A stretch of DNA of 64,000 nucleotides from Hormiphora californensis (lineage: Eukaryota > Animalia > Ctenophora), in contig CM035356.1 in the NCBI GenBank assembly GCA_020137815.1, positions 4,092,001-4,156,000 on the forward strand, read 5' to 3'. The position numbers and the translations under genes were made by a program. The notes below the pieces were generated by a model. The model saw nothing but the letters and a program-made list of their open reading frames with translations, was not told where the DNA came from and did not search any database. This document shows positions 1 to 64,000 of this stretch, in pieces. How positions within the stretch are numbered: position 1 is the stretch's first letter; the number at the start of each line of letters is the position of its first letter.

Positions 1-565
1 CTGTCCAATACCAGCCGCGTTTACCACAAATAAAACCATTTCTTCAATTCCACCTAGCACCCTTTGTCCCCAATCTATACCAATACAAAACAATGACACA
101 CTTAATTTTGTTTTACAATTTTAAATTTTCGGAATAACACAAGAAGGCCAATCATAGCAGCTACAAATGTGCCCCGTTTTGACGGCTAGATTCTAGCCAG
201 CACAAGACTCACTGTTATTAACAGCTGGTGACTTTTTGGACTTTAAATTGGCACAAAAAGAGACCTCTCACGCAACTAATACCGACAAAAAGAACTGAAA
301 TCTAACATCCAGTTTATGAATAGTTTATGCATTGTCCAATTTGTAGGTACCCGACCCTTCTCTCTTGAAAGCGAAGACGGGCATGTCAAACTTGACAAAT
401 AATCATAGTTGTTTCCGTCTGTGCCAAACTGATAAAATACCAGTCACCGACTGCTAATAACTGTCCTTTCACCACAACAGCTCCAAAACTAGTTGAGTAG
501 GGATACGGATGTCGAATGGCATCAAATGGGTTACTCCTCCAAAAAAGTGTCTCGTGTGATCAACT

Positions 566-1357
566 TTAGGCCCTGGAAATTTCGCCTGCAGATCCCTTCA
601 CTTCCTGCAAATAAAAATAAAGGTGAGGAAATGAAAAAAAGTTGTTTGTGGGGACCAAATGTGGGGCCCATCGGATGATAAAGAGGGCAAACGTAAATTA
701 TAGAAAAAATTCCTAGCTGTGAAACGTATTGTCCCAGTTTATCAAATCTATTTTCTAGTTTCTCTAGTTTACCTCAAGAGTTGTTATGTTCTAAGCCTGA
801 TCGTGATCGTGAAACACAGTCTAGCTAAGCAACTCAAGAGCTCAAGGCTCAACCAATAAATTGGGGCAATAACCTACCTGTGCTTCTTGGACCAAAGCAA
901 GAAGTCCACAGCACCATAATGTGAGAATATCGTTCAACATATCGCCCTGAGGGTGAGATAACGTTATTTTCTAACCCTCTTTTACATTTGCGGTGAGACA
1001 GGGTTAGAAGGCACCATCTCATACAATTGGGGGGGGATAATTGCCAATTATTAATATTAATTGGTCTCTCACTCTCTGAACTAAATCAAATAGGCAATAT
1101 TAAACAATTCGTATAGTACCTCCATAGTACCTCATTACCTCAATTCCTCGGGACTCTCGGATGTTCTTCCTCATCATAATTCGAAGGTAGATGTTGTAGC
1201 AGGGAACAAACATGAAAAGTCCTCCAAGGAAGCAGCTTTCAACTAATCCAGCCGCAACAGCATTTTCTCCAAAAGTGACACAGGGAAAGAACATAGTGAT
1301 TGCCAAAGTTCCGATGTCATCAAAACATCCACAAATTCCGTGTTTCCATTCAGCCAT
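566..1357 (-). CDS. PLAC8/cornifelin-family Cys-rich protein, 108 aa, 3 exons (1139-1357, 878-946, 566-604)
   Basis: Splices GT-AG in phase to MAEWKHGICGCFDD...FFPCVTFGENA...RKNIRESRGIE|GDMLNDILTLWCCGLLALVQEAQ|EVKGSAGEISRA*. WxxGxCGCFDD, CxxFG and CC..LVQE are PLAC8 motifs. Confidence 0.9.
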
Positions 1358-2850
1358 GATTCGCAGTTATTTCTATGAAAATTATAAAAGATGTTTTTAC
1401 AATCTAACATTTACATAAACATGATAAAAGTCAGCCACTGACAAATTGAGGTAAAATCCCGGTAAAATTAATTAGGGTAATCAGTAGTAGCGAAACATGA
1501 AACTGAAGAATGCACACACTCGCATGTTTATTGTTTAGTTCAAAGCTACCTCGAAAGTCGACAGTGGATGGGAGAAGTCAGGGAAGGCGGGATGCCGCTG
1601 GAATTCCTGTTGCCATGATCATCTTCCTCCGCAAGCAATTTGATTCTGGTGAATGTTTAGTTAGTGCGCGCCGCGCATCTCGGGAGGAAACCAATAATTC
1701 CGCGCGTTACATACAGAATTCAGTTAAGTTATTAAACGCCAAACATTAGCAGGCTCAGATCGGGTCGGCGCCGCCAGACAGGGCGCCACCAATAGTGGCA
1801 CCAGACAGGCTCTATACCAAGTAAATATCGTTGATGACCATTGTCCAATTCCATGATACCGAAGACAGTAAAAATCGTTTATTTTGGGGGAGGTAATACA
1901 AACTAATCTTATGATACAAAATTTACAATAGTGAAACAACAGTGTACTTCCTCTATCTATCGTTTTGACTCAACCAAGACCGTCTTTTGTGGAAGACATG
2001 TGACACCATCAGTGTCCCTAGTGCATCTAGAAGTTTTGACATGTCTCTCACTCAGTCTCACTCTCTATCAACTATTGAAAAGACATTTGAATTCAAGAAA
2101 GACACACAAAACTTAATACCTAATGATTTGAATAGCAGGAGTTAGGAATATAATCTCCATTGATGATAAAAGGACTGTAGTTTTACTTATTATTAGCTAT
2201 AATACCTCAAATGTTGTATGTTTGACCTCTCTAACATTGTCACATTTTAAAAGTCAAATCAGAAATTAAAAACATAGCTCTCCAGTACACTCACACACTA
2301 GTACACATAAGCAGGGTAACAAACACACACACAATGACCACAGAATGATAAATTCATTCTTCAAAAAGTCAAAATCATCAGAATGTAGGTTTGCCCCGGG
2401 ATTGCCCAACTTGCATAATTCTATCCTTACTCGATCAGATTAGTGTGAGAAAGGATCGCTTGCAATTGAGCCCAGGACAAACCTGACATTTCTAGATGAT
2501 GCAAAAAACATAACCCGACATTTTTCAGGTCATCCGATCAAAACTCTCCCTACATTTTAACCTTGAACAAAAATCACGTGAACTCTGAAAGAACGACTTT
2601 CACAGTTAATCATCATTACTCTGTCTCTAGTACATCAAACTTGTAGCGGACACATCATGTCAACATCTCCCCTTGTGATGTCCTCAAATCTGTATAAATC
2701 ATCTCTCATCATCATTCTGTTGAACATTCTCTCTCTCTCTCTCACTCGCTCTCTATCTCTCTCACTCTCTCTCTCTATCTCTCTCTCTCTCACTATCTCT
2801 ATCTCTCTCACTCTCTCTCTCTATCTCTCTCACTCTCTCTCACTCTCTTT

Positions 2851-2903
<53 letters not shown>

Positions 2904-3001
2904 GGGTCACTTGAATGCAGTTCTGATTCTCTCATCACAGCTCCATGTCTCGTGCTAGATCACAAGTGGTGTAAAGCTGATTTTGGGCGAGAGAGAGGTG
3001 T

Positions 3002-12216
<9,215 letters not shown>

Positions 12217-13525
12217 ATTGCGGGAGGTATATGTATCCTGGCTGGGGTGTGGTTGTTGTAGCGGCCTTCTAACTACAGAGTCCTAGTTTGAATTAAGTTT
12301 TGTTACAAATAGCAGTGATAGCGCAAGTGTGCATCTATTCTAGTTCAAGCTAAGTGTTCTCAGCATGAAGATATAGTTACAGGAGCACTCATCCCTTAAA
12401 AAAGTAGTTCATACTACAGAGATAAAAATATATGGTCAGAACTAATTGACCATTGAGAAAATGAATTTATAACACTTCGTCGGTGTCCTTTATCATTGTA
12501 GTGGGCTCAGACGTTAGACCGGCTAATGAAACAGGAAATCGACCAGTAATGAAACAGGCACCGTAGCGATTGCTGCCGCATGTCTAGTGCATACTGTCAT
12601 CAATGACCAATCTGATTTCAGCAATTGCCAATTGCTGATAACTGATTGCATACTGAATCTTACAAAAACCGGTAAAAAAGTGCTGAAACGATCATGTTTT
12701 TGGCTAAACAAAGAGGAGGTCTGAATACACCTCATCATCAACAGACAACAATACATCTAAAATTCCGTATTAGTTAACTCGCGGCTCGCCAGTCCCCCGG
12801 GGCCCAAACCGCCCATTTTCCTGCAGGCTGCACTACCAAATACTACCCGATTTGGGGAACTGCTAGTGCTAAAAAAGCAAAGCAGTACACCAGATAAGCA
12901 TACCAAATACACACCAAGGGTGTTGACCCGTTTAAAAAGCAGGATGTGTTTGAAAACGGAAAAGCTGCAGCAGTTTTTAGTTTTGCGAAGCTCCAGCTCG
13001 GTTTCAAATCCGCCCAGGCCACGAGTTTTAACTGCGACGTAATATTCTGGACGCGCGATTTCTTTTGTTTTAACCCTGCAAAATCTAAACCGCGCGCGAG
13101 AAATCAATGCTTTTTAAAATTTGAGTTCTTGATTTTTCTTTTCTCTAAAACTTTCCCGAAATTTAGTAATCATTTTCCTTGCCTCTAAGCCCAACCTAAG
13201 TCCTAATACCTAAGTAAGCTACCTGCTACGCTTCCTCGGACTCTAAGAAAGCTTAGCTTAGGTTAAAGCATCGAGAAGGAGCACTACTGTTCAAGTTTAA
13301 GCTATTCTGCTGAAAAAGTTGTCCGCTGAAAAGGGCTGTCTTTCTAGGCCCAGCTCAACACGGGGGTCAACTTGTTACGAGATCAAGAAATTCCATTCCA
13401 CAATTGCCATGTTACATACTAATACCCTTTTAGGAAAGATATGTCAGACTGCTAACTGATCACATTGTATGTAAAGATTATCCAACCGAGAGTTCGTCGA
13501 CCAGCGTCTACCATGCGTCGAGATA

Positions 13526-15723
13526 ATGCCTAAATATGCACGAGCGGTTTACCTATTAGTTTTACTCACTTCCATCTTTTGTGTGACTGCCCTGAACCTC
13601 ACGACAGAGGAGACCCCGTCAGCCGAGCCTCAGTGCAGTCTCAATGAAACACGTAAGATATAATGGGTCACTAATGATATCCAGTAGAGTGAGTGTGTAT
13701 CAGCACCAGGAGGAGATATCACAATTACTTCCTTATATCCATTAATATTTGTATTTCCATTACAGCTTCCAAATTCCTCTTCTAATTGATGATGCTCATT
13801 TCTCTCCCCCCCCCCCCCAGTTTTCCAGTGTACAGATAAGTTTGCGTGTTGCCAGACCCAAAGTGATGCACTCGTTTGGCAGCTAACAGAAATCAAGGAC
13901 CGATTTAGTGGAGTTGAAGAGGTCATAACCGCTGACTACGCTCGCATCGAGGGTTAGTTCCACTTTTGCTTTTGCATTACTCTGTATTTTTCTGTATGTG
14001 CATTGGTTATGCAAGAGTATGGATATATGAGCGACGAAAGCATATTATATGAGAGGTTGAGATATATTTTATCAATAGGTTTGACGTAGAACATATTGTT
14101 CGATATCCCTCTCTTGTACTTAGAGCTTAAAAGGGTATCCATACCCCCCTCCCTCATAATAACCCCCCCCATAATACCCCCTCGTCCCCCTCCCCCCATA
14201 ATAACACCATCGCCCCCCTCCCTATAATACCCCCTCGTCCCCTTCCCCCATAATAACCCCCTCACCCCCTCCCCATAATATCGGTAATAACCTCCTCGTC
14301 CCTCCGCAGGTATTGTGAATGCCGGACTTAATGAGACCCTTGACACTCTTCACTCCGAATTATCGGCCAACTTTTCCCAACTCTACCCCGTTCTCAACAA
14401 CTCACTCTACCGGCTGAACCGGATTTTCCTGGGCTATGGAAAGTGGGAAGACCTATTCACAATCACACGTGCCCTTCCCCGGGACATCCTCAGAAGCATC
14501 CTCACTCGGAGTGATCAGACATATGCTATAGGATCAGAAATTAGGGGAATCAGAATTTTCTGGGACCTCGAGGAGGAACAGAGAGAGTGTGTTGTGGATT
14601 ACATGGTGGATTCGACGGGGCTGGGTGAGGTAGTACGGACAATAGCTAGTAATATGCGGAATACAACTCAGTCCATCCATGAGTATATGTCGCTCCTTGG
14701 GACCATGAAGGCTATAGTGAAGAATCTGGTGGACGCACCTCAAGCTAGGGACTGCTTCAACGAGGTAATATATCCCTTGGAAATCCTTGTAACACATCCC
14801 TAATTAATCCATATTAACCTCTATACTACACTAATTAATAGGACAACCAAGTGTGAAACATCAATAAAGTTTGCAAAGTTGTATCTTTAGTTTTGGGTTG
14901 TGTCGGATTATTGGGCAATTAGGATGACTGAGAATGAGATTTAGGACACTGAGAGCAAATGAATATGTGTTTTAGGAATGGTTAATACGTTGGTGATTGG
15001 GGTTTGTTAACTGGGGGGGGGGGGGTACCTGGGTAGTTACCATTAACCATCTAGAGGAAAATTTGGGTATAATACGCACCTTGAAGGGTGGCAGTGGAAT
15101 TGTGAGGTGTGTAAAGTTATTGGAGTAACGACCCCGGTCCCATGTTTATTCACGAGAAACCAAGCCAAGTAAGAAGTTCCTCACCCTATTCTCACACACC
15201 AAGTCTTGAGTCCCCATAGCATTCTAACACAATTGAGATCATACAATTTTTACCTGGATCTATTGTGAGATCTAATATTGAGTTGTAGTAGTTACCTGTA
15301 GTAGTACCTACACTCTCTTACTGCCCGGTACACTGGTCATTAGCAGGAAGGTCGGGAGTGATGACACTGACAATGTGGGGGTGATTATAAGGAGTTATAA
15401 TGTATAATTCCGGATAACCTGGATAATTGATGTTTTCTATTAATCACTGACAATAATTTAAGGGCCCCTTATTAAGGGGGTGAAAATAAGGGGTTATGTA
15501 TAATTCCGGATAACCTGGATAATTGATGTTTTCTAGATATCTCTGACAATGAGGGGGTGATTTTCGTGTAGATTTCCCCTCACTGGTTTACACTCACATT
15601 GACCCGGATATGGCACATAAATTTAAATGTGTGATATTATTCATAGCTTGTTTGGTATACAAGTGGTACCGGGAATTGAGAGAAAGAAAGAAAGAGAAAG
15701 GGGAGAGAGAGAGAGAAAGAGAA

Positions 15724-15811
<88 letters not shown>

Positions 15812-16030
15812 TAATACATTTCCTCAATGTGATTATCTTGCTACATGTGGTTTGAAATGATATTCAACTTTATGGCGATAAAAGAGAGAAGGAGGTATAT
15901 AGGAGATTGTAGTGTGGCAACTTGCATACAGCTCCCTCCAAGCGTCCAACATACAATTATATAAAGAGAGCGAGATAGAGAGAGAGAGAGTGTGTAGGTG
16001 CTGGCATGAACATACATACAAGATCAAGAG

Positions 16031-16074
<44 letters not shown>

Positions 16075-19000
16075 ACTCTCTTTCCCTCTCTCTCTCTCTC
16101 TCCCTATCTCTCCCTCTCTCCCCTATCTGATTCTTATATCACAGCTCTCAACGAAGCTTTCTCTGGAATCTCTCCTCTCCTTCTCAGATCTCTCATCTCT
16201 CCTCTCTCGTCCTCTATCTATCTCTCATATGCATATGTTACATCAATATCGTTATAGTATGTCAGCTGCTCCACAATCTAGAACCATCGTACTCGATGTC
16301 ACAGATCATGGGTCCTCATTCAATGATAATTCCCCGCGAGACAGCTGCTATATGACACTGTTATTGTAATAGAGCTCAGTGCCACCTGTCCATGGTAACC
16401 CATGGTTACTACACCCAGGTCACTTTCTCATGAGAGAAATATAGAAATAGAGAACAAAAACGGTAGTTAGAACAAAAAGAGAGATAATTCTCCCTTTTTT
16501 GTTCTATCTAACTCACTTTTTGTTCTCTCTTTATGTGCCGAAATATTAATATATTCCCCCGAAGCGGTGGTCATTTTTGCATTTAACCAACAGGATCGAA
16601 GCTGGCGAAAATGGTTATGCAGATGCAGGGAGAGAGTGGGGAAAGGAGGCGAGTTTTAACAAATGAAAGTTGTTAATTGGAAATAGCTAGGGTGTGTTTT
16701 TCATTTGTATAAGTGGAGGAAAGAAGGTGAGAGAACACGTGACATGTATGCCCTTATTTGGTCAACACGTGACCTGTGTGCCCTTATTTGGTCAACACGT
16801 GACCTGTATAAAATAGTCAGGGTGTGTTTTTCATTTGTTTAAGTGGAAGGAGGAGGAGGCAGGAGATTGAGGGACATGACAACGAAAGCTGAACATATTG
16901 CATTACATGTTATCGTCGCATATTTTTATGAGGTCTAAAAGAAGGAAAAGAAATAGAGAATATGGGTAGGTAGTTGGCGCTTAGCACTTGGCCGACCGTC
17001 ATGCCCGAGGTTTTCTCCTTCTGGCCAAATTCCCCATGTTAAAACCGCGACATGAGTAACTTTTTTTTGTGTGAAAATGTGAAGGAGCGGTCGGTCAATA
17101 ACTTTACTCAACAGTCAAGTTTAGAATCTGAATCTCACGACTGAAAGTCTACACTCAGAGAATAGAGCGCTCATATTATATTATCTAGAGACAACGTTGT
17201 CATGCTGCATGATTATAATATGTTCACGCACAGTGCACCTCGATGTAATAAAGAGACGATGAATTTCCACAGAAAAGCATATCTGTATAATATTTCTAAA
17301 GAAAGAAAGAAAATGAATATTGAAGAAAAACATCATATTTTGATATACCCCACCATCATAAATTTCCACAGAAAAGCATATCTGTATAATATTTCTAAAG
17401 AAGATGAAGATTGAAGAAAGATATCATATTTTGATATACCCCACCAATATATCACACTTAGCTTGGTAGTTTTGTGGTCAGTATTTTCGTAAGCAGTGAG
17501 GCCCCGTTCGAAAATTCAAAATTTGCCAACCAATTGGAAAGAAATGTCTCCCAGGATGCTGATTTTTTTAACGAGAATGCTGATTTTTACAATTCAAAAA
17601 TTTCATCTACATATTATGTGCTGAAAATTCTGCTGAAAATATAGGTGGTGCAGTGAATGTGAAAGACTGAAGAGTGAGAGAGAGAGATATCTGGGGATAT
17701 TATGTGCTGGTTGTGTGTGACAGAGAGACAGAATATGCTGGGGAATGTTCCAGTTTTGCGTAATGCACCGACAACAGTTTTCAGCACGATTTTCAGCAGA
17801 TTGGTTGAAATGGTCAGTTTTCAGCACGATTTTCAGCAGATTGGTTGAACTGGTCGCGCTGAAAAAGAGAGAGAGAGAGAGAGAGAGCCAATTCAATTGC
17901 AATGGTAATGTATGAATCTCTCTAATCTCCCCCTTTCCCCCTCTAGACTGTTGTCGGTGCACTACGCACAACTGGCGCCAACCAACACATATTCTCCATC
18001 TCCCTCCCCTCTCCCCCCTCTCTCTCTCTCTCTCTCTCTCTCATTCACACTGCTGCAGTACTGCAAGAATGTGATTGAGAGGAATTTTCAGCACATTGGC
18101 GGACTAAAATGCTGAAAATTCTGCTTATTTTAGATCAGGATGCTGCCAGTTTAATACTATAGATAGGACCAAAATTCGAACGGGGCAGTGAGGTAGAGTC
18201 TAGCCATTTACTCGTTGAATAAAACACCCGATAAGATGCTGAAGTAGGTGACGCAATGCCACCAGTGTTTGGGGGGCAGTGAAAATACTCCAACAGCTGT
18301 TAAAAAGAGGGGGGAGGGGGCCTGGTATTAGAATGGGTGTCATGTTTCCACACACACCTGTGGAAGGGGATGATAGGATCCTGGACACAGGTGTGGCGCA
18401 ACACACAACTATTCCATTGCCCCTGCAACAGCGATATAATGTTTCTTCTCTCTCCTCCTCATTGTTTCTTCTTATACCAGAATAGCATCTTGGCTCAGTG
18501 CCAAGCTAAGGCCTTTCAGAGCTCTTCGAAATATCAGGAATTCGGTATCGGGGTATCAATATTTGTAAACCCCTCCCTCGTTCTATTTTAAAACTTTGGC
18601 TGGTCTATTTGGCAGAAAGATCATCAGTTGTTCTCTGCACATGGTTGAACAATTATATAGTGGGTGTCTGTGAAAGCGTGAATCGTGATGGATCATTGAA
18701 AATGCAATAATGGGGGGTGTTTTACAGTTTACCTCAAAAAATGTTGTCGGTGGTTGATCTACCAAACCCTCACAGATTGTGCTCGTTTTTTATTAAATTA
18801 AAATATGATGTACGTGGGCCATACAGTAAAGAGGCTGCTGGCTGCATAATCCATATTTTGTAGGAGTTTGTTCTGTGTCACACTGTCACATGTGGTGGTA
18901 GCTTTATATTCTCGGGAAAGGGGCTATGACATGAATAATGTAGCGAGATAGAGAGGAAGAGATACTTAGGGATGCTATGCTTTTCTGTTTCTCAGTCTCT

Positions 19001-21386
19001 CTCTCCCTCTCTTTTTCTCTCTAACATTTAGTTAATATAATGATTACAATTAAGATTACTAAAACGATGTTCCCAGCACATTTCCCCTCCCCCAGATCGT
19101 GAAGATGCAACAATGTTCCCTATGTACCGACAGCGCTGTGTGTCCTGCCTACTATGACGCATTGGTAAGTAAATCAGTACCCCTCTAAAAACTGGTACAG
19201 TCGGACCCCGATTTACCGGAACCCCGATTTACTGAGAAGACAATCTTCCCCCGAAATGGGAAATTAACAGTATTTGACCCCGATATACCGGGCACCCCGA
19301 TTTACCGGGTAAAACCCTTGTACTTGTGAAATCTGGGAATTGCCGCCCGAAATCCGAATTTGGCTCTTACATTTCAAAATACAACCTCAACAACTAGTTT
19401 TGCGTGGTGTATGATGAAATTGTTAGGAGATTGATAAATATGTGCTTTTGCCGGGCATTGAATATCTATATTGCATGTTGGACAATGGACATATTTTCTC
19501 CCAAGAGGTGTTATTATTACAATATATTAGGATGGAAAAGACAGATATGATATTCTTGGGAACTGAAGTGTTGGTACACTATCATATTCTTGATATATTA
19601 TATCAACTTGATATTATATAAAGTGTTGCTACAATATGATATTCTTGATTTTTTCCCTGCCCGGGTGAATGCCGAAGGCATTCACCCGGATGCCTTTTTA
19701 CTTTGTAAAAAGGCATAGCAGGGTTAGAATTCGAAAACGACATTTTGGTATACTAACTAATCGGTAGAGGGACATTTTTTGGTCACACTTTCGTTGCGAG
19801 GGCAACGGTGTAGCAACTAGAGCCGCGCGCACAGTGACGAGCTACTCCTTCATCAAACACCTCATTGGCACAGTTTCATGGACGTGTGTGCGCGCGCCAC
19901 TCAACAAAACATGAAATGCTCTGCCGCGCGTTTCGCGTGTTACATACACATTTTCATCTTGCGAGTCGAGTGTGAGATGTTAGATAAGTAGTTAAGTTGG
20001 AATGTCAAAAGCTGGTTAGCAAGTATCATGTGATTGGGAGTTAGCTAACTCTAAGCTATGTGAGAAGTATACTGACAGCTAGATCGTATGCATCTCACAT
20101 TACATTATGACCAAGCCTTGATCCTGTTGGCAGTGACAATGTCACTGACATGTGAAACGGTAGGGCAGGGAAACACAGCATTATGAATACATAATGCAAT
20201 AATTCTTGTTGGTAGCTTTGTAACAACGGTCAAGAATAGCAACAGCGGTTGCTATGGCGATAATATCTCCTTCCTAGCACCAACACACACCCTCGTAAAC
20301 GATAAAAGTAGAAAGACAGACCCCCTCTCCTTCAGATATCCATGTTCCCCCTCATAGTTTGTAACCTTCCCTCCCTCTCCCTTTCAGTTATCCATGTTCA
20401 TTGTTCCCCCGCCCCACACAGTTACTAAAAACCCCCCTCCTCTCCAGTCTCCCCCTCAGCTCCTAACCCCCCTCCTCTCCAGTCTCCCTTCAGTTCCTAA
20501 CCCCCTTCTCCCCCCCAGCTATCCATGTTATTGTTCCTAACCCCCCTCTCTCCCCTCCAGTTATCCATGTTATTGTTCCTAACCCCCATCTCCCATTCAG
20601 TTATCACAGTGTGTACCACAGCTTGAGGAACTGTACGCTAGATGGGATAGTCTGATGGGGGCCATGTCACAGCTAACACTCAGACTGTGTAACAATTCCC
20701 CTCATGACGCATACAATCATACCCTCCTGTTAGCAGACTTTATTACTACTGGCCGACTTAATCAGATGATATACCGTCATGGTGTTTTGGTGAGTAATTA
20801 ATGGTGTTTCTTAGTGGGTAATTAGTAATTAATGGTGTTTTGGTGAGTAATTAGTAATTAATGGTGTTTTGGTGAGTAATTAGTAGTGTTTTGGCGAGTA
20901 ATTAATGGTGTTTCTTGGCAAGTTATTAAAAGAATTAAGGGAGCTTGCTGAGGGGGGGGGGGGAGGTAATGTTCTTCAAACGTCTAAATATTAACTCGGT
21001 TTGAGACCTTCATTTCACGTCATTGCTGCCCATAGACTCATTATACTGAAATCTCTCACTGCTACTACGCACGATCATACTTGGATAGAGTGAGTGAGAG
21101 AGAAAGAGAGAAAAGGGATGCGAGAGAGATACTTTGAAAATGAGGTGGGAACAAACCGGTAGTGGGGGAGAGAGAGCGAGAGAGAGAGCGAAAAATAAAT
21201 GAGCTGGAACAGCTGTGTGTACACATGTGCGTGCAAGATATTACTGGAGACAAGATGATCATGATGAGTCGCAGCGAGAGAGAGAGATGAGGAAGAGAGA
21301 GAGAGAGGTTGAGAAGAACTGAGAGAAGGGAGCGAGATAGAGCGATGAGCAAGAGAGAGAGAGAGGTAGAGAGGAACCGAGAAAAG

Positions 21387-21430
<44 letters not shown>

Positions 21431-22494
21431 GCCACCCATAGAGCAATGATTCATAGGCGGCAATAATAGATCTGACAAAGACAGATCAGAAGTAGATCTC
21501 GAGAGAATGCCAACGTCAGACTTTTCTCAGAGAAAACGAGAGAGAGCCATGTCTACTGTAGCAATATATATTTAGTTACTCTTAATTCAAATTCAAAAGA
21601 TTGATTAGCCAACTTGCAAGCTGTACAACCAATCTTTTGTACTCAACGTACATCTCATGTCATGATGACTCCTGCATACATACCATGTCTGGTTGTAGCC
21701 TGTAAATAAGATGTGTTGCCACAATTTGTGTGTTGTTTATCTTAACACGCACTCATGAATGAATTCACACCTTATGTTTATTGCCAGTATGACGGCGAAG
21801 AATCAGTGTGATTTAAAGTTATGTATTTGACCTTTTGAAAAGATCAAAGAAAAAGTAACTTAGTGGTGGTGACAGTGCTCGACAGAAAAAGTAGAATTCT
21901 GAACAGTGATCTCATTTCATCCTGAATATAATTCTTTGACAATGAATGGATCGACATTTTAAAATGGGGGGGGGGGATAAAATTCAAAGGGATTTCGGTT
22001 GACGATTCCCTCGCCGCTCTATTGCATAATTGTTCTGAGATATTTTATGGCTGTAAAAAAGATCCTATACCTACCGCGGAACCCGTCACACAATATGAAC
22101 CCATATCATATAATACCTATGCTGTATCACTTGGTAGTATGTACAATGTAGCAACTTAGTGAAAGAGTCAAGTGCATCTAGTGGGTTTCTGCTTCTGATA
22201 AGATGATGAGGTCACGATGGAATACTATATTATACATTTATCAGACTTTATCCCCACTTTATCTTTTCACTCTTTATTACTCTTCATCCGGCTGAATAGC
22301 ATCACCATATATATTTCACTTTGAACTTTCAACGAAAACACTTCATTTTTCGAACAAAAGAAGCTGTTCAATCCAATCATGCCGCGATCTTCATCTTCGC
22401 TACAATACCCCCTCTCTCTCTGTCTATCTATCTCACACACACACTCTCTCTCTCTCTCTCTCTCTACCTATCTCTATCTATCTCTCTCTATCTA

Positions 22495-22592
<98 letters not shown>

Positions 22593-22595
22593 TCT

Positions 22596-22679
<84 letters not shown>

Positions 22680-23616
22680 ATCTCTATCTCTCTCTCACTC
22701 GAATAATGCAACAACGAATATAATTCTGCTCATTAAATCCAATATGAGGGCCACAGTTTTCAATATCAATGAATATTAATATAATATTGAATATTCAGTT
22801 TCTTGGAATTTTGTTGAACCTTTCTACTCTTTAAAAAGGCACTTTCTCCCACTTTCTCGGGGGCGGGGGGGGGGGCTTTACCACTTTATAGATCGTGTTC
22901 AACTCACTGACCCTATAATATGATTTTGACCACCTCTCTCAAATCATGTTGGCTTTGTTACCCAGTATACAATGCTCATCTTTTATAAAAGTTGTGTCCA
23001 ACAAAGGCTGTGCCCTAGCTCTCTCTCCCTCTATCTCGAGTTTTTTTTTGGGACTCCCCTTTTCCTTTTTCCCCTCTTTATATTTCCCTCCTTTTTCTCT
23101 CTTTGCATCCCCCTTTATTTAATTTTTCCAACGATTTTCGAAAACATTTTAAATTTCTCCCCACCCCCACGTACTTTATACGCACAAAAAAAAAAATTAC
23201 AAAGTATCCCATCCAGGGTTGTCGGAGCAGGGGGGGGGGGGGGGGGGGGGGTGGGTCCTTGCAGTGGGTGCCGGAGGGGAGGGGGGGGGTGGGGGGATCA
23301 CTCTGCCTGGCATGTATTACTTGATACCACATTTAACAAACCAACAAGTAAGCACACACAGCAGTGGATGTGTGTACATGTGTGTGTATGTGGTAGATCG
23401 ACATTTATTAGGTATTTAATGTGTAAACTATGGCGTTTGTAGGAATGTATGTTGCTATACTGGTAGTTGTGGTGGAGATGAAGAGAGATAGAGAGATGGA
23501 AAGATAGAGATAGAGAGATGGAAAGATGATCTGCTAGCCTATCGTGCTACTACCACGCCTACCACTGTTGAACTAGAAAAACTTAGAACCTTACATTAGG
23601 GCACGTGCTTCCAACA

Positions 23617-23653
<37 letters not shown>

Positions 23654-25356
23654 TTGAATTTCATCGCTCGTTGTTTTGTTTTGTTTTATCTGTCATGTCT
23701 GTATCCGGGGGACATGAATTTGGGAAAATTTTACCAAATCTGCAATCAAAGGGACTATTATAGGGAGGAGTTCCACAAAAAAGGCAACTATAAACAATCA
23801 GATAAAAAAACCAGTCTGTTTGTTTTCCTTTGTTGTTGTGAGCTGATCTGTCGTATTTACCCCGTGGGTAGGTGCATCTGTTCGGTCTGTATCACCCCCT
23901 TTGAATTTGTAGGTTGTCTTTCCTGTATCCTCCCCTTTTCTTTTATATGTATAGTATAGTCTTTTACGCGTAGTCCCCCCTTTTTTTTTTCTTTTTATCT
24001 TATTTTTATTTTTATTTCATTTTTGTGACCCCCTCTTGCCCTTAGGGGGGGTTTTCTCCTGCCCCGTTGCTGCTTATGTATTGAGTGTCATCCCTTTTCC
24101 TGTTGGGCTTATCCGGGCTTGTCCGTCCCCTGGTCCTCCGCCAGTTTCTCTTTCCCTCAGCCCTTTTTTCCCTTTCCCCAGGGCCCTTTTTTTCTTGATC
24201 TTCTTGTCTTCTTTTCTTCCTCATTTTCTCCATTTCCCCTTTTTTTGCCTGCCAGGCATTTTTGCCTTGCCAGAGCAATGGCATTTTCTCTTTTCATCAT
24301 CCCCCTTTTTTTCCCCTTCTGAGCCCCTCTATTTCTTAGCCAATTTCTCCAATTAGGTTGATTTTTCTGTTCCCCCCGCCCCTGGTGGTTTTTCCCCCCC
24401 CCCCGCCCCCCTTGCCCGGCCCTCCGGGCCGCCCCCCGCCCCCCCCCCCCCCCCCCCCCTCCCCGCCCCCCCCAATCCCCCCCCACCACAATTTTTATTC
24501 CCCAAGCCACCCAAAAACCTTCATCCCCACGTGGTTATCTCCACAATTTTGGGGCCTGGCTGACGCCTTTTACTGGTTAGAGGGGTAACACAATCGCCAT
24601 CAGCCAGTCATCTGGGAATTTTCCCCCTTCGTATCCCAGACGCACATTCCTTAATTGTCACTTGCAAATTGACATTTCGAATGGGAGCAACCGGATCGCC
24701 CCCTTTGTCCACCCAGTGGGGTGTTGGTTTCCCCTAGTCGGGGATGCCTTTGACAGTACTAACTGGGGACAATTACAAACCGGAAGAGTGCTTGGGGAGT
24801 GAGAAGACCCCGTCGACGCAGACACTATGACCGTTTTTTCGTCCCTCGGGGCGTGCTTTATACCCTTTTTATTTCCCCTGCATGTTTAAAACTTGACACG
24901 TGCGAAAGGGCAGAGTCTCCTGATTTAATTTTTTTGGGTTTAGTACTTCTAACACGATCCGTGCGGCAATCGGTCTGTCTGAGGATGTGATCACTGGTCG
25001 GCATCCCGTCCTACTCCCAGGATGAAGGGGTCTAGAACCAGCCCAAAACCCTCCATAGTTCTGCCTCTCTTCCCGATCTCAAACTGAAATCTTACACTTT
25101 TCAAAATCCCTTTATATCTGAAGTGTTGACAATATGGTGGTACTGAGCACCTGCGTCTCCTTCGGGTCTTTCATATAAATATTATAATAACACGGTGCCG
25201 ACAGTAGCGTGCTGCTTAGTGGCCATACCTTGTGCTGTTGCACCTCCCCCGCGCCCCCCCCCCCCCCCGCCGGGGGGCACGGGAGGTTTTTATTTTATAA
25301 AAAAATAATAGTATGAACAATACAAGCCATACCGTAATCCTACCAAACCAAACCAA

Positions 25357-25405
<49 letters not shown>

Positions 25406-25611
25406 GGAGAGAGAAAGAGGAGAAAGAGAGAAAAAGATAGATAGAAGATGTTGCCTGAAGGAAAGGGCTGTTGACTATGTAAAGGAAGAAGAAAGGATGC
25501 GGATCATTAGTAGGAACCATTATGATATACACGTGATGAAGAAGACTGTACCTACTGCAGAGAGTAGTAGGACTCTATGTACTATAACGTGTAGAGAGGG
25601 AGAGAGAGGGG

Positions 25612-25659
<48 letters not shown>

Positions 25660-26105
25660 AGAGAGAGAGAGGAGAGAGGGAGGTGCCTCATAGGATGATT
25701 TTAGCTGTAGAACATTGTCCGCTTCATCGCCACACACAGCGTTGTTGTAGACACAACTTTCTCTCAGTTGGTATTGCTGGTGGTTGGTGCGCGCAGTACC
25801 ATTGAGAGCTATGAAAAAATGGCCTGTCAGCAGTGTTGAGTGGCGCGCAACGGACGCGCTCTGTTGGTGATTCCGCTGTGGAAAAAGGCGCCCTGCACCT
25901 GAGGGGTTTTTTCCCGGAGGTCAGATGTCGGGTTTCATCTTGTCCCCAACAGCTAACAACAGTGTAGGCTGTGGCCTCACCCAAAATCACCAGTATTGGA
26001 TAAATTGGAGTTTGCTCCGAAGATAATGACCGTGTTCATGTGTTACGGGACAGTTTCTAGGAAATGGAGAGCCAATTTGGATCTAGCTTTCAATCATTAG
26101 TCATG

Positions 26106-26180
<75 letters not shown>

Positions 26181-27329
26181 AACAAATTTTGTGTTACAGG
26201 CGTATATGAAGTGTGTACAGCAGGATACACAGAAGAGATCGGCTGAAGCAAGTCGTCGGGAAGAGTCAATGAAAATGGGAATGAATCGGGAGGAAATCTT
26301 TGATTTTGTAAGTAAATGATGCTGGTATGATGCTGGTTTGTATTGCGTAACTGCTGTTGCTATGACAACTTTGAAATTATATCCATTCTTTTCTTTCTTT
26401 AGGACTCAGAAGATACACTTATTGATGATATACGGTTATCGAGACGGTCCCTGGAAGAATTCAGTCAGATACCTCCCCAAGGTGAGCTAATACATACACA
26501 CCTACTAATTATCAACATTATTACATTGTCTAAATGGTGTAATATGTAACGAAATTATGCAATCATTCTGTGAATATATTTTCGGTCGAATTATGTCTAA
26601 AGAATGTTCCTATTCATATTTAACTTTCTTTTTCTCTCATAAATTCTCTCATTCTTTCATTTCCCTCCATTATGTAGGGATTATGTATCTTTAACTCCAA
26701 CTCATTTCCCTCCATTATATATCTCTAACTCCAACTCTAATCAGACTGGTCTAGAGAACGACAATTGGAAGTGTGCCGAACGAAACTTGGCCTGCTATTC
26801 CCTCCACTTGATCTGGGCACAAATCGGATCCTGAATATCACCGTAGGCTCAGAGAACAAGGGATGTTGGAATGGGACCGCAGTGGGGGCATACGTTGTGG
26901 ATTATTTCTCACCACGTCACGAGGTATGTAGTGGTTCCCTTTTTCATTTTGTGGCAGCAGTTAACACCTATGACCCCCTGATTCCACGGTGATACCACAA
27001 TTCATATTGGAGGGTTGGGAAATTAATTACTCTGGGCACTGGGCAGATTAACTGCCCTTGGAACTACCAACTACGGGGAGACTTCCCCACCCGTTTTAAC
27101 CCTAACTCAACTCTCAAGACCAAAAACTTAACCATCTAATACCCATTCTTGTCCCTCTCAGAAGCAGGAGGTAACATCGATAGAGGAATTGGATCAGAAG
27201 ATGTGTCAGTTTGCCATGGAGTGTTCGTTAGAGAAAGTAATGCCAGTACTGAACAATGCCCACCACGGGCCAACGATGGTACAAATTCTGGCTTCCATGG
27301 TCGCCTCCCTCTACTACTGTTGCTGCTAA
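13526..27329 (+). CDS. Divergent glypican-like protein, ~501 aa, 9 exons (13526-13652, 13821-13952, 14310-14764, 19096-19164, 20601-20789, 26200-26307, 26403-26481, 26745-26923, 27162-27329)
   Basis: All junctions are GT-AG and phase-consistent (1506 nt). Signal peptide MPKYARAVYLLVLLTSIFCVTA. Glypican-like Cys pattern: C..FACC, DCFNEIVKMQQCSLC..VCPAY, QCV..W, GCWNG. Basic sites QKRS and SRRS; hydrophobic C-terminal tail. Confidence 0.8.
17262..17446. repeat. Tandem duplication of a ~99-bp unit in a glypican intron
   Basis: aatttccacagaaaagcatatctgtataatatttctaaagaa...atcatattttgatataccccacca occurs twice. Confidence 0.85.
17502..18185. mobile_element. Non-autonomous DNA transposon (MITE) with 8-bp TSD
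   Basis: TIRs CCCCGTTCGAA/TTCGAACGGGG. CAGTGAGG is directly repeated at 17494-17501 and 18186-18193. Many internal GCTGAAAA/TTTTCAGC motifs. Confidence 0.8.
19196..19318 (+). mobile_element. Left-end fragment of a Tc1/pogo-like MITE
   Basis: Starts TA-CAGTCGGACCCCG, with four CCCCGAT(T/A)TAC subterminal repeats. No right end seen. Confidence 0.45.
19649..20208 (+). mobile_element. Helentron-associated interspersed element (HINE/DINE-1-like)
   Basis: 5' subTIR TTTCCCTGCCC (19652-19662) followed by two perfect hairpins and GCAGGG. 3' subTIR GGGCAGGGAAA (20163-20173), then stem-loop GCATTATG-aata-CATAATGC (20178-20197). T-rich flanks. Confidence 0.65.
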
Positions 27330-29103
27330 AATGACAAAGAGGGAAAGAGAAGGAGAAAGAGAAGGAGAAAGAGATCGTGGTGCTCCGTCATATTTGCTGT
27401 CCGTATAACGTTGCCTACGGCACGCGAAAAAAGACTGCGTCTTAGAGTCGTAGACCACTTCGTCGCACAGGCAACGCTTTTTGCGGGCGAGCGAGAAAGT
27501 TTATGAGAAGTGAGAGAGAGGTTTTTAGTAGTTTATAATTAGGTCCTGAAAATAAGAATTACTCTCTCCTCACCCCTATGAATATCACATTATACCTAGC
27601 TTTCACACTTTTTTGTTAGTTTTCAAGATCTGCTGGACATACGTGTGTGTTTTTGTGTGATCTGCTGCTGGACATGTGTGTTTTTGTTTGTGAAATTTTC
27701 ACTTTTGTTCTCTCCACTTATAGAAGGAAGATGTTCCTGAAATAAAGATCATATACCTCAGATATATATACGCCACTTATTTAGAGTTAGTTAGTACACT
27801 ATATATCCCTTGCTGAGTACCTTGCTGTGAACCTCTGATGCCTGACAGTCCTGACCCAAGTTGCACCTTTTTTCGTGTTTTGTTTTTTAGCGGTGTTAGT
27901 TACCGTCCATTATTTAGACGAATGATTTGTTTTTCACAAGAAAATTGATTGACAGAATATATAATATAGCTCTCAATTTGAGTAGTAAGGGCTGTATCAA
28001 GTGAGTGAGTGTGTGAGTGTGTGAGTATGTGTGTGTTGCAATCCTGTTCGCGAGAGTCCTTCGCTAAGTATCGTGGAGATGGGACTGATGCTATTACTTT
28101 TAGTGGTGTGTGGCCGACTTACTCGATCTCACTCCCATTAGAGGTAGCGTCGGTGTTCTCTAGTTTATACCCAACCCCCTCAGAAAGGTGTTCTGATATA
28201 AACTAGACAACCTCTGTGAACTGTGAGTGTCTGTGTGGAAATTGATTTGCAACTGTTGAATTTGATCGATATGTATTTATTCACCCACCCTTGTATACCA
28301 AGAAATTATGCGTGTTTTATTCATGGATGTCTCGACCAAAACGTGAAGTTTTACGTCATATTTAACGTCATATCGATGCCGGCATTTGCGATTTCATGGA
28401 AAGCGCTGTAACACAGTTTGTGCCTTGCATCGTCCTGCCGCGCCGCGCGCGAGAAAAATGATTTCGTCGCGTCGCAAAAAAGTTTTCAAGTTTGTTCGCC
28501 CAAAAATTTAAAAAACGAGCAAAAAAAATTGTGGGATCCCTCAGGCCTCATTACTAAATCCTAATCCAAATCCTTAAGGCTAAAACTGTGTGTTTTTCCT
28601 ATCCATGGGCTGACGCAGGAAGCCTCTGCATTGCTTTATTGAATGTACGGGTTAACACGATCATGCAAAGCAAAATGGCAGTGATTTCGTACGGCAGTCG
28701 GCAATCTCCTGGGCACTGGGAACTTTTTTAACAGCCTGTGTCCTCTGACTGATGACTCAGAGGACAGATCACTCAAATTGTATTAGATACTCTGAGCCGT
28801 CTGGTAGTTTCGTCTCTAAGGATCCAATGCAGTTTTTGATTATTACACATTTGTTCGGTACAGTTAATTTTATTTGTATGTTCGTGTTTTGTTATGCTCT
28901 TGTTTTATATCTCTACCACTTTTGAAAGTGAGCAAGTAGGTCAAGCGTAGGCTGTTGGTGCGTGCTCCATTATTTTACACTATAAAGTGCTATATTTACA
29001 TTTACGTTTACGTTTGTTGATTTCCACGGTCCACCATTAATAACTGAACCCCGTTTAGCTTTCATTTACTTGACAATGAGCGAACAGTAATCTATCGACA
29101 CCT

Positions 29104-32100
29104 ATGGAAGACGGGCCTGCTAGCCCCTCCGTCGCGGAGTGCAGTAAACCAGTGAGTGGGCCATCTGAGCCCCGGACACCGACCAAAAACAAACGGAACA
29201 AATCCGCCACTGGCCATTACTCCCCGCATCTTCGCAGCAACTTAGCCGTAAGTGTTTAGATTCATAACCACTATTGGTCTATTATCATCTACCACTGCTG
29301 CACTCATAGGAGGACAGCATTTGATATATTGTAAACTCAGATTTAACGAATTATGTGCTTCATATTTATTCCGTTTTAAGTGGACCGGTCGGTAACCCCG
29401 GTTTTCCCAAAAATATTCAATAAATGTATATAACACCACTCGCCCATGTTTATTCAGGCTGGCTCGCCTAGCAAGGAGAAGAGCTGTGATAGGTTTATCC
29501 CAACGCGAAACAGCGCCCACTGGGACAACAACTTCTCCCTCGCACCGGAAGCTCAAAGCGAAAACGGAGAGGAAGGAAGAGAACAGCAGACCTACCGATG
29601 CTTGCTACAGGTGCGTGTAAAGTAAACACTATCTTTCTTACATAATGGCACAATACAGTGTAGCAGTAACTACGAAACGAACATACATTATCAATTTATC
29701 ACCAGTGTTCAAAGTCCCAGGAAGCAATAATTTTACCCCCGTAGAATGAATTGTTGGGTGCCAACATTGATGATATCAAGTCGAGTAGTGAGGATGGGTT
29801 ACATCGGACCCCCCACAAAAGGCGGTTATTCCATTATCAGTCTCCCAGCCGTCAACCCGAAGATCACGGTTATTCCCTATCCCCAGTTAGCAGGTTAGAA
29901 ATCTTGAAATTTCAATATTTTCAACGTACCATTTTGTTACAATGATGCTCCGTCATATTGCCCGCCCGCATTATAAACCACTGTTAGATTGCCCAAATAT
30001 TAAAATTGAAATTTCTCCCAGAAAGAGTCAGAAGTTGTTAACGTCTCCGAAGAAGTCATTGCGAAAGATTCCCCGATTGCCTTATAAGGTGTTGGATGCT
30101 CCTGATTTGCAGGATGATTTCTATCTCAACCTAGTAGATTGGAGTTATTCAAATGTGCTGACTGTCGGGCTTAGTAACAGTGTGTACCTGTGGAGTGCCT
30201 GTACAAGCCAGGTGAGTGGTATTGGGGGGAGGGGGGTTACTGCCAGCAGATATTTGAGTGAGTTTATTATCGGTGTTTCACATACCTCTCTCTCTTGTTT
30301 CTTTCTCTTCACTGCTTAGTGTAACCGGATCCTACCCAGGTTGTGTGTTACAGCTGTCACACTGTCACCATCTAATTTACTAGTGTCTCTTATCTTTCTC
30401 TCTCCCGCTTTCTATCTCTATCCTGCCTCTTTCTATCTCTCGCTCTCTCTTTCTAAAGGACATATTATCGTTGCACAAAAACAACCTTTCTTTTGTATTT
30501 TCACTACACATCAGAGTTTATCGGTTCTTCTCAAATCTCACATTACACGAAATATGTATCGTTTGATGAAAATTAAAACCTAACTCAAAACTAAAGTGAA
30601 ATTATGCCCCAGGTACGGATGTTATGTGACTTTTCCCGTTTGTAGGCATACCGTCAGGGGGTGTCGAGTCGGACTGATGCTTTACAACGTTTCCTCGTTG
30701 TTTGGTAACAAACCGTGGGTTTGTTCAACGCTTGTGTGATCTCATGGTAATTCCACCTTGAAATTAAGTATCTGCTAAACGGTGGAGAGAGATAAAGATG
30801 TCATCGACCATAATGGTTTTTGCAAAATGCGCCAGTGAAAAGTCTTAAACCATTTGGGCTATAGCCATATAGCCAAAAAACGGTTATTCGCAAACCTAAT
30901 TATCCAATTATCTATTTAACCAGATGAGATAGAGACTTAATTCCAGCACCTACCCCCACTAATGCGAGGGCGCTGATCACTTTAGTGCCCTCAGATTTGT
31001 CTCTACTCCTATTCTAAGAGGATTTATGTTTTTGGCTACAGGCTGAAAATACAGGTAAAAGGGCGTGGCCGATTTGGGCATTTTCTCCACTACTTAGAGC
31101 TTACCTATGGACGGGATCGTGTTCAGCGGGTCAAAATAGGTGGGTTACAACCGGAATTTGCTTTTCACCAAATAGTGAGTCAAAAAATTAAGATTCGCCC
31201 CTACTATATTATCGGTGTTTCACATACCTCTCTCTCTCTCTTGTTTCTTTCTCCTCACTGCTTAGTGTAACCGGATCCTACCCAGGTTGTGTGTTACAGC
31301 TGTCACACTGTCACCATCTAATTTACCAGTGTCTCTTATCTTTCTCTCTTCCTCTTTCTATCTCTCTATCCTACCTCTTTCTCTCAATCTCTCTCTTTCT
31401 AAAAGACATATTATCGTTGCACAAAAACAACACTTCTTTTGTATTTTCACTACACAACAGAGTTTATCAGTTCTTCTCTAGTTTCTTCTCAAATCTCACA
31501 TTACATGAAATATGTATCGTGTGATGAAAAGTAAAACCAAACTCAAAACTAAAGTGAAATTATGCCCCAGGTAACGAGATTATGTGACTTGTCGTGTGAG
31601 GGTGACACGGTCACCAGTGTTTCATGGTCGGACAGGACGAATATCCTCGCTGTAGGAACAAACAGGGGATGTGTTCAACTCTGGGACACTCAGGTAATTC
31701 CAACATGATAATCAATCTGCTAGTTTTTTACGTGAATAAGAAACGAAAAGTAGAGAAAAAGTAAAAAGTGGGTTTTATTCTAAACATTCATCATCTTGAA
31801 ATCTCAAACAAGGATTTTCACTTCAAACACCCCCATCTAGTCGTGGGGTCGCCCGCGAAGGTTTCATTATCAAGCTACCGACTCTAGATGACACCCCCAG
31901 TGTGATAGATATATATCTCCCTCTTGAGAAAGTTATGTCGCATAATGAGACAGAACTAAACGGTGACAAGGATCCGCCAACGTCGAAAAGAGAGAGATAG
32001 AGAGGGAGAAAAGGAGAGAGAAAAATAGAGAAAAAGAGAGACCTGGGGGAGAGAGATGCATTGTAACATGTACACAGTATTGGCAACATTTGTGCGAATC

Positions 32101-32208
32101 TTTCATGCTGTGTTTACTTGCTTGTGGGAGAGAGTTTGAGAAAGTGAGTGTTAGGGGGGGGGGGGAGAGAGAGAGAGATTGGGAAAGGGGAGCGAGTGAG
32201 AGAGAGTC

Positions 32209-32247
<39 letters not shown>

Positions 32248-32747
32248 AGAGATAGAGGGGAAGAGAGTGACGGAGAGGGAGGGGAGCATCTTCACACGTA
32301 CAAGCAAGCGTGTTACACAAGCATTTTACACACTAGGACTCTATTCCCCTTCTCTCTATCTGTTTTCTCTCTCTCTCCTTCAACTCACAAGCATTGGTGC
32401 GTTTGAATTTACCGTTATATATTACTCCGGAAGTCTCCACAAACTGTCAAATTTTCCGATATATTTCCTCACAACTCCTCTACCCTCCCTCACCATACAG
32501 TTTGTAACAACATCATGAACAACATCTACAACAACACCTCCCCACTTTCAGTAGTTCACAGTTGATACCTCTCTCCCTCCAGGTGCAAAAACGAACAACG
32601 ATATTCGAATCTCATGAGTCTCGGGTTGGCGCCTTGGCCTGGAATAGTGACCTGTTATGCAGCGGTAGCAGAGATAGGTTTATAATTCAGAGGGATATCA
32701 GGACACCACCGCACACATTTAGGAAACTTACCGGTCACAAACAAGAG
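29104..32747 (+). CDS. FZR1: Fizzy-related/Cdh1 APC/C activator, 5' part only (exons 29104-29247, 29458-29610, 29745-29893, 30022-30211, 31571-31693, 32583-32747)
   Basis: C-box DRFIPTR; YSLSPVS; RKIPRLPYKVLDAPDLQDDFYLNLVDWS; VTRLCDLS; SRVGALAWN...SGSRDR...LTGHKQE. The remaining WD40 exons and IR tail are not intact in the window. Confidence 0.93.
30265..30746 (+). repeat. Duplicate of FZR1 intron 4 plus a garbled copy of exon 5
   Basis: 30265-30612 closely matches 31207-31570. 30613-30746 is an indel-ridden version of exon 31571-31693. Confidence 0.85.
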
Positions 32748-33676
32748 GTAAGATTTGTGTATGTCATTACCAAAAGGAACGTTAATTTTGTAACACCCTG
32801 TACGGGATCAGAGTTGGGGTGCGTGATGTTTCGTGGTACACATCTGAGGTGCTTGCAAGTGTGTATTGATTCTCATCACGATGATACCATTTTCTGTCAC
32901 ACATTGTGACTCACATTGCACGTGGTGTTTGACGGAACGCGCGAAACACTCTCTCTACGAAAATAGCAACCCGACCCTGGGTCTACCGGGGTGGCGCGCG
33001 CGGGTTGAAGAGAGTACAGTGGTCAGCTAGCATTGTGGGCAGTGTCCGCGCGCATTCTACACACCCATAACAAAGTTGTTGGGTTGAGTCTTTTGAATTT
33101 TAGCGCCCATCGAGAACTCTCTGTGTTCATGTTACAAGGTTATTATTATTAGGAGTAGGGGGGGGGGGGCATAATTGGGGATATTTGATTATCATTATTT
33201 CAGTACAGTAGACAAAATATGAGAGAAGGGTGGGGGTCAGGGTTAAACATACTGTATGTGAAGTGTGACCACGATGAACCATTTCAATTTTCATAATCTC
33301 TGTCAAATTGAAAAAGGTGGATTTAAAATTTGAATGATTTAACATGCTACAAAGTATTTGACAACCTATCAGCCAGCCCATCCCACTATCCCAACGCTGT
33401 CCATGTAATTTGTCCTGAGCACCACTACTAAACAGTCTCTTCCCACGTGATGCATCACCAAATCTATCGCTCTCAACGAAACCGCCCTCCTCCTCTCCCT
33501 CACTAACTTATATCTATCTACTCTCTCTCTCTCCTAGATACTCTCTCTCTCTCTCTCTCCTTCTCGCTCTCTCGTCTCTCATCCTTCCCTTATCTCTGTT
33601 AGTTCCCGCTCCGTGTCTGTCTCTGTTGCTAGTTACCTTCTCACGACTTCAACGTTTCCCGAAATATGGGGTAAGC

Positions 33677-33896
33677 TAAAGTCGGATTTTTTGAAACTGT
33701 CACCCCCCTGAGTTTTCAAATTTCTTTAAATGACCATAAGTCCAGTCCCTGATGGGATAGAGACTTGAAATTTGGAGGTTATAAAGATCTGCTAAGTTCT
33801 TCCGAACCTCCAAATTTCAGTCTCATATTATCAGGAACCGAGATATGACAAATTTGTTATTTAGGGGGGTGACAGTTTCAAAAAATCCGAACTTTA
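33677..33896. mobile_element. ~220-bp MITE just 3' of the CXorf65-like stop codon
   Basis: TIR TAAAGT(T)CGGATTTTTTGAAACTGTCACCCCCCT at both ends, TA termini, internal hairpin. Confidence 0.75.
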
Positions 33897-33903
33897 CTGC
33901 AAA

Positions 33904-35033
33904 TCACAACTTTTCAATTTTTCTTAATCTTGATTTCATTTTGAGACTGTTCATGGCTGCCATAGCGGCGAAAGGTGCGGCTGCAGTCTGTGGTTCTGCA
34001 GAGTTGTTTCGTGTACTCTTTTTCCGATTTTTTGCGTTCGGCTGTCTCCGTCCGTCTAGGGCATCAACTCCAAAAACGTCCTTTAAGTCAGGATAGTGAT
34101 CATCTAGAGGGAGAGAGAGAGAAATGAATTATTAAGTAGAGAGTTAGTTTTTCCATGGGGAATAAAAGACAGGTGTTATTCAGAAACAAGGTGAAGACAC
34201 TACGGAAGTTTTATAACACCGGGCATTGGGCTTGTAAATTGTTGCCTATTTTGGTTACCTAGATTATCGATGAGAGGTTCATAATACTTCCTGCCCTTTG
34301 GATCTGTCTTTACCAGGACCAACAAGTAACACCCTCTTTCCTAAATATGGGAGGGGTTATTAATGTTTATGAAACTGGGCCAAACTGTATTCGAATTTGG
34401 AATTTTTCCACAAAATAAACGCTAGATAAAGATTAGCAGATCTATGAACTGCTGCAGCAGTCTGTACAGTGTAGAGTTCATCGGATCATACCGTTAGACA
34501 ATCAGTACCCAGGGAGGTACCCTTCCTTACCGTTAGACAATCAGTACCCAGGGAGGTACCCTTCCTTACCGTTAGACAATCAGTACCCAGGGAGGTACCC
34601 TTCCTTACCGTTAGACAATCAGTACCCAGGGAGGTACCCTTCCTTACCGTTAGACAATCAGTACCCAGGGAGGTACCCTTCCTTGTGTAGATGGAAAGTG
34701 CCCGACCCTCCTCGTCCATCAAATCCAGTGTGTAATCATCTGTGAGAGGGAGAAGTGAAATCCATAAAATGTATGGTAAATTCTAACACAATGGCGGAAT
34801 GGCGGCCGGTAATTTGGGTCCGACTGTTATATCTATTGGACCGGAACCAAGCTAATCAATGTGACAATGGCCCTATATATCAGTTGTATTGAACCACATG
34901 ATCATTATCAAAACTTACCATTTTCAACATCATATGGACATCGATGGTAAATGTCCCGAAGGAGGGCGTCCACTTGGCAGTTCAAATTAAACAACCTCTC
35001 TTCACCGTCCCCAGATCTCACAACAATGAACAT
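33904..35033 (-). CDS. CXorf65/C22orf15-like uncharacterised protein (exons 34919-35033, 34648-34739, 34259-34340, 33904-34103)
   Basis: Phase-consistent splice: MFIVVRSGDGEERLFNLNCQVDALLRDI...|DYTLDLMDEEG...|ERGCYLLVLV...YYEPLI|...KIEKL*. The MFI.V..G....L.N.NC, DL.DE.G and Y.PL pattern resembles this family. Confidence 0.7.
34489..34684. repeat. Five-copy 39-bp tandem repeat spanning an exon end and splice donor
   Basis: Unit cgttagacaatcagtacccagggaggtacccttccttac starts at 34492, 34531, 34570, 34609 and 34648. The copies are identical except that the last lacks the final 2 nt. Confidence 0.97.
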
Positions 35034-35160
35034 AACGCAGCTGAAAGGAGAATGAGCTACTGTTGGAAATTTTCCAGTTTTTGCTTCATGAAATTAATCG
35101 GAAGACCGGCTTCCCATACATATGAAATAAACAAAAACAAGATCGTTCAAGTACAATTGC

Positions 35161-36725
35161 CAGGGTGTCCCATATATTCTGTGGGTCGGTTGGCCAGCTG
35201 TCACGCAAAAACGGTGATAGTTGTGTGAAAACAGACTACGGGAGTGTGCTGGATTAATTCCTTCCTAACTGATGGCTTTGTTTTGAAATTAAATTTCAAA
35301 AGTTCATTTTTCATGAATGAACATTCCTGTCATTCATTCGTGAATTCTGAAATATTGTTTACCTTGAGTAAAAAACTTTTCTTTGGCTCGAAATTATCTT
35401 TCCAATGAGCACCATAAAAATCAAATTGAAGCACCGGGTCGCATGGCAGGTGAGAAAATGCAAATGCATGATTTTGGCCATTCCTGCGACTTTCAATCAG
35501 CTGTATCACCGCTACTTTTTGTTCAATCCTTTTAAAAGTTTGGGTGAACATCGGTGAAGATAAGATCTTTGCTCACAAGAAAAATCAAGGTCAAAACTCA
35601 AAGTTCATTTTTCATTTTTGGTAGTTCATTCCACTCATTCAGGAACAAACATCCCTAAAGTGACGAAAAGGTTTGGGTTTTGTTTGGCCCATGTCCTGAA
35701 ACGACAGAGAGGTGTAAAAAAGTGTTTCTGGGCTAGTTAGTGGGTGTCCATGTGATCATTATGATATCTGACACCTTTGCTGAGCCATAATTAAGAGATT
35801 TTCTCAAATTCAAACATGGGATACGAGTATTCTGCGATTGGTATCGTGCACCAATAACAAGAGATCCCATAGCACCTCAAAAATTATGATTAGCTAAATG
35901 AGATGAGTTGATTTACGATTGAAAAGATTAAAACCAATGTAAAGTCGCACTAAACGAACATTTTCAATCGTAAATCAACTCATCTCATTTAGCTAATCAT
36001 AATTTTTGAGGTGCTATGGGATCTCTTGTTATTGGTGCACGATACCAATCGCAGAATACTCGTATCCCATGTTTGAATTTGAGAAAATCTCTTAATTATG
36101 GCTCAGCAAAGGTGTCAGATATCATAATGATCACATGGACACCCACTAACTAGCCCAGAAACACTTTTTTACACCTCTCTGTCGTTTCAGGACATGGGCC
36201 AAACAAAACCCAAACCTTTTCGTCACTTTAGGGATGTTTGTTCCTGAATGAGTGGAATGAACTACCAAAAATGAAAAATGAACTTTGAGTTTTGAACTTG
36301 ATTTTTCTTGTGAGCAAAGATCTTATCTTCACCGATGTTCACCCATACTTTTAAAAGGATTGAACAAAAAGTAGCGGTGATACAGCTGATTGAAAGTCGC
36401 AGGAATGGCCAAAATCATGCATTTGCATTTTCTCACCTGCCATGCGACCCGGTGCTTCAATTTGATTTTTATGGTGCTCATTGGAAAGATAATTTCGAGC
36501 CAAAGAAAAGTTTTTTACTCAAGGTAAACAATATTTCAGAATTCACGAATGAATGACAGGAATGTTCATTCATGAAAAATGAACTTTTGAAATTTAATTT
36601 CAAAACAAAGCCATCAGTTAGGAAGGAATTAATCCAGCACACTCCCGTAGTCTGTTTTCACACAACTATCACCGTTTTTGCGTGACAGCTCGCCAACCGA
36701 CCCACAGAATATATGGGACACCCTG
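35161..36725. mobile_element. 1565-bp foldback non-autonomous DNA transposon with Tc1/mariner-like ends
   Basis: Arms 35161-35925 and 35961-36725 are near-perfect reverse complements with a 35-bp spacer. Termini CAGGGTGTCCCA; TA on the right flank only. Confidence 0.85.
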
Positions 36726-37205
36726 TAGATAGATTGCAGTGTGAGAAAGTGGCCGAGAAGACTGCGGGGCGGCAGCCTGTTGTAAGCTGAGAGATAGAGA
36801 TAGAGAGAGAAATAAAGAGAAAGAACGAGAAAGACAACTATATAGCAGGGAGTATAGCTGAATATTCGACTGTGATTATAGATCGAAAAACCCATTACAA
36901 TTGTTCTTACAAGTAGTAGTATGCAGATAGAATTGTTAAACTAATTCTATTAAGATTATAAAGGCTATATAGCTGGCCTGTGATTCTGCCAGCCCATTAG
37001 TTCTAAAAGACTGACAGACATACTACAATGCTAAAGCGAAGTCATCTCATTCTATATCAGTCAAATAGCATCTCTCATGTACAGAGCTACCTGTTATAGC
37101 ACTCACACAAATGTGCCTTATTTGATAACAAGGGAGCAAGCAGCTGACGAGTCGGCACATGGGTCTATAGCAGAATTGGAGTTGAATAGACGCATAACTG
37201 TTATG

Positions 37206-37292
37206 CACCATGCAACTAGCGGACTGTGGAACACAGTGGATTTGTTATGATAACAAATCCACTGTGTTCCACAGTCCGCTAGTTGCATGGTG
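37206..37292. repeat. Perfect 87-bp palindrome (43-bp arms, 1-nt loop)
   Basis: caccatgcaactagcggactgtggaacacagtggatttgttat-g-ataacaaatccactgtgttccacagtccgctagttgcatggtg. Confidence 0.95.
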
Positions 37293-38250
37293 TGGTACAA
37301 CAAATAACTTGGTCGGTCCAAATAAGAAAGAAGGCCATGGTGCAGGTGATGCAGTTTTTGTGTGTGTATTGTGGCGAGCAGTGAAGCGTTTAAAAACTTA
37401 TCAAACTTCATGTTCACGTGTAAATCGAAGAGCGTTTTAGTTTTATCACTTTCTACCTCTATCTCACTTTCTCCTCTCTATCTCTCTCTCTCTCTCCCCT
37501 CTCTATCTCTCTTTCTCTCTCCCCCTCTCGCTCTATGAATCTTCACATTCACAATCACTGTACTGCACACGTACTTTTGCACGCTAACAACAAACCACAC
37601 GGCACTCTCACAGTCTCAAGACAAAAAATTTCAAGAAGGAGCTGGGGACGCAAGAAAAAAAACTGAAGGGGTAAACTGAAAGTGGGACAGCAAAACGTAA
37701 AAAAAACTTCATTTAATTCATGCGCACAGTCACTATTAGAATTAAGACATCGCACAGTAGAACCGAGCCAAACAAAAGCTCCACTCCTATTAACTTTCAG
37801 TTGAGAGTAAAATATCGTTATGTTATCAAACCACAACACTAACCACAATACTCTGAAACAACTCGAATTTGCATAAAATGCATGTTGTGTGTAAAGGGGG
37901 TGGGATACTCGGCAATAAAATTCAAGTCTAGTTCAGGATCAAGCAGGGGGCTTATCTAAATCAGTTTAAAGTGTAGAGATTGTAGATCAGCAACACCGTA
38001 TCCTTTTTTATTCGGGTCGGGTTAGTCATGAGAAAGAACGCAGCATTTATAACAACCCCAAAGGAAAGATATCCATTTCTCTCTCAATGAGAATAATTAT
38101 TAGCAAATACAAAACAGTTGGATGAATCCAAACTCATGATACACTTACAGTCTGTGTGCATGAGAGGGAGAGAGAGAGAGGAGGCCGGGGGAAAGAGAGA
38201 AGAGAGAGAGAGGAGGCCGGGGGAAAGAGAGAAGAGAGGATATTTTCTAG

Positions 38251-40261
38251 GTGTCAGATTCCCCTTAGGCCTTTTTCTCATATTGAGGAGTCCACTAGAA
38301 GATGTAACTATTTAGGTTGCTATGGCAACCAAGGGATGGAAGAGTTTGGGAAACTTAGAAAGCTTTCCCGGTTCACAGAGGGGCCTTCACCAAATTGGAT
38401 TTTCACTGCGAGATGTGTTGTCTGTTGAGTCAGTGTTGACGCAATGTTTGTGCTGGCGTGGTCCTCAATTATTTTCATTGCACGTGGCAGCATCAGATAA
38501 TTTTCCTCCCTACCCATCATGTTTCTCTCCCCACACTGCAATTAGGAGAATACCACCTGGTTCCACTGGGGGACGGGAGATTCTCTAACTCAGAGTTCCA
38601 AAATGAGCATTCCTCCTTCTGGCGCTCTCCTCTCCCCTGGTGGTAGTACAATCTATACCCAACCCAAGAACCCTATAATAGCCCAGCCATCTCCGAAATT
38701 ACCCAAAAATCTAATCCCTATTCATTTTTCAGGAGAATCATGCCACACGACACGCTCATGTCCTATCATTGAAGTCCTCTAGCCAACTTCATCTTGTTCA
38801 TCGACCCCCTTGCATTGTCGTTGAACATATCGATTCCAGCGAGTAAGAGTGTGGGAGAATATGAGAGACGAGAGTCGAAAAGCATAGGGTGAACTTTAAG
38901 AAGAGAAGGGACAAAGTGATGATGTAAGAGAGAGATAGGGTCAGTAGTGAACTCTATGGCAGATCCCGCAGAACGATCCTACTGCAAATGCCCCCATCTC
39001 AGACAACCGTAGGTCGTGCTGGCCCTCCAGTTGTTTCACGTCCTTTAGTATGAGATCCTGGGTTTGGCAGGTTGGAGGATACATGTAGGGATACCAGTTA
39101 GATGGATTTGGTTGCATTATATGTTATGGACTTTTAACAAACTTTTCTTTTACATGAAATTACCCTTGTATCATTATGTCAATTAGGGCATTCCCACCTC
39201 CGAGGGCTTGGAAAATTTCATGTATCCGTCCCAAATCGTCCCGGTTTAGGATTCGGCCCCTCTTAATCCGAATTGAGGGAATAAATTTCATATTGTTCTA
39301 GGTCATGCAGAACCCACACAAACTCCCCCTCCTGCGAGATCTGAACCTACTCCGTTTCAGGGCCGATGGTACTGTGTCGTATGCTGCGGGAGACACATAT
39401 ATGGACGACTACTGGGGGACCTTTGCTCTTCTCGGTTTCTCTCTCCCGTCGTCTGTGTATCTTTCACTCTGCAAACAGTGGAGTGACGGTAGGAGAATGG
39501 GAAATAGTTCATTATTTTTATTTTGTTGTTAGATTCCCTCGAAAAGATAGTACAATTTCTCCACTCGAGAGCAAACAGATTGGTGAGAGTGTGGTGTTAA
39601 AGTGAGTGGAGAGAGACAAGGAATAACGTTGGGGCGACAATTGAGAGAGAGAGATGGATTTTAGAAATTGTTTTGTCGTTTGTTTACTTTATAGAATCAT
39701 GGGTATTGACAATCTTCCTGTACCACGGTTTTGATGAGACAAGTTCTAGGTGGGACATGTGGCGATTTTGAGATCGGTTTGGTTCATGGTACATCAACAA
39801 ATTGGTCGATGTGTGGGACCAGTCCCAGTCGCGGTTTGTCTTTTGCTTATTTTTTCAATTAAACCTATTTCACCAGAACCCGGAATAAATTTCTAAAATG
39901 TGGTTTATTAACTTGATCGTGGAAGGCACACGACAACTTGTTTGCGTTTAAGCGGAATATTTTAGAGATAAAGGGGTTGGGGACTGGAATAGACCCTGTA
40001 TTCGAAGTTTGGGTTGAACATTATAACATCTAGGGGATAAGCTGTACCCAACCGAACTCCCATCCTTCCAGGGTATCCGAATAACCCTACTCTCCTTTTC
40101 AGGGCCTGATGGTACTGATTGTCAGTACTGCTCTAGCCGTGGTGACCTCATTTATGTATGGACGGGTCAACTGCACCTCTGCTCTTCTCGCTCTACCCCT
40201 CATTGCATGGCATGTGTATCTTGTCTATCTCGTGGCGAAAATAATTGAAATCAACGGTTAG
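38251..40261 (+). pseudogene. TSPO/MBR-like membrane protein gene, damaged or mis-assembled; only the last exon (40103-40261) is intact
   Basis: The last exon GLMVLIVSTALAVVTSFMYGRVNCTSALLALPLIAWHVYLVYLVAKIIEING* resembles TspO TM4-5. Fragments near 38330-38495 (KLRK...PNWIF; AWSSIIFIARG) resemble TspO motifs. A garbled copy of the last exon lies at ~39360-39480. Confidence 0.45.
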
Positions 40262-40337
40262 GACGTGGGACAAAGTTTCATTTTTATGTGGACATTTTAC
40301 CTTGTTAGATGCAGAAAGAAAGATAGAGAGACAATGG

Positions 40338-40428
<91 letters not shown>

Positions 40429-41103
40429 TGGCTTTGTTTTTTGTCGCATGAACCACATCGAATGCTGTAGAAACTCTTTGTTTTTTATTTAGACCCAGAT
40501 AATCAGATATCGGTAGACGGTATGGTGTCATGGTCGCCTAACATTTTGTCATTGTGTGCATCCACGTCCCAGGGCCGACGTGGCACGTTGTGTCTTTCAC
40601 TTTTAGTTTGTTGAGTAATTCTATAATATGCTATAACCCCTCATATTATCTTGTGTAGTTGTATTTTATGCGTGGCCCGGGGCCCCCGACTAGTGACTAT
40701 GCCAATTGCCAGATCAATTTTAAAGCACTGCCAGATGTGATAGATAGTTGAGTAAAGGAAGTAAACATTCCAAAAGACGTGTTTTCAAATTGTTGTAAAA
40801 ATGTGAGATTTGAGTTTGACAAATAATTTTGATTTCAATAAGTTAATAAAATCTCTTTTACCAATTAAAACCTCTCTCTCCTATTCTGTACGACCATAAA
40901 AAGATAGGGGAAGTCTCTGAATACCCGAAAACCCCTGGCCCTGCCTGTGGCCCTAGCAACTGGGGGCCGGTTCAAAAAAACAAACGCGCAGACAAGCATG
41001 AAGGGTGCCAACTGCTGACAATGACGCGCATCTCAACTTTACATACTTCTCTACTTCTAAAAACTAGCAATACTGTTCTGTAATTCCCACGGCCAAATGT
41101 CGA

Positions 41104-41672
41104 CTACGAGACCCCTATCTTTCTGGCATCCAATTCGCTCACTTTCCCTAACGTCTTGAGTCCCTTGACAATTTCCTGATTCTCTTCATTTCCATCAAGA
41201 AGCATTCGAAGAGCAAAGATGCTCCACTCCATTATGTAGGGGTTGTTCCCGTCTAGGATGCAGTGAGACAATATCGTCTGGATACCACCTAGATGGCCGT
41301 ACCTTATCCTGAAACGAGGGAGGGGGTTAGTTTTCTGTTTTAACTGTGACAAAATTCCAACAGGTCGTTTAAAAACGGTACGGTCGGTTCAGGGTTTTGT
41401 GAGGGGGCGGAGTAAGCTTTTCAACAAGACAAAGCCCAAGACAAATTACTGCGGTGGGCCCTGCAAAGAGAAAGAGATAGAGAAAGAGAGGGAGAAAGAT
41501 ATGAAGAAAGAGAGGGAGATATAGACTAGATACCAATCTATTCCATACCTGATGATTTTTTCTTTTGCAGCACATATGGAAATGATACGAATCAGCTCTT
41601 TCCGTATTGCAAACTTACCACCTTCGGGCCCTGCCTGGGATTAATTTTACAATTAGAAATTAATTTTACAAT

Positions 41673-41770
<98 letters not shown>

Positions 41771-42050
41771 ACTTTTAAACTGACTAACACTAACAGCAGC
41801 GTGAACGATGTTACAGTAAGTGCCTGACATCAACTTCCTGATAGGATCGAAGAGGCTTCACCTATGATGTAGGCGTGCTGTGCTCAGCTTGGCATTGTTC
41901 CAGCAAAGATGAAATCTCAAGTCTCAATCTTATTTTGCAGCTGTTTTGATTTTCTGGGTGATGGTTATTACAAATTTGATTTTCTTATAATTGCAAGATT
42001 TTGGGATGATCCAACAAGATACGTGCGGTTGTTTTAATTACATCTCTCTC

Positions 42051-42118
<68 letters not shown>

Positions 42119-45100
42119 AATCTTTCTCTCTCTTTCTCTTAATCTTTCTATCTCACCCACTCCGATCCCTATCTTTCGATCTCTCTACCCTCTCATTACA
42201 ATCTGTACAGTTATTATAGGAAGAGAGAAGGCTTGTTTCTATATTGTGTTGTGTACTATAGAGAATCTCTAGTAGAGAGACGCCAGTATCGTGCTGCTCT
42301 CGGATGAGGTACGACTGATTCTATACTAGTGTTCTTTTTGGCCGGAAACTAACAAAACCGCAACAACAATAACCTGGTTCTAAACTAGTTCTGACTTCTA
42401 GCAGTTATCTTGGTCCTGGTTATAGTTGGGTTGTTGGCAAAGTTTCAGGTTTTTTATATTGCTGTTCTTAATTTACCAGCACTGTGATATTATATGTGAA
42501 GATGCTTGCACTGTTTTTCAAAAAGTAGTATAAAAGAGAAAAGGAAGCTGTTTTACCCGGACTGCTTCATTTCGCTGTCTCTAAGAGAAAAGGTTTAGTG
42601 CATTAATTACAAATTATCCTGACATTTGCATTTCCTGAATATTTATTTTGTATTTTAAATATGAATTATGAAACTATTAAAGATCTTGGATTTTAAATAA
42701 TTCAAATTGTGGTTTTAGGCCTTATTACTTTTATTCTAAATTCACCTTTGAACGTTTAACGAATTATGAAATTACGAACCTATCTTAAATGTTCCTAGAT
42801 ATTAAACCTACATCTCTTCATCACTATCCTAGCCATTATACGCCTCATGAATATATCTCTCTTTAGTTTAAATTATATACGATATGTTAGTTTATTATTT
42901 ATAACAACCATTTATTGCAAACATTTTCGATGTGGTGCTCATTCATATTCATTTTGTATCCAGTCAAATATGCAGCTATAAAACGCTGAGTGTAGCTGTT
43001 CATTAGATAATTTGTGTGATTAACCGAGCAATTTATAATTGTCGTGGATCTATGAGCATATCGTGTTAAAGTGCATGCAGTATATAGTTTTTCTGTGACA
43101 GTTTCTCTGCTATCTGCTAATTATACGAGGGAAATTAATTTGTTTTACCCATTCATCACAGTCCATGTATGTACCTCATAACTTTCTTTTATTTAACAAT
43201 AGGTAAGTAGTTAGTAGATATATCAGCGAGTGTGTGTCTGTTCACTGCAGATCATTCATGGAAGTTAATGAGAGTAGTAGGACTATAATTGACAGAGAGG
43301 AGCTCACTTTTGTTGGTAGCATGAGGGATAGTGACTTTGTTCTTTATCTCAATATTATCGATGTAGTTACGGGCCAGGCTCGAGGTAGAAGTAGTCAGAA
43401 ACAAAGTCGGGGTTTACGTGTAAACCAACTTATTTCAATAAATCGTCACATTGGTTACATTGGTGGCTATGAGAAGAAAAAGAAAGGTCTGAGATTTGGT
43501 GAGGAGCGCCATACGGCATATAATATATCCTCATCAGGTAGATGAGGTGGGGAGACTACCTAGCCATGATACGGCCTCATAAATACATTATATTTCTTTT
43601 CATGGTGCCGATATGAGACTGTTCCCGGTTCCGTAAGAAAATGAGGCCTCCTTAAAGGGGCCTTTTCTCATCTCCTCATCACTATACTGGCCATGATACG
43701 GCCTCATAAATATATCTCTCTTTGGTTTACATAAATGATAAACATGTTTCATGTTGCCGATATGAGACCGTTCTATATGCAAATGAGGGAAAGAAGAATA
43801 TCCTGCCGGTAACTGTGGCTCCTTTTGTGCACACACATCTATCGATGTCCAATTACCATTGCTCTACCCTACCTTTGTAGGTAGCGAACCTTAATGACTC
43901 TTTGACGGCGGCTTTTTGACCACGGATAATTGTAAACAACGACGCCCGTAAATATGTTTATTGTCGTTCAATTACTCCCGCTGCGGAATAAAGAAGCAAA
44001 TATTTATGTGAGATATTCTATAGCCTAAATTTGGTTTATCGTTTTAAACCTTTCAATGTCCAATTACCATTGCTCTACCCTACCAGCGAACCTTTGCTAC
44101 TCTTTGACTGAGGCTCTTTGACCACGGATAATCAACTATCATCCTGTCACGCATGCGGCATGGGGACTGCAGCTCTACATACACATTGTGCTACTTTTAT
44201 CATGTGTATGTTTATATACCTCCTCCGCACTGAGTCATTGACTGTCTTTATTCCCTTTCCAGTTTCTCTGCTATAATTTGGAAATGAACGTCGAAGTCGT
44301 TTGTTCAGTGTGTAATGCGTTGGTAAGCAACAGGGATCCTTCATAAAATATTTATATGTACAAATAAGTAAGGCTAATTTTCACTCTGCTGGAAGTTTAT
44401 GAATATTTTCGAGGTTCATTAGGCTCGGTTGGGTTTGTCGGTCATTAGCCCTTTGACAGGGCCCCGGTCTTAAAGCACACCAGATGGGTGCACTTGTAAT
44501 ACATACATATTTAAATGTGCATGCTCATTGCTCGTATTACAATATCATAGGTCGATTATGGATCCTTTTTGTCTTTTGACCTATAATCATATCATACTAC
44601 TTACTAAGCAAATTGTGTGACACATGTCACCTAGCAACTACACTTGCACGTGCAATCATTAGAGGGACCTGGGAGAGACCTCTCTCCCGGTTGCAGTTGG
44701 GTACCAAGGGGAAATTCAATTCTGCACGTGCATTCTTTTACTTCTGTCCTGAATATGTCTAGCTCTTCCACTCCAAGCGCTATTAGGCAACGTTAATCTG
44801 GGTCCAGGAGAACTGCTGCTGTCAGGGAGCAGGCTAGAGAATATGACAGATTACGCCAACGTGTTCAAGCGAGCCAATCAACGACTACTGATAGCTTTAC
44901 CCAACGTCGCCCAAGGGTGATTACTCCAGTCGAATATAGAAATCTCCGAATCGGCTACTTAACGGCCAAGTTTTCACGTGATGAATTTCTGGAACAGCAC
45001 TGCACCTCCATGACATTGATCTCTTAAATTTGCACCTTGACATTGTCAGGATGCCCAGAGCGTACAATAACATGGGTAGGGAGAAAGTGAGAGATAGGCT

Positions 45101-48100
45101 AGGAACGGATGGTGCAGGTGATGTCAGCGTTCCCTAATCAAGCTACCATTTCCCCGAAATTCGCCCGTAGGGTGAACGGGCCTACTAGTATTTTCTACTG
45201 CAGTTTCAGAAAATACCCGACGCACCGTATGCGTAGCGCACGGGTACTAAACTAATACAGTGCACATGTTCAGCACAATCTAGCGCTGTGATTGTTCAAG
45301 CTTGTGTGTCTTCTTACGGTATTTCACCGAAACCGTGTGTTTAATACCGTTTCTCCCACTACAAGCAGCTTTATTACGTCCAAAACCTTATCAGGATGAA
45401 TTTGACAGACGTGGGAGCCCTTGAATCAGCAGACATCTCTATTTCAATCCTCCATATTGTCTTTGTGGTATGGGGCATACCGAGCAATGCCTTCGTTCTC
45501 TACTTCTTTGTGCACCAGAAAAAGAGAAGAAATGGGAACGCCAATTATTTCAGGTACTTTTCACCAAAATCACAACATTACCCCGTACGGAGGGGTTGTA
45601 AAAAACAGCACTCATTTCTATGACCCAAACAAGTGATGACCAACTCCATTCCAATTTCAGGACTATCTACATATTGATTGCGATTGTGGACTGTTTGATC
45701 CTGGCGACTGTCTTTCCTGTCATACAAGTCCTTATGAACGGAAGGGACGAGGGTGTCTTTGCGAATGAGATATTCTGTACCATTTGGGGGATGGTATGGC
45801 AGGTAAGATATGACAGCCACTTGTGTACGGTGTCTCTTTCCCTCTCTTCCAATTCTATAGTTTCTCGTATGCTTTCTGGTAAACTTTAGCCTTTGGGGTG
45901 CACCGTACTCAACTTTTCCTCTTTTTTGACCTAGTTTCGAAACTGTTCTCTAACTTTTAATTCACCCTTCTCCTCCTCCCTCAGATCCTTCCAGAGATGA
46001 CTGTGTTTCTTGTTGCCCACATGAGCATATCTCGTCTTGTTCTCCTCATTTTCCCTCAACACATCCTCTCTCGCTACCTCTCCTGGTTGTGCCCCCTCCT
46101 ATATCTCCTCTTCAACACCGCCCTTAAAATGATCCTATTTCTCACTGGAAAAGTTGAATATGGGTTCCTATTCCGGGTAGGGATGTGTAAGCCGAAGGCC
46201 CCTCTTTCAACCACCATTGCTGAGCCCATTTTAGCCAGTGAATGGAGATGGGAGATAATTCTTAGAATCTCAAGTTGCATTCAGGCTGGCATGACTGTTC
46301 TTCCCATCTCCCTTTCATTTCTCGCCACCCTGTTTCTTCTCTGGAGACACAACAGAAAAGTGGACCGTATCAGCACCGTTAAACACACCTCCAATTCTGC
46401 GATTGTAACGGTAATCCTACTGACACTAATCTATATAATTGTGAACATTCCAAACTTTGCCTACCAAATACTACTCATTAAAATGGTGGTAACCGTCCAA
46501 CCTGGAACTGACACTATCGCAGAAATTTTAGGAATTGCAGCTGAAATTTTCAACACTCGTCTTTCGTATTCCTATCTTTGGATTCTCACTTACACTTTTT
46601 CAACTTCACTAAATTCGGCTGCAAATCCGTTGGTATACTTTTACAGGATAAAATCTTTTAGAAAGTTTTCCAGTGGTGTCTTCTCATTGAGCTCAATGTC
46701 ACGAAATGGGACGACAGAGAGGAGTAATAACCCGGCAATCACCACCGGTGTTTCGTAATTAGGGTAATTGGTGATCAGGCAGAATTGCATAATAATCTGC
46801 TGGTACTGCACTTCAGCCGTGTTTTAAATTTTCATCTTCTTCGAAATTATTCCTTGTGTCATTTGATATGTAAAATTTCCCAAAATCATCTTATCTCATC
46901 TCTTTTAAAATCTCTACTTATTTGTTCAACAGCTATATAATAACATACCTCGTATTTCTCCCGATCAAATTTGATCGGTTCAACGGAGTTGATCTCATTT
47001 AAAATCTTCACCGCACACTCCAGAAAGGGGGTGTTGGCTGCAATACGGTCGTACTGCTCAAAGAGACCAGTAACATCAGCCAACATGTGTAGAATCCTAA
47101 CTGTAACAGCAGCACCCTCATCTACCTCTTTACCTGTCACGGGAATGGGTGTTTATTATTGATAATATTAGAATGTACTATTAGGAGGTGGGACATGGTA
47201 TTGATAACAAAGTGAGGTGACGGGGAATGGGAGGGGTGTGTGTTATTACTAGGCAGAATGGGAGAATTAGCAAAACCATAAGTGTTTAGTATTGATCATG
47301 TTATTAGGTGAGACATGGTATTAATATTTGTTAATCATCAACTATCTTGGGTAGAGCAGAGTGAAATTATTTTCATACCACACATGTGTAAATTGTGATT
47401 TCAACTAACCGGTAGCCATGTCAATAATATGTTGTCTGTTTTGCGCCATGGTTTTTGCAAGAAACAGGAGTGCTGTTACAGGAACTGCACTCTCGATTTC
47501 TCCAAACAGCTCTTTTTTCATTGGCGTTGGTGATGTTGTAATCTTTTCTTCTAAAATCTCTGAAATGAACATACATCACGGATTTGAGCATTCGACGGAT
47601 AAAGTACAACACAGCCAAAAATTATCCATAATAATTAAGTAATTAACTAAAGCACATAACTATACTAACCCAAGAGGGTAAGGAGTTGGGGACTTCCTTC
47701 ACAGATATCATACACCTGAATGAACCTCTCCGCACAAATGAGTCCTTCAATGAACAACTGAGCCCACTCCAGGCAGTTGGGTTGCTCACAAAGCCCAACA
47801 CCACTACGAATAATCGCCTTCCCCTCATCAGTTGAAATTAGTTGCTGTGGAGGGTGATAATAATAGAGGGGAACCCTCGAAAAACGACGGATCGAGTTAG
47901 GACGCGTTGGGGTCAAGGAGCATGACGTGTAGATTACAGAGAATCGAGGGAGATGGAAATGGGTCGAGAAAATCGGGGTCGAGGGAATATGTTAAAGGGA
48001 AGGGGGTAATACCTGTAAAGACTGGCTACCATTCCAAGCAGTACAATTGAACAGCACAGAGCACACATAGTTTCTGCTTTGTTTATCGATCCCATCAATA

Positions 48101-49104
48101 AGGATGGTGAACATGCTCGGGAAGAGACGCTTCCAGACCGCCCCCTGGACTGCTTGGTTCCCAACACAGAGGTTGGTAGTGAGTTGGAGTGAAGCCCGGA
48201 TCACCTGAACGAGGGGGGAGAAGGTGTTAAATAAGGATGGGGTGTTTAGTGAAGGGGTGAGGGATGTTAGAGGAGGGGTGTTTAGTGGAGGAGTGTGTTG
48301 AGCAACTTGACACCCTATCTGACACCCTATCTATGAAACAAGGAGGTATTTAGTGCCATCACACTGTGTATCTGACGTCACTAACCTCGACACAAAGGGG
48401 AGTGTAGGTGAGAGCGTATGGGTACTTGTGCTTCACTCGGTTGCATTTCACTCCGACTTCGTGGTAAAAACAAATGCAGTCGAGGATGGTATCAAGCAGG
48501 CCCGTTTTTACCTGAGGGGGGCAGAAGTTTATCTATGACGTCACTCGTGGATTATTTTCTGAGTACAATAATAACATGGTAACCATGGTAACTAACCTGT
48601 AGGAACTGATTGCGGGCAATGTTAACAACACTATTCCGTAGAAGTCGCACCAAGTTAGCGGTGGCAATGATGGTAACGGACACGATATCCACCTCCCGCT
48701 GAGTGAGATTGCTGACATTGTCAACTTTCTCCCTAACATCCTTGTTTGCCCTCTCCAGGAGCAGCTTCAGGCTGTTGTACATAACTTCATCGAATCTCTC
48801 TCGTGACTGTAACAATAAAGATGGGTTGTTATGGTAACAGAGGGGGTTGTTATGGTAACAGGGGGGGGTTGTTATAATGGTAACAGGGGGGTTGTTATGG
48901 CAACAGTGAATATTGGATGACCGAATGAAGAAAAAAAAATCTAGGATTCTGTAAAATAATTACCTCGGCAGTGGCTTTTGTCCATTTCAGCAACTCAGTC
49001 AGGACACGAGACAGGTCATTCCATTCCACGTATGGTTTAGCTGCTTGGGGACCAACCCATACTCCCCTTCTGATCCGATCAAATTGTCTCTCAATGTCAA
49101 CCAT
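41104..49104 (-). CDS. ATXN10: Ataxin-10 homolog, ~489 aa, 9 exons (48964-49104, 48597-48806, 48386-48511, 48013-48204, 47670-47844, 47410-47559, 46949-47133, 41549-41634, 41104-41308)
   Basis: Phase-consistent splice (1470 nt). ARM-like motifs RLLRNS..NQ and LQLTTNLCVGN..Q..VW. C-terminal LGGIQTILSHCILDGNNPYIMEWSIFALRMLLDGNEENQ matches the ataxin-10 domain. Confidence 0.88.
43505..44132. repeat. Two sets of degenerate direct repeats in the large ATXN10 intron
   Basis: gccatgatacggcctcataaata...tttcatg.tgccgatatgagac occurs twice (~43563, ~43690). atgtccaattaccattgctctaccctacc...tttgaccacggataat occurs twice (~43845, ~44056). Confidence 0.75.
45152..45257 (+). mobile_element. Possible Helitron-type 3' termini upstream of the GPCR
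   Basis: GC hairpin (cccg..ttcgccc-gta-gggtgaa..cggg) followed by CTAG|T at 45185-45189. A second similar hairpin (tacccg...cgggta) follows. Confidence 0.35.
45396..46758 (+). CDS. Rhodopsin-like (class A) 7TM GPCR, 357 aa, 3 exons (45396-45553, 45661-45802, 45985-46758), nested antisense in an ATXN10 intron
   Basis: TM1 GIPSN, TM2 IAIVD, TM3 C...SISR in place of DRY, TM6 NIP, TM7 NSAANPLVYF. GT-AG junctions are in phase. Confidence 0.92.
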
Positions 49105-49584
49105 CTTATACCATCTTACATAAAGAGAATGAAAAGTATGAATTGATTAGGAATAAGGTGGCCTCAGGTTTGTGGCGTGAAGGTAGCGTAATATGCAACT
49201 TTGTTTAACTTAAATAAAAAACTCAAAAATGACCAAAGTTACGGTCAGTCGTACGATTGGTCCGTTCAGTTCACAAAGTTGATAAATCAATAAAAACTAA
49301 TAAGTTTCTACTATATGTTTAGGATAGACCAAACTAATATGGCAGAATCTTTGTTCATTTTCCTCAGTTTCCTGTGGAGAAACACTACTACAGCGTGCTG
49401 GAACGGGTAACTCAGATTGTCTATATGCAATTTTTCTGTAAAAAGGTGAACACTGATATCCTGCTTTCCCGTCATAAAACACTCATTCAAGACATTCTGT
49501 GGAGAAGTAGAGCAGTGTTTTCGGAACTAAGGCCAAAGGGTAGGTTGGGGCAGGTTTGGAATAATTTTGAGCGGGACGGGTTCG

Positions 49585-49683
49585 ACGTGTAACGTCATCA
49601 TCAGCTCAAATTAATTTGTTTTAAGTAGTGTTTCAATCTTTTCAACACTCAAATTAATTTGAGCTGATGATGACGTTACACGT
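49585..49683. repeat. Short inverted-repeat element (34-bp perfect arms), MITE-like
   Basis: acgtgtaacgtcatcatcagctcaaattaatttg ... caaattaatttgagctgatgatgacgttacacgt. Confidence 0.8.
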
Positions 49684-49857
49684 TAAAACCGTCTCAATTA
49701 TGTTTTCCTGCAATAAATCAATAAGTCGTCAAAAACAGCCGATTGGTCAATTTATTGATTCAGTTAACGCATTATTATATGAAAAATATTAGCCAAGCTA
49801 CAAACGTTCATAGTACATAGGGGTAACAAACATTGCCATGCTTCGGGCTCACGTAAG

Positions 49858-49886
49858 CTCACACCGGGCCTTCGGCCCGGTGTGAG
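49858..49886. other. Perfect 13-bp hairpin with a GAA triloop on the minus strand, like a HINE/Helitron terminus
   Basis: ctcacaccgggcc-ttc-ggcccggtgtgag, with an adjacent GGCTCAC motif. Confidence 0.5.
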
Positions 49887-50105
49887 AGCCAACAGACTGG
49901 GAACATGTCAAAAGAAACAAGACATCAAGATTTAAAAGATCAAACTGTAAAAAGTAAAAACATAAATATGTAACATACGTCATTTTACATTTGGGTAAAT
50001 TATTCCGATCTAACACGTTCCAAACATCGACAGCAAAATTGTTATTTGTTAAATACACAGAGTAGAAAGTCAGTAATGATTTTGCCGTGCTAATAGCAGA
50101 AAATT

Positions 50106-50599
50106 TTAATCAAGTTCCATTTGTAACCAGTTTATGAAGAAATACATGTTATCATGTTTCCAGTTCTTGTAGAGTTGATCAACAGACGCAGTTGTGGTAT
50201 TAAGATCGCTACATACAGTGAATTGGGTATTTTTACTACTGCAGTCAACAAAAATATGTTGTAGAAAGTCAGGGTCTTGGTGAAAGTGAGCATCTGTTTC
50301 AGCCTCTAAAATTGCACGATCCTCTACCAACTTAATGGTAATAACTGGCCATGATTTTACATTTTTAACAGCCACTGAAACCTCCACCGCAACTTGGCAT
50401 CTTTTATTGGACTCTCGTGGGTTGTTATCACAATTATAAGGGGTGTGGAGGAACCACACTTTAGAGACCTGAAATGGCAAGCTCAACGGGCCAAGTACAA
50501 ACGTAATATCACCGTATTCACACGATTCTTCGTACTTTTCCCCCATGGCCATGTAATGCCTTAAAGGGTTATCTTTTAGAAAGGTAAACGAATTGACTA
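50106..50599 (-). CDS. C-terminal half of the intronless BTB/POZ gene, cut off by the LINE insertion
   Basis: Open frame LVNSFTFLKDNPLRHYMAMGEKY...AHFHQD...WLQMELD*. It joins in frame to ...LPEKY at 54480 when the LINE and one TSD copy are removed. Confidence 0.75.
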
Positions 50600-53500
50600 A
50601 ATCAAATTCATAAATTTGCGTAACACACAGGATATTTAAAAAGATAAACCTCCTAAAAAGAGTCAATACTCGGTACACTCACAGCACAGCGACACATAAC
50701 ACACTAACACGCATCATGGACACCACTCTAGTATTGAGTTGCTGTTTGCTTGAGCAGGATAACCGCTGATGGGGGGTGTATCCGGAATGGTAGAGAGGAA
50801 ACTACCTAGCTGAGATTTGAACTGATAAAGAGTTGGGGCCTCCTTTACAGATCGAGGCAAAGTGTTCCACAACCTTGCCCCCAGTACCGCAAATGATTGT
50901 TCATATAGCGACAGGTTAGATCGTTGAGCCTCGTACGAGTATCGAGGGACGACAGCTCTAGGGCCAGAGCGGTGACTGTCGACGAAACACATGTCAGTAC
51001 TGTTGGGTATCTCATTGTTGTACACTTTCCACACAAGAATCATAGTGTACCTCTCTCGTCGGCGCTGAAGCGACAAAAGTCCCAGGGTTTGAAGACGTTG
51101 CCAGTAGTTCAGCCCCTTGAGACCAACGATCTTACGGGTGTACGATCGTTGAATATCCTCAACACGACTGATATCCCCATTTTTGGAAGGTGACCACAGT
51201 GTGCAACAGTAGTCAAGATGGGGACGCACCAGTGACTTGTAAAGAGTCATCATGGTGCGGCGAGTTCTGGATCTAAATGCACTTAACGTCCATCCAGCAA
51301 CCCGACTAGCCGTGGTAACAACTCGAGATATTTGGGCCGACCATTGACCATCACTCGAGAGTAGAACACCTAAGTCTCGGACAGTGTCTGTTGGATCGAT
51401 GAACCTCCCATCAGAGAGTTGATAGGAATAGTTCTCAGCACTGAACGGTACTTCTCTAAGCGAACTGGTGTGATTCAGGGTGAAATTCATGACCTCGAAC
51501 TTTGACTGGTGCAAGGACATATTGTTAGCGTCAGCCCAGGTTATCACACTGTTCAGATCCTCCTGTAGGTTCAATTTGTCAACCATAGTACGGATAGCAG
51601 AGAAGATTTTAGTGTCATCAGCGAACGACAAAGAAGAACCGTGTTTGATTACGGATTCCAGGTCAATTACATAAATCAGAAATAAAAGTGGACCGAGAAC
51701 AGTCCCTTGTGGGACCCCACTTCTGACTTCTGCAAAAGAAGACGCTACGCCGTCGACTAAGACCGTTTGTTTCCGGTCTAGTAGGAAGCTGCGGATCCAT
51801 TCAAGGAGTTTGCCCTTAACTCTATATCTCTGCAGCTTTTCGAGAAGTATACCGATGTCAACTTTATCAAAAGCCTTCTCGAAGTCTAAGTAGATTACAT
51901 CCACTTCAAGAAGGTTGTTGAGATTGTTCAGAATATTGTCAATGTGACGAGTGAGTTGGGATAAGCAGCTCCTCTTGCTTCTAAATCCATGCTGAGACTC
52001 GTTAAACAAGTTCTCTGATTCAAAGTATGACACCATTTGAGATCTTACAACCCGTTCAAATGTCTTGGCAATGTGGCTGGTGAGGGAGATCGGGCGGTAA
52101 TTTTCAGCTTTCATTTTAGGACCCTTTTTGTAGAGGGGTGCAATGTACTGAAGTTTCAGACAGGGTGGTACAATACCAGAATCAAACGATTTGGCCCATA
52201 AGATGGATAGGGGGTAGGACAGCGATGATCGGCAGTCACGTAAAATTCTGGCAGGTACATCTCCTGGAGGGCCGGCTGAATAGGGATTGAGGTCATGTAG
52301 TGCCTTTTCAATATCAGCGGTGGAGAAAACGATGTCTGAAAGGCTGCATGTAGAAGGAGTAATGTTGTCTGCAGCTGCTGAAGGGGAGTTTGAAGGAGTG
52401 CTGAAAACAGAGGTAAATTGTGATTGAAATAGTTCTGCCTTCATCTCGGGAACGTCCGTAAGTGACCCATCACTTTTCTGTAAAGGAGGTATACGTGACC
52501 GGGTCTTCCTCTTTCGGTTGGCGTATGACCAGAAGAATTTTGGGTTAGCTTTGAGTTTTATCAACGCCTCGTTTTCATCAGAATCAAGTCGCTGAGAAAT
52601 GTGACACAAGATGGCCCAAGTAATTCTGGAAACACCAACCTCTAGCTGTGGCAAAAGGTGAGGTTTATTCTGCCGGGCAAGAGTAATCCGTTTATTCAAA
52701 CTCCGCTGTTTCACTTTCAATTTCCTGAGAATAGGGTCCCTTCTTTTTTTACGGGCCTTCTTCTTACGAGAGTGGTGAGATAAGACCTGTAGAACAGTCA
52801 GGGTGAAAAGTTGAACGAAATCAGAACCATCACCGTCATCGCAGATGTCGGCGAGTGCTAGCCAGTCGATCTGGTCCAACTCCCTACACATTTCAGGGAA
52901 GTTAGCCTCGTGAAAGTTGTAAATATCAAAGTCCGTGAATCGATGGTCTGATTGACGAGTGGGTAAGATACCAAACCCAAGTGTAGAGCTGATCATATTA
53001 TGGTCAGAAATACACGACTCCGATACCTCAGTTTTGAAGACATAGTCTGGCCGATTGGTGAGAACGAGGTCTAGAATATTCAAGCCCCGTGTTGGAGAGT
53101 CAACAAGCTGAGTGAGAAAATATGAGTTCACAAATTTTAGTAGCATCTGTGAGCTAGGTCCTCCAGTGAGTGTCCCCCAGTCTATGTCTGGCATATTGAA
53201 GTCGCCCATGACATAGATGTCAGGACAACCCTTGTCGAGTTCGCACTGATCAATGAAACGGGATAGATCATCAAAAAGATCATTCGCAGGGGAAGATGGC
53301 GCCCTGTACACAACACAGAAAACCGAGTGGGTCTCCTTGATGTATACAGCAGCTGCACTATTGGACGTGTCTGAGAATCTGAACTCAGAGGAAGGGGTCA
53401 GTTGATTGTTAATGTAGAGTGCACAACCACCACCTCTTCTACCCGCTCTGTCACAACGAGTTAGGTGAAAGCCTTCAATCTCCAATTGGGCATCAGAGAA

Positions 53501-54472
53501 ATCATCATGCCACCAGGTCTCCGTAATACCGGTGCAAAGGATGGGTATTGACGGATTCTCCAGTGAGTCCTTGATAAAAGAAAACTTCCACCGACAGTCA
53601 CTAGCTGCGGAAGGCGTTAAACTGCGGGCGTTGATGAGGAGTAATTCCGAAACCGTTCCAGAACCCCTTGGTAGTTGGTCGGGGTGTTCAGGCCTGGTTG
53701 TGTGAGTGTCAGATGTTTGGGCCGGGGTGTGTGTTCCCTCGTCATCTCTTCCCTGAAGGACTGTAGAGATGAGTTCAGTGACGTCTTTACTTCTCGAAGA
53801 ATCTCGTCCCTCACTGAGGCCATCAATGCCATGAGAAAATCCTCTTGTGAACGGATGTCATTGGTCGCGGCACGGGGATCGGTCTCAGTTTTGTTAATCT
53901 TCTTCTTCTTCTTCTTCTTTGGGTTTGGAGGAGCTGAGCGAGGGGTCTCTTTCTGCTCCACTTTCTGAGGGACACCACTGGTTTTGTTACCAGCAGTCTT
54001 CAATGAATTACCCTTGGTAGGGGCTACTTCACTTCTCCGAGTGTTCTTTAAATGTGTGTCTTTACATTCTTTGTCGGTACAGACTCGGGAGATCTCAGAC
54101 TTATGGCAGAGAGGTGGGTGAAAATCCTGGCACTGGTCACCATAGTTACACCCAGAACGAGTTGCCGTTCCGAACTGACAATAACGGAGGCATCTCTGGG
54201 GATGTTCCTTGCTGCAAGGCTTACCACTAATCAACTTGTCACCATTTGGGCCATGAGGACAGTCTCTCAGTAGATAACGTTCACAAACATTGCTGAATTT
54301 AGGAACACCTTGGGGTTTCACCTCTCCATCAGAAGATATGTCTCCAAGATCCACATCTTTTAGAACTGTCACTCCACCAACAGGAGTTACCAGATCATCA
54401 GGATCTTTCTTGACAGGAGCTTGTTTCTTCTTCCTCTTCTTCTTACCGCTACGGCCTGCCTTTGGACTGATT
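50600..54472 (-). mobile_element. 5'-truncated CR1-group non-LTR retrotransposon (3873 bp) with a 7-bp TSD
   Basis: ORF1 remnant with three CCCH fingers, ORF2 with APE and RT domains, short 3' UTR ending aatttatgaatttgatt. TTGACTA (+ strand) occurs at 50593-50599 and 54473-54479. Confidence 0.9.
50714..53857 (-). CDS. LINE ORF2: apurinic endonuclease plus reverse transcriptase, stop-to-stop frame with no suitable ATG
   Basis: APE motifs LLINARSL, GITETW, VYRAP, MGDFN, LDLVLT and SDH. RT motifs YRPISLTS, QHGFR, LDFEKAFDKV, GVPQGTVLGPLLF, FADD and RDLGV. No stops or frameshifts. Confidence 0.95.
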   Translation of the reverse strand, partial: HPFTRGFSHGIDGLSEGRDSSRSKDVTELISTVLQGRDDEGTHTPAQTSDTHTTRPEHPDQLPRGSGTVSELLLINARSLTPSAASDCRWKFSFIKDSLENPSIPILCTGITETWWHDDFSDAQLEIEGFHLTRCDRAGRRGGGCALYINNQLTPSSEFRFSDTSNSAAAVYIKETHSVFCVVYRAPSSPANDLFDDLSRFIDQCELDKGCPDIYVMGDFNMPDIDWGTLTGGPSSQMLLKFVNSYFLTQLVDSPTRGLNILDLVLTNRPDYVFKTEVSESCISDHNMISSTLGFGILPTRQSDHRFTDFDIYNFHEANFPEMCRELDQIDWLALADICDDGDGSDFVQLFTLTVLQVLSHHSRKKKARKKRRDPILRKLKVKQRSLNKRITLARQNKPHLLPQLEVGVSRITWAILCHISQRLDSDENEALIKLKANPKFFWSYANRKRKTRSRIPPLQKSDGSLTDVPEMKAELFQSQFTSVFSTPSNSPSAAADNITPSTCSLSDIVFSTADIEKALHDLNPYSAGPPGDVPARILRDCRSSLSYPLSILWAKSFDSGIVPPCLKLQYIAPLYKKGPKMKAENYRPISLTSHIAKTFERVVRSQMVSYFESENLFNESQHGFRSKRSCLSQLTRHIDNILNNLNNLLEVDVIYLDFEKAFDKVDIGILLEKLQRYRVKGKLLEWIRSFLLDRKQTVLVDGVASSFAEVRSGVPQGTVLGPLLFLIYVIDLESVIKHGSSLSFADDTKIFSAIRTMVDKLNLQEDLNSVITWADANNMSLHQSKFEVMNFTLNHTSSLREVPFSAENYSYQLSDGRFIDPTDTVRDLGVLLSSDGQWSAQISRVVTTASRVAGWTLSAFRSRTRRTMMTLYKSLVRPHLDYCCTLWSPSKNGDISRVEDIQRSYTRKIVGLKGLNYWQRLQTLGLLSLQRRRERYTMILVWKVYNNEIPNSTDMCFVDSHRSGPRAVVPRYSYEAQRSNLSLYEQSFAVLGARLWNTLPRSVKEAPTLYQFKSQLGSFLSTIPDTPPISGYPAQANSNSILEWCP

Positions 54473-55542
54473 TTGACTAGGTATTTTTCTGGTAAAAAAT
54501 CACAAGATTTCCGCATTTCCAACGCCAGTGTTATCGCCCCAGCTAATTCCGGTGAGGTTGAGTCACCAAACACGTCACAGCAGTAGTGCAGAGAAGATAC
54601 AAACTGGACACACGAAATAATTCTCGGTTCCTTATCAAGTACTTTAACAGCATCCAAGAACGAGGTACATTGTCCAAGAGCTGGTATTTCAATTGGGTAG
54701 ACGATCTGAGTCTGTAGCTTTGAGTTACTACTGGGGCTATCTTGTCGGCTAGTAGCACAGAGAGAGACAGGAACCCTTGAAAAAATCTTATATAGACACA
54801 TCAGGTCGTCTTTAGAAAGACAGAGCTCCACAGTTTCCAGTAGTCGCTCATAAAGATCTTTGTCCGCTTGAAGACACACTGTCAGAGAGGGGAGAGTTAG
54901 GAACCTCTTTTCAACGTCAGTGAGTTTCACAGGATGGGGTTTACCCTCAAAATTCTCTATTAGCCACTCGTAGAGAACTGGCACTTCCCTACTACTAGCC
55001 AGGGATAAACACAGGTCTGTGTTCACGTACTCCTGTTGATTAGGATCACGGGAGATGAAATCTTTAACCTGTGCCAATCGAAGAGAAGAGATGTCCCCTA
55101 GTTTGGTATTCAGAGCATCTTGAAGGTCTCTGTTATTCCTCTCCTTGAGGATGTAGGCTGCTTCTTCGAATAGGAACAACGCCAGCTCCAGAGATCCTGA
55201 AGTCAGTCCGGAGCAGAGGTCGGTATAGAACTTCATACACTCTCCAACCATCCATTCGACTTTGAACACTGCACTCAGCTTGTTTACCTCTCTAAAGTTT
55301 TCTCTGGTCAGAACTGCAGTCCCAGTGTAACAGCAATCCACGAAACTTGCAACTGAGGAGTGGGAAAACTCCTCCACGTCGAGTTCTTTCATCTGTTGCT
55401 TTCCCACTAAGTCACAAATCACTAAACTGTTCATGGCCAATGGGAATGAACTTGTCCTGACAACCTCACCTCCACTGCACATCAGTTGCAGATCGTTTAG
55501 ACCATTCAACTCCAGGTAGTGTCGACCAAAGTTCATAGGCAT
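53617..55542 (-). CDS. Chimeric 641-aa ORF: host BTB/POZ N-half (55542-54473) fused in frame to the LINE ORF1 CCCH zinc-finger remnant (54472-53617)
   Basis: BTB-like segment DLQLMCSGGEVV...LAMNSLVI...SVASFVDCCYTG..LTRENFREVNKLSAVFKVEWMVGEC. Composition switches to a Lys-rich linker at the TSD, followed by three C..C..C-x3-H fingers. Confidence 0.85.
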   Translation of the reverse strand: MPMNFGRHYLELNGLNDLQLMCSGGEVVRTSSFPLAMNSLVICDLVGKQQMKELDVEEFSHSSVASFVDCCYTGTAVLTRENFREVNKLSAVFKVEWMVGECMKFYTDLCSGLTSGSLELALFLFEEAAYILKERNNRDLQDALNTKLGDISSLRLAQVKDFISRDPNQQEYVNTDLCLSLASSREVPVLYEWLIENFEGKPHPVKLTDVEKRFLTLPSLTVCLQADKDLYERLLETVELCLSKDDLMCLYKIFSRVPVSLCATSRQDSPSSNSKLQTQIVYPIEIPALGQCTSFLDAVKVLDKEPRIISCVQFVSSLHYCCDVFGDSTSPELAGAITLALEMRKSCDFLPEKYLVKISPKAGRSGKKKRKKKQAPVKKDPDDLVTPVGGVTVLKDVDLGDISSDGEVKPQGVPKFSNVCERYLLRDCPHGPNGDKLISGKPCSKEHPQRCLRYCQFGTATRSGCNYGDQCQDFHPPLCHKSEISRVCTDKECKDTHLKNTRRSEVAPTKGNSLKTAGNKTSGVPQKVEQKETPRSAPPNPKKKKKKKINKTETDPRAATNDIRSQEDFLMALMASVRDEILREVKTSLNSSLQSFREEMTREHTPRPKHLTLTQPGLNTPTNYQGVLERFRNYSSSTPAV

Positions 55543-55738
55543 CGTGCAGGTGTAAGGCCATTGGATTTCTGTAGAATAAATTTGGGGTTTATTATTTTTT
55601 ACAGCGAACTGAGATGGAATCACAGCCACTAGCCAGCATACGGCTTTCAAACGTTCAGGGACGCGACGTCCACTTTTTGAAAAAAAAACTCTTTCGCAGC
55701 CGATTTTTTTAAATTTTCATTTTTGACATCTCAAAACT

Positions 55739-55910
55739 GGCCAGCGTTAAAATCTGGGTGTTTGGTGAGTGCTGACAAACGGTTTTTTAGGGTTAGGGCT
55801 AAAGTAGGGTTAGGGCTGGGGTTTGGGTTGGGGTTAGGCCTTGACATTTCCTACCAGATAAACTTTGAATTAGCCAAAACGGTTGATGCACCCAGATCGT
55901 AACGGCGCCC
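55739..55910. mobile_element. 172-bp Mutator-like MITE with 9-bp TSD and telomere-like TTAGGG repeats
   Basis: CTCAAAACT at 55730-55738 and 55911-55919. Imperfect TIRs GG..CGTTA.ATCTGGGTG / CACCCAGAT..TAACG..CC. Internal ttagggttaggg-like run at ~55787-55838. Confidence 0.8.
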
Positions 55911-56412
55911 CTCAAAACTCGCATCGCGACGGTCGCGGTGCACCTTTAGTGCTGCGCGCTTCACGGCGACGTACTCTCCCGAATTGTGCTGCGACTCCGG
56001 TTACCCCACGGTCATCATAAACACGGAAACTTAAACGTCAGTTTAACAAATTATAATGAATTAGCAATTCTGAAGCGTGATAATAAACCAAGTTTGACAC
56101 AACTGTCTCTGTCCATTTATCGCTGTCCCTGGAGATGCCAGCTCCCGTTTCCAGAATTGAGACAAGGAGCACCGCGCGCCTTGAAACTGCTGACACATCA
56201 GGTGTATAGGACGGCGCGTTCCAGTCAGTCGATTCTGGTACTGTCACTCTCTCTCTGGCGCGGCCTCCCCGGAGTTAGTATGAACAATTGGCGGGCTCAG
56301 TGTTGTTCATATGTCAGGCCGTACTCGATACGTCAAGAGAAGTGGTAACTCCTGAAAGAAGAGGGGTGTTAATATTGTCACTTAACATGCACCGCTATTT
56401 AGCAGGCACATA

Positions 56413-59948
<3,536 letters not shown>

Positions 59949-60584
59949 CCTAAACAGTTGGATAAATGTATAATGGTGATTGGAGGTATTGGTACTGGAA
60001 GAGGGGGTTAAATGTTTACAATAAGAATTTAATCGTTTGCAGTGCAGGGGCGTCGCACGGCATTCAAGTTTCAACCGCGTCCGCCCATGTGGGTCCAGGG
60101 TCGGATGCGGAGCCCCGGGAGCTGGAGGGGCCGGGGGTAGGGGGCAGAGCCGTGAGCCCCCGTGAACAGGGCCCAAGGGCTGCACTTAACCATGCCGGTA
60201 ACACTTTCAGATTTCGGGTACTAAACTCAGAACTAAGAACTATAGCCCTGATGAGAAACTTTAAATTTGGATGTTAGGAAGATCACCTCGAGTTCTCCCA
60301 ACTAAATTTAAGACTCTATCTCATCAGGGGGTGGAGCTATGAGTTTAAAACTCAGTTATGACCGTGGGAAATTTCTCAAAATTCAAGTGAGGGCTATTTT
60401 GATGGGGGTTCCCTATAAATCTCGGGCACCATAGCCAATCTGTGGAGGAGCTGATGCCCACCACGTGCTAACTCCTTCATCTCAGCTCAGGAGATTCCGA
60501 GAGCGACTTTTTGAAGGATCTTGTCACCAAAAATTAAGAAAACGTCATCAAAAATGAAAGTTTCCAAAAAAGCGTTTTCACATC

Positions 60585-60667
60585 TAGTGGAAGCTCTTAC
60601 GGTAATTCCCACGCCCCACGAAAAACTTTCCCACGGGGCGTGGGAATTACCGTAAGAGCTTCCACTA
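60585..60667. mobile_element. 83-bp palindromic MITE-like element with TA termini
   Basis: 33-bp perfect arms tagtggaagctcttacggtaattcccacgcccc and its reverse complement, 17-bp spacer. Confidence 0.75.
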
Positions 60668-60997
60668 ATCATGATTTTTCGTTCTCAATATATTTCTGCG
60701 CGGCTCAATAGATAAAGTTTATTTGCGCGTCACTTTGGCGAAGTGTTGACAAAAGTACTCTTTATAGCAGAACTTGCTGGCGCGCTCCATTGAGTATCTT
60801 AACAGGGCTTGGAACACTGTGACACAATGTTGCCCCACACCGAGACTTGGCAATAAGTGCGGGAAATGGAAAACAAAAAACACGGTGTCTTTAGCTGTGG
60901 ATAAGAATTAAGAAAACAGTCCGCTTGTGAAAACATATAATCTAAAATAAAATTAGAGAGAACAAATCGCTCTAAACAAGTCTGTCTCGCTCTGTGT

Positions 60998-62539
60998 TCA
61001 AGCGCCAAATTTGAGTGCTCTCAGTTTCTTTTTCTCTGCGGCTGTCATGCCAGCTGGACTGAGGCTGACCTTAGTGTTCCCACTCTCAACTTTATCCTTC
61101 AATGTAGTTGAAATGTCCACGAGTTTTGCCGTTTTGGCTGGTTTACCTGCATCATCAGCTGAATCCAAACTAAATCGAGCAGACCTCTTTTTCAATTTCT
61201 CGTCATCCACAGAGGGAGCTGTAACTGGTGTTTTAGCTGTACCGTTATTAGCTGCTGGTTTTGTAGCTTCAGTATTAGTTGTACCAAATCGAGCCGCTCG
61301 TGCAGCCTTTTTATCTGCTGCAGCCGGTACAGTTTCAGACTTGTCGATATTAGCAGTTTTATTCTCGTCTCCCTCTGCAAATTTTACCGCTCGAGCTTTC
61401 TTCTTCTCCTCTATACTCTTCTCTGTGTCAACACCAAATTTAACCGCCCTTTTCTCTTTCTTATCTTCATCAGTCAGCAGGCCGAACTTCTCCTTTCTCT
61501 GTTCTTTTCGTTCCTCATCAGTTACACTGTCATCAGTGGGTGCGGTGGGAGCCACTGTGGGGGCCTCAGAGGGGGCTGTGGTGTCAGAGGGGGCCGTGGT
61601 GGCTGATAGGAGCTCACTTTCTTCAGCTATATCAACCTGCAATGAGGGGGAGGGTGAACAATGGGAGCAAATGATATGAGTATTGAATCAGTAAATGAAC
61701 GGTGTGTTTACTGTATTGAATACTGTATTGAACACTGTATTGAATATTGTATTGAAACTTACCGCAGGTTTCGCCTCTACCTCCCCTTCTCCCTCCCCCG
61801 CTACTGGTTCCTCCTTCTCTATGTTTTTATCCTCCTCGGCAAAGTGCTCCTGGATACGTTCAATCAACAGAGGTTTCGTTCCTGGAAAGAGAGAGTTATA
61901 TTAACAGTAGTGCTGAGAAACTGCAATACTAAGTAGTACTGCGAGTGGGGGATTCAAGGAAGGGGTGAAATCGTGAAGTTTTCCTGGTCCCGGTCTAGGA
62001 CTAAGTAACAGCAAGACTGTACCAGTGCAGATACATGCAGACATATAGGCAATTGAATGGTGTGTTAGGACACTACAAAGTAACACCAAGACTCTGCTGT
62101 ACAGACAAACACATGAGTGGGGGGAGGTTGGGTGTTACTGACTAGCACATGCTGCTGATCTCACACTATCACGTACAACAATAAACAATTTGCTTACCAG
62201 ATATAGGGAGATCCAGCGCCTTTAGGATATCTTTTAGTTCTGATACCTTCATCTTTGACAGGTTATCAAGATCAACTGTCAGCTCTTCTTCCTCCTCTTC
62301 ACCTGGCTGAGAGATTAGAGAGGGTCAGGGGTGGCGTGAAGATGGGACATTGGAGAGGGTCAGGGGCGGCGGAACCGGGTTATACTCTTATGGACAATAG
62401 AGTTGAGGCTCTGCGAGAGAGATAATTAAACGCTACCATATATGCATACCATTTCTGATTCTATCTTCTCAGCCTCTGGTTCTTCTTCAGCTGGTGCAGC
62501 GGGGGTCATTTCCACGGGCGTTTCTTCGGTTTCTGACAT
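60998..62539 (-). CDS. SARNP: SAP-domain ribonucleoprotein (SARNP/CIP29/Tho1), 318 aa, 4 exons (62450-62539, 62198-62306, 61763-61881, 60998-61636)
   Basis: SAP motif LSKMKVSELKDILKALDLPISGTKPLLIERI plus repeated Rxx(K/R)FG motifs. The splice is phase-consistent. Confidence 0.88.
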
Positions 62540-62695
62540 GTTTCTGGGGAGGGCACTGCAAAACAGATGTCTAATTGAGAAAATGATATTTGAAATGGAG
62601 CATTTTTTAAATTGTGTGCACTCCCCTCGGAAGTTGGGTCAGGGGAGAGAAAGGTAATCATTCTGATTAAGTCGCAGACAAACAAAATGGTTTAA

Positions 62696-63972
62696 GGGTA
62701 CACCTCGGCAAAATTTTTGTCGAGTGCCCGCTTAGCTCTCCATATGGGGTTGTAGGGCATACCAAGCCGACCTCAAATATGCAATTTTAGCCCTTAACTC
62801 GAATTCATATTTTTGCTACAGCCCCTCAAAGTTTGACCCTAAAAACCGGTTTTTAAGGTCCCTAAATTTTATTTTTAGGGCTAGAAAGCTGAAAATTTAG
62901 GGATTCATAGAGGATACCAAGGTGTATAGCTCAAACAGAAATTTTTTGAAATGGAGCTCAATTTTTTGTCTGAGACTATTTTACTTTTTTTGACTTTGAG
63001 GCCATATTTGGACATGTTCCTATGGACCGTTAAGGCTAAAAATTGGATATTTGGTGCTCCTAACAATTGTCAAAGTAGCCACAAATTTTCAGGAGGTCCG
63101 AATTTGAAATGTGGCCTACAGGTTTCTTTTTGTAAAGCACATATTTTAGGAAAACTTAAAATGGCTATATCTCAAAAACGGTAGGTCCTAGCGATCTAAT
63201 TTCGTGCTAAATCGATTCAGCGGGTCCGATTTTGGGGGGGTCGTCTCTTAGACATTTTGCTCTAAGTCTAACCGTTTTTTCAGAAATCGTATTTTAAGGT
63301 TTGTACATGTTTAGCAGAAATAGGTAAGATTAGCTCTAGCTAGAAGCATTTCTGCTAAACATGTACAAACCTTAAAATACGATTTCTGAAAAAACGGTTA
63401 GACTTAGAGCAAAATGTCTAAGAGACGACCCCCCCAAAATCGGACCCACTGAATCGATTTAGCACGAAATTAGATCGCTAGGACCTACCGTTTTTGAGAT
63501 ATAGCCATTTTAAGTTTTCCTAAAATATGTGCTTTACAAAAAGAAACCTGTAGGCCACATTTCAAATTCGGACCTCCTGAAAATTTGTGGCTACTTTGAC
63601 AATTGTTAGGAGCACCAAATATCCAATTTTTAGCCTTAACGGTCCATAGGAACATGTCCAAATATGGCCTCAAAGTCAAAAAAAGTAAAATAGTCTCAGA
63701 CAAAAATTGAGCTCCATTTCAAAAAATTTCTGTTTGAGCTATACACCTTGGTATCCTCTATGAATCCCTAAATTTTCAGCTTTCTAGCCCTAAAAATAAA
63801 ATTTAGGGACCTTAAAAACCGGTTTTTAGGGTCAAACTTTGAGGGGCTGTAGCAAAAATATGAATTCGAGTTAAGGGCTAAAATTGCATATTTGAGGTCG
63901 GCTTGGTATGCCCTACAACCCCATATGGAGAGCTAAGCGGGCACTCGACAAAAATTTTGCCGAGGTGTACCC
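62696..63972. mobile_element. 1277-bp foldback non-autonomous DNA transposon with TTAA TSD (Kolobok-like ends)
   Basis: ~625-bp near-perfect inverted arms with a 26-bp spacer (63322-63347). TTAA at 62692-62695 and 63973-63976. Termini are GGGTACACC (purine start, unlike piggyBac CCY). Confidence 0.85.
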
Positions 63973-64000
63973 TTAAAAGACTGAAGAATCTACCGAATAT

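Follow-up and report, generated by a model that had tools for sequence, protein, structure and literature searches.

The window analysed here, a 64,000-nucleotide stretch of the comb jelly Hormiphora californensis (contig CM035356.1), contains a single-exon BTB gene that is interrupted on the minus strand by a 3.88 kb LINE copy (50600-54476), and the reading frames of the insert and of the host gene match. A chimeric ORF of 677 aa runs across the upstream boundary (53617-55650, minus strand; 641 aa counted from the in-frame ATG at 55542), and the predicted peptide across its BTB/ORF1 junction reads ...LPEKYLVKISPK.... The BTB-like character that had been ascribed to its N-terminal half is confirmed by Pfam, which places PF00651 at residues 51-141 (26.9 bits against a cut-off of 20.5). 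Its other half had been described as ORF1-like; comparison with full-length copies of the LINE indeed reveals that, from K393 onward, the chimera matches residues 184-468 of their ORF1 without a difference and in the same register. The Leu-Val preceding K393 is coded by one copy of a target-site duplication (TSD). Deletion of 50600-54479 gives, by direct reading, ...tac cta gtc aat tcg ttt..., which stays in frame with the ORF at 50106-50678 and restores the host frame as predicted. An Rfam scan of 49000-58000 returned zero matches.

The host BTB gene and its paralogs

The 5' part of the host gene (54480-55542, minus strand) begins at the in-frame ATG (55542) and comprises 354 codons and the first base of a Leu codon that is completed by the TSD copy. 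Pfam, paralog alignment, an AlphaFold2 model and Foldseek together delineate a BTB domain, BACK-like helices and a second helical region. The displaced 3' part (50106-50592, minus strand; about 162 codons plus the stop) is recognised by paralog identity and structural models, and codes for the last helices and a beta-rich C-terminal domain. Each host piece was used separately in searches, alignments and comparisons. More than 30 BTB paralogs, each an open single ORF of ~530-580 aa, cover both pieces unbroken and without a LINE. The 5' part is 82% and the 3' part 73% identical to the same intact paralog ORFs, and in the closest paralogs (534 and 540 aa) the match to the 3' piece begins 5-6 residues after the N-half match, in the same ORF. 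The earlier note had proposed that 50106-50592 is the displaced 3' end of the BTB gene and had named paralogs dissimilar to this piece as a possible refutation; the similarity is present, and the intact paralogs are contiguous over both pieces.

The PF00651 score is 26.9-28.2 bits for the window copy, and the paralogs reach 24.3-27.5 bits. Pairwise dN/dS against the paralogs is 0.16-0.47, and the host BTB family is therefore a real coding family. It is large and tandemly arrayed, with a C-terminal part that evolves faster, and the search for sequence relatives detected them only in a related comb jelly and one public ENA contig. A DNA alignment with three intact paralogs, combined with a frame check, identifies the ATG at 55559-55561 (minus strand) as the match to the family's usual start codon. 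In the window copy, a 2-nt deletion near 55550/55551 takes this ATG out of frame, and an overlapping uORF of 31 codons starts from it.

In the AlphaFold2 model of the host N-terminal part, helices occupy residues 125-262 and the BTB-BACK unit is complete. Foldseek matches this part to the BTB-BACK of KLHL3, KBTBD2, KLHL11, SPOP and KEAP1, with E-values of 3e-4 to 1e-3 for the first three and low TM-scores. For the C-terminal domain, the nine best of 48,161 chains are all beta-sandwiches of the MATH/TRAF type (Z 5.0-6.3 over 102-116 aligned residues, where a structural Z below 8 may reflect a common arrangement alone), and they comprise Siah1, USP7, TRAF6, TRAF3, TRAF1, meprin and the MATH domain of SPOP. 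The models weakly suggest that the beta-rich domain is MATH/TRAF-like, and it is probably the substrate-binding part of the protein. Alignment and model place the insertion point ~30 residues before this domain, within the last preceding helices and outside the beta-rich domain. The insertion has severed the domain from the rest of the protein and has put three conserved CCCH fingers of ORF1 in its place.

The LINE copy and its family

The ORF1 remnant (53617-54476, minus strand), delimited by comparison with full-length copies, holds residues 184-468 of the 468-aa ORF1 plus the stop codon. This segment keeps a basic stretch and three CCCH-type fingers along with the C-terminal region of ORF1, and its frame continues directly from that of the BTB part. 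ORF2 (50714-53857, minus strand), defined by Pfam and frame reading, lies in the -1 frame relative to ORF1 with a 241-nt overlap and runs for 1047 codons plus a stop, with no internal stop between 53857 and 50714. It codes for a reverse transcriptase (RVT_1, 105.5 bits against a cut-off of 29.6) and, N-terminal to it, an APE-type endonuclease (Exo_endo_phos_2, 44.5 bits), whose missing N-terminal third (LLLINARSL...ITETWW) is present in that same open frame, ahead of where the listed ORF begins. ORF2 had been called intact. This holds for its 1047 open codons and its APE and RT domains, but no ATG precedes the endonuclease, and ORF2 is intact solely as an open frame dependent on ORF1 translation. 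The 3' UTR and a short (TGAATT/TGATT)-type tail occupy 50600-50713 (minus strand), as determined by comparing the 3' ends of 9 copies.

A genome search with the LINE produced 47 matches, many of which begin at varied internal points and end at a common 3' end. The family comprises at least 9 near-full copies and many 5'-truncated ones that have this 3' end in common, and six other copies are 99.3-99.6% identical to the window copy. Full-length copies are ~4.5 kb long, extending 633 nt upstream of 54476. A different ORF1 N-terminus had been anticipated for such copies and was found: an ATG of their own followed by 183 codons, with no BTB. Neither the spliced-leader-like head nor the ATG nor any of these first 183 codons is present in the window copy; the N-terminus that was lost contains a conserved Cys-rich domain. 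BTB sequence at the 5' end of LINE copies was sought in the genome search and none was seen.

It had also been argued that truncation cost the element its promoter. This is doubtful, since full-length copies have only ~86 nt before the ATG, 41 of which are the spliced-leader-like head. The 41-nt head meets the LINE body at any of four junction points, and the genome contains at least 600 candidate copies of the head. A protein search with the LINE returned marine-metagenome proteins and Mnemiopsis 'hypothetical proteins'. The locus shows an APE-type non-LTR retrotransposon family that is active at present.

Target-site duplication and the two alleles

Insertion of a non-LTR element is expected to leave a TSD and a matching empty site. 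The TSD copies that had been reported, TAGTCAA at 54473-54479 and again at 50593-50599 (both minus strand), were verified by direct reading. Taken by itself, the 7-mer is no rarity, with 4 matches in the window where chance alone would give 11.5; its significance comes from the position of the copies exactly at both ends of the LINE-family homology. The last four bases of the upstream copy, TCAA, are also native LINE sequence, which constitutes microhomology at the 5' junction. A simple longest-common-substring test for TSDs around six other full-length LINE copies gave nothing convincing.

The predicted empty allele exists in exact form in another individual. A 342-nt contig from run X2 (same species, different sample and study) matches 50368-50599 without a mismatch and then continues into the plus strand of 54480 onward, with one SNP within the first 15 bases beyond 54480; it contains no LINE and a single TAGTCAA in place of the 7-bp copy on each side. 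The filled allele is represented by a contig of run X3, the probable source sample, which spans 50599/50600. The insertion is thus polymorphic, and it is recent and not fixed, because the copy is nearly identical to six others and the empty allele occurs elsewhere. Full-length LINE copies, intact paralogs and the empty allele directly confirm the central proposal of the earlier note, namely the in-frame landing of a 5'-truncated LINE within a BTB gene. The 5' junction sequence has one occurrence in the whole genome, and a genome-wide search for daughter copies of the BTB-ORF1 junction yielded none.

Discussion

These observations very probably reflect the recent insertion of an active comb-jelly LINE into a coding exon of one member of a lineage-specific BTB family, made by target-primed reverse transcription (TPRT) and still segregating. 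First-strand synthesis would have begun at the target and led to the 7-bp TAGTCAA duplication. We infer that reverse transcription or second-strand joining halted 633 nt before the 5' end of the element, at the 4-bp microhomology TCAA; such an early halt would explain why the copy is without the head, the ATG and the first 183 ORF1 codons. By chance, the ORF1 frame matches the host frame (a 1 in 3 event, given sense orientation), so BTB-BACK reads into ORF1 residues 184-468. The beta-rich C-terminal domain of the host is left stranded 3.9 kb downstream. Most likely the insertion has inactivated one redundant paralog, the chimeric frame being an incidental by-product of insertion that, we infer, has no function.

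The open ORF2, the in-frame ATG at 55542 and the kept BTB-BACK scaffold make a stable predicted fusion protein physically possible. It is nevertheless highly improbable that this segregating allele gives rise to an expressed BTB-BACK/ORF1 (CCCH) fusion, a restriction factor at its birth that might connect LINE RNA or ORF1 particles with a Cullin-3 ligase, or that an otherwise dead copy obtains ORF1-dependent ORF2 translation through the transcription and the ATG of the host gene. The earlier note had credited the host gene with contributing a promoter, an ATG and an oligomerisation domain, from which either a new fusion protein or a BTB-ORF1 retroelement in the making could result; with a polymorphic and very young insertion, a unique junction and a canonical ATG put out of frame by the 2-nt deletion, this is not supported. 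If the chimera were a working new gene, it would be a Cullin-3-adaptor-type BTB-BACK protein whose substrate-binding domain has been exchanged for the CCCH and C-terminal part of ORF1, and by analogy with TRIM5-CypA or gag-derived restriction factors it might bind LINE RNA or ORF1 protein and so restrict the element. Such a gene would be consistent with 641 codons open from an ATG, a BTB-BACK part complete in the model, the retention of three CCCH fingers and the conserved ORF1 C-terminus, and an insertion point that does not split the beta-rich domain itself. However, an insertion so young and still polymorphic carries no readable selection, in-frame landing needs only a 1-in-3 event, and the family's canonical ATG is out of frame; we consider a working gene very unlikely. 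A domesticated fusion would moreover be fixed or common in the species, whereas an independent sample carries the empty allele.

The host gene could instead re-arm a dead element, with BTB transcription and the host ATG driving ORF1 (184-468) and then ORF2 via the overlap, to form a nascent BTB-headed retroelement. An ORF2 that is open, has no ATG of its own and hence depends on ORF1 translation would fit such a scheme, as would full-length copies with almost no 5' UTR past the head, a family that probably uses host transcription anyway. Yet the junction is present at no other locus, none of the LINE copies in the genome search has 5' BTB sequence, and the lost ORF1 N-terminus has a conserved Cys-rich domain that may be needed, leaving re-arming with a very slim chance. 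The chance that there was no insertion at all is close to nil. Nothing but the arrangement itself speaks for a three-ORF element family (BTB-ORF1, EN-RT and 3' ORF) or for a mis-assembly. The former, which had been named beforehand as a possible refutation, is rejected since full-length LINE copies begin ORF1 with an N-terminus of their own and carry no BTB, and the BTB paralogs are free of the LINE; the latter is rejected because an independent sample shows the exact empty site and short-read contigs from the probable source sample contain the filled 3' junction.

As an insertion of an active LINE, the locus resembles human L1 insertions into coding exons in its sense orientation, TSD, variable 5' truncation and common 3' end, and resembles 5'-truncated L1 insertions in the 4-bp microhomology where the shortened cDNA meets the target and in the broken host ORF. 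Unlike human L1, the comb-jelly LINE has a microsatellite-like tail instead of poly(A), an ORF1 with CCCH fingers and a spliced-leader-like family head, and the truncation leaves ORF1 in register with the host. Full-length copies of the family belong with the spliced-leader-headed LINEs of this genome; the window copy is headless by 5' truncation. In TRIM5-CypA, too, retrotransposition puts a new binding module after an oligomerising, ubiquitin-ligase-linked N-terminal scaffold. TRIMCyp, however, is fixed or common, expressed and functional, whereas the window allele is polymorphic and known from sequence, and the module added to it is the element's own ORF1 remnant, followed by the whole of ORF2.

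Over its first 200-300 residues the host family can be superposed, with low TM-scores, on the BTB-BACK of KLHL, KBTBD and SPOP proteins (Foldseek E ~3e-4). These BTB-BACK and MATH-BTB Cullin-3 substrate adaptors are its closest known counterparts, and Cullin-3 binding by the host family is putative. In contrast to SPOP, the host family has its BTB domain first and its tentatively assigned MATH-like domain last.

The locus is a fully documented case of ongoing comb-jelly LINE activity, with filled and empty alleles both in public data, and its exact breakpoints, the microhomology at the truncated end and the coding gene that was struck make it a useful marker for population work. The in-frame chimera is raw material of the kind that gives rise to host-transposon fusion genes; for the present, the best reading is that one of more than 30 paralogs has been freshly disrupted. 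Two side results may outweigh it in worth: a large BTB family whose C-terminal domain is MATH-like and which has to date been observed only among comb jellies of this group, and the LINE ORF1 bearing three conserved CCCH fingers. Pfam zf-C3H1 stays below threshold in this ORF1 (13.2 bits against a cut-off of 20.9; E 0.076). The nearest Atlas clusters, at a score of 0.87, have zf-CCCH in 10-24% of their members, which serves as a lead only. Literature on CCCH-type ORF1 in non-LTR elements led to ZAP, other host factors or LTR elements and to no LINE ORF1. The finger motifs are C-x7-C-x14-C-x3-H, C-x13-C-x5-C-x3-H and C-x8-C-x4-C-x3-H, and all 12 of their 12 ligands are invariant across 7 homologues of ~50% identity.

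Structure of the BTB/LINE locus and its alleles

All features of the BTB/LINE locus lie on the minus strand. The chimeric ORF (53617-55650, 677 aa) has a BTB-containing half, with a BTB/POZ domain above the Pfam cut-off within its first 390 residues, and a LINE ORF1-derived half. Residues 391-392 (Leu-Val) are coded by the duplicated target site, and from K393 on the ORF corresponds, in the same register, to residues 184-468 of the 468-aa LINE ORF1. Downstream lie ORF2, with EN-RT matches in Pfam (RVT_1, 105.5 bits; Exo_endo_phos_2, 44.5 bits), then a short 3' UTR and (TGAATT/TGATT)-type tail that form the LINE 3' end, and, 3' of this tail, a 190-aa 'orphan' ORF (50106-50678). Two copies of TAGTCAA (54473-54479 and 50593-50599) mark the exact ends of LINE-family homology. 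This 7-mer is not a rare one: chance predicts 11.5 matches in the window, and there are 4. The weight of the pair comes from its position at both ends of the LINE homology, not from rarity.

For the same species, contigs from four public runs were aligned to 50000-55900. In run X2, from another sample and another study, the first 232 nt of a 342-nt contig align to 50368-50599 with 0 mismatches, and the contig then resumes at the plus strand of 54480 onward: its next 15 nt match window 54480-54494 except for one SNP, and the final 95 nt run on from that point. The contig has TAGTCAA just once and so represents the predicted empty site, which the earlier note had proposed to look for in other individuals. 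Run X3 comes from the sample of the best-matching run, which is probably that of the assembled animal; a contig in it matches 50327-50628 with 0 mismatches across the filled 3' junction, although its LINE part is just 29 nt. Given the empty site in X2 and the filled junction in X3, the insertion is real, recent and polymorphic. What the earlier note saw is confirmed, and its model of a 5'-truncated LINE inserted in a BTB gene is proven to the extent that sequence allows.

The host gene and its predicted structure

The N-half of the host gene and its 3' piece were always searched and aligned as separate sequences. The BTB N-half has >100 matches in the genome, several of them decayed copies, and >30 are open single-ORF paralogs of ~530-580 aa, many tandemly arrayed. 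Matches to the 3' piece (50109-50597) fall in these paralog ORFs too, directly downstream of the N-half match. In the closest paralog, a single ORF with 534 aa counted from the ATG, the gap between the two matches is 18 nt, and in a 19-row protein alignment the two host pieces abut inside a variable linker. These paralogs bear out the proposal that the orphan ORF is the end of the host gene. Pairwise dN/dS against six paralogs is 0.16-0.47, with smaller values for the N-half (0.11-0.35) than for the C-part (0.25-0.75), which fits a coding family whose C-terminal domain evolves faster. Judged from these comparisons, the host is a genuine gene that was intact before the insertion.

Sequence relatives of the family are found only as EukProt 'sb/...' entries (the gene set of one related comb jelly) and one ENA contig, at ≤75% identity. 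Members of this large single-ORF family, putatively of BTB-BACK type, lie at the paralog loci L014:1525-3126 and L015:946-2565, with tandem arrays on contigs of the window's own genome (G000 C7:4967659-4981157, C11:903113-924318 and C6:959383-973722). The 3' part of another LINE, a 417-aa RT fragment (L015:2754-4007, minus strand), ends ~190 nt upstream of the L015 paralog in the same orientation, which may be coincidence.

For the closest intact paralog, AlphaFold2 (mean pLDDT 81) places a BTB domain at about residues 20-120, helices to about residue 262 followed by a disordered linker, a second helical region at 282-384 and a beta-rich domain at 391-532. With Foldseek, the N-terminal 200-300 residues match the BTB-BACK regions of KLHL3, KBTBD2, KLHL11, SPOP and KEAP1 (E ~3e-4 to 5e-3). 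When the C-terminal domain was modelled by itself (pLDDT 75), the best nine among 48,161 chains were all MATH/TRAF-type (Siah1, USP7, TRAF6/3/1, meprin and SPOP MATH), a coherent set whose Z of 5.0-6.3 over 102-116 aligned residues is under the tool's level for a firm call. In contrast to SPOP, the modelled host family carries its MATH-like domain C-terminally, reversing the domain order. The insertion point corresponds to about residue 360 of the paralog; thus, the chimera keeps the scaffold and drops the probable substrate-binding C-terminal domain. What takes the place of that domain is a basic stretch with three CCCH-type fingers after it and then the conserved C-terminus of ORF1.

The LINE family and its 5' end

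The genome searched for LINE copies was the window's own (110.69 Mb, 45 contigs, 13 large); for Hormiphora californensis, the published assembly comprises 110 Mb in 44 scaffolds and 13 chromosomes, with ~2% SNP heterozygosity (PMC8527503). The LINE family is abundant in the window's genome, with matches at 47 places; at least nine of them are near-full copies, six being 99.3-99.6% identical to the window copy. Named relatives of ORF2 in a protein search are from Mnemiopsis leidyi. As the earlier note held, the copy is 5'-truncated: every copy reaching the window breakpoint runs on upstream in common sequence, including its own ORF1 start, where the window has BTB. When the upstream flanks of these copies are compared, the family's 5' end comes to lie 633 nt beyond the breakpoint, with the ORF1 ATG 86 nt from the element's start; truncation has therefore removed the head, the start codon and 183 codons of ORF1 from the window copy, a conserved Cys-rich stretch among them. 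The sequence across the breakpoint is ...GAGT|TCAAAATC in the LINE and ...CTAG|TCAA|TTCG in the target, so that TCAA, the final four bases of the duplication, is also native to the LINE. Such microhomology is typical at 5' junctions of truncated LINEs, as established for L1, and here it may have mediated joining of the truncated end to the target.

Complete LINE ORF1 (L002:954-2357; window remnant, 53617-54476) has a conserved N-terminal Cys-rich domain and three conserved CCCH-type fingers, whose ligands are invariant (12/12) in seven homologues at ~50% identity. ORF1 matched no Pfam family, zf-C3H1 on its own staying below threshold at 13.2 bits, and no description of a CCCH-type ORF1 in non-LTR elements was found in the literature. 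The reading of the chimera as a BTB N-half and a CCCH C-half thus holds by Pfam for BTB, and for CCCH by ligand conservation but not by Pfam threshold.

The ORF2 frame is open from 53857, with no ATG ahead of the endonuclease, in the -1 frame relative to ORF1 and overlapping its end by 241 nt (53617-53857); its translation probably hangs on that of ORF1. Full-length copies open with a 41-nt head, TTTCAAAC...TTTGAG (L002:868-908; likewise L003-L009), whose junction with the body lies, depending on the copy, at one of four points. The genome contains at least 600 candidates for this head, many of them matches to the head alone. The head fits a spliced-leader type, in which case the family probably has no promoter of its own. 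The truncation did cost the copy its start codon, as suggested, but a promoter is then not the key loss; besides the start codon, the copy has lost the acceptor region and the N-terminal part of ORF1. In the longest copy, two of the four joining points lack an AG immediately before them.

Functional status of the chimera

The chimera had been proposed to be a new fusion protein or a nascent BTB-ORF1 element. Its 5' junction is unique in the genome, so daughter copies of the BTB-ORF1 junction are absent there, and the empty site in X2 indicates that the insertion allele is not fixed. Relative to three intact paralogs, the host copy carries a deletion of 2 nt, seven codons into the ORF. Because of it, the family's usual ATG (55561) is no longer in frame and opens an overlapping uORF of 31 codons, which leaves 55542 as the only possible start of the BTB frame. 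Given sense orientation, the chance of landing in frame is 1 in 3. The functional reading is unsupported: the locus is an exonic, polymorphic, 5'-truncated LINE insertion, of a known kind, with an unusually tidy in-frame chimera.

In run X5, from a third sample, one contig has two extra bases at window 55550, with which the canonical ATG would be back in the frame seen in paralogs; this contig is either an allele of the locus or a paralog. Just upstream of the BTB ORF, 55738-55886 is a short interspersed repeat of ~150 bp, for which the genome has at least 788 candidate copies of 91-99% identity. It holds degenerate CCCTAA telomere-like units, and contig depth over it is thousands of times that of its flanks in all four runs.
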